Shown here: piece after piece, positions 1 to 64,000 of the stretch
How the letters are laid out: every line of letters begins with the position of its first letter
Numbering within the stretch: position 1 is the first letter of the stretch
From: Eledone cirrhosa
Taxonomy: Eukaryota
NCBI GenBank assembly: GCA_964016885.1
Contig: OZ024740.1
Coordinates: 300,142,001-300,206,000, forward strand
Direction of reading: 5' to 3'
Length of the DNA: 64,000 nt
The notes under the pieces: model-generated
The model's database searches: none
What the model saw: only the letters and a program-made list of their open reading frames with translations
Told to the model about the DNA's origin: nothing
Translations under genes and position numbers: made by a program

Positions 1-2921
1 TCTACATGTGTATGACGACGTGAAACATTGAGAATTGTAGAATATACTGTTAAATATACAATTAAAAACAACAAAAAACAACAGGGGAAATTAATTTGTT
101 AATTGTTCCTCATTTGATACAATAAAACATGCGTTAAAAGTGGTATAGAAAATTTGCGGATGTTGGTAAATTTGGAATATTGAAACTTATTTTATTCTAA
201 AGAACGCACCAAGTATATGGATTACGCTAATAGTTATTGCACGTCCAGATCTCTATTTCTCTTTCTCGATATATTTAATTATTTGTATCGCTTCCAATTC
301 TTTGACTCCCAAGTGTAATACATGTACCTCAATTTTTAATTGAGATGTATTTAGATGGTCATATTTCTAAGTATGATTTTCCGTGTAAATATATCTCTTA
401 TTGCCTTAAGTTCATTGAAGGGTGCCGATTTATATAGATACATATTCATTAGGTTTAGAAGAATTGTATGAAAATATTGGAAAGCAAACACAGCTTCGAT
501 AGATTTTCTGTCCAGCGGAAATTGACCTTCTGTTAATATCAATACTATCAATCGTCATGTTTAGTTAGATGTATCTGGAAGTATGATGGCCTTGTCATAC
601 GTTTTGCAGACAAGCGGAATAATATAGAGGTTTACAAAATTTCATCTCTGATCTCTCATGTTGTGTTTGAATTTTCCTTGTGTGAGCTTACTCATGTTGA
701 AACCCGTCGAAGATTTTACCATATCGTTGCTATATTTATTGATATGTTTCTCTAAACAAAACTAAATCTCAAGCAACTTATCAGAGGTGACATACAACCT
801 ATCGTTATATTTCATATCGTAATGTCTTTTAAAATATACACTTATAGTAGTGCCTGGGGTAAGTGCAAAAACGAATTGCATAAACTCGAACTGAACTGAG
901 ATGTCTTTTGTTTGACGTTTATCGATTAATATAGTAACATGTCGAAAGCTATCGCACAAGATCAGATCTGTTTTAAGCTTCCGCTTTCAAAATGTCCTTT
1001 GACGTTTGTGAACTTTATCGAATAATCAGTGAATATCAAACACAATCTTCCGAAGCGAACAAGAACAACACAAATACGAATTATCAAGCAAAAAACATCA
1101 ACATCAACAACAAAATATTTTAAAAATACTGTCAGATTGAAATCAATTCAAAATTATTTCCGGAAGACAATAAGATCAACTTTAACAAATTTTCTATTAG
1201 ACGACAGCATTATAAATGTACGTCTAACAAGAATTTTACACTGAGTGCTAGAATAATACGAAATTTGTAGTAGATATTTTCTGCCACTATGTGTCATACA
1301 TAGCATAGCTACGTCTAGGATTATACATTACGTCTTCCAGCTCCATCTTTTCCCCCGCTTCTATAGTCACTGATACACGCGGAAACACATGTTTATGGGC
1401 ATATATTTCAATATCTTTGTATGTGTTCACACGTAATTGTTTTTGTAGCTGTGAGGGTCATAAAGTATTTCATTAGGGAAGATTTGAACATTTCAAACAT
1501 TCATAATTATCTCAACTATTCATATGAGTTATATGAAACGGTAGTAGAGGAAATCGAACCTAAATTTGTCTCCCAATCGCTTAAAATGTTTCATTAAATC
1601 GCCCAAAATTCATAGTGTGAGATGCCCGCAAATTTGTTTTGCATATTTGTCGTTACAATTGAAAAGTGATGCTGTGATCCCCGCTGGGTTTAAACATGAA
1701 TCAGAAAAAAATCGCCGGTTCATTCAATCCAACAACCTAATAACACTACTCATTCTTCATCTTCCATGTTTGTGGTCGATAAATAAAGTAACACTCCCGG
1801 GGCAGTATGTTGGTTAAATTAATAATAGTCGAATTGGATGTTTTGCTGTATATGTCACAGCTCTGTGTTCTCAGTTCAAATCCTGTCTCTTCTCGTTGGA
1901 AAATCGGTGACGCTTTTTCTAGGAATCGCAATCAGCAAATAGTATCAGAAATGAAAGTCTTTCTGAATATAGTTTCTCTTTTTTTTCTATATGATAAGAT
2001 ATTTCTATTTATCAATGTTGACAGATAGCTCACCTGTTAATGCATTCAATTGCATAGTGATACATGCATTCAGCGTTTCCTGCATACATTAACTTTATGC
2101 AATCATTTAATCCCGACGTTGTCCTGTTGTTCTTCGCTTCAGCATATCACCATTTTCATAAATCACCATTTTCCCAATCCTAAGTCTTCCACTGATATCA
2201 CACGGCTGCCACAATGCTACTCCACAGTGGGAACGTTTTTCTCATCGAGGTTTACTCTAGCGATTAATATTTAATCTGGCACTACCATCCGGCATGTCTG
2301 GCATAATTGATCTCATCAGGAATCAGACAGCCACCAGTGTAGACCACTGGATGTAAAGAGCACACAGGACACTTCACAAGAAGGAACTTATTCATAGTAT
2401 GTAGGTATATGTACACAATGCTTTTTTTCTTAATGGATTTGTTGGATTAGTTGCCGCCGACCTCACCATGCAATAATTTGCATTTGCTTACATGTTAACA
2501 GTAGCGTTCGAATTTCTAGTCAACATTTTAGCTACTGAACTTAAGTGTCAAATGGACAAACCTAAATACAGTATGATATTACATGTTCTGCAGTTGTTTT
2601 ACAATACAAGAATAATGTGTTTTTAACAGCATTGCTATTGGATATATAGAAAAATTAATCAAAGTGGTGTCGAAGTTCTATTTGCAAACAAACGATGCAT
2701 TAATAAATTGACTAATATACGTACAAATATAATGTAAACTTATCTTTTAAATTCTTTTACATGCAAGTATTCATTCCGTTTTGTATTTGTGGCAGATCTT
2801 TTATGGTTTAAGTAGTTGAAATTCATTAATGCAAGACAGACAAACTATTAACAAGCATTTTATATATCTATAACTCTAGCTCTCTTTCTTTCTCTCTCAT
2901 ACTCCCCTATCTCTGTCTCTC

Positions 2922-3032
<111 letters not shown>

Positions 3033-3091
3033 ACCTCTGTATTTTATTTACTTTATTCTTAACTCTGAAGCCGAGAATCATTCGGTTTCCT

Positions 3092-3372
3092 AAATAGAAT
3101 TTTAGTCTACGATTTCAGTTATACCATTTACGTGCTTTTGTCTTTGTGTGTAATTGTTCTCATTAGTCCACATAACGACGTATTATCTTCGTGTTTTCCG
3201 TTCATTGCCAGAGAACGTCTCCATGAAACACCTAATCGAATATTAGTCTATGACTTCATTTATACCATAAACGTGGTTTTGTCTTTGCGTGTAATAGTTT
3301 TCATCCCACCAAATAATGACGTATTATCTTCGATTTTTTTCCGTTCTTTGCCAGGGAACGTTTCCACGAACC
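3092..3372. repeat. ~140-bp diverged tandem duplication inside a pLTR-like segment bounded by (TA)n
   Basis: 3092-3229 and 3232-3372 align by eye (ttagtctaYgaYttca.ttatacca...gacgtattatcttcg...gccag.gaacgt). Confidence 0.8.
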
Positions 3373-4269
3373 ATAGTATCGTCTTCCTGTCTTCCTTCAG
3401 TTGCAACGTTTTTTGAAATATTTACTTCTGCGTTCACATATTGACTTTTTTAGTCTCAGAAGATCCCGTTAAGGGTGAAAGCAGCGATTCTTTGCGTAAA
3501 CGTTAATCTGATATTTTAATAAATTTATATATATATATATAAATATGTATATATATATATAGATATATTTTCTTTAGGTTGTTTAGGAAGTCTCAACAAT
3601 GCAGATGGGTAATTCTCCGGGTAACAAGATCCGGTGGTGAAGAGAGAGATGTAAGTGAATGTAGATCGAGATGTATAGTGTGTAGAAGAACGTAGGAAGG
3701 AGCGTAAAAAATAAAAATAATAACATGAGATAGAGTTACCTTGGGAGAGATTTAATTGTCCCTATGTATTTCAGATCACATCTATCAACTGGGGTTTTTT
3801 CCTGGGGGTGGGTTGTCTGTCGGAAAGGTGCGAAACGTGTCCTCCGCTATTCGTTGTTTTGAATATCTGAGCCAGGTATTCAGCAGAGCACGCGTGCGCG
3901 TGAACTGGGGTCGGTCAAGTATAGATCGGCGGCCGAAATATTTCTTTTAATTGTGGGAGTGGGGTGGCGTTAGCTGTCAATCCATTGTATTATCCGCCCG
4001 TGCTGGTTTCTGTATTAGCAGTGTTGAATAGTGCGTGGTGGTGCTAGTATTCTCTGTCTGTTTGGTGAATGTTACTGTGTGTGTGTGTGTTGTCTCGCTT
4101 GTGTGTTGTAGCCTCGTTCGTCTGTATTAGAAGTGTAGTATGTTCGTATGGTGGAATGCTGCTGTATGTGTGTGTGTGCGTCTGTTGTTGTCTCGCTTGT
4201 GTGCGCGTATGTTGTAGCATCGTTTGTTTATTTAAACCAACCACATTATTTCGCTTCTCTCGGATGGGT

Positions 4270-4317
<48 letters not shown>

Positions 4318-4336
4318 CATATATTTATATATATGT

Positions 4337-5532
4337 ATACTAGCAGCTGAGCCCGGTTGCACCCGGGGCTACTTTTTAATAAGTTAAAAATTTGAAAAAT
4401 AATATTGAAAGTTCATTATAAAGATGCAGTCTCAGGAAAAAAAAAAGAAATATGCACTTGGGGCTGTATGGCGTACAATGAGAAGTGGAGCGACGTGAAA
4501 AGCGTTGTTTATTAACAGCGAAATAGCAATGTAGATGATATGCAAATTTGAAAATGCAGATTATGAAGGTTTGTATGATAGTTTACACTTTGATTGCCCT
4601 GGTCAGCAAATGGGGCCTCTATACATTAGATGTTTATTAGAAGAGGGCGAAATAACTAACCCCAGTATTAGAACAGGGGGTTCGCAATGTAAGGGTTTTA
4701 TTTCTTTTGTTAGAAAACAGTGACCTTTTTCGGTTTGGCATTTCGTAAAATTCTACTGCCGAATCGATTTCATAAAACGGTACTGTATGATCATTATAGA
4801 AGTATTTAAATTTAATATAGAGCAACTGTAAATGAAAAATGAAAAGGAAACGTACTGTAGAAGGCAACAGTTTATTAACAGCGAAATAGCTTTGTGTTTG
4901 ATATGTTATTTTAAATAAGACAATGAATATTAATAAAAAACTTAATTAATTAACTCGGCAACCAAAGGATGCATGTATTCTTTAAACTTTTCATTTGACT
5001 TTGAAAAATACTACTTACTGTTAGTGGTGGTTAACATGTATAAGAATTAAAATAAAAACACGCGTCCCTTCTTCGCAATTTAAGGGCTTTATTTCTTTTG
5101 ATGGAAAACAGTGACCGTTTTCGGTTTGGCATTTCGTAAAATGGTATTGCAGGATCGATTTCATAAAAGGGTACTGTATATTAACAGCGACAGAACGTTG
5201 AGTTTGATATGTTATGAAAAAATTGATGAATTTAAAAATGTGTATGAAATTGTAAATAAGAAAATGAATATTGAAAGCGACTACAGAAAATAACTCATCC
5301 AAGTATTAGAACAGGGGGAAATAACTCACCGGAAGCGATAGTAAATAGACCGTTCGGAGGCCCTAGGGACCACATTTTTCAAGCTAGAGATTTGAAACCT
5401 CGTCTATTTGCTTCCTTGGCAGTTTTTACATAGGTGTGTAAATCTTCATGTCTGTCCGACCACGTCTACTACCATTTAACCGTGCACAACTGAATTTCAA
5501 CCACCACCCATTTCACAAATATATATTAGATA
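4337..5532 (+). mobile_element. Non-autonomous Helentron/DINE-1-like rolling-circle element with internal tandem repeats
   Basis: 5' end TACTAGCAGCTGAGCCCGGTTGCACCCGGG with a short hairpin; 3' end ...tatatattagat; internal blocks repeated (4684-4790 vs 5074-5180; ttaacagcga at about 4512, 4875 and 5181). Family assignment is from terminal-motif resemblance only. Confidence 0.6.
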
Positions 5533-5809
5533 TATATAGATAGATATGTTTATCTCGGCTTCAATCGGAGGTAACCACAGTAAGCAAAGTACGGCTTCCT
5601 GCTGATTTCTCCCGAATGAAACATTTCTAGTCTCGTAGAAGCCATTTCTATATTATATATATATATGTTTATAAGTAATGGAAATCTCAATTTTTCTAAT
5701 ATTAATAATAATATTCGATTCGTTTGCAATTATGCAGACACCCTCTTTAAGCCATGTAAAAAGAATGGCACCGTCATTCTTGCTCTTGTGTTGACATAAA
5801 AACAGAACG

Positions 5810-5850
5810 GCAGACACTATTGTTTCGGGTTGTTTATCCTTCATCAGTAC
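5810..5850 (-). ncRNA. Minimal type I hammerhead ribozyme motif with a 10.1/11.1 mismatch, in a pLTR-like fragment
   Basis: Minus strand reads gta-CTGATGA-A-GGATAAACAACC-C-GAAA-CAATAGTG-TC-tgc: intact core, stem III ACA/TGT, GUC triplet, 3-bp stem I. Confidence 0.65.
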
Positions 5851-6568
5851 AGTATACTACTTACCTGCCAACTGTTAGAGCTACTGAAAAGATATATTTC
5901 CTGCAATATACAGTGACTGATCAGCTTGATTTCTTCAGATTTACATTTCTTGTATTCAGCCGTGTAGATAGAACTATTTGTTATATATATGCGTTTCGTC
6001 CTTATTTGGCCGACACATAAATCACTAGTGACGTACTGGGGTTGCTTTACTCGACATTCATTTCCTTTAAAATTGCTGACCTTGTATCAAATGTAAAATA
6101 TATATCCCCCTTCAGCAGAGGCAGCACTTTTTATGCCTGAAAGAGTTATGTATTCGGATTACTTGTGTAATTACAGTTTTTTTTTTTATCTTGAAGTCAT
6201 AAAAACAAAATCCTTAATGAAAATCTGTTACAAGTGAATCTGACGGATGTATTTCAATTAGAATTCTCCGACTCGCTAGGCAAAATGAGATTTCGTAGCG
6301 TACATAAGCTATCATAGATTTAGATATGTAAACAGGCTGAAATAAAAATGTATACTCAAAGGAAGCATATGTAATCTTAAGGAGATAATATCTGGAAATT
6401 ACATGAGTGTTATAGTACGTTTTTCACGGTTAACCTAACAGCTTATTAGTTTATTTCACATATATACATTTGCACAAATATTTGCTCAATCTCATTCATA
6501 GTATGAAACCTGAATAGAGTACACCTTCACAATCTCATTATTTTTTCATTTAGTTTGGTCATTTAGTT

Positions 6569-6621
<53 letters not shown>

Positions 6622-6624
<3 letters not shown>

Positions 6625-6805
6625 CGAAGGAAATTTGGTAAGTAACCAGATGGACCATAACGCACCAAAGTACTCAATAATTAGGGTAGTAGAGTGGGTA
6701 ATAGGAACAAGTATGACCCCGACGACAGAGCTCAAGCCGTTTCGACGGCTAATTTGAATTAGCCGTCGAAACGGCTTGAGCACTGCCGTCGGGGTCATAC
6801 TTAAT

Positions 6806-6810
<5 letters not shown>
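6622..6810 (-). mobile_element. Fold-back mini-element derived from the 3' end of the Naiad-like PLE at 58-61 kb, in (TA)n
   Basis: 54-bp inverted arms 6701-6754/6757-6810 plus unpaired 6622-6700; homologous to the reverse complement of about 60831-60963; (TA)n on both sides. Confidence 0.85.
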
Positions 6811-6876
<66 letters not shown>

Positions 6877-6959
6877 GCAAATTTGAACAGGAACAAGACA
6901 GAGAGGTACTACAATGAATGTTTATTAATTTCACGCTCTTGAGAGTGGGGTGGTGGTGG

Positions 6960-6997
6960 GGAACGACGTTTCGGGCATAAGCCCTTCTTCAGGTGAA
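6960..6997 (-). ncRNA. Minimal hammerhead ribozyme motif
   Basis: CTGAAGA-A-GGGC-TTAT-GCCC-GAAAC-GTC: intact core, 4-bp helix after an A.C mismatch, palindromic ACGT stem III. Stem I is only about 2 bp. Confidence 0.6.
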
Positions 6998-8419
6998 AAG
7001 TGTGTGGGAAGAGAGTTCAAAGGGTGTGTAGGGGAGTGGTGGAGAGACACATAGCAAAAGGGGGGTGGGAGGAAACGGTGCAAATGAAATTAAAAATAAA
7101 AGCATGATCAAATTAAAATTAAAATGGGGTAAAACAGGTGGTGGAAGGGTGTGGGGCGTGTAGGGGTTGTGTCGGGTGGAGTGGGTAGAGGGAGACGGGG
7201 TGTCCGAGCGGGGAGGGCTGAAGGTGGTGTGTGTGTGTGTGGGTGTACGTGTGTGTGTATGTGTGTATGTGAAAGCAAGGGTTGGGGGAAGAATGGGGTT
7301 GCATGTTCAGGAAGAGGTGTGTGTGGGGTGGGGTGTATGTCGGAGTGTGTGTGCGTATGTGGATAGAGGGGTGGGGGGAGAGGAATCCGGAGGCTGAATG
7401 TGTAAATATGTGGTGGAGCGCACGTGTGTGTGTGGTGTTTAAGCGTGTTGTAGGTGTAGGTGGCGTGTGGGAAAAAAATGTTGTTTGGATGTGTGTGGGT
7501 GAGTCATAAAGGTGATTCCGTAAGAAGATGTGGTGGAATGGTTAATAAAATCCTAGGATGGTGGTTGATTCCGCGGTCAATGTCCACATACGTGTAATCG
7601 GTGAAGAGATTGGTCGGAAGAGGGGAGATGTGGGGTGCGCGCGCAACAGGAAGTGGTCAAGGCAGTAGGAGTGCTGTGTGTGCTGGGAGGTGGTCAGAAG
7701 GCATAGCAGCAGTAGGGTGGAATGGTAAAGGGGAGAGGATGGGTAGGTGTGAAAGTTGGAGTGAGGAGGGGAGGGTGTGTGTGTGTATTAGTAGAGGTGT
7801 TAGTGGGATGAATGAGTGTTTGAGAAAGGGTGTGGGTGGAGCGGGGAGAGAAGGGTGTGGGGGTCGATGGAGGGAGTGTGGTGTACTGGTGTGTGTGTTG
7901 TTTGATGAAGGGGGTGTTAGTGGGTGTTAGTATACAGGAGGTGGAGAAAGGGTTGAATGCGGGTGTGAGTGGGGGTCAGTGGTGGTAGGGTGTGTAGAGT
8001 TGGTGGTGTAAGAGGGTGTGTGTGTACGTGTGCGTGGGGTTCGGGGTGTTAGTGATGTTAGTTGCGTGTAGGGTGGGTGGTGTAACTGGGTGCGTGTGCT
8101 CGTGTGCTTGGGGTCAGGGGGTGTTAGTGATGTTAGTTGCGGGGTTGTGGGGTGGATGTGTGGGGGTGAGGGTTAGTGGTGGTAGTAGGGTGTGTGTTTA
8201 GTGTGAGCGCGTGTATGTGTGCCGGTGGGTCTGTGAGTGTGATAAGGAGGGGGGAGGAGAAGAAGGGAGGGATGTTAGTATGTTAGTTGGGGAAGGGTGG
8301 TCGGATGTGGGGTGGAGTGGAGGTGTTAGTATTGTTAGTTGTGGGGTGGGCGGTGAAAAGGAGGGGTGTCTTAGTGGTGTTAGTGGGGGATATGTGTGGG
8401 GGCGGGGGGCGGTCGAAGG

Positions 8420-8690
8420 CTAAAGGAATAAGGGTGGGGAGTTCAGGCCGGGGGGAGTGTGGGTATGCAAGATGAAGATGGTTCGTTGTTCAACTCTTAG
8501 GAGATTGGCGGGTGTTCCGTGGCATTGGAGTAGGCCACAGACTGTGGGATGGCGTGCAGAATGTCTAGGGGCACAAAAGTGGCGGGCGATGGGGGAACTA
8601 CCACCGAGACGAATATCCCGGAGGTGCTCAGTGAATCTGTCCGCCAGGCGACGTCCAGTCTGTCCGACGTACCAAGTTGTGTCGGGGGTA
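8420..8690 (-). pseudogene. GIY-YIG endonuclease C-terminal fragment (PLE)
   Basis: Manual translation, absent from the ORF track: PDTTWYVGQTGRRLADRFTEHLRDIR...PIARHF...VEQRTIFILHTHTPPGLNSPPLFL*, showing the YVG-T-R-L--R--EH and P-GLN motifs. Confidence 0.85.
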
Positions 8691-8759
8691 GAGTATGGGC
8701 ATGTTTTATTTCATATAGAAATGACCCGTAAATTCTCTGCAGGTATTTTTCCTGACCAA

Positions 8760-10250
8760 TTATAGACACATACCCATAATATCGGTGGGGTAACGTTTCC
8801 CGCTGGACCCTTCGGAGGAACCCCATTTCAACGGCTTGTAATCGCGATGGTATTATTACGGTTATTACACAAGATTTACGACCATAGGCAAGTGCTGTTA
8901 CCAATATGGAAATGTGGATAATGAGTTTGGGTTTTACACATACCTCCCTCCTTCTGGATACCCATTGCTGAAGCTGACGCATTACTTCACCAGCTCCTTC
9001 AATCTTACATATAATGTAGTCTCCTGACTTCCATCACACTTGAACATGGCCCATAGATACTTGTCCATCTGCTTCAGTGGAACTCCATTCCCATGTAGAA
9101 TGCAGTGCACTTGTTTGCCACAGTACTGACTTTCATTCCATGAAACATTCGACAGAAAATCTGCGAGTGCAAGTCGGAGATCAACTTCTGTCGACTTAAG
9201 TAACACCATGTAGTAAGCAAATTCCAGCCGACTGAATTTACACCAACAAGTCGTAACACCACTTCCAAACCGGCTGCGCATGTCAACCCTGTTCATGAAA
9301 ATAATGAATAGAAGAGATGAAGGTACGCACCATTGGTGAAGTCTATTTCTCAAATCTAATAGCTTCTATTTAGCACCATTTATGCGAAAACAAACACTCC
9401 CGAATCCATATAGAGAGATCAGGGCGGCAGGAAGCTGACCATCAAACAAATATTGTTGCGCAACATTCAACAACAGCCCGCATGGGACGCAGTCACATAT
9501 CCTTTCGAGGTCTACAAAACAAATATATATATCTCGAAATACTCACATGATTTCTCGAATAGCTGCCGCAGTGTGAATATTTGGTTGGATGTGCTGCCTC
9601 CGAGGCCAAATCCACAGTGTTCGCCAGCTAACTCGTGAATCTCCCTGCATCTCTTTGCCGGAGGCTGAACAAGGCGATCTCTCTGTAATTGGAATAATCA
9701 CTCTTGTCTCCCTTTTTGAAAATTGAGATTATCACTCCGGATTGTTTTTGCTAAGGTGTCTTTCAATAGATCCAGGCAACCCGGCACACGAGTCGGCAAG
9801 AGAATACCTTCTCTGTTTACGGCTTTTAATATCTTGGGTCGGATTTCATCTTCCCCCAATGGCCTTACCGCCTTTGAGCTCTTTAACTGCGCATGTGACC
9901 TCAACCTTTGAGTGATTAATTACCGCTCTCAGATGCACCTCGTGTACATCAGAATATTCTGTTGTGATCGGGTTTAGGAAATCAGCAAAGTATTCTTTCC
10001 ACCTCGTGAGGATGCATGCCTCTGAAGAGATGAGAAGTCAAGAGGCGTTCTAGATACCAGATGTGGTGGAGGACTTCTTATTACGAAGTCGGCAGATGAT
10101 CTGGTTGAAAACTTTATTTGCTGATATAAGTCTGTTTCCAGCTTAACCCAAAATGTGAACGACTTTACTGTCTCTGCTGCAATTCTTCATACCTGCTTGC
10201 ACCACAAGAGCAAAAAGGAGGATTTACATAAGTCCAGCTTTGTAAGCCTC
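8760..10250 (-). mobile_element. Decayed RTE/RTE-X-clade LINE reverse transcriptase fragment
   Basis: ORF-track pieces GEDEIRPKILKA, SSLLFIIFM, LEFAYYMVL (degenerate FADD), and LAYG...SRLQAVEMGFLRRV. Confidence 0.75.
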
Positions 10251-11753
10251 ATATGAATAAATATTTTGAACGCCTTCAACTATATTTAACATAACGTGCA
10301 GGAATCCGTACAGGAGAAATTGCAGTTCTTAGTTCGTAGCATTCTCGTTCAGATAAACAGGAATCACAGCCGGGGTAGACTAAGTGTACAGAATGGGTTT
10401 AGGGAATATTGTCTCAAGTCAATTATTTAGTGAACCTTTGGTATTAAATGAGCCCTTTACATTCAATTGAATGACATTCACGTGAATGGTTTGAAATGTT
10501 GCAGTGTGTAGCACCAAGCCGTTCTAGAATTGTGAACATTAGTATTTGTCACACACTAGATATATCGAGGTGGAAATATCATAAAAGCTGAAACATTTTC
10601 TGAACGAGGTAGCTTTTGTACTGAAAATGTTATAGATATGCGCTCAATCTAATATAGAATTTAATTTTGCTTTTCCTTGAATAATATCATTCATTAATAG
10701 CATTCCTTCCCAGTTAGCACAGAACGTTCATTTATTGTTCTTTCTATCTCTATGATAGACTTCATGTTTCCAACTTATTTTGTTCTGTTTCTCATACACT
10801 GAAATCAATCAGGTTTCTACACACAACAGAATATATGTTTTTCATTCTCAAGAAAATCATTCACAAGAACGTTCCTTGATGTGCATCATTTCCCTGATAC
10901 ATTAATCATTATTACTTGACAGAAAATTCTCACCAAAACTACTTCATTATTTTCGCATCAAACTTTAATTCCATTAGGGTTTACACAAGTAAAGGCAAGT
11001 AATAATGCATTACATCAGTAGATAAAAATAGGTCATAATGCATAATAACTATTAGTATATCATACGGTGAGAAACTATAATTTGCAGCAATCATTCAATA
11101 CCTCTTCCATGTGTCTGAGATATTTAATATGAGTTATCTAAAGATCCTTAAATATTTGAAATTACTTCATTGTCGTGAGAGAACATTTCTTTTCAGCTAT
11201 TGAAACAGCAGAAGCCAAGAATATTTATTCTTAAATCCCCCGTCTCTAGAAAGGAAATGAAATTGGTTGCATCGAACTAAATAAACGAGTATGGATAATA
11301 GATGGATTCTTTAGGATGGAATTCATTTCCATACCTGTCACTATACGTAGATTACGCTGAAGCATTTTATGTGGAAATATTAGCAATTTTCAGGTCGTTA
11401 GGGATACACTAACAAAATACAGAAATTTTTTAAAGATATAAAATCTGTCAATACTGATAGATATAGCTCGTTTATTTAAAAAATGCATATTAATGATTTT
11501 TTCTGCAATTTATCATTGTGTACATAGGTACAAGGGACATTATATTTTCTATAGAGTGATACACTAGAGAATGCTAATAATTATTATTTGTATATACGTA
11601 CTTATAGAAGGGGTATGAAAATAATATAAAATAATATGATATATATATATATATGCGTATGTGTGTGTGTTTGTATACGGAGAGAGAGAGAAAAGACGCA
11701 GATAACCAGACACCCACACGCACGCACGCACACACACACACACACAAACACAC

Positions 11754-11808
<55 letters not shown>

Positions 11809-11862
11809 TTGTATATATATATATATATATTTTTTAAGATTACATAATATGTACATTCACAT

Positions 11863-12058
11863 ATAGGTTTATGGTTTTTAGTTACGATATTGTATGTTAT
11901 TATCGTATGTAAAACGTATGTTCAATTCTGACATACATTAACACTATGAAACTGCAAAATTCGCTCATATATATATATATATTGCACGTAACATATTTCA
12001 GAATTGAACAGATTTCTGCACATGATAATATAGTCTCAACTCAAAACCATAAACCTAT
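11863..12058. repeat. Imperfect ~195-bp fold-back (MITE-like) with a central (TA)n
   Basis: ataggtttatggtttt(t)agtt pairs with aactcaaaaccataaacctat; tgttcaattctga pairs with tcagaattgaaca. Confidence 0.7.
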
Positions 12059-13239
12059 GCTTATGCATTAAAGATATTCGCTTGCTTTCCTATGCTAAAA
12101 ACATCTTAATAGCTGTGGCATAATAGAAGAGTTTCATATGTTTTCAATTTACGTTTCAGAAAGTTCTGCGCAGCCAAGATACCTATAAACCTGAAGATAA
12201 TAAATCAACACGAAAATAAAATGAATATCTATTACGTACTTTGATTGATTCTTGATGGCATTAAATATGTTTTTACGTGTCCACTATATCGGTTTATGTA
12301 GCCTAATCAATCTATATGTATATAGAAACAGTGTTTTTTGACAGTATATCACCAATATGATCATGCAGTAATTTCCTTTATTGTAATCTCCATACAGGAT
12401 TAGTTTTCTCAATATTGAGTTACTATAGTTACAGATCAGGTCGGAGAATGAAAGTTCAATAGACTTATGTCTAGTCATCCATTAACGCTTCTGTCAAGTT
12501 TATAATAGTTTTAGAGTAACATTTAACTACAGGGTATATTTAAACTATTTTATATGTGAACAAAAATGCAAAATATTTACATGTAGGAAACAATGTATGT
12601 ATATTTATATCTTCACGTAGTATTTCAAAACTAATAAACTTTGCTGGAGTCTAGAAATCTTCAATCGGTTGTACATGGCCAAATAATAAAAGAGCATCTA
12701 ACATTTAGGGATATGTATGTGGAGAAAAAATAGAAGCCCATTTTATTTGTAACAAATTGATGACAACAATCAAGGTATATTCAAACCAGCCTTAGCGTTA
12801 GTCAATATGCAATATACAAGCGATGATGAAGTATGTCATTCAGTATGGACGAGATTTTTTTTATAAACCACGTTTCTATTGATCTACGTTCCAAAAGGTC
12901 TTTCAATATCCTTATTGGCCATAAGGGATGACATAATTCTCCGGCGCCATTCGCACCATAGTCAATGTATGTGGCAAGATTTCTCCAATCACCCAATCTA
13001 TTTACTTTGTGAGCTGTGACCCATCAGCTCTTGGTTGGCCCTTCCTACTAGCACAAATTTAAGTGTCTGTGTATTTGCTTGCTGTTAATTTTGTGTGTTC
13101 GTGTGTTTTCTTTAAGTTGTAGTTGACTCTTTCTGTGGTAGGGGTGATGATGGTGTTGTTATTTGGAGTGGTGCTGGAGGTGGTTCTGTTGCCGTTGGGT
13201 TTGTGTTTGATATGGATGTGTGTTTTCTATTTTCTGGAG

Positions 13240-13715
13240 AAGGTGTTAGTACTGACATGGAATGTTGTTTGAGTAATTTGTGTGATATTTTTACATAATT
13301 GCTGATCTTGCAAGGAAGGACTCTAAGGTGGCGTCTGACGATTTTGGGTATTACTCCTAATGCTCCTATTACCACATGGATAGTGTTTGTGGTCATCCTC
13401 AATATGCGGTTGATCTCTATTTCCAGGTCTTTGTATTTTGACTGTTTCCATTGTTTTTATAGATATATTCTTGTCAGCTGGTACGGAAATATTTATATGG
13501 CTATATGTCTGATATATTTTGATGTTTATGATGATATCAGGCCGTGTTGGCAGTTCTCGGTCGGTTATCATAGGCATATCCCACAAGATAGATATGTTGC
13601 CTTTTTCCACGACTGTTTTTAGATGATGTTCATACTATTTGTCAGCCGTTTGGGATGTCATGAGAACGGAGGAGAATCCAGTGCACATATCTGGCAATGC
13701 GGTTGCACATACTAT
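13240..13715 (-). mobile_element. Decayed R4/Dong-like LINE 3' fragment (RLE domain)
   Basis: ILWDMPMITDRELPTRPDIII...INISVP and VVIGALG; abuts a (TAT)n tract. Confidence 0.75.
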
Positions 13716-13924
13716 TATTATTATCATTATTATTATTATCGACCCTAATTCGTTACTGGTTCTTTATTTTATCTACTCCGTAAGGCTGAGATGTTAGCTT
13801 TGCCTTTCATCCTCACGGGGTGGTTGAAACAAAGAACTAGTAACGCACTGGGATCGATTTAACCGATTTTTCCCCTCCTGCCTAAATCCCCGCGTGCCTA
13901 AATCAGAAACCATTATTCTTCTTA

Positions 13925-14250
13925 TTATTTTTTGAAAGATGGGTGAGAGAAGAAAGCATGGGCCGAGTGAATGGGCCTGCTCTGAGTATGCGTCTGTAGA
14001 TCGGAGGTTCAAAATTGGGAGAGGTCACTTTCCCTGGTGGTCAGGGTCACCGTGCCTGTTTTAATGGGCTTTCTCCACGAGTGCCCTCTCGCCCACCCCC
14101 CTACTGGGGAATTTCCCTTTGTTTACTTTTTTGTTATTTCCTTTATTATTGTTTTTTCCTTTCACGCAGAAATGTCCATTTGTACCGCCCTGTGCTGTCC
14201 TTAATGTAATACTTTATGTCAACCCTTGTGGTTAATAAAGAAACCCTCAT
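13925..14250 (+). mobile_element. Tx1/L1-clade LINE 3' end with AATAAA and trinucleotide tail
   Basis: Similar to 41865-42255 (ccY tgtg/ctgtcc ... cccttgtgg.. aataaa); followed by (CTA)n/(TTA)n. Clade assignment is inferred. Confidence 0.5.
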
Positions 14251-14259
14251 CATTATTAT

Positions 14260-14356
<97 letters not shown>

Positions 14357-15444
14357 CCGTCCTTCCTTTTGGGATTTCTTCATTCTTAGATGTAATTTTT
14401 CTGAAAGTTCTCATCAAAATTACACACACATTCACCCACAAACTCGCCTGGCCCACACATTGACACAGCCACACATATATGTTTGTATTTAATTAAAGTA
14501 TTGAAATAGAAATAAGCAAACCTAATACTAGTTAATCGAAATAAAATGCAGTTTTGAATTGATTTATTTGAGTGTTAATACTCCTTCTGTATTTTGTCTT
14601 TTAGAAAGCAAGTAGTATCTTGGCGTGTAATTTGAACAGTTGTATATAAATCATTTTGAAAGAAAAGGCCAATAAAGAAAAAAATATCCCACTTTTTATT
14701 TCATTCGGAGTTCAATCTATTATTTCCCCTGTTCTGCAGTAGCTTACGTAAATAAACATTTGTATGAGTTCAACCAAAGAGAGTTGAAATAAAAGAAGTC
14801 CTTTCTAGATGTTAGCCTCTACTAAAACTAGTTTATTAGAAATGTTCGATGTTGAGAGCAATTTCACTTTTACTTCTTTAGATAACATATGTTTGAATGA
14901 AATCATAGAAAACTAAAATGAATGAAATGCTGAAAAATGTTCGATGGCAATGAAGAGATAACGAAAACAAAAAAAAAATGTTTAATGCATCATGTGTTTA
15001 GGAAAAATATGCAATCGTTTGACTTGAACGAAACTTCGTTATTTTTGTCCGGAGATCACAAGGTAAATCTTACTGGCATTTTAAATCAAAATATATACGG
15101 CACAACTCCGGACAGCAACCAATTTTGCAATGTACATAAAATATATATAATATTTAGATTAGTCGTAAGAAAGCAGATTTTGTGAGAAGAAACATTTGAT
15201 AATATCAAGTCCTGTAATCAATTTGTATTTATAAAGTGATATGAAATGTATAACAGTCCAATAGATATCTGTCAACATTTGATCGCAGGAAGTAAACTTC
15301 CTACAGATTCTGACATCAGATGTGGGCATTATTTCTTCTAAATGGATTTGATGCAAGTTAAGTATCTTTGGAAACAGTGAAGCTGCTCTTGCAGACTGTT
15401 ATATCAAGTTACTTTTATTTCTAAAACATTTATTTCAGATTCTT

Positions 15445-15605
15445 GGGTAATGACCGAAAAAATACGATCTCGAATACAACTGGCCGAGATGAGGTTCACC
15501 CGAAGGATCTTTGGAATAAGGTTATTCGATAGAGTATTTATTTCGGAGATCCGACAGTTGCTTCTTTGCTACTCCAAATTGAGAAATCACAGCTCCGATA
15601 CTACT
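15445..15605 (+). mobile_element. RTE-X LINE 3' RT fragment
   Basis: MTEKIRSRIQLAEMRFTRRIFG matches the RTE thumb region and the 8.8-kb copy. Confidence 0.6.
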
Positions 15606-16009
15606 CCCATAATACTTCTGCGAATTAAAGAATTTTTTTTTTCATTGATGCAAATATATTGTTTTTCAGAAATATTTGACTGGAGCGAAAGGTAGTGGAT
15701 TACGTTGTGGATGCCAACATATTGGGGACCATCTCTTTCCTATATTTCACTCCATGCAACAAGCTTGAAATATAACTACGCAGAGCAATAAAAACAAAAG
15801 TTTAAATAATGTCTTTTTTTCACAAATTATTACCAAACATATCCAACATCTTGCGACAGAGTTATAATCCACTTAATATCGAGAAATAAATATAAATACA
15901 ATTTAATCCAAGTAGGAGCAGGGATAAACAGGACAAGAAGATGGTGTCAGGCAGTGACATAACACCAATAAGAACCAGACTAATGACGATGATCATGAGG
16001 ATAATAATA

Positions 16010-16235
16010 ATAATATTAATTTCTACTACAGACACAAGCCCAGCAATTTGGGGAGAGGGGGGAAGTCAATTAAATCGACCTCAGTGCATTACTGGCGCTT
16101 TATTGTATCGAACCCGTAAGGATGAAAAGTAAATGTAACCTCGGCTGGAGTGGAACTCAGAACATAAATGGTCGTAACTCTATGCCGCAACGAAGGATAG
16201 TGTTCGACACTCTAACGATTCTGTCAATCCACATA
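16010..16235 (-). mobile_element. tRNA-derived SINE copy (diverged)
   Basis: Reverse complement shows gagttccactccagccgagg...ttttcatccttacgggttcgata...ggcttgtg and an ATT tail. Confidence 0.75.
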
Positions 16236-16989
16236 ACTCTTCTATGACAGAGAGTTTGCCTTGGAAAGTCTATGTTCCTCTTCCCATTCAGCAAAGTTTG
16301 GACTTCCTTTTGTCTTATTTTAATTAAAACATTTTCTGTAGGGCTGAACATATCTAATCATTTTTTTTTCAACTTATTAAGTTTTTAGTTTGTTTTGTAT
16401 TGTTTCGTGCTATATCGAATATTTATCTTTGTTTTCGTTTGATATTTTCCTATTCCCTTATTTAGTTTTCTTTTGCTTGATTCAAAGTGTTGTCTAGTTC
16501 AGTTGTTGTGTCTTTGTAGTAGATTTTTTATTTTATGATCTCCGGAAATCTTTACGTCTGGAATACCAATATTCAAGTTATGGTTGTGGCATGGGAACGC
16601 TACTCGCAGTATTCTGGTTTTCCTTTTGAAGTCCTTTAATGCACTTAATGTCTAGTTTATTCCGATGAATCCATAAAGTGTTATTAGGATAGCTATATAC
16701 ACCAACTATTTTATTCCTAGAATGGATATCCTGTTCTTGTTTTTTAAATATTAATACAATTATTCGCTATTACTATTTTCAAATTTTCTCTGTGACGCGT
16801 GTGTGTTGTATTTGGCCACCCTCTCTGTATTCTTTAGTTTAGTTGTGTCTGTCTCTCCTGCGGTTCTCACTTTCGTCAATTTATGCTCCTATTATAGTTA
16901 CTTTAGTACATTTACCTAATACCAGAGTGAGTTATATATTTTTTCTGAATTTATGAACATTTAAAAATACGTTTTCATTTTCAGCATTA

Positions 16990-17230
16990 TCCTTTGTCAA
17001 TATTTTCATATAGAGGGAGGCATTTTATAGTTCTTTTCGTAACATTTATAACCATTAGTGATTTCGTTCAACAGAATTGTTAATGGTGTCATAGCTAGGG
17101 TAAATTTTAGGGAGGATAATGAGTCTCCATGGAAAATTTCTTTTCTTGTGTGTACTGGACCGATATTGATTTTTCCATTTGCTTTGTAGTGATATTTTTG
17201 TTTACTACTTTTTGGTAGCATTGGAAAAAT
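16990..17230 (-). mobile_element. R4/Dong-like RT fragment beside a (TAT)n tract
   Basis: EIFHGDSLSSLKFTLAMTPLTILL compared with RGIFQGDSLSPLLFVLALMPLTIML in the 46-49 kb copy. Confidence 0.7.
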
Positions 17231-17289
17231 ATTATTATTATTATTATTGTTATTATTATAATTAGTATTGTTGTTGTTGCTGTTGTTGC

Positions 17290-17347
<58 letters not shown>

Positions 17348-17952
17348 TTGTTTGTTCGTCTATCGACACGTGTTACATGACGTTCTCGTATGTTTGTTAT
17401 TATTCCCTTCTTTTCCAGCGCATTTTGTTGAACATTTCGTATAAATGTATAAGTAAACATACCAGTATCTTCGTGAGTGGATTAGTTACTCTGCATCCGT
17501 AGTTAAACCTATATTCTTTTTACTATTATTTTACAGAAACAATGGCGGACACTGATTTTCCTCCAGCAACACAGAACAGAAGGTTGTCACTAGATGGAAA
17601 AGCCAAAGATAAAAAACAAAGATGACGGCAGCAACAGCAGCACCAACATCATCATCACCATCAGCAGCAGCAGCAACAGTAGCGGTAACGAGAATAACAA
17701 TAATAACAGCAACAACTACAACATGGACAACGAAAACTCTGCAGGGGGAATAAGCAAGCGACCTTTCCCCAACTAAAACATTCAGCACCACAGTCACTAT
17801 CTCAAGATCAACAAAATACAATAAACAGAATAAAAGACAACAACAACACAAAGACGATGACTGCCATCTCAAATTGTATGAACCTCCCTCCCCCATATAC
17901 ACATACAATACCAACACCAGGTTAACAACAAAAAAATACTATAGAAAAAAAA

Positions 17953-18142
17953 TAATTGTTTCTACTTTTGGCACAAGGCCAGCAATCACCCAGTACATTA
18001 CTGGTACTTTATTTTATCGACCCGTAAGGATGAAAGGCAAAGTTAACCTCGGCGGGATTTGAACTCAGATCATAAAGGGACATAACTATGCTAGACAGCA
18101 TGGCGTCCGACCCTCTACCGATACTGCCAATCCACCGCCCTT
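17953..18142 (-). mobile_element. tRNA-derived SINE, same subfamily as 46350-46540
   Basis: Close reverse-complement match to 46350-46540, including the B-box-like GAGTTCAAATCC. Confidence 0.9.
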
Positions 18143-18599
18143 ACAGAAACAATGGTGGACACTATAGAAAAAAAATAATAAACGTACCACAGAAAACAAC
18201 AACACATATGGCAGAATTAACAACAATAACAACAGCAATAATTACAACAACAAAATTAGGTTTGCATCCATGGTTGCCAAGGTTCCATAACGGTTTGATA
18301 TCAACAATTTAGAAAACGTAACGTATTTGGCCCAAGTGGCCAAACTGATGAAATTAGAAACAAATCATGTTCTGACGTAGCCATCATCCCCGATGTATCG
18401 TCAGATACACACAAATATACTGTTATATATAAATGCGGGTTCACAAACAGGAGAATGTCGGAGCCATCAAATCAGACTGTCGTCGAAAAAGGACTGTGAG
18501 TGGCAATGCCTGACATTCTGCACATCGCATGTGCCAGGCAGTATGCGAGTATTTCACTGTTCTTTAAGAGTAAAGCCCTTGTTGTTAAACATTCTGTGA

Positions 18600-19515
18600 T
18601 ACCCCGCCAGAGTCACAAATATATTCTCTACCTATCTAGGACAAATCAGAACAGGTTGAAGATTTCCGGGATACAATATGAGGGAAACATCTGGTGGATA
18701 TTGGCCTGCATCGTTCTAGAAGAAAATAAAACTATCCTGGAGGTGAAATGAACACGACGACATATCTGGTCGTAGATTAGTGTCGAATTGCTCATCTACA
18801 TCAACCATGTAACATTCACAAGATCTCTCATCTCACTCACCCTCTACGTGTGGAGAAATTGCAACATATGTTTGAGGGCAGGAACCCCGCTTTTTGTGGA
18901 AGAGACTGCCCCGATTTTCAGGCGGTTCATCTGCTGTCAACACTCGCTACGCGAAGCGCTGAGCATATCTTGGCTGATGATGCGCAGATATGCATACAGG
19001 CTATGGCATCACCACCTCTTCCTCGACGATGATCAGGTGTGGTCGCCGTTTGCTAGGCGCGTTTTTCCTCAGATCGCCTCCTTGACAGAGCTGCAGTCCT
19101 GGGCCAAGAGAAGCGTTTGGTGATTAGAATGTGTTCAGGTGCTTTACAGCCCTCGACCAGCCGGGCGGTTCAATCGATAAGCTTAATACCGAGTGTTGCA
19201 TGACTGGAATGAAAATCAGTGCTGTGAAAACAGAGACACTTGTCCTTTCAAGGAAGCCTGCGCCATGCACGTTACATGCGAATTGAGTTCTACTGCAGCA
19301 GATAGAGACGTTCAAGTATCTCGTAACCGTGGTCGCAAGTGATGGAAGGCAAGAAGCTGAATTAAGTGCAAGAATTCCAGGAGCTGGTGCAGTAATTCAC
19401 CAGTTTCGGCATTCGTTAACCAGAAAGGAGGTAGGCGTAAAAGCCAAACTCAGTATCTTCAATTCGGTATTCATGCTAACCCTTATCTATGGTCATGAAG
19501 CACGTGTAATCATCG
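18600..19515 (+). mobile_element. Decayed RTE/RTE-X LINE RT fragment
   Basis: LADDAQ, GMKIS..KTETLVL, ETFKYL and KAKLSIFNSVFMLTLIYGHE spread across frames. Confidence 0.75.
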
Positions 19516-22503
19516 GTCTAAAGGCCTTAATGCAATTAATAATATTCCGGAATTGAATTCACATTTTATTAAGTATACTCAATACAATACTTACCAGCTT
19601 TGTAGGATGGTCAATTTATTTTTTACATCAGCCCGCAAGAAATATGCGCTATATGTTAACAGTAGAAAATCATCATTATCATATTTATATGATAGTACGT
19701 ATATGCAGTGATAGGAAAAAACAAAGAGAGAAACAACATTCTCCTTGAGAGGGATCATAGTAAAGAATGTGAAGTAAACGAGAAAGAAGTTCACATATTT
19801 CCGTGTTGATTGGACGTAGAAGTAGACACGGTGTATTCAATACTTCTGTATTGAAGGACATAGCGAAAGAAAAACAGGAAAAGAAGAAAAAAAGTAAGTA
19901 TGAATTAACTCTATATCAACATTCACATAAATGAGCTTAGCTCTCGTATGCCTCAAAGCTTTACTACTTCATCACCCATGAAAGGTCTCCTTTTGACACT
20001 TCCTCCCACTGCATAAAATGCGTATCACTATATACACACATATGTAATGTACGGAGAACAACAGCTGCTGCCGTTATTGGTAGGGTTAATGTTCAATGGA
20101 GGTGGTGGTGCTGGAAATAAATACGAAAACTAATTTTTTCCTAAAATCTATTTTCTTTTCAAAATCATCAATTATGTGGCATATGTATTTTAGGAGAATT
20201 ACCTTCTTTTCTGCTAAACTGAATCGTTTACATATATACAATGAGGTTTCCAGTTAGTTTCAGCTTATTACACGAAAACTAATAATATACAGATTGAAAC
20301 ATTTAATAAAATACGGATTTACTTACCACAACCAGTGTTTATTCAAGTATAGATATAAGTTGTCTTCAGATAAGCTTGGAAATTAACTGATGTATTTTAT
20401 TTTAGTTAATACGAATAAGTAAGGAAAGGACGGGAAATCTCACTAAAACTCAGTACAAATAAAGTACTATTAATTTAATGATACACGTTAAGATAATAGT
20501 AATTAACTGATTAAAGATACAATGGTGATACAACAAATGAATGTCGGATCAATTATCGCCCTTTAGTTTATACAATGCTGGGATTTCCACGTATCATTCT
20601 ATAGTTAGTATTAATTCATCAGCACTGTTTTCATGTCGTAGACGCATTAATAAAAGCCGTAAAGTATTACAGTTAGCCTATAACGTCTACACCCCTGTTT
20701 ATTTTGAGTATTAAACTGCTCGGTTATCATTAGTAAGGTAGAATATATCTGGATCATTTTCAAAAGCTTCTTAGCTGAAATTGAATATTAGTTTACTTAA
20801 ATTATTTAATGACCAAGCAAAAGGTATAACATAGTGATTCAATGATGCACAACGTTTATGACGTAAACGTAAATAAAAATCGATTAAGTGTGAAATTTTC
20901 GTTACTTATGTGACATTTTGTTAGACTAGTCATATAAACATGATATATAAACAGCAAAATGAAATTAAACTATCTGGTTTGAGTACATTTCTTGTAACAG
21001 GTATAATGTGAAATATATTCCAATAAAGTAGGCAGAGCAAGATTTAAAGGGGGGGGGGGGCAAACAGGGCAATTGCACCAGACCTCTCCAGCGGGAAGGG
21101 GGTAGTGACGGTTATAGCAATTTATTTGTGCCCTCTACTGTGCATTATAGTTTTATCCCTTTGACAACGAGAACTATCTTTAACAAAAAGAATTTAATGT
21201 CCGTACACGATAAAATAAATTCGGTACTTCCCGCTAATTATTAGAGTTGGTGCCTTGAGATAATATACCTAGTCAACTGTGTATGAATCTGAACCTCAGA
21301 CGTACTGATTGCAGATCAAATTTCTTAACAATTTGGCCAGGCTGCGCCCCCGATGAATATGATAAGGAGTTTAGTGAATAATGTCGTAAAAAAGCATCAT
21401 CATTTGAAACTAATCTCATTTTAAAAACCTAACCTTGATTAATTTGACTCAGATAAACTATTACTGATGGAATTGTGAGACTTAGAATTTTTTATCATTA
21501 ATCTGATCAACCAGAGCTGACTTCGTGGTGAAAAGAAAGGACGACAATAACATCGCCTGAGAAGAGCTGATTAACATAAACGCTCTGTTACACATTTGCA
21601 TCATACAATCAAATGTTTATTATAATATTTTATTTGTAGTTTATTTGGTAATAGTGTATGCAGTGATGCTCAATAAATTTCTTAGTGAATGTTTGAGGGA
21701 AACTGTTGGTTATTATATATAAATTTGATATTCTGATTCTTTTAAAAACAAAATGTCCTGGTTGAATGAAATCAAATTTAATGGTCTCGATTATTTATTA
21801 GTTGGAATGATTAAAGTCACTTTTTAAGCTTCTTCAACTTGTAATATCTAAACTCTAATCGAGTTTATCTATCTTATTTAGAAGTCTATTTGTTAGAACA
21901 CCAAGGCTATACTGGCATTTCGTAGTGTATTTGACAGTGAAATTCTATCTTCCATCCCTGTCGTTTTATGTTATTACTATAGGAAATAGAAATTGACCAG
22001 AGCACGAGGTAATGTAATAAAATCATAACAATGTTAAGCTATAAATAATTGAGCAGAGAAAATCGAATAGATAGAAAGTTACAGCAGCAATCGATGTTGA
22101 AATAGAGACACAGTGAAGAATAGAGTGATTTCAGTTTTGCCAGAAGTATTTCAATAAGGAAACATTAATTTTCGAAGGAATCATGAAGTTGACCAATATT
22201 CTCGAAAATGGGACAGAGATAAAATGAAATGTTAATTTATTTGAAAGGTACGCTATCAAATTTAGATTGGAATCGGTTGCAGTTGAAATAGATGGATAAT
22301 TACGTAAAAGAATTACTCTATGTCTATGGAGGGAGAGAAAACGAGAGAAATAATGTGAATTTCTCTGATTATGTGTATTTTTATCTTTCTGATATATTTG
22401 CATTGTGGTCGATGTTGTATTTCTGATTATATGGATGTGCAAACATGTGAAAGAGAAATATAATTGTATGCAATTGAATGAGTATTTATGAAGCCTTCTC
22501 AGA

Positions 22504-22505
<2 letters not shown>

Positions 22506-22588
<83 letters not shown>

Positions 22589-22589
22589 G

Positions 22590-22637
<48 letters not shown>
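22506..22637. repeat. (GT)n microsatellite, representative of many (CA)n, (TA)n, (GA)n, (TAA)n, (CTT)n, (GTA)n and (TTTC)n tracts
   Basis: Direct reading; these tracts explain most low-complexity ORFs in the track. Confidence 0.95.
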
Positions 22638-22639
<2 letters not shown>

Positions 22640-23719
22640 ATATTGATAGCTATTTGTAAACCTGTAGACTTGACTATATATGTGTAATAGTATACATCAT
22701 TTCTGCTGACGTATGAATTTCAGAAGTTGTTCTTCCTGATACAAATATTATAACAGTCACCACAATTTCAATTTAGATATAAATGACGAGTGAATTCAGT
22801 GTCAAATATTGGAGCAGCAGATCGCTTACTCTATGATGGCATACTATGTATACGAATGTCATAGCACGTTCAAAGAAACCCTGGCAATATTTCAAAACTG
22901 AGTATAAGTCAATAAATTCAACCAAATGAATGTGTTTACCCCTTGCAATAAGAATAAGTTTGTTATTAACTGATATATCGTTTAAATATACCTTACGATC
23001 AGTATTTTGCCTCGGTTATCTCCAAACCTGATTTATTGTTTGGAAATAATGAGATTTTATGCATCATTGAAAGCTTTTAGTATTTGACAATGACAAATCA
23101 ATTATAAGAAACGTTATTTGGTTTGCTACATCCCTTCATTATTTTTAGACTCATGAAATCATTAATTACTTTATATTTCACTTTTCATTTCATTTATTTC
23201 TCCCTTTGATGCTTTTAGAATATTTTGGCACTGCACGATTGAAGCCCAAAATGATATCAGCTGTCTGTCTCCTACATATCTGTCTAACCAGCTGTTCACA
23301 ACGTTTAAGGGTTTTTTGGAACTCTACCATCATGTGATAATCAATTGAACCCTCTCTGTCGTTGCGGTGCAATCATAATTTAGAACTGGGTGAGTTTTTG
23401 CTATTTATGAAGAAGTTATTTACAATAACTATTAAAAATTCAAAACAAACGTATTGTAAGTTAACATAAATATATCCGTTGTTGCAAGTTTCACCCTGCA
23501 GTATAACAAACGACTAATAGATTGATATATATCTTTATTTCTCTCTCTCCTTCTCCACCTCTCTCTTTCTCTCTCCCTCTAAATATATTTATATATGTAT
23601 ATATATGTATATATATAGGTATTAAAGGTGCAAATTAATTGCGTCCGTTGGCGGTATGCCGAATGAGCACTCGGTGTTCTTGAGGTGAAAAGTATCAATA
23701 ATAATAATATATAAGTGAA

Positions 23720-24180
23720 CAAAGAATCAGTGTTTCATCATATAAACATTTAATTATATATTACATACTTTTCACTGTCGATCAACTTGAGGAACGATCT
23801 ATTAATGATCGAACCTGACTCTGAAATCGTAAGCTCTTCAGATATGTGATAACATGTAGTCTCTTAGATGCGAATCTACATGTAAACACATACCTGAGGT
23901 GCTTATAATTCCAGACTCAGGTTCGAACAATAATCAATCGGTTTCCAAGGTGATCTACAGTGCAACATATGTAATATGTAATTAAATATGTATATGATGC
24001 AACATTGAATCTCTATTCCCTTATATATATATATATATATATATATACATACATATTTATATATACATACATATTTATATATGTATGTATATATATATAT
24101 ATATATATATATAAGGGAATAGAGATTCAATGTTGCATCATATACATATTTAATTACATATTATATATGTTGCACTGTAC
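23720..24180. repeat. Double palindrome: three copies of one unit in alternating orientation
   Basis: About 23720-23860 is a diverged inversion of 23875-24015; 23956-24022 is a near-perfect inversion of 24112-24179 around a self-complementary TA spacer. Confidence 0.85.
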
Positions 24181-24181
24181 A

Positions 24182-24227
<46 letters not shown>

Positions 24228-24229
24228 CA

Positions 24230-24292
<63 letters not shown>

Positions 24293-24299
<7 letters not shown>

Positions 24300-24887
24300 T
24301 AATTTAATATATCTACTAACATAAGCGCACAGATGAACGCCAATGCCAGTAAATACACAGGTTATGTCATAGTACCTAGGTGGTTCAATGCAGGAGGATG
24401 CAGAACAATAATATAAAAGACGTAAAATAAGAACATTTAAAAAAAAAAATTTAAAAAATTAACTTACTTACTTAAATTTTCACTCCAACTAATTACTTTC
24501 TGCAATGGGATAAAGAGAGTTACGTAATGAACTGTTGAGAATTTCATTGCGTCATCAGGGAGGTCTATTCTCAGCCAAGTCTCCAGGCAATGCGCGGACA
24601 CTGGGGACTCATATAAAAATAGTAATAATTCGGTAAATGGAACAGCTATCGAGGACTGGATTCCAAGCACTGAAAATTCTCGCTGCCACTGGTCAAATGG
24701 CCGATTCTAAAGAAGCAATCACGTGACACTGAGGCTAGTCGGTAGGAATGGGATGGTAAGATGACAGACGCCTACTAACACGCGCCCCCCCCATAAAAAA
24801 AAAATTAGTAGTGGTTTTGGCAGGTTTGCTCGACAAATTTGTGATTTGGAGATAAATATAGATAATTTAATATATCTACTAACATAA
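24293..24887 (-). mobile_element. Non-coding HHR-bearing element (solo pLTR or retrozyme-like) with 32-bp terminal redundancy, in (TA)n
   Basis: atatagataatttaatatatctactaacataa at 24293-24324 and 24856-24887 (period 563 bp); internal HHR; (TA)n flanks. Confidence 0.75.
24483..24562 (-). ncRNA. Type I hammerhead ribozyme motif (C.A mismatch variant)
   Basis: ctcc-CTGATGA-C-GCAATG...CATTGC-A-GAAA-gTAATTAG-TT-ggag: 4-bp stem I, 6-bp stem II, stem III one change from the palindrome ACTAATTAGT. Confidence 0.7.
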
Positions 24888-24941
24888 ATATATATATATA
24901 TATGTATATATATATTTATATATATATATATATTTATATAT

Positions 24942-25508
24942 CTCAGGTCACCAGTTGGTACTACTGGTAACATGTATCCCAGTACAACCTGTCTCATGGT
25001 CGGGTCGTTGGTGACTAAACTGGCAACCACACCAAGGTTTCTTGGTGAGAAGGGTGACTTTGGACATCCTGCAGGACTAAACACAAAACCTGTCAAAGGG
25101 CAAAGGAGCTCTTAAGAGTCAATGGCCATCCAAAATCACCGGGAGAGATGACTCCTTAGCCTTTGTCAAGGCAGAATTCTAGGAGAAGGAAAACTCTGAT
25201 ATAACACCTGCAACCCTGATGGTATCCAATGATGTTGACTTGTTCTTCTTTTTGGTAAATATCATCTTGGTTAAGAGAGTGGGACTGGCTTTGTGCAGTG
25301 CTTTGCTAACTATAAAAGCTTCACAGCACAGGCATTGCTTTGTATCTGGAGATCTCTCTGCACTTGTCGTCACATGGTACCATGGGCCCAGCACTATGTG
25401 TCAATAATTGTCACAAGTGTAGTGTTTGTACCAGAGTTTTCAAGTCGCAGGCTGGACTAAAAATTCACACTCGTTCAGCGCATCGGTAGAGGTTCTCCTA
25501 CATGGATA
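24942..25508 (+). mobile_element. Probable 5' end of an RTE-like LINE, cut by the assembly gap
   Basis: Starts right after (TA)n; carries ctaggagaaggaaaactctga, which I recall from RTE-clade 5' UTRs; small zinc-finger ORF followed by an ATG at 25502 that runs into Ns. Confidence 0.45.
25382..25489 (+). CDS. 35-aa micro-ORF encoding one C2H2 zinc finger
   Basis: MGPALCVNNCHKCSVCTRVFKSQAGLKIHTRSAHR* fits C-x2-C-x3-F-x5-L-x2-H-x4-H. Confidence 0.55.
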   Translation: MGPALCVNNCHKCSVCTRVFKSQAGLKIHTRSAHR

Positions 25509-25708
25509 NNNNNNNNNNNNNNNNNNNNNNNNNNNNNNNNNNNNNNNNNNNNNNNNNNNNNNNNNNNNNNNNNNNNNNNNNNNNNNNNNNNNNNNNNNNN
25601 NNNNNNNNNNNNNNNNNNNNNNNNNNNNNNNNNNNNNNNNNNNNNNNNNNNNNNNNNNNNNNNNNNNNNNNNNNNNNNNNNNNNNNNNNNNNNNNNNNNN
25701 NNNNNNNN
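25509..25708. other. Assembly gap (200 N)
   Basis: Run of N. Confidence 1.
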
Positions 25709-25741
25709 CCGACAATTGCTGAAATCAGGTGTGAAAATATG

Positions 25742-25828
<87 letters not shown>

Positions 25829-25913
25829 TATGCGAGCGACGACAGAAAAAGTATGTGTGATACATACAACATTATATTTGTCAGGGTTGCCTTTTGATGT
25901 ATGTATTACCTGC

Positions 25914-26301
25914 TGTCATATAGAGAGTGAAGAATGACAGATTAAAGCAGTTAAATTATAGTGAGGGTGAAAGAGGGAGAGAGAGAGAGAGACGACGCTC
26001 ATCTTTATACTATTAGAGAGTGAAGATCGACATAGAGAGTAAAGCAGTTAAACTATAGAGGGGGGGGGATGATCTATAATAGAGAGCCGAATTTGCATAC
26101 GACATTCATCTCTACGGAAAGTAAAAGAGTGTTGTCATATAGAGAGTGATGAGAGACAGAGAGAGTAAAGCAGTTAAATTATAGTGAGGGGGACTGCTCT
26201 ATTATAGAGAGAGGGAAGAGCGACGGAGAGAGTAAAGCTAACAAATTATAGGGAGGTGTGTAGGATACATACATACATAATACACACGACACTCAGCTTT
26301 A

Positions 26302-26312
<11 letters not shown>
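25914..26312 (+). repeat. Four diverged ~70-120-bp tandem units ending in a Helentron-like 3' terminus
   Basis: tagagagtga...taaagcagttaaa.tatag recurs at about 25920, 26014, 26140 and 26204; ends acatacatacat...ctcagctttataatatt. Confidence 0.6.
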
Positions 26313-26381
<69 letters not shown>

Positions 26382-26382
26382 G

Positions 26383-26579
26383 ATATGAAAATGTTCAAGA
26401 CCCCGACGGCAGAGGTGAAGCCGTTTCGACGGCTATTTCTGTCCAGATATAGCCGTAGAAATGGCTTGAGCTCTGCGGTCGGGGGTCTTGAACATTTTCC
26501 TATTAGCCGCTCTATTACCCTAAGTATGGAGTACTCTGGTGTGTTATGGTCTATCTGGTTCCTTACCACACTTCTTTCG

Positions 26580-26582
<3 letters not shown>
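26383..26582 (+). mobile_element. Second fold-back mini-element of the Naiad-like family
   Basis: Arms 26383-26441/26444-26503, then unpaired 26504-26582; (TA)/(GA)n on the left and (CA)n on the right. Confidence 0.85.
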
Positions 26583-26636
<54 letters not shown>

Positions 26637-26924
26637 CATATATATATATACATATATATATATACATATATATAAGTGTGCGTATACGTTTGCGTGCGTG
26701 TGTGCGTGTGTGTGCATGCGTGCGTGTGTGCGTGTATGTGCATGCGTGTGTGTTTGTATGTCTGCATATGTGTATATTAAGTATCCACTAGGTAATCATA
26801 CCAATATTGTGTGAGTGTATGTTCACTTCGATTTGAATATCAAAATGCTATTTTCCTCACTTCGAAATTAAAACATTGTATCATTTGAAATACCATCTAA
26901 TTTAAATGACTCTCATTATAGATT

Positions 26925-27092
26925 ATCGGTAGATGGTCGGACACCATGCTTTGACGCATAGAGTTACGGCCCTTGCAATTCTGAGTTCAAATCCCGCCGA
27001 AGTTAACTTTGCCTTTCATCCTTACGATAAAATAAAGTACCAGTAATACACTGGTTATTTGCTGGCCTTGTGCCAAAAAGTAGAAACAATTA
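26925..27092 (+). mobile_element. tRNA-derived SINE copy
   Basis: ctgagttcaaatcccgccgaagttaactttgcctttcatcc...ggccttgtgccaaaaagtagaaac. Confidence 0.85.
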
Positions 27093-29616
27093 TAGATGAG
27101 ATATTTTAAATAAAAGAAACCCACTGAAGCATTAAAAATAATTATGAGAAAGTCATTCAGAATCTTTCTTACTGAGATTGAACCATGAAATATACGAAAT
27201 ATGCACTTGAATATCATTCAATCCTTTGTCATTGATGCTATTGTTATTGTTGTTATGATCGTATGGATATAGGGAACTCTGTTATTTCACTAAAATACGT
27301 TGTGCTGTGCCATCGCACATCTGATTTTGTATTCGCCGTTTTGTTTTATAGCCCGGTTTTAGGATACTGAAATAGAATCATGATCAAAGGATTTGTTTCT
27401 ATCACAGACCATATTTTAGGTTTATGTTGGATATAATAATTCATGCTTTATTCTTAGTGTATTGAATCGATGATAATAATATATACAGTGATAATTCTAA
27501 TCAACAGATATATAATCGAAGTAATGCAATAACAAAGAAATACGTTTTAATAAACACACACTGGGTATGCAGAATTCGTTTGAATGACCAGTTAAACGGG
27601 AATAATAGTCCGAATAAATTGAAACAAGAAACAAAAGAAAAATATTTTGCAAATCTCTTTTTCCGCCATCACGTTTTTCTTTCAGGAAGTGAACTACAAA
27701 GTGAAAATACAACATGTGTTATATAGATTTCCATGACTCCAACAAGTGTATTTTATGGGATTATTGTATTTCGATTTTCTCAGTGTTTTAATCCATTATT
27801 ACACTAATTATATCACAATTAAAGTATTAATAAAATGGCTTTATTTTAAGAATGTAACTTACGAACCTTTGCTTCCATTAGCGACTCGCATTCTTTAGTC
27901 TGCATTTAGAGTAAGTGAAAGGAGGTTTGATATCACGTAATGCTATTAATACGTAATTAAGTATGTTTAATATAGACGTGGAATAATAGGGTTGGATATT
28001 ATAGAGATTACATTGATAGTTTATGAATAGAAATTGCTACCAAAATAAACATCTTGTGCTCAATAATGAAGTGTTTATTTTCTGGTGTTTGAAATATATA
28101 TGATTGTGAAATGATGTAGGTCTTCAGCAGCACAAGGATGCAAGTTAACTGCAATGAGTTTGTCCTATATTACCCAACATATTCAGATATTAAATACAAT
28201 TATCTTTGTGAAATGATTTCGAATATGTTTTATATTGTACCATTAAAAGCAATCCGACTTTTAAAAACGTAGGCAATTCCAGATATGTTAAAGAGGTGAA
28301 GCATTAATTAATATCACCGATATAAAATCAAGACTCAATGGTGAAATAGGGCCAATGTCGATTATTATCGATACTAGTGGCTTTCCACATGTAGCCACTT
28401 TTATTTTCGGTTTTCAAAGCCCAATTGCTTCAATGAACAATGATATACACTTGATGCTAAGAGTAAATTACCGTCTTATGGGCTTACTCCATTAAGGCTG
28501 TAATTGTTTCATACTACAGTGCCTATGACAATTATGTCGGTATAATTTGATAACGTCATTGTAATGGTATTAGACCCTAGGGAAAAGGAGGTGGTCGGCA
28601 TCGTTCTAAAGGAATACAATGTGGAGAGAGTAACTGGGTCATATTTGAAGTCCTACAAATCGGTATCTAAAGAAGCAAGTACAAGCCGTCGGACAGCGTC
28701 TTGGGTCACAGGACAAATGAGCTTTGCAAGGAATCTGGTCTGATTCTAACTTCTAACTTGACAGAAACTGGGTCGTGGTAACTTGCAAAGAAGCCAAACA
28801 CACACAGCAACTGGCTTAGTGAAACTTTTCGAAATTAAGTGTAGAATAGGCTAACGTGTTTATTGCTTCCGTTGCATACCGCTTCTCTCTCTTGTCTCTC
28901 ATCAGGTTTCATGTGATCTGATTGGAGCTTCACCTCTTTCGTCTCCTGTCTGAGATATGCGTAGAGTGACGAATCTTTCCTGTACGCACTCATCGAGTTT
29001 CCTAGTATTGCCCACTTTGGGGTTTATGTCGAATGCCATCTAAGACTATAGTGAAAATTATCCCGCCGCCTAACTTTAGCTTAGAATGACCGGTAGGTTT
29101 TATCTATGTGGTGTCTTTGGCAAAAGGATTCGTGTACTCGGCACGTTTGATAGGATTGCAGATAAGCACTTTATACTTCGGCAAAGCTCTGATTGCCTTT
29201 TTCAGTTTTAACTTGAAGACGAAAATGATGCTGGAGGGTGAAATACTACCTTCCAGCCTATTTGTTAAAAGGTAGGTTAGAGTGCAAGAGAGCATGGCTC
29301 GACTAGATGGGCCTGCTCTGTGTGTGTGCCTGTAAATTAAGGAGGACAACTTAGAGAGGGCACTTGTTCTAGTAGTCAGGATGACCGTGGCATTTTCTAT
29401 GCTTTCTCCACCCTCGACCCTCAAAACCACCACCGCCATTGGGAATTGAGTTTTGTTTGAATGTTTGTACACGTCTTTCATTGTTTCCTTGTTTATGTTA
29501 AAACGTATTTACAAAATCCACACTATACCGTCCTGTAGTGTTTTACACCATCGCATATGCCACCTTGCACAATGCTCTGCCGTCCTTAATGTTTTATTAA
29601 TGTGAGCCCTGGATTA

Positions 29617-29803
29617 GCCATATCGGCAGAGTTTCGGACACTATGCTTCGCGGCTTACCTACGTCCCTTTACATTTTGAGTTCAAATCTCACCGAGGTTA
29701 ACTTTGCCTTTTATCTTTACGCGGTCGACAAATTAAAGTACCAGTAAAGCAATGGAATCGATTTAATCGACTTTCCCCCTCCTCTTCAAATTGCTGTCCT
29801 TGC
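29617..29803 (+). mobile_element. tRNA-derived SINE copy, 3' end joined to a Tx1 ORF1 relic
   Basis: gagttcaaatctcaccgaggttaactttgcc...gtcgacaaattaaagtaccag. Confidence 0.8.
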
Positions 29804-29804
29804 T

Positions 29805-31060
29805 TGCAACACCGCCTCTAACAAAACGAACAACAACAGCACCAATAACCACAACCAAGCAAGTGCAACACCAAAACCAACTACAGCAACGAATACAACC
29901 ACAACTACACCAAGTAAAACACCAACAGCAATTGCAACAGCGACGACAACACCAACAACATGAGCAACTGTGAAAGTAGCAACAATGAAAACGTGAAAAA
30001 TAAGAACTCTTTCGCTGGTGTAGCAGCCAAAATGTGGTCATTCTTTAACATGGACCTTACACAAAAGGAGAAAATGTTGGCCCTGGCTTGAAATCTTATT
30101 AAACAAGAGTAAACCTGAGCCAACTTAACTATTCCGGCAGAAGCAGTAGAAGTGGTGGTGAGGAGAACTGTGGTCTTTAGATGCATCTACGTAGAGAGGA
30201 AAACGCGACCAGCCCTGCAGAGGCAAAAGTCGAAGCTGCACTGATGTGCAGCTGATACCACGCAAAATACATAGCGGTGGCAGACAATATATCACCATCT
30301 CGCTATATAACTCTCAGTGACCCCTTGCAAAACCCACAAATCACTATGTACCCGTTCCTTGTGGTTGAAAGAACACTTAAGCACGCATTTCCAGACTTCA
30401 ACTAGGACCCCTGGGATGCAAAATTTAGGACGGGACAAAGGTCATCCTGATGAAGGCAAGGGAGGTGTGGTCCGGGGTTGTCCTGAAGATAGTTCTCGTG
30501 ATCAAGTCTGTGGAGCTGACACAAATTGTGGTCACATCCATCTCCAAAATGGGACGGCTCTGCATGTAGTGATCGAGGGCAAAAGTCCGCTCTGTTTTAA
30601 CTGCGGCGAATCAACTCAGTTGCGAGCGTTCTGCCCTCAGTTCAAAAATCTAAGTAGTCGAAAACCTACATTGCTGCCGACGCGTGGGAAGGGACATCAC
30701 CAACCCCAGCTCCGGCTACAAACCTAGCAATAATACCAGCGGAAATGCCACCACAACGTTCCAGGGGGATTGGAAGAAAGCTCTCCCAGTCCCCCTCCCT
30801 AAAATACACACATTGAGACAAGCACAAACCTAAACACACACAGACACAGGCACACATACAGACAAAGAAACCTCGTCTTCCAGTAGCGAAGACGCAGCAA
30901 ATCCTAAACAAAATAAGAAAATAAGACAAAAAATAAAAACCTCCATACATCACAAAAGCGCCCACAACGGAAAATGCAGACATCACCCACACAACAAGCT
31001 CCAACACTTCCGCAAAATCTACATCATCGCAATTCCCCAAACGCAAATAAATACAACAGG
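29805..31060 (+). mobile_element. Tx1-clade ORF1 relic with CCHC knuckle
   Basis: VVIEGKSPLCFNCGESTQLRAFCP; FFNMDLTQKEKMLALA is similar to FFNVDISDKEKQLAQA at 54.4 kb. Confidence 0.65.
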
Positions 31061-31078
31061 CAGAAGGATGAAAGGCCA

Positions 31079-31210
31079 GGTTGGCTTTTCCTTTAATCCT
31101 TACGGAGTCGATATAATAAAGTGCATGTAATGCACTGGGGTCGATTTAATCTATTTCCCCCTCTCCCTAATTTTCTGGCCTTGTGCCTATCAGAAGAAAT
31201 CATTATTATA
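31079..31210 (+). mobile_element. SINE 3' half
   Basis: cctttaatccttacggagtcgata...cactggggtcgatttaatc...ctggccttgtgcctatcagaagaaatcattatt. Confidence 0.8.
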
Positions 31211-31756
31211 TTGATCAATGCAGCCATTTTGCTTATTCTAGAATATATTATTATGAACGTATGTTTCAAACGTTTCATTGCTTGCCTTGTCATTATTTGT
31301 AGAGAGAGTGCACGGAAAATATGATTAGAATGTGGCAGATTATAATGTTATTTCAATGTTATTGTGTGTGTTTTTTTATCACATGCTATCGGATCCTTCC
31401 ATTTTTTTGTCGATTTATTTATCTATCTCATTTCTTTGTGCTTCTATATCTGACTGCTGAACTTAATCTTCACAAGTACTGTACCTGACCGGTTTTCTTG
31501 CTTTGATTTTATCCCACACTCACAAGGGGGTGATGAAAGAAAAATACCTAAAATACTAGAAAATAGACAAAAAAGAAAATGTTATGAGATAAAATTAATT
31601 AGAAATATATCTATCAATCTATATTTCATTGTTTTCTTTCTCTCTCTTTTAACTCTCCCCTCTCGCCCCCTCTCTCTCTCTCAAATATCTATATACAATA
31701 ATGCACATATCAAACGTTAAATAGAAACAATCATAAAAAAAATTCACTCACGTAGG

Positions 31757-31805
<49 letters not shown>

Positions 31806-32477
31806 TTATTCTGTGAATATGTGTAGGTAAGTGATGAGTGAAACAAGAGAATGAGGGAAAGGGAAGAGAGGGACAGAGGGAGAGAGTGATAGATGGTGGG
31901 GAGATGCAATAAGTCCATCAAAGACAGACGTGTGCTTCTTTCAACTATGTTTTATTTTGTTTATTTTATTTTCTATTTTGTTTATTATAACTAGTACTGT
32001 ATTGGTGTGTGTATAGTAAGATACATCAATGCATATGATCTAATCAGATTAGTGAAACAAGAAAGGCATATAAGTGTATTATGTTGCTGTGAAAAAAAAA
32101 ACTGATTCTGTTATACTGCGGTTAGTATTTGCTTCAGATGTCAATGTATTTAATGTTGAGAATATAACGTGCTTTGTCAAGATTGCACAAGATGATCATT
32201 CTCTTTATATAAAGACAGTGATTTATGAACAGTAATAACACCTTTATGATATTGGATGAAGAATTAGTGTTACATATTTAATTTGACACGAGTGTTCATT
32301 AATTAACTCAAATTAAATTACCAATTAGCAAGTTAATCCAAATTAGTCATTCCGAACTTATCCCAAATTGCATAAATATCTTATACATTTGCTATTTTAA
32401 TGCCTGAAATAGAAATTAGAAACATTGGTGCAATTTTTCACAATTTCATATCTGTTCATGAAGATTCATATGTTTGT

Positions 32478-32553
<76 letters not shown>

Positions 32554-32652
32554 TCCTCCTTTCCTTCTTCCTTTCTTTGTTTCTTTCTTTCTCTCTATAT
32601 CTATTTGCTCAACGAAAGTGATGGCGCAAACCTTCAAAATTCTCTATTAAAA

Positions 32653-32737
<85 letters not shown>

Positions 32738-32741
32738 GCCT

Positions 32742-32776
<35 letters not shown>

Positions 32777-33440
32777 GCCTGGATATGTCTCTATTTCTCC
32801 AACTCTGTATGTTTTTGCTTCGTTAAGTTCATGTAAATTATTATCTATTATTTAAGACGACATATTTATACTGGTTAATTTCACTTTTCAAACGAACGTA
32901 GATCAATTCCGATTGAGTTCAAGCAATATTTCGTTTCTTTGGCTTCTATTCTACTGGATGTACTCGGTATGTCGTTCTTAGTATTAGTATTTTCTACGTA
33001 TGGCGTATATTTCTAAAATCAGTGACAACGCCGTAAAAGTCCGCACAGCAGTTCCATTACATTTACAAAATCCCGAAAAAAAAAAAAAAAACTAACTACC
33101 ACATACTAAAAGTCTCATTAAAAATGTGAGAAGTTGGTCATCAATGCAGAAAGTTGCTATTACTTTTCCAATGTGGAGTAGCCTGTTTCGTGTGATAAGG
33201 AATTCATCTATCGTGAGATGGAAAACCTCTTCCCTATTATTTGGGATTCGCAGCCATTCGCAAAGCTAACGGAAGGCTTATAAATAAAACATCTCAAACA
33301 TGTACAGACAATATAAAGAAGAGATAAAGAATATTTAGTGCAGTCATATTTAGTATCATTTACAAAATAATGCGTGTGGAGAAGTCGTGGCTTGCTCGAT
33401 TTTAATTAAAACATTGCATTTACTGTTTAATGTTAGGTCC

Positions 33441-33480
<40 letters not shown>

Positions 33481-33559
33481 CTTCTTCTTCTTCTTCTTCT
33501 TCTTCTTCTTCTTCTTCTTCTTCTTCTTCTTCTTCTTCTTCTTCTTCTATATACGGTCA

Positions 33560-33800
33560 CGAATATGAGTAACAATGATGGAGGTGCATTCTATGTTCCA
33601 ACAGCTGCAGAGTGGTCGCTATTCTTCAGGCATTTAGAAACATTTTTAGGAACGTAACGTGGTTAATACCTGTGTGAGTTTGGGATGGCATCTAAGATAC
33701 ACGTTTGTTTTGTGTAGGTTTAACGACCATGAAAGACATTAGAAATGTCTGGTTAACCAACACAGATTTTTACAACAATCTGAGAGATAGCAAATGGATT
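33560..33800 (+). mobile_element. Decayed Tx1 APE-endonuclease fragment
   Basis: FFRHLETFLGT matches FFRRLETFLGT at 51.75 kb. Confidence 0.6.
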
Positions 33801-34920
33801 AGAGACCAGGTTAAGTGACAAATGAGTGGTCAATCTTCAAGAACCGCTTGTCGGATGCTCTGACAAGAGCCATTGAGTAGAATCAATAAAGTTGAGCATA
33901 ACAATATGAAGACAGGATATATAAGTGGAACTACTGAGTAATTAAAAAGAAGTAATTATGATGTCATAAAGGCATCGCAAGTGACTTGTTAACGATGGGA
34001 ATAGCCTCCTAGAAAATCAGTAGAAAATAAAAATATGGCATTGTCATATCTAAAGAGGGTCATCGAGACCTTAAGAGAATGGAAGCCGATGGAATCGTGT
34101 GGCAAACATGCAACGAGGCTAGAAAAAGACTGTCACCCAATTCGATATTCCTAAATGTCTCCCCACTATATATTACATCATGAGGCAGACGTTGAAGTTG
34201 GAATGCTGTATGTGTGGAAGGAGTGTTGAAAGTAGGACTCCCCCGACGCCATATTCAGGAGATAAAGAAAAGTATTTTTGCATTCTCCAGATGAGGTAGG
34301 ATAGATTTAAAACAAATTCAACATGAGCGAGAACACGACCAAAGTATTGATATATCACATATGCAAGCGCACATGCTTCCACAAATACCGCAATGTCAAC
34401 GACTACTTCCTGCATCACAGTTGTTTTTATTAACATTCTACTTATGATAAATGTAATCACAAAATTATCTTTCTTATATTACCATAGATTTAAAACAGTA
34501 GGACACACGAAATTACAATAAAGTTTCTGAAGTTTCAATGGTTGTATGATGAAAACGTATATCATTAATAAGTTTTCAGATATATATTGTTATAATACAC
34601 ATTGTATATGTCAGACGTAAAATAAAGGACAACAAATAAAATGTGTTACAACATATAATAATATAAATAGAACATTAAATAGAACAATACACGAATATAA
34701 TATTGTAAAAACAAATAAAAGAGAAATCGAATAAGATGTATATTGACATCACAACCCAAATGACGGTAACATACATGTGACCTGGTAACAGACGTCTAGA
34801 AAAATAAAGTAAAATACGAGAATCAGGCGTTATCTGCAGAGAAAGGAAGACCAATAGGAGACGCACCATTCATAAATCAAATAGAAAAAGAAATATATAT
34901 AGATAGACACATGCATACAT

Positions 34921-34959
<39 letters not shown>

Positions 34960-35005
34960 GGATGTATATCTCCCCTATCTTACTCTCTCTCTCTCTATCT
35001 ATCTC

Positions 35006-35080
<75 letters not shown>

Positions 35081-35464
35081 TGTATTTTCTTCACTTTGGC
35101 GAATAATATTTCGAAAGACCTTTGAATAAAAATTGAAATATAATGAATAATAAAACAAAACACATTAGAAAGAATATGTCTGAGATTCGAAAAGTATATT
35201 TTTTTTAAATCACTATAAGATGGACTGAAAAAAGAGTATAATTGAAGGCAGAAAGTATTTGAAAAATATCCATTCCCTGCTGTAGAACACAAGTAGATAC
35301 GGTAAAAGATATATAATACACCGTCTAGAAATAAAACAGGAATTGCACAAACGTTACGAAAAGTAATCTAAAAAATAATACGTACAGAAAAAAGGAGGGG
35401 AAAAAGTATTAGAGGGAAGTCTTGTAGAATGACTTCACAAACGGAATATTGTGCTCCAATCTTG

Positions 35465-35510
<46 letters not shown>

Positions 35511-35545
35511 ATATGTGTAAAGAGAGAGAGAAATGGAGATAGAGC

Positions 35546-35615
<70 letters not shown>

Positions 35616-37359
35616 AGGAGAGAGAGAAGTATATATATAGATATATAGATATGAAAGTCAAGGGTTTTATAGGAAAATAAATCAACAAAAGAAACTATGA
35701 CAAAAGAAAATATTACGAATAGTGATATGGCGAATAACAGCTGGGAAAAAGAAAGAATATTTCAAGATTGTTTTGAAAAAGGAAAATAAAATAGACTTTG
35801 CAAATAGACCAAAGGGAATCCAGCAGGAATCGCAGATATAAATAAATGGAAATAAAAAGTGAAATCAAAAAGGTCACTATTGGCTTATATTACGTTCTTT
35901 CCTCTAATATATCATATATGAATGTCCATTCTTGTGATACGGAAATCCCCACGCGTAAATGTTTTATTTTATTAATAGAAGATCTAAGAAATATTTCTGA
36001 CAAGATCACTCACATCCATGATTCCCTACTCGGAGACTACTCTGACCTTTACTAAATCATGTATTCTGAATTCTTTCTTAGTACATAAGAAAGTTGAACA
36101 ACTTCATGTTAAAATCACTTTCCCGCTTCCATTAGATTCCATTTCAAATCTTAATACATTTTATAATATTGTTTCAGTTTGCGTATTAACAGCAATAACT
36201 AATACTCACCTCTGAAATATTAACTATTTTAGCAGCACATCATCCAACCTGATTTACTAAGTTTGCAACGCCAGAGTAAGGATGAATTACTATATAATTG
36301 CTTGATCTATTAAAAAAGGCAGCCAAATTTACGTCATTAATTACAGACTAACTCAATAAACGAGAAAGTACATTATCTATTATAGTCTCAGATCCAACAA
36401 TTTTTACGATAAAAATTGATTGCAAAGCCTTTGATTTGAAACGCGCTTCACCACAACATCTTGAGTATTTCTTAAAAGCGCTACCGACATGGTCATTTAC
36501 GTGAAATCCAAGCAAATACCAGAATAAACAAGATATCTCGAAACCCGGTTTGAACATATTAACACATTGAGACAATATAGAAGATCGGATGCTATACGAA
36601 GTGTCACTTTGCATATTATGTATGAAGACACGTAGAGAAATATAAGAATTAAAATTTGATTCCATTGAAACCGTTCTGTTGCAGGGTAAACTCAATGAAA
36701 GACACTACTTTGTGAATGTCTTGCATTTTCCTTATCATCTATTACAATATTTGATATATTTTCTATGTCACATTGAGTATTTAGGCTTTCTTTTGTTGCT
36801 TTTTTTAAAACTTAGAGTCGTTATTTCGTTTATTCAATGTACGTTCACTGGAAATTCTGGCCATCATCTTACGATTAATGACTACATTTTTTGACTCACT
36901 GACATGGCCACCCCAACAACATATTCCTTTTGTTATATGTGATTCTTGTCCATCTATTTCTACTAAAATCTTTTATGTATATTTTCCTGTCTTTTCTTTA
37001 CACGATTCTTAATTTCACTCACTGTCTTTCCTCTCATTCTATTACCCGCTCTATACTTACTAGCATTCTTAAACATTGGATGAAGATATTTCGACCCAAA
37101 ACTTATGAAGTCGATGGTTGGTTGAAATGTCGGAAGTAGATAGATCTAGTTTACCGTTGGTTAGGAGTCTTAATATTTATCATGAGTGATTTTGAGTAAC
37201 ACTGTGTGTTGGAAGTATTTGGATTATAAGAGCTCTTTAATAACAATCCAATTCTTTTCTTTACAAATATTGAGCTACAGATGTTCAGCTTATCCATATT
37301 TACCGATATATATGAATATATATATATATGAAAAAAACCACAGACCCTCCATCTCAACT

Positions 37360-37401
37360 GTACTTTTGAAAAGCAGGAGAACTGCGAAACCGGTAAAGGA
37401 C
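37360..37401 (+). ncRNA. Minimal type I hammerhead with U3-A8 core variant
   Basis: gtactt-TTGAAAA-GCAG-gagaa-CTGC-GAAA-CCGGT-A-aaggac: 5/6-bp stem I, 4-bp stem II, palindromic ACCGGT stem III, GUA triplet; AATAAA at 37405; inside a ~210-bp island between (TA)n tracts. Confidence 0.7.
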
Positions 37402-37530
37402 CCAAATAAATATATATGTATTTTTAAATAAGACTCCAGTTGCATTTTCGATTTCATCCTATTTTCTTCACACTTTCATTCGTGTAGGACACCGGTTATT
37501 TTTCATTTTGTAAAAAAACCTCACTTTCTG

Positions 37531-37564
<34 letters not shown>

Positions 37565-37565
37565 C

Positions 37566-40410
37566 ATTAATCCCCTTCCAAACACCAATGTATGTTATTG
37601 ATAGGTATACGTACAGGGATAAAATTATATTAATTTATATGAATGTGATAAATAAAGAACTAAAAAATATATATATGGAAAAACTGGGATAGATAAACAT
37701 TTTTATATAGAGTGTTGTATCTATACGGACATTGATGATATGAAAGATATTAATTATAAATGAAGTAGCGAGGTGAAAAATAACTTTAGGAAAAGAGAGC
37801 TGTGAGAGGGAAACGAAATTATGAAATTCTCTGTAGTAAAATATTAATTATAGGTTAACTAAATTAAAAAAATCAATTATAATAAATTGTAAAATATACG
37901 ATTAGGTATATATTAATTAAGTTTATAATATTTGAAGGTTTTTCTAATTCTATGATTGCAACATATAATTAATTCTTGTACTTATTTAATAGGATATCCT
38001 TATATTTCATGATTTTAAAAAGTTCTTGAGAGCATAACCTAACTCGTATCTGCTATTTTGATAAGGGGTGGCCCTTTTAAGCACGCTCCAGGTCAGGTTG
38101 TAATCAATGTTCTTTTTTTATAATTATTAATAGCTTCGGCCAAGGATGTAGTATTAGCTAATGCGGCATTTTTAAAGCTATGTATGTGGGTATTAAATCT
38201 TACTTTAAAATGGTTAGACGTAGCTCCTATATATGAATGAGTGGTGTCCTTAGTGCTAATTTTACATTCACAGACTATGTTATTAATAAGACAATTTCCC
38301 TTTAATGGGTAATTTCTTTTGATTCTAGAGTTACAACCATTCGTAAATATTATATCAGGGGAGTTAGTGAAAGTTGGTGTGGAGTTTACAGGACCTGCTA
38401 TAGGTGAAGGAGATGGTTGTTTGTTATGGTTTATTTTAGTATTATTATGGTTGGTTTGATGTGTTGGTGGTATATTTATGGGTTTTTTTAACAATTATAT
38501 GCGTTGTACGCACTTATATTCTGTTGTATACTTTTGGTAGTGGAGTAGGAAAATTTAACAGTAGATCTATTTAAAATTTGATGATATTTATGGTTTGGTG
38601 GGAAGTTTTTCTCTAGGATAGCAAATAATTTTTTAGGGATATGGTCTTTAATCTGTAGATTAAATGTAGCATTATACCAAGTAACACGTCTATTACGGTT
38701 TCGACATTGTTTCTTATATTTATACGATGTATCAGGAGGTTTACTAAGAGAGTTACTATTAGTGATTTTATTATTTATAGGTTTAGTTAGAGTAACTGAT
38801 TTAGGTGTTTTAGTCTGATTACTAGGAGTTTTGTTAGTTATGTTGTTAACATATGTTGGAGTATTAGGGTGAATGGTTTTTTGAGAGTCATTATATTGTA
38901 TGTGAGAAGAGGTAGAGAAATTAAGTTTTGGGTTGATGTTTTTAGGTGTAGTATGAGTGGCATTTAGGTGTAGGTTTTTCATTTGGTGTTTGTTGGTAAT
39001 ATTAGGTGGTATGTTTGAAATATTATTTGTGCAAGGTATGTAGACTAATTTGTTTTTGTGGCCGCTTCTAGCCGTTTTTATCGAATACATCCTGATTTGA
39101 TGAAAGGTTAGAGATTCTGAGTGAGATATTATATGCTAGGTATTTAAGGATAGATCTAGGGTGATTGGATTGTGAGTGTATGTAATGCAAGTTTTGGTTA
39201 GGTTTATGGTAAGGTTGGTTTATACCAGTATATAGGTCCATAGTTATATCTAGGAAATTGACTATTTTACTGGTGTTTTCAAATGTAATAGTGACATTAT
39301 AATAGTCTTTGAGGAAAGTTCTAATAAGTTTTTTATTTCTTTCAATTTGTGTTAGGCTAAGATTAGTGGATAGAAGACAGTCATCACGATATAAACCAGC
39401 TTTAATGTGGGGGAAAAGATGAATTAATGTTAAATAGAAGGAAGAGGCCCACAAGATCAGTAATTTGGGCAGAATCGCTAGAACTCATTGTTATGTCGAA
39501 GAGATTACTATATGTATTTCTGGTCCAGTATTCTTTCTGAAACTCCAGTAGTGTTTGTCTAGCGTTCGTGATAATATTGATGTCATCCATAGTTAAGTCT
39601 GATCTATTCTTGGCAAATATCAAGGGTTTGTTCAGGAGTATAGGTGATATAGGGGAATAATAACCATCTATATCGAATTGTAGAAATGAAGCAGAGGATT
39701 TATTTCTAATATTATGAAACCAATTAATTACTTGGGATGTGTTTTCCCAGAGGGGTAAGTTAACGTGTTTTCTTAATTGTGGGATAATTCTATCTAAAAA
39801 TGTTTTACTAATGATGCCAATGTCTGACTTGGAAGGGCATAACATCTTATAGAAGGATTAGAGTTGAAGTTAGATTTGTGAACTTTCAGGTTAAAGTGTG
39901 GTATTTTCAGTGCCAAAGGTTCAGTTCTGTCTTCAATATTGAGTTTATTTCCTATGTTGTATGTTTTGTTTTTGATATTGGTAAGAGCCGCATTATTTGT
40001 TTTTTTAATAATTTTTCCTGAGTTCTTTATAAATGAACTCATTATAATTATCAATATCCATGTGGTATAGATTTTCAGTTTTGTCAGAGTGGACCTGGAC
40101 ATTGCTAGATTTTTTTTAGTTCCAATAGGGTAGAGTCGAGATCCTTTTGAAAATTAAATTTATATTTCTTAAATCTGAGATGTTTGATTAAGTCAAATAG
40201 GTCTTTCTCGAAGTTTTCAAGCAAGAAGTTGTGTGGTGGGTTCTTATATGTGGTGAAATCATACAAACATTTTTTCTATCAAAGTGGTAGGCCCTACATC
40301 TGACCCTTTTGATGAATTGGTTGGTTTTTTTGTATCATAAGAAGTAAGAATTCGTCTTTAGAAGGTTTCGGTATATTCTTTAAAGATGTTCCCAAGTATT
40401 GTTTTCCCAT
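37566..40410 (-). mobile_element. Near full-length, frameshifted Naiad-like Penelope element (RT plus GIY-YIG)
   Basis: ATG at 40410 gives MGKQYLGTSLKNIPKP...FIKRVR; then FLQFDIDGYY, GLYRDDCL, YHKPN..L.YIH..SNHP, RRVTWYN...FP..H...NRSTVKFSYS, YIGAT..FK.RF..H..SF, LC..E...LLNK...CNH. Coding ends near 37925. Confidence 0.9.
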
Positions 40411-40693
40411 TGTAATATGGAAATTGGACAGGAAAGAGAGCTCAACTATATATACAAGAAGTCGGAAAATTATATATCTTTATATTTAATATGAACACTT
40501 GTATAAAATTAAGAGCGAAGGACGGCATGTATATGTGAAGGTATGTATATTTCCTCTGATAATTTGTAATACTTTTACATAGATATTAAACATGATATGC
40601 ATACCAACACACATATACATCCCAGAAACGATCGTAAAATGATGAATTTTTAATATAAGGAACTTGTTCTTTGTTTTTATTTCATTGTTTTTA

Positions 40694-40745
<52 letters not shown>

Positions 40746-40780
40746 TATATATATATATACATACACATATATATCATATT

Positions 40781-40830
<50 letters not shown>

Positions 40831-40839
40831 TGTGTGTGT

Positions 40840-40894
<55 letters not shown>

Positions 40895-41586
40895 TGTGTT
40901 CAGTGTGAACCCATGTGACCATTGTACATAGGTATTTAAGAACAGGGTCAACAGTGTGATATGGATATTAATAGAGTAAAACACAATTTCCTAGTTCAGA
41001 GGAGCAGAAAACATTATTTCATTAATAAAACAGCAAGAAATACAGCCTATCTGTTGATGTAATGACCTTTCTTAGTGAAAAAGAAAACCAGTCCACGCTC
41101 TTACTGAGATGTTTTATAGTGAGGCCTCAGATAGTTTATCCATGTTGTTTCTTATGCATACAGGCATGCGAAGTCATCCCAATCAACACGTTCATGAATT
41201 GTCTATGAATTTACTAATTTATGCACATTTCTATTTTATAGAAGGTTAAATCTGAAGAAGTTGTTGCTATATCGAGCAAATCATGTTCTCCCACTGTTAG
41301 GTTCACTATGAATGGCTCGACGTATAAATCAGTCCAATGTTGGTTAAGGCTTTTGACTAGCATGGTCAATAGCAACATCCATCTGGAGAAAGCATAGTTT
41401 CTTGCTCTGGATAATAGGCGTTGAGGTAAAGATAAGTTAATCTCTTGTTTTGCCTGTTTTATTGTTATCTTGCATAACATCTATGCCACCTCTTACAAGA
41501 TCAGTCGTCGCAGAATTAATCTATTTAGTTGATTATCCAGAAGCAATATGTATAGTAATAAGCTGATACATATTTTAAATAAACAT

Positions 41587-41680
<94 letters not shown>

Positions 41681-41864
41681 GACATCATACAACATTGTAA
41701 GTATATCATTTTCTTAATTCATCCTTTTTTAATCATAACATTTCTCATCAGCTTCACCTACCATCATCCCCAAATCATCATTGTCCTCCTCCTCCTCCCC
41801 ATCCCCCTCCCCCTCCCCCTCATCATCATCATCATCATCTTCTTCTTCTTCTTCTTCTTCAGTT

Positions 41865-42255
41865 TCACATGGAAGGTGAGGTGAGGGTGGAGAGAGAAGC
41901 CCCCCCCCTTCAGTACATTTGCTAAAAGTTGGATGAATGTGATGAGAGTGGCTAGTGTGAGTGGGCCTACTCTAACCATGCGCCTATAGGCTGGCTAACT
42001 TGAGGAGGAGATGGGTGCTCTCCCCGGGTGCCCTACAAGCACCTGAGTCACCCCTGGGTCATCCACCCTCCCTATTGGGGAATTTATTTTGTTATATTTA
42101 TGCATAGTTTATTTTATATCATTTTACATTTTCATTGTTAAATTAGTCTTGCTATTGTGCAACATTACTCGACCTTATTGTAAACCCCCACTGTCCCTGT
42201 CTTTGTATTGTCCCCTACATGTCGGCCCTTGTGGTCAATAAATGATATCATTATT
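41865..42255 (+). mobile_element. Tx1/L1-clade LINE 3' end
   Basis: Ends ctgtccctgtc...ggcccttgtggtcaataaatgatatcattatt; similar to 13925-14250. Confidence 0.5.
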
Positions 42256-42256
42256 A

Positions 42257-42372
42257 TTGAGTTCAAATCCCGCCGAGGTCAACTTTGCCTTTCATCCTTA
42301 CGAGGTCGATAAAATAAAGTACCAGTAATGTACTGGGTATTTGCTGGCCTTGTGCCAAAAGTAGAAACAATT
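42257..42372 (+). mobile_element. 5'-truncated SINE
   Basis: gagttcaaatcccgccgaggtcaactttgcctttcatcc...gtagaaacaattatt. Confidence 0.9.
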
Positions 42373-42399
42373 ATTATTATTACTGTTGTTATTATTATT

Positions 42400-43950
42400 T
42401 TTCTTTTTTCTTTCATTATGGTTTCTGAGATATATGCCGAGTGTCTTCTTGACACCAAGGGCAAATAAATTCTCAGTGTGCATTGGTAAGCCAGTTAATA
42501 CAGCACATTGATTATAATTAAAAAAAAAACAATATACATATAGACATGTGCATATGCATATGTAAATACAAGGAGGGATATCAATCTTACATTGATAGTA
42601 CTCTTCTCAATACGTGTGCAGTACCAATCAAAATAATGTTTTGGACTTCGTGCAGAGAGGGTAAACAAGGAATCATTCGCAAATATTGTTCTGTTCCTTT
42701 CTTGGTTATTCCCAGTTCTCCCACAATCACTTGTATTGTAACTGCCTTGAGGTGCCACATTTTCTCAATTTCAATAAGCAGATCTTTATATTTTCGTAGC
42801 TTGTCAAATTCTGTTGCCGCGATATTGTGATCACCTGGGATGCTCATATCTATCAATAAACAGACCTTGTTATGTTGATCTTTTACAATGATGTCAGGTT
42901 TATTTGCTTTTATGGTCCTGTCAGTATGTACAGGAATGTCCAAGAGAATTGTTACTGTTTCTCCTTCAGTTACGGCCTCAGGGTGATGATTATACCACTT
43001 GTCTTCAGCTTTGATTTTGTAATGCCAACATATTACCCAGTGTAGATATTGGCCAACTCTGTCATGTCTATATTTGTATTCTACTGGTGCAAAAACTTTA
43101 CATCCAGAGACTAAGTGATCCACTGTTTCAACCTCAGCATTGCAGAATCGGCACTTTGAGTTTATTCCGTTTCACATCACATTGGCCTGGTAATTACGAG
43201 TCAATAAGCTTTCATCTTGGGCAGCTAAGATGAAGCCTTCAATCTCCGCCTTTAGTCCTGAACTACGTAGCCACTGATGGGGGAGCTTTTGGTCAACATC
43301 AGCTTGTTTGCTACGGGTCATATATTTGCCATGCAAAGGTTTATGCTCCAAATTTGATGCTAATTGTCCTCGCCGTTTTGCTTTTGCCAGTGATTTTATG
43401 TACCTAGCAGCATCAGTTGCAACAGTTTCTTTAGTCTGTCTAGCCTGGGTATCAAGCATGAGATCAGTAGCCTATTTTTTGCTCTTCTTCAAGATAGAAT
43501 GAAGCTTCTTACTTCTCCCATGCTTTTCGACAAGTTTCAGCATACAGTCGTTAGTTGTTTCAAGGTATTGCGCCAGTCCAATGATAGTGGTATTGTAAGC
43601 AATTTTAAATTGGATCAGGCCATGGCCTCCTTGAGTTCTAGGAAGGTAAATACGATCCACATCTGCTTTTGGGTGGTGCATCCTATTACAGGTCCGTAGC
43701 TTACGGATTTTGGTGTCGATTCTTTTGATTTCACTCATATTCCAGTTCAACTCATCGAAGTTATAAGTGACAACTGGGACTGCCAAGGAATTTATGGCTA
43801 GCTCCTTGTTACGAGCATTTAGTTCTGATCTCAGAACTGCACGTACTCTCCTGTAACATTGTTTGCGTATCCTCTCTCTCATACTGGCATACCTGTATGC
43901 CAGAGCCCTCATTAATGCCTAAGTATTTATAGGTTTGTTCCTGCTCAAGT
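42400..43950 (-). mobile_element. R4/Dong-like RLE LINE, 5'-truncated, with several stops and frameshifts
   Basis: LHGKY, LKAEIEGFILAAQD, HLVSGC..RHD, KPDIIVKD..CLLIDMSIP..K..KYKDL. Confidence 0.9.
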
Positions 43951-43987
43951 ACTTCTTCCTCCTCTTCTTCTTCTTCTTCTTCTTCTT

Positions 43988-44018
<31 letters not shown>

Positions 44019-44054
44019 TTATTATTATTATTATCATTAATATTATTATTATTA

Positions 44055-44946
44055 TTGTTCTTTGAGTCTCAGTCATTGATGTTAGTTAACTGGAAAGTTT
44101 GTTGAAATGAATATCAAGCCACTACCTGCAGTCTCAGATATTCAGGACGTATCGGAGGGTTCTTGCTGTTCACAGCAAGCATGCCTTTGAAGCGTTCCAA
44201 AAAGCGTGGCGGGGCCAATTTTCTTTAACCATCCCTGGAAACTTTTTGAGATAGTACCTAGTGCGCCTATGACAATCGGGACCACTTTGACTTCAGGCAG
44301 TTCCAAATGCTTTTTACCTCCCACTTTAAGTCCTGGTATCGGTTAATTTTCTCCCTCTCCTTCTCTTGCACTCTCGTGTCGAATGGGCAGGCCACATCCA
44401 CAATCAGGCACGATCTTTTTTCCTTGTCCAAAACCACCAGGTCAGGTCTATTGTGTTCCAGTTTCTTGTCTGACTGTATCCTAAAAATCCCACAGCACCT
44501 TCACCTGATCGTTTTCTATTACCGCCTCTGGCTTATGCTCATACCACTTCTCAGAATGTGGTAAATTGTTTACTTTGCATAGGTGGCAGTGGATCACCCT
44601 GCCCATCACATCATGTCTCCAGCCCTGGGCTAGGTGTTTACACTCGAATACAATGTGAGCCACAGTCTCCTCTCTCTCTCCACAGATCCTGCACAGTGGG
44701 CTAGCCTCCCCCATGTAAATATGGTGTTTCAACCACTGCTCTTGCGCAGCCATTAACATTCCTTCTGTAGCCTTTTTAAGGTCTCCTCTTTTTTTCAACC
44801 AGTTCCATGTCTGTGGATCTCTGAATTCAGTTTTCTCAAAGAAGGTACTATGAAGGGATTTTTCATGAAGGCTGCTCTTTCTCCTTGTTTACATTTCCTC
44901 CTTGGCCATCGCCTGGTCTATTGTCCTCTCCTTCAGTACAATTCTG

Positions 44947-44948
<2 letters not shown>
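44055..44948 (-). mobile_element. R4/Dong-like LINE 3' fragment, same subfamily as 46560-49104
   Basis: Shared 3' UTR and LKKATEGMLMAAQEQ..CRICGEREETVAHIV; (TAA)n at both ends. Confidence 0.9.
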
Positions 44949-44997
<49 letters not shown>

Positions 44998-44999
<2 letters not shown>

Positions 45000-46332
45000 A
45001 GCTGCATTTATCTTGCTTTATGTTCATACGAGTTATCACCAAGTCACAACCAGTGACCTCAAGAGACAACAAGGTCCGCCATGTTCAAGAAAGAACATAC
45101 ATACTCACACATGCATCTTTAGGTGTTTAGACTTTTGATGTACTTATATTGACAGAATCTTCCTTAGTATATGGGCAGTTCCCATTAGTACTATCTTTTG
45201 TATTTCTCCTATACGCGGGCTTCCTGGGATTTACGATAAGTAGTCATTAAACCCATTAGGTATCATTCCTAGAGCGCCTACAACCACTGGTATTGTTTTA
45301 GTTCTCAATTTCCACATTTTTCCAATTTCTATCTCCAAGTCCTTATATTTGCTCAATTTTTCAAATGTTTTTAAAGATACATTCCTGTCTATTGGAACGT
45401 ACATATCAATTAGTAGGCATACCTTCTTTTTAAAGTCCTTCAGTATTATATCAGGTCTATTTGCATCTATTTTTCGGTCTGTTTGGATGCTAAAGTTCCA
45501 CAAGATTGAGATGTGATCTTTTTCAAGTATGGGAGGTGGTCGATGCTCCCACCAATTCTTGGGATGGGGCATCAAAATGCTTACACATTATCCAATGTAT
45601 GTATTGTGCAGCTCTGTCGTGCCTGTTTAGGTATTCGGTTTGAGCTATAGGACTGCACATTGAAATTATATGGTCAATGGTCTCTGGTTGTTTTTTACAT
45701 ACACGGCATAATGGGCTGCATCCATTTTTTATTATGTTGGCTTGGTAATTTTTTGTTGGCAGACACTGATCTTGTGCCGATATAATCAGTCCTTCAGTCT
45801 CCGATTTCAGTCCAGAGGATGCCAACCACTGATGGGTTAAAGTTTTGTCAACATCAGTATTGTTAGCTCGCTCTGGGTATTTTCCATACAGAAGCTTTTC
45901 TTGCCATTTCTTAGCCAGTTTCTGTAGCAGTTCTTTCTTTGCAGTTACTTTTACCTGCTTTGCTTTTTCTGTGTTTTCCATTTCAGCAGTAAATGGGACT
46001 TCTGAAATTTGTAGTCCATTACTGTATCTTTGTGCAACTTTTGTAATGGAATATGATCTTTTGATGCTTCCGTGTTTCAAAACGAGTTTGATCATCCAAT
46101 CATGTGATTCCCTTAGATATGTAGATAATCTAATTGTTGCAGTTTTCAACGCAATGTCTAACTGGATTAACCCACGTCCTCCTTCTTTCCTAGGGAGATA
46201 TATTCTATCTATATCTGCCTTGGGGTGATGCATTCTGTGCATGGTTAAGAATTTTCGAATTTTTGTATCGAGCCTACGGATCTCTGTGCTTGACCAGTTG
46301 ATGACATTGTAACTGTAGGTTACTACTGGTAT
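44998..46332 (-). mobile_element. R4/Dong-like LINE, third subfamily, 5'-truncated
   Basis: LKSETEGLIISAQDQ..CRVCKKQPETIDHIISMC..RHD; RPDIILKD..LIDMYVP..KLSKYKDL; (TAA)n at both ends. Confidence 0.9.
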
Positions 46333-46349
46333 TATTATTATTATTATAG

Positions 46350-46540
46350 TAGGGTGGTAGATTGGCAGTATCGGTAGAGGGTCGGACGCCATGCTTTCCA
46401 GCATAGTTACGTCCCTTTACGATCTGAGTTCAAATCCCGCCGAGGTTGACTTTGCCTTTCATCCTTACGGGGTCGATAAAATAAAGTACCAGTAATGCAC
46501 TGGGTAATTGCTGGCCTTGTGCCTAAAGTAGAAACAATTA
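46350..46540 (+). mobile_element. Full-length tRNA-derived SINE in (TTA)n
   Basis: A-box-like TGGCAGTATCGG, B-box-like GAGTTCAAATCC, core gcctttcatccttacggggtcgataaaataaagtaccag, ATT tail. Confidence 0.9.
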
Positions 46541-46559
46541 TTATTATTATTATTGTTGT

Positions 46560-49102
46560 TATTCCTTGAATCTCAGTCATTGATGTTGGTTAACTGGAAA
46601 GTCCGTTGGAATGAATATCAAGCAACTACCTGCAGCCTCAGATATTCAGGACGTATCGGAGAGTTCTTGCTGTTCCCAGCAAGCATGCCTTTTGAAGCGT
46701 TCCAAAAAGCGTGAAGGGGCCGATTTTCTTTAACCATCCCTGGAAACTTTTGGAGATAGTCCCCAGTGCGCCTATGACAATCGGGATCACTTTGACTTCA
46801 TGGCAGTTCCAAATCCTTTTCACCTCCCACTTTAGGTCCTGGTATCGGTTAATTTTCTCCCTCTCCTTCTCTTGCACTCTCGTGTCGAAAGGGCAGGCCA
46901 CATCCACAATCAGACACGATCTTTTTTCTTTGTCCACAACCACCAGGTCAGGTCTATTGTGTTCCAGTTTTTTGTCCGTCTGTATCCTAAAATCCCACAG
47001 CAACTTCACCTGATTGTTCTCCATCACCGCCTCTGGCCTATGCTCATACCATTTCTCAGAATGTGGTAAATTGTTTACTTTGCACAGGTGCCAGTGGATA
47101 ACCCTGCCCATCACATCGTGTCTCCAGCCCTTATAGTGGGTCTGGGCTAGGTGTTTACACTCGGACACAATGTGAGCCACAGTCTCCTCTCTCTCTCCAC
47201 AGATCCTGCACAGTGGGCTAGCCTCCTCCTTGTAAATATGGTGCTTCAACCACTTCGTTTTGAGGGCCTGCTCCTGCGCAGCCATTAGCATTCCTTCTGT
47301 AGCCTTTTTGAGGTCTCCTCTTCTCAACCAGTTCCATGTCTGTGGATCTCTAAATTCAGTTTTCTCAAAGAAGGTACTATGAAGGGATTTTCCCTTAAGG
47401 CTGCTCTTCCTCCTTGATGTTATTTCCTCCTTGGACATCCCCTGGCCTACTGTCCCCTCCTTCAGTACAGTTCTGAGCATTGGCTCCTTACTATAGGTCA
47501 CGTATTTGTATAGGTTGTTTTTCTCCATCTGAACACAGTCCTCTATGCTGATAAGACCTCTTCCACCCTCAGATCTCCTTAGGTAGAGTCTATCGACATC
47601 ACTCCTCTCGTGGAACATGTTGTAGATAGTCAATAGCTTCCTAGTCTTCCTATCCATTTCTTTTTGTTCAGCAACATTCCATCTCAGAATTCCCGCACTG
47701 TACCTAATAATAGACACAGCTCGGGAATTTACTGCGCTTATGGCATTTCTGCTGTTCAGATGTGACTTCAATACGCTCCTTACTCTCCGAATGTATTCAG
47801 TTCTTAACAATTCCTTCATTTTTTTGTTCTTTATGCCATCAGCCTCCAGAACGCCCAAATACTTGTATCCTTCCTCAGAGTCAATTTCCTTTATCATCTC
47901 ACCTGTTGGTATCTGGATCCCGTTACTTCTGCTCAACCTACCCCTCTTCATCACAAGGACTCCACACTTACTAATACCAAACTGCATACATATATCACTG
48001 CTGAAAATACGGAAAGTGTCAACAAGCACATCCAACTCCTTCTCACTTTTCCCGAAGAGCTTAAGATCGTCCATGTAGAGGAGGTGATTGATGGTAAGCT
48101 CTCCCCTTCCCAACTTGTATCCTGCTCTCACTTTTCGCAGCATAATGGTCAAGGGCATCAGGGCAAGGACAAACAACAGAGGGGACAGGCTATCTCCCTG
48201 GAAGATACCTCTCTTGATCTTCACGCTTCCCAAGGATACTCCAGTTGATGTCAACTCTGTCTCTCAGGACCCCATACTCCTGCCTAGCAACTGTCTGATG
48301 TTATCTGCCACCCTGAAGATCTCCAGGCTTTTGGTGATCCAGGAATGAGGCACCATGTCAAATGCCTTTCTGTAGTCTATCCATCCCATGGCAAGATCAG
48401 TGTGTCTCCTCCTGCAATTCCCCATTACCATCTTATCAATAAGCAACTGGTCCTTTGTACCACGTGACTTCTTTCGGCATCCTTTCTGTTCGTCCGGTAA
48501 CAAGTTGTTTGTGTGGAGGTGATGGTAGATTTCCTCAGACACAATGCTCGTCAACAGTTTCCACATTACGGACAGACATGTGATAGGTCTATAGTTGGTA
48601 ACATCATTACCCTTGATTCGGTCTTTCATTATCAGAACTGTGGTACCTTTTGTCAACCACTCTGGCACCTCACCCGACACCAAGCAGTCATTGAACATGG
48701 CCGTCAGCTTCGGGTGGAGGGATGTTAAATGTTTAATCCAATACCCCTGCACACCATCTGGGCCTGGTGATTTCCAGTTGGTTAGTTTTTTGGCCTGCCC
48801 CTTAAGAGTTTCAACTGTGATACTCAAATCAGTTTGTTGTTGTGCCTGCTCACCGATCTCCCTCTGTACTGTCTCAATCCACCCTGCCTGGGCATTGTGT
48901 CTAACATCCTGCTCCCATATTCCTCTCCAGAATGTTTTAGTTTGTTCCGCCCCAGGGATCAAGTCGTTGCCTCTTTCTTTCCCCTCAAGCTGTCCAAACA
49001 GCATCTTCTGGTTGTTGTCGAACATGCGGTTCTGTTTATACTGACTGACTCTGTTCTCGTATCGCCTGATTTTTGCACTCTTTGCTACAATGCGTTGCTT
49101 CA

Positions 49103-49104
<2 letters not shown>
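46560..49104 (-). mobile_element. Young 5'-truncated R4/Dong-like LINE flanked by (TAA)n
   Basis: RT, CCHC and RLE domains; short 3' UTR ending in TAA/CAA repeats; (TAA)n at the 5' junction 49105-49154. Confidence 0.95.
46638..49103 (-). pseudogene. RT/zinc-knuckle/PD-(D/E)xK endonuclease ORF of about 820 codons with one internal TGA
   Basis: The 279-aa and 538-aa ORFs share a frame and are separated only by TGA at 48264-48266 (SMGS*ETEL). Motifs: KSPGPDG, YRPITCL, IDYRKAFD, QGDSLSPLLF, YMDD, CRICG..H..C, RHD, PD..D...K..Y.DL. Confidence 0.92.
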
Positions 49105-49154
<50 letters not shown>

Positions 49155-49155
<1 letters not shown>

Positions 49156-49669
49156 GCGACCTACGTAGGAAATCCTATTATCCTTAGCTCCGCAAAGGTT
49201 AGTTGTTTTCAGTTGTTTCAAATTGCCAGTAATGGAATTTTCTGTTGTTAACTGTTTATAAGTTCACATATATTGCTTTCTGAAAAGGACAGTAAATACT
49301 ATTGGGGCCTCGAGCCCAAAATTTAAACCTTTATAATTATCAAACAAAAACTTTCTTTAAAAAGAAAACATGGACGGCTCTCAGCCACACGTAGCTGACA
49401 ACCTTTCTAAAAAACTAACACCTCACACCAACACTACCATTGTAAACATTACTACAGTTGCCAAGACTAAACATATAAGCAATGGCAATAATTTAAATGT
49501 GTCACATGCAGACATTCATTTCCCGCCATTACCAATAACTGCAGTGGTTAAAGGCGCCACCCCCACCACAGCGACAACTGAAACAAAACAAAACAAAAAA
49601 TGATCTCGTGACAACGAAATGGATTCACCAAGAATCGACTCGTCCACGCCGAACACCATTGACACCAGC

Positions 49670-49700
<31 letters not shown>

Positions 49701-52700
49701 CCACCACCACAACCACCACTGAAACTAAAAATAATAATAACAAAAATAACAATAAAAACAACAACAACAACAACAATGAGAATAACAACAACAACATCAA
49801 CACCAGCACAAAACAAAATGTGTCGTTTGCCAACGCAGCCAAGAAAAGCGAAATAATCCAGGTAACCAGGATGAATTAATTGAAGCCAAGAGAATGGTAA
49901 AAGAAGATGGGTACATGGTCCTCCTCACCCCCCCCCCCCCCTCCATCTAATAAAATGGAGCATCGGCACCTATGCACCGTGTCATATCGGACGATAAACA
50001 CAATATCACGCCCAGTAGGACGGGCATCCGAGTCCAAAATACAAAAAGCTTTGGGACATGTCTGGGCGAAAAAAACCCATATCGGACGTCGGCAGAAACT
50101 TGGAACCGTGGACGTGTTCTTTGGAACCCCACAGGAAGCCAGAGAACACTCCATGTCCCATTAAGGAGTGACGAGTTCACACTCGTCCCAAGCTATTGTG
50201 GCCAGGGACTCGTGAAGATCAGGGTGACCCACGTTCCGCTGGCCATCGAAATTCCCTGGCTAATGGTGGCATCAAGGCCAACACGAAAAAAATGAGGTAA
50301 CAAAAGAAAAGCAGGAGAACTGGTCCGGATCTGGGATGGAGCTCCTGATACAATCGGACCAAAAAACGTTGAGAAAATTCTAAAGGTGATAGACCTCAAT
50401 GACGGCAGCCACCTCACCGTAATTGTTGAGGGTAGAAGGCCTAAGTGTGTCGTTTGTGGCGAAGGAAACCACCTAAACGCTTTCTGCCCTCAGGCTAAAA
50501 GTTGAGGCCACCTCTCCTACCCACCCTAGTGACTCAAACATCAAAACCATCAGCAGAAGAAATGGCAGCAACAACTGTAGCTCAACAACAGCAGCAACTG
50601 TAGCGGTAACAATAGCAAAACCAACACAACAACCACCCACCGCGCCAGAATTAGCATCAGCGTCTACACCATCCACCACGCCACAACCAAAACCACCGCC
50701 TATGGCGGATTTTACATTCCTCGACCTATCCCAACTGACATATTGTGACGATGATGAGGAGTGGGAAATGGTATCAGGAAAAAGGAAAAAAAAGAAAAGA
50801 ACCCAAAGAAGAAAGAATCCTCTTCCTTCGCCCTCCAAAATACAAAATGCAGGGGGACACAAATAAGCAGACAAACAAAAAAGTTAAGACAGCTATGCCA
50901 CCACCCACACCAGCATCACCAGCCCCATCACCACCAATACCAATACCATTACCATCATTAACCCCTACACCACCATCACCAACACCACAAACATCACCAA
51001 AAAGCTAAACAGAAACAAACACAAACAAACGCAAACAAAACAAAACAACCAAAATGATACACACTACACAGCATTAAATTTGAACAACCACCAATTATTA
51101 CACTACATCCAACACAACACCAGCATCACAGAAAAAGACTACACAACACACCAAATATTCACACCACTTCCACACATGCAAATTACTCGCATCACGAAGA
51201 AAACGTACACGACACTAAAACAAAAATTCCCCAAGGACATCGGAACTTCCGACAAACACCCTCCAGGAGGATTTATAAGGACATCCTTCCGGAGGACGCC
51301 ACATGCAGTGAGGAGGGTAGAGAAACCATCCTTCCTCTACGAGAAGTGAGGTTAGTCGTCTTTCCCATCTTTTTTCACTCCTTTACAACATGACCTCACT
51401 CACAATAGACAGCAAAAATGCGCGTGGACTGAGGTCGGCATGGAAGCAGGGCCACCTGCTCAACGACCTCAGCTCACTAAACATAGATTTGGTGGCCCCT
51501 AGCGTGACAAAAAGCTCCGAAGCACGAGCCTTCGCACCCATCTTCGGCGGCTACGATGTGTACGCATCTCCCAGCCGTCCTGGATCGGGGGGAGGAGTTG
51601 CTGTGCTTTTTCGGAGAGGTTTGGATCTCGCCTACGAGCCATCTTCCTGGAGCCAGAAGGTAAGTTGGTGGTAATGGACGTAACCAGCGGAGATGGGCAA
51701 GCTTTCAGACTAGTGGCCGTCTATGACCTGTCAGGAGCAGGGCGGCCTGATTTCTTCCGGCGTCTGGAGACCTTTCTTGGAACGTCCCGGTATTTAGTGT
51801 TAGTGGGCGACTGGAACGGGATCTTAGATGTACGCTGGAACTGTGTGGGATTAGCGGATAGGGGAGGAAGGTGTAAAAGCCTCGCAAACCTGCTCAGACG
51901 GTTTCAACAGTCTGACAGGTACCGATTTGATTTCCCGAATGTGCCAATGTGGACATGGACAAACCGCATCGGGTCATCCAGATCATATCTAGATACAGTG
52001 TTTTGTAGGGAAATAGATAGGTCTAGCATAGGCTGTCCACATTTCAAAATAGTCGACTACACGGACCACAAATTCGTGATCTGTGAGGTTGACTTAGATA
52101 GGCTTCATAGACAGGGACACGGTTACTGGAAGCTAAACGCTCGTTAACAGCGAGCAAGGCCCTACAGAGACCGGATTAGCGAATTAGTTAAGCGGGCGTT
52201 GACGGGTGCCATCGTCAACAACAAAAGGTGGTTTTCTCTGAAAAAACAATTAGAATAGAGTCCATTAGGTTTAGTAAGGCTTTAGCAATAGAGAAAATAG
52301 AGAAGAAGGAGAACTAGTTAGAAAACTAGACGAGACGCTTAGTAAAGGCATCGCGACCGAGGTACTTGCGGCGAAATTGACATTTGACCAATTCTTCAAT
52401 GCAATGAACGAAGGCTGCGTTGTCAGAGCTAGGGTGCGTGCACCCAGAGACGAGATGACGAAAGCCGTTCAATGGGCCTGAGTGGCGTAGGCGCGTCGTG
52501 GCAACAAAGCAACGATCTGGTCTTTGGTGGACTACGACGGGCGCATGCTACTCGATCCCGGGTAAATGTGTGAAGCTTTCAGCAACACTTCGCTCAGCTG
52601 TTCGAGGAAGCGGCGGACGGATCACGGAATGAACTTTAGTTCCTGTCTCGACGGACTGCCGCGGCTCTCGGCCACTCAGGTGGGGTGTTGCGAATAGCCG

Positions 52701-53845
52701 ATAACAGCCGCTGAAGTACGGGAGGAAATGGCTGGCTGCACAAGGGGTAAATCATCTGGTTTGGATGGTCTGCCACATGAACTTTACGTACAGATGCCAG
52801 TCTTGTTCGGAGACCTCTTGGCGGACGTCTACTGCAACTGGTAACAGAGCGGGATAATTCCCAGCTCTGTGAGACGAGGAGCTGTGCCGCTGCTGAGAAA
52901 GGATCCGAACAAGGGGGATAACAAAGATAATTTCAGGCCCACAACTCTGCTAAACACAGAGTTCAAGATTTTGGCAAAGGTGCTAGCAAAGAGGTTGGCG
53001 CTTGGCGTGGGTGGTCTGGTGCGAGAGGCGCAGACGTGCGCCATTCCCGACAGATCCATTCACAACAACCTCCAATTCATGCGATAGATCGTGGAGAGGG
53101 TAGCTAGGGAACCTGGCACGGGTGGTTCCTTGATCAATTTAAATCAGTCGAAAGCTTTCGATAGGCTCGAGTACCGTTATCTGGCGTCAGCCCTGAGGGC
53201 AGTTGGTTTGGGCCCGTATTCATGCACAGCGACATCTGTTCTATGGTGAGAGTAAACGGTCACCTTTCGGAGCCGTACAACATCATGCGCTCTGTCCGCC
53301 AAGGATGTCCCATCTCGTTTCTCTTGTACGTATTGACTCTCGAGCCATTACTGCAACAACTGGGGATGTTGAGGGGGGTCCCGCGTGAACTAGGATGCGG
53401 AATATCCCTGTCAGCATATGAGGACGATGTCACCGTAGTGGTGTCGAACACCAAAGACATCGAGCAATCGGCACTACACTAAGAGAATACGAAGCGGTGA
53501 CAGGAACAATTATCAACAAGGAAAAGTCGGTGGGCCTGCAGCTCGGCACCTGAAGAGGCAGGTCCATCCCGTCCAACAGCGTCGTGGGGCGCTGGACGGA
53601 CGGACCTGTTAAATTGCTAGGGGTCTGGTTCAGTCCGACCTCAAGACGGACAAAAACTGGGACGAGGTGACGAGCAGCGTGGCTTCTCTTACCCAGAAAT
53701 GGGCAGAGAGGTAGCTATCCCTGAATGGTCGAGCGGAGGTGGCTAATGCGTATATCGCATTCGTCATCTACTACCGCCTGACCGTCGTGCCTTATCCTAA
53801 GCTTCGCTTGACTACGCTGAAGCGTTTGCTCTTTCGCGTTTTGTG
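49155..53845 (+). mobile_element. Tx1/L1-clade LINE: decayed ORF1 (CCHC) and ORF2 (APE plus RT), 3'-truncated
   Basis: ORF1 has EGRRPKCVVCGEGNHLNAFCP near 50430-50490. ORF2 from 51390 has NARGL, LVGDWN, SYLD, TDH, GYWKLN, NFRPTTLLNTEFKILAKVLAKRL, SVRQGCP and AYEDD. Confidence 0.9.
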
Positions 53846-54850
53846 CAGAATGCTTGCAGATGCGTTGCTTACCCGCAGATGAAGCAGTTCGGCCTTCCTC
53901 CTTCAGTGATTAATTGGATTTTTGTCCGGTTCTGCAGGCGGGCAAAATCCGGGATGTTGTTGACGTCCTCTGGTTTCATTTGTAGAAGAATCTCCAAATC
54001 CATTCCGGACCAGTCTTCTCTCTCTGTCCCTTTGATATCTGGGAGGGTAATGTCTGTCCCCTCCTCGATTACGCCTCCCAGGAGACACCATATGTTCATT
54101 CCTCGTGGGATCCTGGGAATGCGGACATTTAATGTCTTTTTGTCCATGTGAAACGGGTGCATGATAATGCGTTCCGTTCTGCGGGGTCTCGCCGAGTACT
54201 TGATAGTAAGGGCCTCGGTTTTGGACAATACCGAGATGGTACCGAACTGCTTGGCCCTTGCTTTGTACTCGAGTCACTTCCGATACACCTCAAAGCAGCG
54301 TCGACCTCTGCTTGGCTGGCGAGTTCTACTATGCATGTCTGCACTGAAATGCATCGAATGTACAGCGTCTCCTTTGCATGGCCGGTACTTCTCCGTCCGG
54401 GATAGTCAGGTTTGCCTAGGACTTCTCTCGTTTAATTAACCTACACGCCTGGGCCAACTGTTTTTCCTTATCGCTAATATCTACATTGAAAAAGCGCTTT
54501 GTTTTCGCTGCTGCCCGTACATAGGTGGCGCCTCCATTGCTCTTGTTGTTGGTGTTATTCGTTCTTGTTTTTGTTGTTGGTGTTGTTGTTGTTGTTTTGT
54601 TTGTTGCTGTTTCCGTTGCCGCCGCCATCAGCGTTTACATTGTTTACAATGTTTACATTGAGGCTGTCGTTGTTATGGTCGTTGTTGTTCTGAGTTGTTG
54701 TTGTGTTGGCGGTGGTGGTGGCGGCGGCGGTGGCTGTGATGTTATTTTGAGATGGTATTGCTAATATCACAAAAGGTTGTGATGGTAACTTTTGTGTTTT
54801 GTTTTTGTATTCAGTGGGATGGGCGACATACCTGTCTGTAGTAGTAATAT

Positions 54851-54927
<77 letters not shown>

Positions 54928-55115
54928 AGATCTATAGTAGCTGTTTTTGAATATTTGACCTGTACGTTGTTAACTATTTCAAGGTCGAAATTGTTCATAC
55001 TTTTTTAATGTAGAAGCGATTTTTGTTTCTGAGTTTTTAAAAATAAATCTTAATATTCCAGGTTAAAGCCCGAGTATTGAGAGGTTTCCTTTACTTGGAA
55101 CCAAGGTGGGTACCT
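53845..55115 (-). mobile_element. 5' part (ORF1) of a second Tx1 family, inverted against the preceding element
   Basis: IQLITEGGRPNCFICG*ATHLQAFC knuckle at the junction; homologous to the 29.8-30.6 kb relic. Confidence 0.7.
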
Positions 55116-55215
55116 TATGCTTCGTCATCGACTAGAAAATAAAAAAAATGATACTTTAGAACAACTTAAAGTTACGAACCTTTTCCACCTCAGACTTGTA
55201 CGTCTTCACACATGT

Positions 55216-55315
<100 letters not shown>

Positions 55316-55499
55316 TATATATATATATATACGTGTATGTATGTGTATATGTGATTGCATGTGTGTCTGTGTAGAGAAACACATTTCAATGAATACGCAT
55401 ACACCAAGTCGATATTTTCTCTGCTCATGCTTAAATCTCTTTAGTTATTAATTAATTGTGAAAGAATGTGAGTGGAATAGTGTGACGAATAAGGAGATG

Positions 55500-57010
55500 A
55501 GTCTTCAAACACCCCACTGGCCTTAAATTAAGACCATTGAAGCTGGCCCACAATGTGAAGTACATAGACTGAACAGCTCTATAGACATTCTACTAAAACC
55601 ACTTCTCAAACACATACCAAGCCTTGTAAGAGACGGGCTAGACCTCTTAAACCCCCTCCTCAAACATGTCAACAACGACACTATTATTGTGTCTTTCGAT
55701 GTCGTGAACCTGTCCACGACGATCTCACACCTTTACGGACTAGAAGCAATATGATTCTGATTAGAAAATACTCCAAGGAGATACCGGAAACAATAGCAAA
55801 AAGCTTCAATGGATTAAAATTCATTTTACAAAATAATTTTTTTGATTTCGATGGCAACACTTACAAACAGATATGGGGACTGCACTTGATACAAAAGTCG
55901 CTCCAACTTATGCTAACTTAAACATGGCATACTTGGAAGTCCAGACGACATGTGGACATTTCAAATTAAATCACGGCTTGAAATTTCAAAAGTATTTGTC
56001 AGAGAATTGCATATGCTACTTGGATAACTGCCTTATTCCATGGTCTTACACACTCGACCAACTAAATAAATTTAAAAATGTAATTAACATTAACAGCACC
56101 AATAACCATATCCAATTCACAATGGAATACAATCAAGACCTCACATTTCTAAAAAAAGACACAAATATTGAAACTGACATCCACTACAAACCAACAGATT
56201 CCAAAGAAACTTGCTTTTCACCTCTAGCTATCCAAAGCACACGAACACCAACATCTCGTTTAATTTAGTAAAAGAATTTGCATATTCGTCTCCAATTATA
56301 AAACGCCGAATAAAGGACTCCAAAATTAGAGGAAATTCTGATCGATAGCCACCGTTATTAATAGATAATGGAATAGAAAAGGATAGAGCTATAGACATTG
56401 AAGAATTAAGAAAACCGAAACAAACTACTCAAGGTACATCCAATATTCTATTATATGTCTCAACACACAATCCAAGAAATACGGAAGCATACACCATTAT
56501 TCACAAGAACATCCCACTATTGAAATAAGGACGAAGTAGGAAAAAGTCACTTGACACACACAACATAAATCACTAAAAGCATTACTCACCAATGCCAAAT
56601 TACCCACCACAAACCCCAAACCGACTGTCAACAAATGTGGTCACTCTAAATGTGGAACTTGCACTCACCTCATTGAAAGCACAATGTATACATTTCAATC
56701 GGGACAAAATGTTGTTGCAAAATATCATTTCACTTGCTCATCATAACATTTAGTTCATGCCATAAAAATGTAAAGGATGTAATGAAGATTATATAGGGCA
56801 AACTGAATTCACGCTCAGAAACAGAATGACAATCCATCACCAACAATTACGAGACCCTACTACAAGACAAATACCACTCAGTGGACACGTAGACATATGT
56901 ACAAACAATAAGACACCGAAATTCCAAGTCTTCTCACTTCTATCTTTGCACTGATATTACAACAAACCAAATACGAATACATAAGGAAAATATTTTTATT
57001 CAAAAATATA
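55500..57010 (+). mobile_element. Decayed Neptune-like Penelope element (RT plus GIY-YIG)
   Basis: IVSFDVVNL, GTAL.TKVAPTYANL.MAYLE, YLDN (YLDD), IQFTME, TDIHYKPTDS, KCGHSKCGTC and CKGCNEDYIGQT..LRNRMTIH. Confidence 0.85.
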
Positions 57011-57011
57011 A

Positions 57012-57100
57012 AGTACCACTCACGCACTGGGGTCGATTTAATCGACTTTCCCATCCCCCAAAATAGCTGGCCTTGTGCCTATATAAGAAATAATTATTAT
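57012..57100 (+). mobile_element. SINE 3' fragment
   Basis: aagtacca...gcactggggtcgatttaatcgac...ctggccttgtgcctatataagaaataattatt. Confidence 0.8.
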
Positions 57101-57642
57101 CTATGTCTATAATTATGTATGGTTAGTATACATAAAACGCGGAGAATTGGCAGAGTCCATAAAAATATATCAGTCTAGTACTGGGGCTGATTCATCCTCT
57201 ATCCTCTCTACCCTTCTCTGGAAGATATTTACTGACTTCAGACCAGGATGGGCTCCATAGGTTTGAAATATCTTAGAGAAACGCCGTATATCACTATGGA
57301 GCCCCCACGACTCCATCAGGATTTCATATAATCCCATTATACATAAACCTATTGTATAAGCCTTCATATACAAGTTATGCTAGTCTGTGGTGATTTGCTC
57401 ATATACAGTGATACACAAACTATATGCCAATGAGTGTCTAAAGACGATGATTCATACCAAAAAACGTGCATACCTATAGCTTATACTGATATCAGTAACG
57501 AGTGATTAAATTATAACGATGATGAAGAAAAACCAATATGCTCATGACTGATGATGCCACACAGCTTCTGAAGAGATAGCACTGTCTTGAACACAGCTCG
57601 AAATACCTTTTTGACATACAGAATCATCTCTTGTATACCTCC

Positions 57643-57677
<35 letters not shown>

Positions 57678-57730
57678 CCTTTATTATGAATCACGGTGAG
57701 TTAGTGAAACTGCTGCTAACACACACACTT

Positions 57731-57817
<87 letters not shown>

Positions 57818-58129
57818 TGTGTGTGTGTGTGCGTATGTGTGTGCGTATGTGTCTGTTAGTGTCTGTGTGTGCACGTATGTATGTATAAACGATGAGCGTC
57901 TGCATTTTCCGTACATTACATATTTCCGTCATCAGGCATTTGACAAACGGACTATAAAATACAGGGTATTTACCCAAGTTGCCACACAATTGGGCAGAAC
58001 GCGAAACCGTATGATAACAAAGTGAATTGCCTAACAACACGCACAAATATATATATATATATATATACATACGCCTGTATAATTTTAGTTACGCCCACAC
58101 ATCTCTCTCTCTCTCTCTCACTTTCTGTT

Positions 58130-58213
<84 letters not shown>

Positions 58214-58230
58214 TATAGGAAAAGGTATGA

Positions 58231-58325
58231 CCCCGACGGGAGGGCTCAAGCCGTTTCGACGGCTATTTCTGGACTAAATTAGAATTTTTAGCCCGGTGAA
58301 TAAATAGCCGAACTTGTCAAGAGGG
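58231..58325 (-). ncRNA. Hammerhead motif (U3-A8 variant), copy in the inverted arm
   Basis: Minus strand reads ccctc-TTGACAA-G..CGGCTATTT...AAATAGCCG.C-GAAA-CGG...CCG-TC-gggg. Confidence 0.7.
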
Positions 58326-59144
58326 TACTCCCTTATATGGGAAGATTGTAGTTGTCAAGAAGATTGGTTAAAATTTGTTGTAAACAAAAATAAGTCTATC
58401 ATGGCATTTGGTGGGAGGTAGGGGTGGCCTAACTTGCCTGTAGAACAATAGGGGAGTGAGTGGAGCGGTCTAGCGTTCAAAGTGATATGTATACAGCAGA
58501 TTCTAAGGATAGTGTATGAAGTAGAGCAGGAAGGTTATAGAATAGGTAAATCGAATGAGAGTAGGAAACAATAATAGATAATAGAAAGAAATAAAAAAAT
58601 AAAAAATATATATAAAATTAGAGAGTGAGAAATGAATAAAAAAAAATCACAATGCTATCTTACAATTACAGGTTAATAAGTTCAGAATAGAAAAAAACTT
58701 GTAGAAATTGAGTAGTACCACAACTAATACAAAATTAAAGGGGTTTAACACGTCTGCTATAAGTAGTTAGTAAAATATATTCGGCCAATTCTATCTTAAA
58801 ATTACAGGGGTGGGGGAACTGATGCTACAGAGGCGCGATGGACTGCATCAGGGTAGGCGAAAGGGGAAAAGCAGACCAGGAAGAAAATAGGGGGTGGAAG
58901 GAAGTGATAGGATGAGACAGGTGGAAGAAGAAGACAAAGAAGAAAAGAAAAGAAAAGAGATATATCTACGTAAGTAAGCTGTGGTTTTCCCTAACTTATT
59001 CGGCAAGTGTGGGGGGGGGGATCATCCCTTGTCTACCCACCCACGTCGTTATGGGGTTTGAGGGCGAGTTATGTCCTACGCAATCTGTGTTTGCATTCGG
59101 TTACCAGTTCGTCTTTCTTGTTTAGAAGTTGCTCCTTCGAAAAC

Positions 59145-60093
59145 GATCTGTACTACCCATACAGGAAACCAAACGACAACCTGCACTATATCCACCGCCG
59201 TTCTACCCATCCTAGAAACATTACCAATAACATGCTTAAAAACATCTCCCTCCGCATATCTCGTTTGTCTGCTAATGAGCAGTTATTCGACGAACACGCG
59301 CCTCATTACAACCAGACCCTCAAGCGGAGTCGCTTCCGGGAGGAAATATGCTTTTATCCCGCTTCCCTTAGCGGAACCAGCAGGCGACACCGCCGCTCAC
59401 GCAACGTAACGTGGTTGAATCCTCCCCATAATGCCGAGGTGGCAACACCTATCGGGAAAATCTTCTTTAGACTCCTCGAAAAACACTTCCCACTACAACA
59501 CCGCTACCACAGCATAATCAATAAAAACACCATCAAACTCTCCTACAGCACCACACCTAACTTTGCATAAAACATCATCTCCTCAAACAACAAAAACCTC
59601 AACCCCTATGGAAGAAATTACCTAGACATCAGTGGAGAGCCGACCAGGAGGTGTAACTGTCCTGATAGATCTACGTGTCCCCCTCAACAATAAATGCCGA
59701 GAACGTAACGTGATCTACCAGTGCAACGTGAGGACGGACACCTCCAACAAAGCTTATATAGGATTAACCGCGTGTGACTTCAAGACCCGGCTCTACCAAC
59801 ACCGACATACTTTCCGAAACACTGTCCGGCGACATGCCACCACACTTTCGGGCCACATCTGGGACCTCCAAGATAATAATATAACCTACAATCTCACTTG
59901 TGGCTTACTGTCCAGAGCTAACTCTTACACGGGAGGACGCCGTCCGTGTAACTTATGCTCAGAGGAAACATTCCAAATGTTGTTTTCGAAGGACCAACTC
60001 CTAAACAAGAAAGACGAACTGGTAACCGCATGCAAACACAGATTGCGTAGGACTTACCTCGCCCTCAAACCCCATTACGACCCGGGTGGGTAG
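59145..60093 (+). pseudogene. Naiad-like ORF C-terminus (RT thumb, Cys motif, GIY-YIG) with one stop and one frameshift
   Basis: PYRKPNDNLHYIH..STHP, RNVTWLNPP, EKHFP..H, NKNTIKLSYS, CNC....CPL...C, VIYQC..YIGLT..FKTRL..H..F, CNLC.EE, LLNKKDE...CKH. Confidence 0.9.
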
Positions 60094-60774
60094 ACAAGGG
60101 CTGATACCCCCCACTTGCCGCATAAGTTAGGGGAACCCCAGATTACTTAGGTAGATGTATCTCTTTTCTTTTCTTTTCCTCTTTGTCTTCTACTTCCCCC
60201 TGTCTCATCCTATCACTTCCTTCCACCCCCTATTATCTTCCTGGTCTGCTTTTCCCCTTTCGCCTACCCCGATGCAGCCCAGTTCCCCCACCCCTGTAAT
60301 TTTAGGATAGAATTGGCCGAATACGTTTTACTAACTACTTATAGCAGACGTGTTAAATCCCTTTAATTTTGTATCAGTTCTGGTACTACTCAATTTCTAC
60401 AAGTTTTTGCTATTCTCAACTTATTAACCTGTAATTGTAAGATAGCATTGTGATTTTTTATTTATTCATTTCTCACTCTCTAATTTTATATATTTTTTAA
60501 TTTTTTATTTCTCTCTATTATCTATTATTGTTTCCTACTCTCATTCGATTTACCTATTCTATAACCTCCCTCCTCCACTTCATACACTATCTTTAGAATC
60601 TGCTGTATACATATCACTTTCAACGCTGGACCTCTCCACTCACACCCCTATTGTTCTACAGGCTAATTCAGCCACCCCTAACACCCACCAAATGCCATGA
60701 TAGACTTATTTGTGTTTACAACAAATTTTAACCAATCTTCTTGACAACTACAATCTTCCCATATAAGGAAGTCC

Positions 60775-60868
60775 CCTCTTGACAAGTTCGGCTATTTATT
60801 CACCAGGCTAAACATTCTAATTTAGTCTAGAAATAGCCGTCGAAACGGCTTGAGCTCTGCGGTCGGGG
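60775..60868 (+). ncRNA. Type I hammerhead ribozyme with U3-A8 core and 56-nt stem II
   Basis: cctc-TTGACAA(60779-85)-stem II CGGCTATTT/AAATAGCCG with inner GGCTAAA/TTTAGTC-GAAA(60842-45)-stem III ACGGC/GC(G)GT (GCCGT in sister copies)-C-gggg; GUC triplet ends at 60864. Confidence 0.75.
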
Positions 60869-60962
60869 TTATACTTTTTCCTATTTCCGACTCTACTATC
60901 ATAAGTATTGAGTACTCTTGTGCGTTATGGTCCATCTGGTTCCTTACCACAATTCCTTTGTT

Positions 60963-61001
<39 letters not shown>

Positions 61002-61009
61002 CGCATGTA

Positions 61010-61041
<32 letters not shown>

Positions 61042-64000
61042 CATACGTCATTTGTTTTATACTGAGAGAAAGAGAACAGGAAAAATCTTGACGAATGTAG
61101 ACAGAAAGAGAGATACATAAGAGTAAATAGTCTATTAAAACTAACTCGTTATTTTACCGTTGTGATTTTATGAAGCTTTTTTAATACATATTTTCTATAG
61201 GAGATTTCGTGTATTTTCCAGGGAATTGCTTAGTTTGACAGGTATTCTCTTGGTCTCTGACTAAACAGTTATTTTCTATCTATCAATCAATGTCAACAGC
61301 ATGTTTATATACTTTCCCATAAAACATACATAACTAACTTCCTTAACTAACATATTCTTATGCCTTCTTCTTCACACTACTTTATGTCTGTCTCACTCAT
61401 ATCCATGTCTCTCACTGTTTGTATCTCCTTGTCTCTCAACAGTTCCTCTTTACTTAGATTATTTTAAATATTTTACTTTATTTCAATGTTTCTTTGTTTT
61501 CTTGTTTTTTCGTCCTGTCAGTTTATTTTTCTCCTTCCATATCTTTTCATTATTCTCCACCACCGCTCTTTTTATTTTGATTTTATTTTGATAATAACTC
61601 TTATATTTGTGAAGACATGATAGTTGCCCCTAATCATATCTACAAACCTCAACTCCACCAAACCCAGCGTTCATTTTCCGGTACGACGATAAAAATCCAA
61701 AGCAATAATAAAATAAATACACCTGTCAATATGTTTACTATGGTGTCTTTATTCTGTTCCTCCGTGTATGTGATTTAATGTCTTAACAGATTTTGCGATC
61801 TAGTTCCGATTCCATTATATCAGTACTACCACCACATCACCCTCCACCACCAACAACAATAACAACAACAGCAACAACGACAAACATAGCGACAATTAAC
61901 AACACCTCCATCACAACCACCAACTCTACCATCACCACCACTACCAACTCTACCACCACTTCTACCACCATATCTACCTCCACCTCCACCTCTACCACTA
62001 CCTCTACCACCATTTTCTACCCCTAGGAATGAAATCTGGTACAATTACGTTTTTCCTCCCTATTTAAGGAGAAAAATTCCAAAGAGCAAGATGCCAGATC
62101 TCCTACAACATTATACATCCGGTGTAATTTGAACTGCAATCTCCTCAACGTGAGTGACTAATTTCAGAACGTATAATAAAAAAGGAGATGCGAATTGCTC
62201 TGGAATCAATTTCGAAGTCATTTGTACATCAAGCCTGGATATGAATCCAAACTTTATTCGAATAGACTCGGAATGTTGAGGGCAGAACTTTGACAACCAC
62301 ATAATTGCTTTCTTCCCTAAACAATAAAAAAAAACTTGTGTCAACAGGGCAATAACACCTATTTCGGAGAAAAACAAGAGAACCACCTGGAAGAGAAACA
62401 CCAGCACTAGGAAAGCAACACTTCACAACAGTTATTGTAGCACGAATAACTGCTGTAACTGTCGCTGTATCAGCAACAGAACTGCCAACAACACCAGCAG
62501 TCCATAAAAGAAGAACAGTGGCGGTAATATCAACAATAAAACAGAAGATGGAACCCTAATAGGTTGGGTAAACGTGGCTTTTGGGTTTTCCCAAATATAG
62601 CATAATATTGATCTTTTTGATAACCATTGTGGTTAACAAATAAATTATTATTATTATTATCATTGTTGTTGTTGTTGTTAAAAATAATATTGAAAAAGAA
62701 TATTTCCTTATACCTATAACCGAGTTATTTTCAATATTAGAATTTTTTTGTATTTAATTTTCTAAAACAAATGCATATGAAATAGATAAGAAAATAAGAA
62801 GAAAAGCATGTGATAATAAACGAAATACAATAAAAGAAGGAAAACACGGTTTCAATCATAAAGAGAAACAAAAAGCAGTGATGCAAAGAACAGCAGAATG
62901 GCAGACAAGCAAAGCAGATAATAAAATGACGGTAAAATGTTCCAGCATTCAACAAATTAATGCCACGAATTTCTTTTTTTTAAATTTAACGACAGAATAT
63001 CATTTAGCTCGGTCTTACATTCCGCTGTGTGTCGCACATTCTGACAGGTTCATGTAATAAATATAATCATTCAATTTTATGTTCTTTCTTGCAACCATAT
63101 TGCGATACAATTGGCGTGACACTCAATGTTTTATAATAAACAGAACGAACCAACGAGCTTAATCAAATACACACAAGTATGTACACATATTTGCTTACCT
63201 GCAAAAACACACATTGAAATATGAATATAATAGGTACACGTATCTATAATACTTACACATATGTACGTATATATCAGCATGTATTTAAAGATATATACAT
63301 GGATGCAGATACCTATATCTTGGCCGGATTATATCTCAAGTACAGCATTTTCTTCTCTTTAATTATGTCGTAAAATTTGTTTTCCCCATTTGAGCATAGT
63401 TCAGTCTCTAAGCTCTCCGCCTGTAAAATTGTAAAATTGTAACCGTTCATTTTGATCGCTCGTCAAGTTCTGATCTGTTAACATTGTAGAATCTTTGTAC
63501 GCACATATTCAAAGTAGCAGTCAATATACATTACTCAAACAAGCTTGTGTTTCAGAATTGCCTCTGTAGATAAATCTGTAACATTGGCATCCAAGTTTTA
63601 TTTCTATTTTTACACTGCACACAATCACAAGAAAATCCCACCTTGACGTATATTTTCGATTATACTTAGGCGTATTCTTGAACACAATCCGATATACAAA
63701 CATTATTACTCTCACCCTCGCCAAAAATATGAAACTTCATCGCAGTATGTTTTCCATTATTCTCAACGTATACTCCATGTATTTGCTTAAGCTCCTATAA
63801 TCACCACATCTACCACATTTCTCTCTCAAAACTAAATAATCAATACCCAAAACACGTATTGGTGTATCTCATGTTGTAAATGAGAAATTATTCGGCTGCT
63901 GCAGGTTCTCGTTTCTAAGCTTAAAATGACAATGAAAAGAATATGAAAGAAACTGCTTTTCATAAAATCGTGTCTCGAATCCAAGTAGAATATATGTAAA

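Follow-up and report, generated by a model that had tools for sequence, protein, structure and literature searches.

Between two TA tracts of the Eledone cirrhosa contig OZ024740.1 lies an island of about 200 nt (37330-37530, from the left TA tract to the (TA)17 tract) that carries a hammerhead ribozyme motif with U3-A8 in place of the ordinary C3-G8 core pair. Is this motif real, was its core pair inherited, and what kind of element left it there? We followed these questions within a 64,000-nt stretch of the contig, referred to here as the window, whose numbering is used throughout. The window is microsatellite-rich DNA of animal type, packed with broken retroelements.

The hammerhead motif and its predicted folding

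The sequence at 37360-37401 on the plus strand genuinely has the pattern of a type I hammerhead, with U3-A8 as its core pair; Table 1 lists its parts along with the features that surround it. The core UUGAAAA follows the type I form N3-U4-G5-A6-N7-N8-A9 with a Watson-Crick 3-8 pair, stem II is a hairpin that opens with G10.1-C11.1, and G12-A13-A14, the A15.1-U16.1 pair and H17 are all present (GAAA...U, A17). An earlier note, made from the letters alone, had named a TTGAAAA core, GCAG/CTGC, ACCGGT, a GUA triplet and AATAAA, and each of these is in the sequence. It had also given a 5/6-bp stem I. Five of the six positions do pair, but the stem is weak, since an A-G mismatch separates three pairs from two and only three pairs are contiguous. 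The label "minimal" does not hold in the strict sense. The strict published min-HHR descriptor (Cervera 2014, Fig. S7) returned 0 matches in the window with either C3-G8 or U3-A8 substituted; the island motif fails it because four bases rather than two separate GAAA from UH, and it therefore belongs with the variants described as having a small palindromic helix III.

Table 1. Coordinates of the island hammerhead, the island boundaries and neighboring elements (window numbering)
Feature	Position	Strand	Basis
Left TA-rich tract, short and imperfect	37306-37329	.	
12-nt terminal direct repeat, copy 1 (target duplication or unit overlap)	37331-37342	+	
Hammerhead stem I, 5' strand	37360-37365	+	descriptor match, folding
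Hammerhead core positions 3-9, UUGAAAA (U3-A8 variant)	37366-37372	+	descriptor match, folding
Stem II GCAG/CTGC, four Watson-Crick pairs, opening G10.1-C11.1, 5-nt loop GAGAA	37373-37385	+	
G12-A13-A14 and palindromic stem III A15.1-CCGG-U16.1	37386-37394	+	
GAAA	37386-37389	+	
Palindrome ACCGGT	37389-37394	+	
A17 (GUA triplet; predicted cut after 37395), then stem I 3' strand	37395-37401	+	
A17	37395	+	
Stem I, 3' strand	37396-37401	+	
AATAAA, then short TA-like run	37405-37410	+	
Antisense copy, collinear with stem III palindrome and core but lacking stem II; predicted core block	37491-37512	+	
12-nt terminal direct repeat, copy 2, period 181	37512-37523	+	
(TA)17 tract, common to island and 3' end of PLE-A	37531-37564	.	
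PLE-A: near full-length, frameshifted Hydra-like PLE, RT then GIY-YIG-type endonuclease	37565-40696	-	
Inverted copy of the PLE-B hammerhead, same UUGACAA core	58231-58324	-	
U3-A8 hammerhead, core UUGACAA, hairpin stem III, 3' end of PLE-B, unrelated to island	60775-60868	+	

Folding was evaluated with nearest-neighbour energies, from which tertiary contacts are omitted. By this measure the 51-nt motif folds no better than its shuffles (z -0.45), and stem II, which pairs with a probability of 0.96 in the isolated motif, falls to 0.52 in the whole island. A stable RNA hairpin would need more than the four bases that separate A15.1 from U16.1, so the ACCGGU palindromes of two copies would instead join as a 6-bp stem III, and the resulting double hammerhead would be cut after GUA. 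The 15.1-16.1 segment is indeed palindromic, as in small palindromic helix III motifs that pair between copies, and its predicted inter-copy pairing reaches a probability of 0.82-0.98 with two copies present (ACCGGU self-duplex, -8.3 kcal/mol). Stem I pairs at 0.08-0.19 in the monomer and at 0.18-0.42 in tandem. The hammerhead fold of a monomer lies at +0.8 kcal/mol against -7.7 for its best fold, and the double-hammerhead fold at -15.9 against -19.4, that is, 3.5 kcal/mol above the best. These energies suggest that the ribozyme of the family would require a dimer for its cut after GUA and would be slow; slow, dimer-dependent cutting has been reported for PLE minimal motifs (Cervera 2014, PMC4209133). 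The earlier note had stated that minimal PLE hammerheads with a palindromic stem III cleave as dimers, and for the island motif the need for a partner is supported as a prediction. The solo copy in the island has a mismatched stem I, finds no partner anywhere in the window and is followed by a segment complementary to it; it is predicted to be silent or nearly so.

This segment lies about 100 nt downstream of the core, where it is predicted to pair with the hammerhead and lock it. It complements the palindrome, the core and three stem I bases and leaves stem II free, and the minimum-energy and centroid folds of 37355-37515 both form the resulting antisense three-way junction. In the whole-island fold, the two palindromes pair at a probability of about 0.5 and stem I at about 0.001. 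The exact antisense pattern appeared in 5 of 20,000 shuffles, a frequency to be read in light of the pattern having been picked after it was seen, and the blocking of the core across the ensemble was equalled by 144 of 674 shuffled downstream stretches and by 23 of 365 unrelated ones. A role for the second ACCGGT (37491) as substrate strand for a single core was rejected, as the bases that follow it cannot form stem I.

The island and its neighbors

The earlier note had reported a terminal repeat at the ends of the island, and a 12-mer does recur there: 37331 and 37512 are its only positions on the two strands of the window. A comparable near copy at the same distance is found for 52 of the 60,719 non-simple 12-mers of the window. 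A MITE with inverted ends was rejected, the TA tracts being the sole inverted arms at the island ends. No second copy of the island was found within the window by blastn or nhmmer, and a 17-nt match at 50306, which covers the end of the core and stem II without GAAA or the palindrome, was set aside as chance. Nothing significant emerged from 16 tests of the island against the family of the 60.8-kb hammerhead, the ends of PLE-A, the left flank and the 55-57 kb element; the alignment with the 60.8-kb hammerhead was equalled by 160 and 168 of 200 shuffles, which bears out the claim that the two share no similarity. Searches for relatives elsewhere gave 0 exact matches to the core-to-palindrome pattern in prokaryotic genomes, and just three phage matches to the island (26-nt, AT-rich, E 0.6); a reading frame that crosses the island, used as an indirect probe for family copies, had no protein candidate. 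Three short motifs of the window are absent from the Craig 2021 supplement (PMC8557442). The Rfam hammerhead models matched neither the island motif nor the 60.8-kb motif at E values up to 10.

Tail to tail with the island stands PLE-A, whose open reading frame (about 40420-37915, minus strand) has several frameshifts and few stops. It is TA-bounded on both sides, contains a long low-complexity insert between the RT and the endonuclease, and has a 350-nt 3' UTR that ends at the common TA tract and yielded no hammerhead in the relaxed scan. PLE-B, a 5'-truncated Hydra-like element on the plus strand (58215-60960), is accompanied by an inverted 930-bp copy of its 3' end (58215-59144 vs 60884-59982) that is 91% identical. 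Both elements match a protein family of about 700-800 aa with an RT and a C-terminal endonuclease, and Hydra-type motifs occur in the window copies or in their homologues (among the long homologues, DKT in 20 of 27, an RWK-like motif in 14 of 27 and CxCx5C in 18 of 27). Judged by these motifs, PLE-A and PLE-B appear to conform to the Hydra clade in the sense of Craig et al. (PMC8557442); Pfam gave no match on the PLE fragments. Both copies of the PLE-B hammerhead have a long stem II with a 2x1 internal loop at its base, and a TTGACAA heptamer recurs about 38 nt upstream. The UUGACAA core is shared with the 58.3-kb inverted copy, so U3-A8 was already in the PLE-B RNA that was copied.

Other fragments are scattered through the window. 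Two TA-bounded islands of the PLE-B family (6624-6807 and 26384-26581) hold only the 3' half of the hammerhead, without the 5' core, and in both this half is duplicated as a palindrome centered in the stem II loop, which suggests template switching at the stem II hairpin. As these islands, at 6.6-6.9 and 26.3-26.6 kb, are similar in size to the one with the U3-A8 motif, short TA-bounded tails of PLEs are commonplace in this genome. To the left of the island, an imperfect hairpin on the minus strand (37075-37140) with GTCGAAATATC resembles the 3' half of a minimal hammerhead without the 5' core, and a decayed hammerhead at about 37070-37140 was rejected, the relaxed scan having missed it at a score of 7 or more. 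About 16 nt at 37039-37055 look like the tail of the PLE-B islands, a resemblance that is probably chance (4/300, 7/300 and 232/300 shuffles for the three copies). Nested non-LTR retroelements occupy 41.7-49.1 kb on the minus strand, one of which has open frames of 279 and 541 aa separated by a single stop at about 48263 and more than 1,200 homologues, the best 66% identical. A dispersed SINE-like repeat of 100-200 bp, with copies at 13.8, 16.0, 18.0, 26.9, 29.6, 31.1, 42.3, 46.4 and 57.0 kb, is 75-94% identical between copies. A third, more distant PLE-like element on the plus strand (55568-56945) survives as fragments with RT-like frames and a weak endonuclease profile match (56766-56945, E 0.003). 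An assembly gap of 200 N lies beside a (TG)n tract at about 25.5-25.7 kb.

Origin of the island and of its core pair

Could AT-rich DNA have arranged such a motif by accident? With any 3-8 pair allowed, a strict descriptor found the island motif as its sole match on both strands of the window, and 300 shuffled windows together gave 15 matches, 2 of which were U3-A8. Under slightly different descriptor limits, 2,789 locally shuffled windows gave 99 matches (20 with U3-A8, 4 with G10.1-C11.1) and a single one of island quality, meaning G10.1-C11.1, four Watson-Crick stem II pairs and a palindrome of at least 4. A relaxed scan that admits long loops returned 1067 U3-A8 against 277 C3-G8 chance matches from 1822 shuffled windows, and raw heptamers in the window number 71 for TTGANAA vs 31 for CTGANGA. 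In the shuffled control proposed in the earlier note, applied to the window only, the strict match exceeds chance, but under relaxed rules shuffled DNA produces U3-A8 about four times as often as C3-G8. The island motif is significant because of its compact textbook details and not because of the core alone. Coincidence would agree with the roughly 0.6 U3-A8 matches that loose descriptors yield per shuffled window, with the silence of Rfam, with a homologue search of the window, prokaryotic genomes, phages and proteins that found none, and with the rare matches that scanning many windows would turn up. It is nonetheless extremely improbable given the single match of this quality in all the local shuffles, the position of the motif in a TA-bounded island adjoining a PLE, and the presence of G10.1-C11.1 and the palindrome, which go beyond the demands of the Cervera and De la Pena descriptor and are named there as marks of real motifs (PMC4209133). 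Decay of the core from C3-G8 is likewise unlikely. Both changes would be transitions towards A/T in an AT-rich genome, and all 26 Hydra rows of Craig 2021 File S2 (PMC8557442) are C3-G8, a pair that the descriptor required. Against this, the two changes compensate each other exactly while the rest of the core, stem II and the palindrome are intact. A double transition with the 23 other constrained sites unchanged comes out 44 to 6669 times less likely than inheritance in a rough model (20% to 2% divergence, 60% of changes assumed to be the given transition), and the same core heptamer occurs in a published PLE family (Cervera 2014, PMC4209133). That the family had an ordinary C3-G8 core and the island copy took two transitions after insertion is accordingly a very improbable account.

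If the motif is neither accident nor decay, the nature of the element that carried it has to be weighed. The antisense segment and the 181-nt repeat period keep alive the idea of a 181-nt non-autonomous element, of which the island would hold a single unit and a short overlap: a non-LTR retrozyme monomer copied from circular RNA, in which the antisense segment would keep the ribozyme shut. The direct repeat at both ends, a length within the 170-400 nt range of animal retrozymes (PMC7229834), a 4-bp stem II and 6-position stem I like those of canonical metazoan type I motifs (PMC4209133), and the pairing of the antisense segment in both predicted folds, with its rarity among shuffles once picked out, are all consistent with such a monomer, and solo monomers are common (Li et al. 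2026 preprint, 10.64898/2026.07.22.740005). Retrozyme circles, however, are reported to pair extensively with themselves (Cervera and De la Pena 2020, PMC7229834), whereas the circularised 181-mer is 49% paired with a z of +0.48 vs 200 shuffles; the ensemble blocking is unexceptional, a single unit and 12 nt do not make a tandem array, and 78 of 500 shuffles match the score of the island against its own reverse complement. We regard the retrozyme as rather unlikely. A flip between self-complementary TA tracts, by inversion or mis-assembly, could alternatively have turned round the missing, ribozyme-bearing 3' end of PLE-A, and this too is unlikely. PLE-A does end at the common TA tract with a UTR devoid of a hammerhead in a clade that has hammerheads throughout (Craig 2021, PMC8557442), the island once flipped would complete it in sense, and there is a weak alignment (1 of 100 shuffles, in low-complexity sequence) between the PLE-A UTR and the stretch of the PLE-B UTR that lies ahead of the PLE-B ribozyme. 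Two elements inserted tail to tail in one TA tract would give the same picture, though, and the island has no significant similarity to either end of PLE-A: its best result there, in a set of 16 tests, was equalled by 6 of 200 shuffles, and 54 of 834 window stretches score as well.

We favor, and consider probable, an origin of the island as the 5'-truncated 3' end (pseudo-LTR) of a PLE, probably of the Hydra clade, and likely inserted in (TA)n beside another PLE. A PLE endonuclease would have opened a (TA)n tract, and reverse transcription of uncut RNA would have begun some distance (about 135 nt) beyond the cut site and ended at a point 36 nt upstream of the core, from a parent family in which U3-A8 would be an inherited compensatory pair. 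The island core lies 165 nt from the right TA tract, within the roughly 100-200 nt expected of a Hydra ribozyme near a 3' end that abuts (TA)n, and the PLE-B hammerhead is 182 nt from its own end. Hydra hammerheads are listed at roughly 90-210 nt from the 3' end, and nearly all of the families prefer (TA)n (Craig 2021 File S2, PMC8557442). Past the ribozyme, the plus strand of the island has a pyrimidine fraction of 0.64 vs 0.66-0.67 in the sense 3' UTR of PLE-B. Profile searches upstream on the plus strand of the island found no RT/GIY-YIG open reading frame, as expected of a truncated copy, and because no such frame is attached or upstream, the link to PLEs and to the clade is drawn by analogy. 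Most PLE hammerheads are single motifs from truncated copies (Cervera 2014, PMC4209133), and an anole PLE in vitro mostly inserted uncut RNA, with internal initiation (Frangione 2024, PMC11167929). The 12-nt terminal repeat is not expected of plain (TA)n insertion. A broader proposal, in which the hammerheads of TA-targeting PLEs are largely U3-A8 in this lineage and the island is a 181-nt mini-element with an antisense lock that holds until a second unit is transcribed, is unlikely.

U3-A8 cores and comparison with known systems

The main paper on dimeric PLE hammerhead variants is reportedly that of Lunse et al., and the primary mutagenesis of 3-8 exchanges is said to be that of Przybilski and Hammann. 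The U3-A8 pair is no surprise: the natural variant is already published and is common in Schistosoma PLEs (PMC4209133, PMC3088659). The two unrelated U3-A8 motifs of the earlier note are indeed independent, and the core of the 60.8-kb motif is shared by its inverted copy at 58.3 kb. All three intact-core hammerheads of the window, from two families, are U3-A8 and none is C3-G8, so the suggestion that the variant is common and under-counted in this lineage is plausible. Two families are too few, however, and AT-rich DNA favors chance U3-A8 matches fourfold. Published descriptors demand CUGANGA and so miss U3-A8 (PMC4209133, PMC8557442). The variant makes up 2 of 56 representatives in Cervera 2014 Fig. 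S3 (PMC4209133) and none of the 26 rows for Hydra elements in File S2 of Craig 2021 (PMC8557442), where the descriptor required CUGANGA; no listing of U3-A8 in Hydra-clade elements was found in a partial coverage of the literature, which makes this a weak absence.

The window hints that U3-A8 may be the core normally found in two unrelated families of a single genome. One of these families is firmly placed on a Hydra-like PLE, and for that clade only C3-G8 has been listed so far. If the hammerheads of TA-targeting PLEs have largely switched to U3-A8 in this lineage, a whole layer of ribozymes would be invisible to CUGANGA descriptors and to Rfam. Should a genome scan agree, hammerhead counts based on CUGANGA would be too low, and PLE clades reported to lack hammerheads would merit a recheck with any 3-8 pair. 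The U3-A8 pair and dimer-dependent PLE hammerheads are both already in print, and the significance is modest. If real, the antisense lock would offer an easy system in which to study how the RNA of a PLE or retrozyme escapes its own cleavage, given that uncut RNA is the form inserted.

About 1,300 U3-A8 motifs were found in Schistosoma mansoni via the Cercyon PLE (Cervera and De la Pena 2014, PMC4209133). These min-HHRs share with the island motif the U3-A8 pair, G10.1-C11.1, a weak stem I and their mostly single occurrence, and the representative S. mansoni(4) in Fig. S3 has the same UUGAAAA heptamer. They differ in having a bulged base after A9, a stem II of 4-6 bp and GAAA separated from UH by only two bases; the island motif lacks the bulge, its stem II is 4 bp long, its spacer is the four-base CCGG and its site is GUA. 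The small palindromic helix III motifs of Marsupenaeus japonicus, Drosophila and Aedes (PMC4209133) resemble the island in their short palindromic stem III and predicted need for a dimer; that of the shrimp M. japonicus is likewise bulge-free, with four pairs in stem II, four palindromic bases within stem III and A17, but the motifs of all three differ from the island in being C3-G8.

Hydra-clade hammerheads lie, like that of the island, near the 3' end of (TA)n-targeting elements (PMC8557442). Penelope-1_NV and Hydra-2_aMil share the absence of a bulge, the 4-bp stem II and GUA, and the same ACCGGT stem III is listed for Chlamys-2_cBra. In contrast to the island, the Hydra rows are C3-G8 (26 of 26) and have a stem III of 3-4 bp with a loop of 1-3 nt, and the island lacks the linked open reading frame of these elements. 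Non-LTR retrozymes (PMC7229834; 10.64898/2026.07.22.740005) share its size, low GC content, small non-coding unit, type I hammerhead and possible long target duplication, whereas the island has no tandem array, no excess self-pairing as a circle and, by eye, no distal stem I. The core pair itself shows the same covariation as natural U3-A8 hammerheads described by Perreault et al. 2011 (PMC3088659), who regard U3-A8 as compensatory and cite earlier in vitro activity; no rate for a comparable motif was found there. The architecture of the island hammerhead is closest to that of the shrimp PLE motif and to the bulge-less Hydra motifs with a four-pair stem II and a GUA site (PMC8557442).

Follow-up and report, generated by a model that had tools for sequence, protein, structure and literature searches.

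Introduction

In EN+ Penelope-like elements, an inverted, 5'-truncated copy with a one-sided tail of 30-40 bp is the standard arrangement according to passages of PMC8557442 and PMC3846280, and self-priming was already proposed in 2013 from palindromes at the junctions (PMC3846280, Discussion). The internal start of reverse transcription (RT), the tails and the inverted copies are named as open in the relevant parts of PMC8557442 and are answered in part by PMC11167929. The sections of the latter on PAc, a Poseidon element of Anolis (Frangieh et al. 2024), report two internal RT starts in vitro that bound the tail, cutting and extension of both target strands, and the use of uncleaved RNA. A second point of reference is the Hydra clade (Craig et al. 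2021, PMC8557442), which section 11 of that paper defines by a GIY-YIG endonuclease (EN) at the C-terminus that lacks CCHH and by a CxCX5C linker, and for which an inverted copy truncated at the 5' end is recorded in Penelope-13_HM. For LINE-1, twin priming is mentioned in part of 10.1101/2024.12.14.628481.

Here we describe three fold-back insertions in the window, by which we mean the whole 64,000-nt stretch of Eledone cirrhosa DNA that was analysed. The fold-back architecture alone is ordinary textbook matter and the clade is known. Apparently new and undescribed is a paired, predicted stem-loop motif that lies a few nucleotides downstream of both ends of such elements.

Results

Three insertions share one arm end and a 79-nt tail

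The insertions comprise one large and two mini copies, with the following parts:

58215..59144, reverse strand: inverted, tail-less arm of the large copy, 930 nt, a copy of 59982-60884
59145..60963, forward strand: tail-bearing, 5'-truncated body of the large copy, a Hydra-clade Penelope-like element, 1819 nt
60882..60884, forward strand: site 1 (TAT), the fixed terminus of inverted arms and a putative RT start, located 5 nt before motif 1
60885..60963, forward strand: 79-nt tail of the large copy, whose end GTTA is site 2
6622..6810, reverse strand: mini fold-back with tail 6622-6700, motif 1 at 6695-6669 and arm 6756-6810
26383..26582, forward strand: mini fold-back of a variant subfamily with its arm from 26383, motif 1 at 26509-26535 and tail 26504-26582

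The preliminary description had reported that these insertions combine a common inverted endpoint with an unpaired 79-nt tail, and re-alignment confirms this: the arms end at 60884 or its equivalent, the same base in all three (CCTAT, or CATAT in the 26-kb copy), 20 nt past the predicted hammerhead site C60864. All three tails (60885-60963, 26504-26582 and 6622-6700) measure 79 nt, with pairwise identities of 67-68 of 78-79 positions. In the large copy, 58215-59144 aligns with the reverse complement of 59982-60884 over 931 columns at 90.8% identity (56 substitutions in 902 columns), leaving an unpaired middle of 837 nt between the arms. A (TA)n tract precedes 58215, and the 3' flank consists of (CA)n followed by (TA)n. 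The 6.6-kb mini is flanked by (TA)n on both sides and turns at about 6755 in AATT-TG-AATT, a near-perfect palindrome, while the 26-kb mini, with an arm of about 26383-26441, turns at about 26440. Both turns fall inside hammerhead helix II. At the junction of the large copy the flanking codons read E-N, as they do in a few relatives, and this junction may hide microhomology.

The two minis differ in their junctions and in their subfamily letters, and each pair of arms carries letters of its own. In the large copy, 6 of 19 family-rare letters (40 of 776 rows listed) are common to both arms, which points to either one template or later conversion.

The insertions belong to a Hydra-clade element

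Three coding remnants precede the 3' end of the large copy:

59145..59570, forward strand: RT thumb remnant, YYPYRKPN...WLNPP...IKLSYS, broken by a stop, with 50 relatives at 35-49% identity
59652..59678, forward strand: CxCX5C linker CNCPDRSTC with a frameshift close by, the same pattern as in relatives
59710..60093, forward strand: C-terminal GIY-YIG endonuclease remnant with VIY at 59710, YIG at 59755, CNLC at 59947 and CKH at 60031

Judged by domain order and motifs, the element is a Hydra-clade Penelope-like element present as dead copies. The RT thumb (59145-59570) precedes linker and endonuclease (59652-60093), which places the endonuclease at the C-terminus. The endonuclease core has a single Cys between VIY and YIG, and CCHH is thus absent; CNLC..E and N..CKH correspond to the CxxC and CxH around E and N of the Hydra clade. 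A predicted hammerhead in the pLTR and insertion into (TA)n are likewise Hydra features. The window copy is 5'-truncated and lacks the core RT, the RWK/DKT region being missing; in relatives of 35-49% identity, YRDD, thumb, linker and endonuclease follow in this order and both RWK and DKT are present. The closest relatives form units of about 2.4-2.5 kb. An HMMER search returned 3926 proteins. Pfam named no family for the RT or endonuclease piece, a word-index protein search with the endonuclease piece gave no match, and a protein scan of viral contigs revealed no locus.

The earlier identification as a Penelope-like retroelement with a hammerhead holds, the ribozyme being a predicted one with a three-helix pattern. 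The label 'Naiad-like' has to be replaced: a Naiad would need an N-terminal GIY-YIG, CCHH and no canonical hammerhead, none of which fits a copy with a C-terminal GIY-YIG, a CxCX5C linker, no CCHH and a hammerhead. Naiad elements resemble the present one in their (TA)n targets, inverted copies and tails, and differ in the N-terminal endonuclease, the presence of CCHH and the absence of a canonical hammerhead. A Naiad RT further carries DKA and IFD, in a region that the 5'-truncated window copy lacks and where the closest relatives have DKT. Neptune, for which the corresponding part of PMC8557442 gives a CX2-5CxxC linker and a CCHH endonuclease, was rejected since the window copy has neither. 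A MITE, as a uniform unit with terminal inverted repeats at both ends, was set aside as well: here one end carries an unpaired 79-nt tail and the junctions differ.

The hammerhead itself was read from the sequence:

60773..60869, forward strand: predicted type I hammerhead, U3-A8 core variant, core at 60779-60785

Its helix II (about 60786-60841) is very long, with folding z-scores of -3.9 and -4.4, and is followed by GAAAC at 60842-60846 and a predicted cut after C60864. The U3-A8 variant is described in a passage of PMC4209133. Rfam returned only sub-threshold matches on the window, mostly microsatellites and hairpins, and no hammerhead family; an exact-pattern scan for the core in viral and metagenome contigs yielded 0 loci. 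With the Hydra clade the element shares, as far as the pertinent parts of PMC8557442 describe it, the C-terminal GIY-YIG without CCHH, the linker, the hammerhead and the (TA)n targets. It differs from Hydra-1_Obim and the other Hydra consensus sequences compared, as published, in its hammerhead and 3' end; its U3-A8 core with the very long helix II is a further difference.

In relatives, a predicted paired stem-loop lies between hammerhead and ATG

Related loci (the best 80 of 497 metagenome loci; short-read contigs, some of them sisters) contain a bulged stem-loop, GCUC-Y...R-UN-GAGC-ACU, that occurs in tandem pairs between the hammerhead and the ATG. The pattern GCTC-N-GAGCAC matches 84 times in sense and 3 times in antisense orientation in 48,767 nt of UTR-side sequence (48 of the 80 loci), compared with 2 matches in 116,127 nt inside ORFs and a mean of 0.8 in shuffles. 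The four GCUC/GAGC pairs were selected by the search pattern and are no evidence of structure. Such evidence comes from a pair left out of the selection: it covaries (UA 14, CG 10, other 1; n=25) and is Watson-Crick in 38 of 41 held-out loops, a count that 0 of 20,000 shuffles reach. The two-base bulge opens with U in 39 of 41 loops. Spacing between the two copies is 59-83 nt over 28 pairs, sisters included. The base after GCTC is C in all 22 second copies and T in 16 of 22 first copies. TAT is found within 10 nt upstream of 33 of 44 motifs, where the background is 22%. Since relatives have their ATG downstream of motif 2, a candidate ORF start inside the tail, the ATG at about 60917, was rejected.

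Rfam, applied to 10 of the 80 loci, gave 0 matches. Of six novel Hydra consensus sequences, inspected by eye in the published material, four contain the motif itself or a variant of it, a fifth stops short of its position, and in the sixth, Hydra-1_Obim, only the 5' halves are present; the Hydra-1_Ajap consensus starts 2 nt before motif 1 and contains both motifs. Neither the motif nor a Hydra stem-loop was found described in the literature searched, which comprised neither Repbase and figures nor papers behind a subscription; figures S1-S2 of PMC11167929 and bioRxiv supplements may bear on novelty. The PMC11167929 supplements do not mention the motif terms, nor do the passages of PMC8557442 consulted mention the motif, although its consensus file contains the paired stem-loop.

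Most mapped element ends in relatives lie 0-5 nt before a motif copy

Ends were mapped from repeats within one contig only, at 33 loci, of which 14 reaching a contig end were set aside. The remaining 19 loci end inside their contig, 17 with a motif match and 2 without. Of the 17 mappable 3' ends, 13 lie 0-5 nt before a motif copy (p ~1e-11 against an assumed 8% chance), six of them preceding the first motif (L007, L019, L046, L054, L059, L068) and the other seven preceding motif 2 (L006, L020, L041, L057, L058, L074, L077). The other four (L061, L065, L066, L069) are off the motif, with offsets of -27, -62, -83 and -211. The six tail-less ends stand in direct orientation after a whole ORF, in short-read contigs that may stitch different copies. 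L033 reproduces the architecture of the window: its arm stops 3 nt short of motif 1 and its body 4 nt short of motif 2, and its tail is 74 nt long, compared with a motif spacing of 75 in its sister L027.

The first motif is also recognizable in the window:

60890..60916, forward strand: motif 1, ACUC-U...A-UU-GAGU-ACU, top match of model R2 (E 0.0004)

Model R2 was built from relatives only, with the window copies excluded, and ranks the window tails as its top three matches in the 64 kb (E 0.0004, 0.0008 and 0.014; next 0.51). The window motif begins 5 nt beyond the arm end. At 60890 an A-U replaces the closing G-C pair of the relatives; of the three window motifs, two close with A-U and that of the 26-kb copy with G-U. 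By themselves, the window motifs have no folding advantage over shuffles (z from -0.6 up to 0.1). Motif 2 of the window family was not seen; site 2 is predicted to lie 0-5 nt before such a second, putative motif in the template RNA.

Several relatives display further arrangements around (TA)n. A second Hydra element in L077 (2953-5552, reverse strand), outside the 13 ends counted, is arranged tail-to-tail with the first, separated from it by a single (TA)n tract; its end lies 2 nt before its own motif 2. Two families each contribute a tail-less end in L054 (2450-2653), where the ends oppose each other with (TA)n between them, at 4 and 5 nt from the respective first motifs that follow in the full elements. 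L001 has (TA)n inside the element at about 454-472, 5 nt before motif 2, which looks like a tandem junction.

The same two ends and many turns occur across the family

Four of eight listed sequence runs, X1, X3 (contigs), X6 and X7 (both raw reads), were compared over reference 59625-60974. Among the 24 of 1617 loose-end rows listed, two ends dominate the reads family-wide, in line with the fixed arm end claimed before: one behind 60884 (175 contigs in X3, 3529 reads in X6, 3346 in X7, 1 in X1) and one behind 60963 (227 contigs, 7386 reads, 8598 and 4, respectively), each followed by a (TA)n consensus. Before position 60834 the loose ends form a heterogeneous set (agreement 0.42). A 5' end at 60865, as expected from a hammerhead-cut template, is not found among these 24 of 1617 rows, and hammerhead-cut RNA was rejected as template on this ground. 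Loose ends with an ordered consensus at 60869-60876 and at 60951 indicate subfamilies that have both termini in common and vary around helices I/III and close to where the tail ends; an end resembling the variant of the 26-kb mini is represented by 64 contigs of X3 (row 60869).

Of 15 joints listed (84 in all), 10 change strand, at varied places. They fit a head-to-head geometry (7 with the exact reported overlap, 3 off by one letter) and are identical in both raw-read runs. The fold-backs are thus genomic and turn at many places, in agreement with the variable turn-around noted earlier. Microhomology is lacking in 6 of these 10 (of 84) joints and sums to 10 (random P 0.15), with 4-5 nt at one joint. 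Without an excess of microhomology, a template jump or end joining suits the joints better than annealed self-priming.

Depth over the last 130 nt exceeds that at 60750-60794 by a factor of about 16 in X3 and 18 in X1, the rise being measured up to 60840-60884; depths in runs are no copy numbers. The step lies inside helix II and implies that very short copies dominate, in agreement with the abundance suggested before. On either side of 60884 the depth differs about 1.1-1.3-fold in X3, X6 and X7 and in the reverse sense in X1; the difference is not 2-fold.

Other features of the window

The 3' part of a different Penelope-like element, likely of Neptune type, lies at 6873-8760 (reverse strand). 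It contains a GIY-YIG remnant, WYVGQTGRRLADRFTEH, a canonical hammerhead core at 6992 and an AC-rich 3' region, and ends in the (TA)n tract common to the 6.6-kb mini, with no motif match there. About 8790-10000 (reverse strand) is a decayed reverse-transcriptase-like remnant that we take, by eye, to be RTE-type. An isolated hammerhead-like core, CTGATGA...CGAAAC, occurs at 5847 (reverse strand) with no element recognised around it. A young inverted duplication at 23953-24182 (112-nt arms, 96%), centred in a TA-rich microsatellite, is unrelated to the fold-back element. The window further holds a direct repeat of about 900 nt (44062-44948 and 46566-47477; 89.7% identity, 2.5 kb apart) and a dispersed family of about 185 nt and SINE-like size with 75-95% identity (17957-18141, 26924-27093, 42251-42369, 46351-46536, 29610-29802 and 16021-16232).

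Discussion

We consider it probable that the insertions are 5'-truncated copies joined head-to-head and that their two fixed ends are RT starts, each set by a predicted stem-loop 0-5 nt downstream. Tail ends must be starts and, as the arm ends share their offset and signature, both are likely starts. In this twin initiation, a protein, possibly a dimer, would cut both strands of a (TA)n target. One target 3' end would prime before motif 2 and yield the tail-bearing cDNA, the other before motif 1 and yield the tail-less cDNA, and TA/UAU pairing may help the priming. The template would be one uncleaved RNA or several RNAs from one source. Both cDNAs would end prematurely, mostly inside the long hammerhead helix II, the likely stall point for the minis, and would be joined head-to-head via a template jump or an end joining that needs little homology. 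The tail length would then equal the motif spacing, about 79 nt here. The minis would then be dead ends of independent origin: a copy formed in this way does not retain the motif from which it was started. A more specific version can be put forward tentatively, at somewhat less than even chance: the two tandem hairpins might each dock one protomer of a dimeric RT-endonuclease and so fix the start a few nucleotides upstream, a single RNA giving rise to a pair of cDNAs, one on each strand at a (TA)n break.

The preliminary description had explained the hairpins by cDNA snap-back and self-primed synthesis halting at a defined position. As a whole its interpretation is partly supported: the fixed end holds, whereas the halt is the weaker reading given the same offset before two motifs. 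In an elaborated form, the cDNA would start before motif 2, fold back and copy itself until stopped before motif 1 by a bound protein or RNA, and its end would anneal to (TA)n via TAT. We regard this as unlikely. Both motifs are preceded by the same offset and TAT signature, six tail-less ends stand in direct orientation (contig stitching being possible), the fold-back joints have no excess of microhomology, a passage of PMC8557442 places the tail at either end, and the part of PMC11167929 on PAc reports two initiation sites in vitro. Snap-back keeps this much weight because of the unseen motif 2, the polarity of the arms, the palindromic junction, the unphased contigs and the lack of a 2:1 depth step. 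Specifically, in none of the three window copies, nor in L033, is the tail-bearing arm the shorter one, as snap-back demands and counter to twin initiation; the 6.6-kb junction is palindromic, and PMC3846280, in its Discussion, took palindromes at inverted junctions as self-priming. The 6 of 19 rare letters common to the large-copy arms also agree with it, but twin priming on one template predicts the same.

Twin initiation places the motif in the template RNA. That it would instead be a DNA-level recognition or resolution site of the endonuclease, with the ends as cut points rather than RNA starts, appears improbable. PMC8557442 attributes the tail, in the passage concerned, to endonuclease-mediated resolution, a need of the tail for endonuclease recognition is cited in part of PMC11167929, and tandem junctions with (TA)n tracts just before motif 2 occur in L001, L025 and L064. 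Against this, the motif is strand-specific (84 versus 3), its bulge is one-sided with covarying pairs, and at ends adjoining unrelated host DNA it is not part of what was copied, from which we infer that it acted on the template. Finally, minis amplified as such as non-autonomous, MITE-like units, or fold-backs that arose only later, through another insertion or a rearrangement, are very improbable: short copies far outnumber long ones and all three insertions sit in microsatellites, but the minis differ in junction and subfamily letters while each arm pair shares its own, heterogeneity is seen in the loose ends before 60834 (agreement 0.42) and the large-copy arms have rare letters in common, so that of the term 'MITE-like' only the shape is retained.

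As far as the cited papers describe EN+ Penelope-like pLTRs, the present element shares with them the head-to-head inverted 5'-truncated copy, the one-sided tail and the palindromic junctions. Its tail, 79 nt here and 74 nt in L033, is about twice the textbook 30-40 bp and matches the spacing of the two motifs. PAc is alike in several respects covered by the relevant sections of PMC11167929: two RT starts that delimit the tail, cleavage and extension of both target strands, AT-rich targets, an upstream dispensable hammerhead and a predicted dimer. In PAc these starts lie inside the ORF in an AC-rich stem-loop, whereas the Hydra sites lie upstream of the ATG, each immediately before its own copy of the clade-wide motif.

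Twin priming of LINE-1 likewise involves cDNA primed from both target strands. Its product is an inversion that lacks a duplication and arises at an internal site whose position varies, whereas the two sites of the present copies have fixed positions close to the 3' end and one arm is a duplicate of the other.

If the version with docked protomers is true, telomerase's sister group would possess an RNA element that positions the template, for which telomerase template positioning is a candidate comparison, and the motif pair would serve as the molecular ruler for both tail and inverted repeats. A paired motif of 25-35 nt at a fixed offset from both ends makes the control of the RT start directly testable and provides a sequence handle for annotating the ends and minis of Hydra elements.
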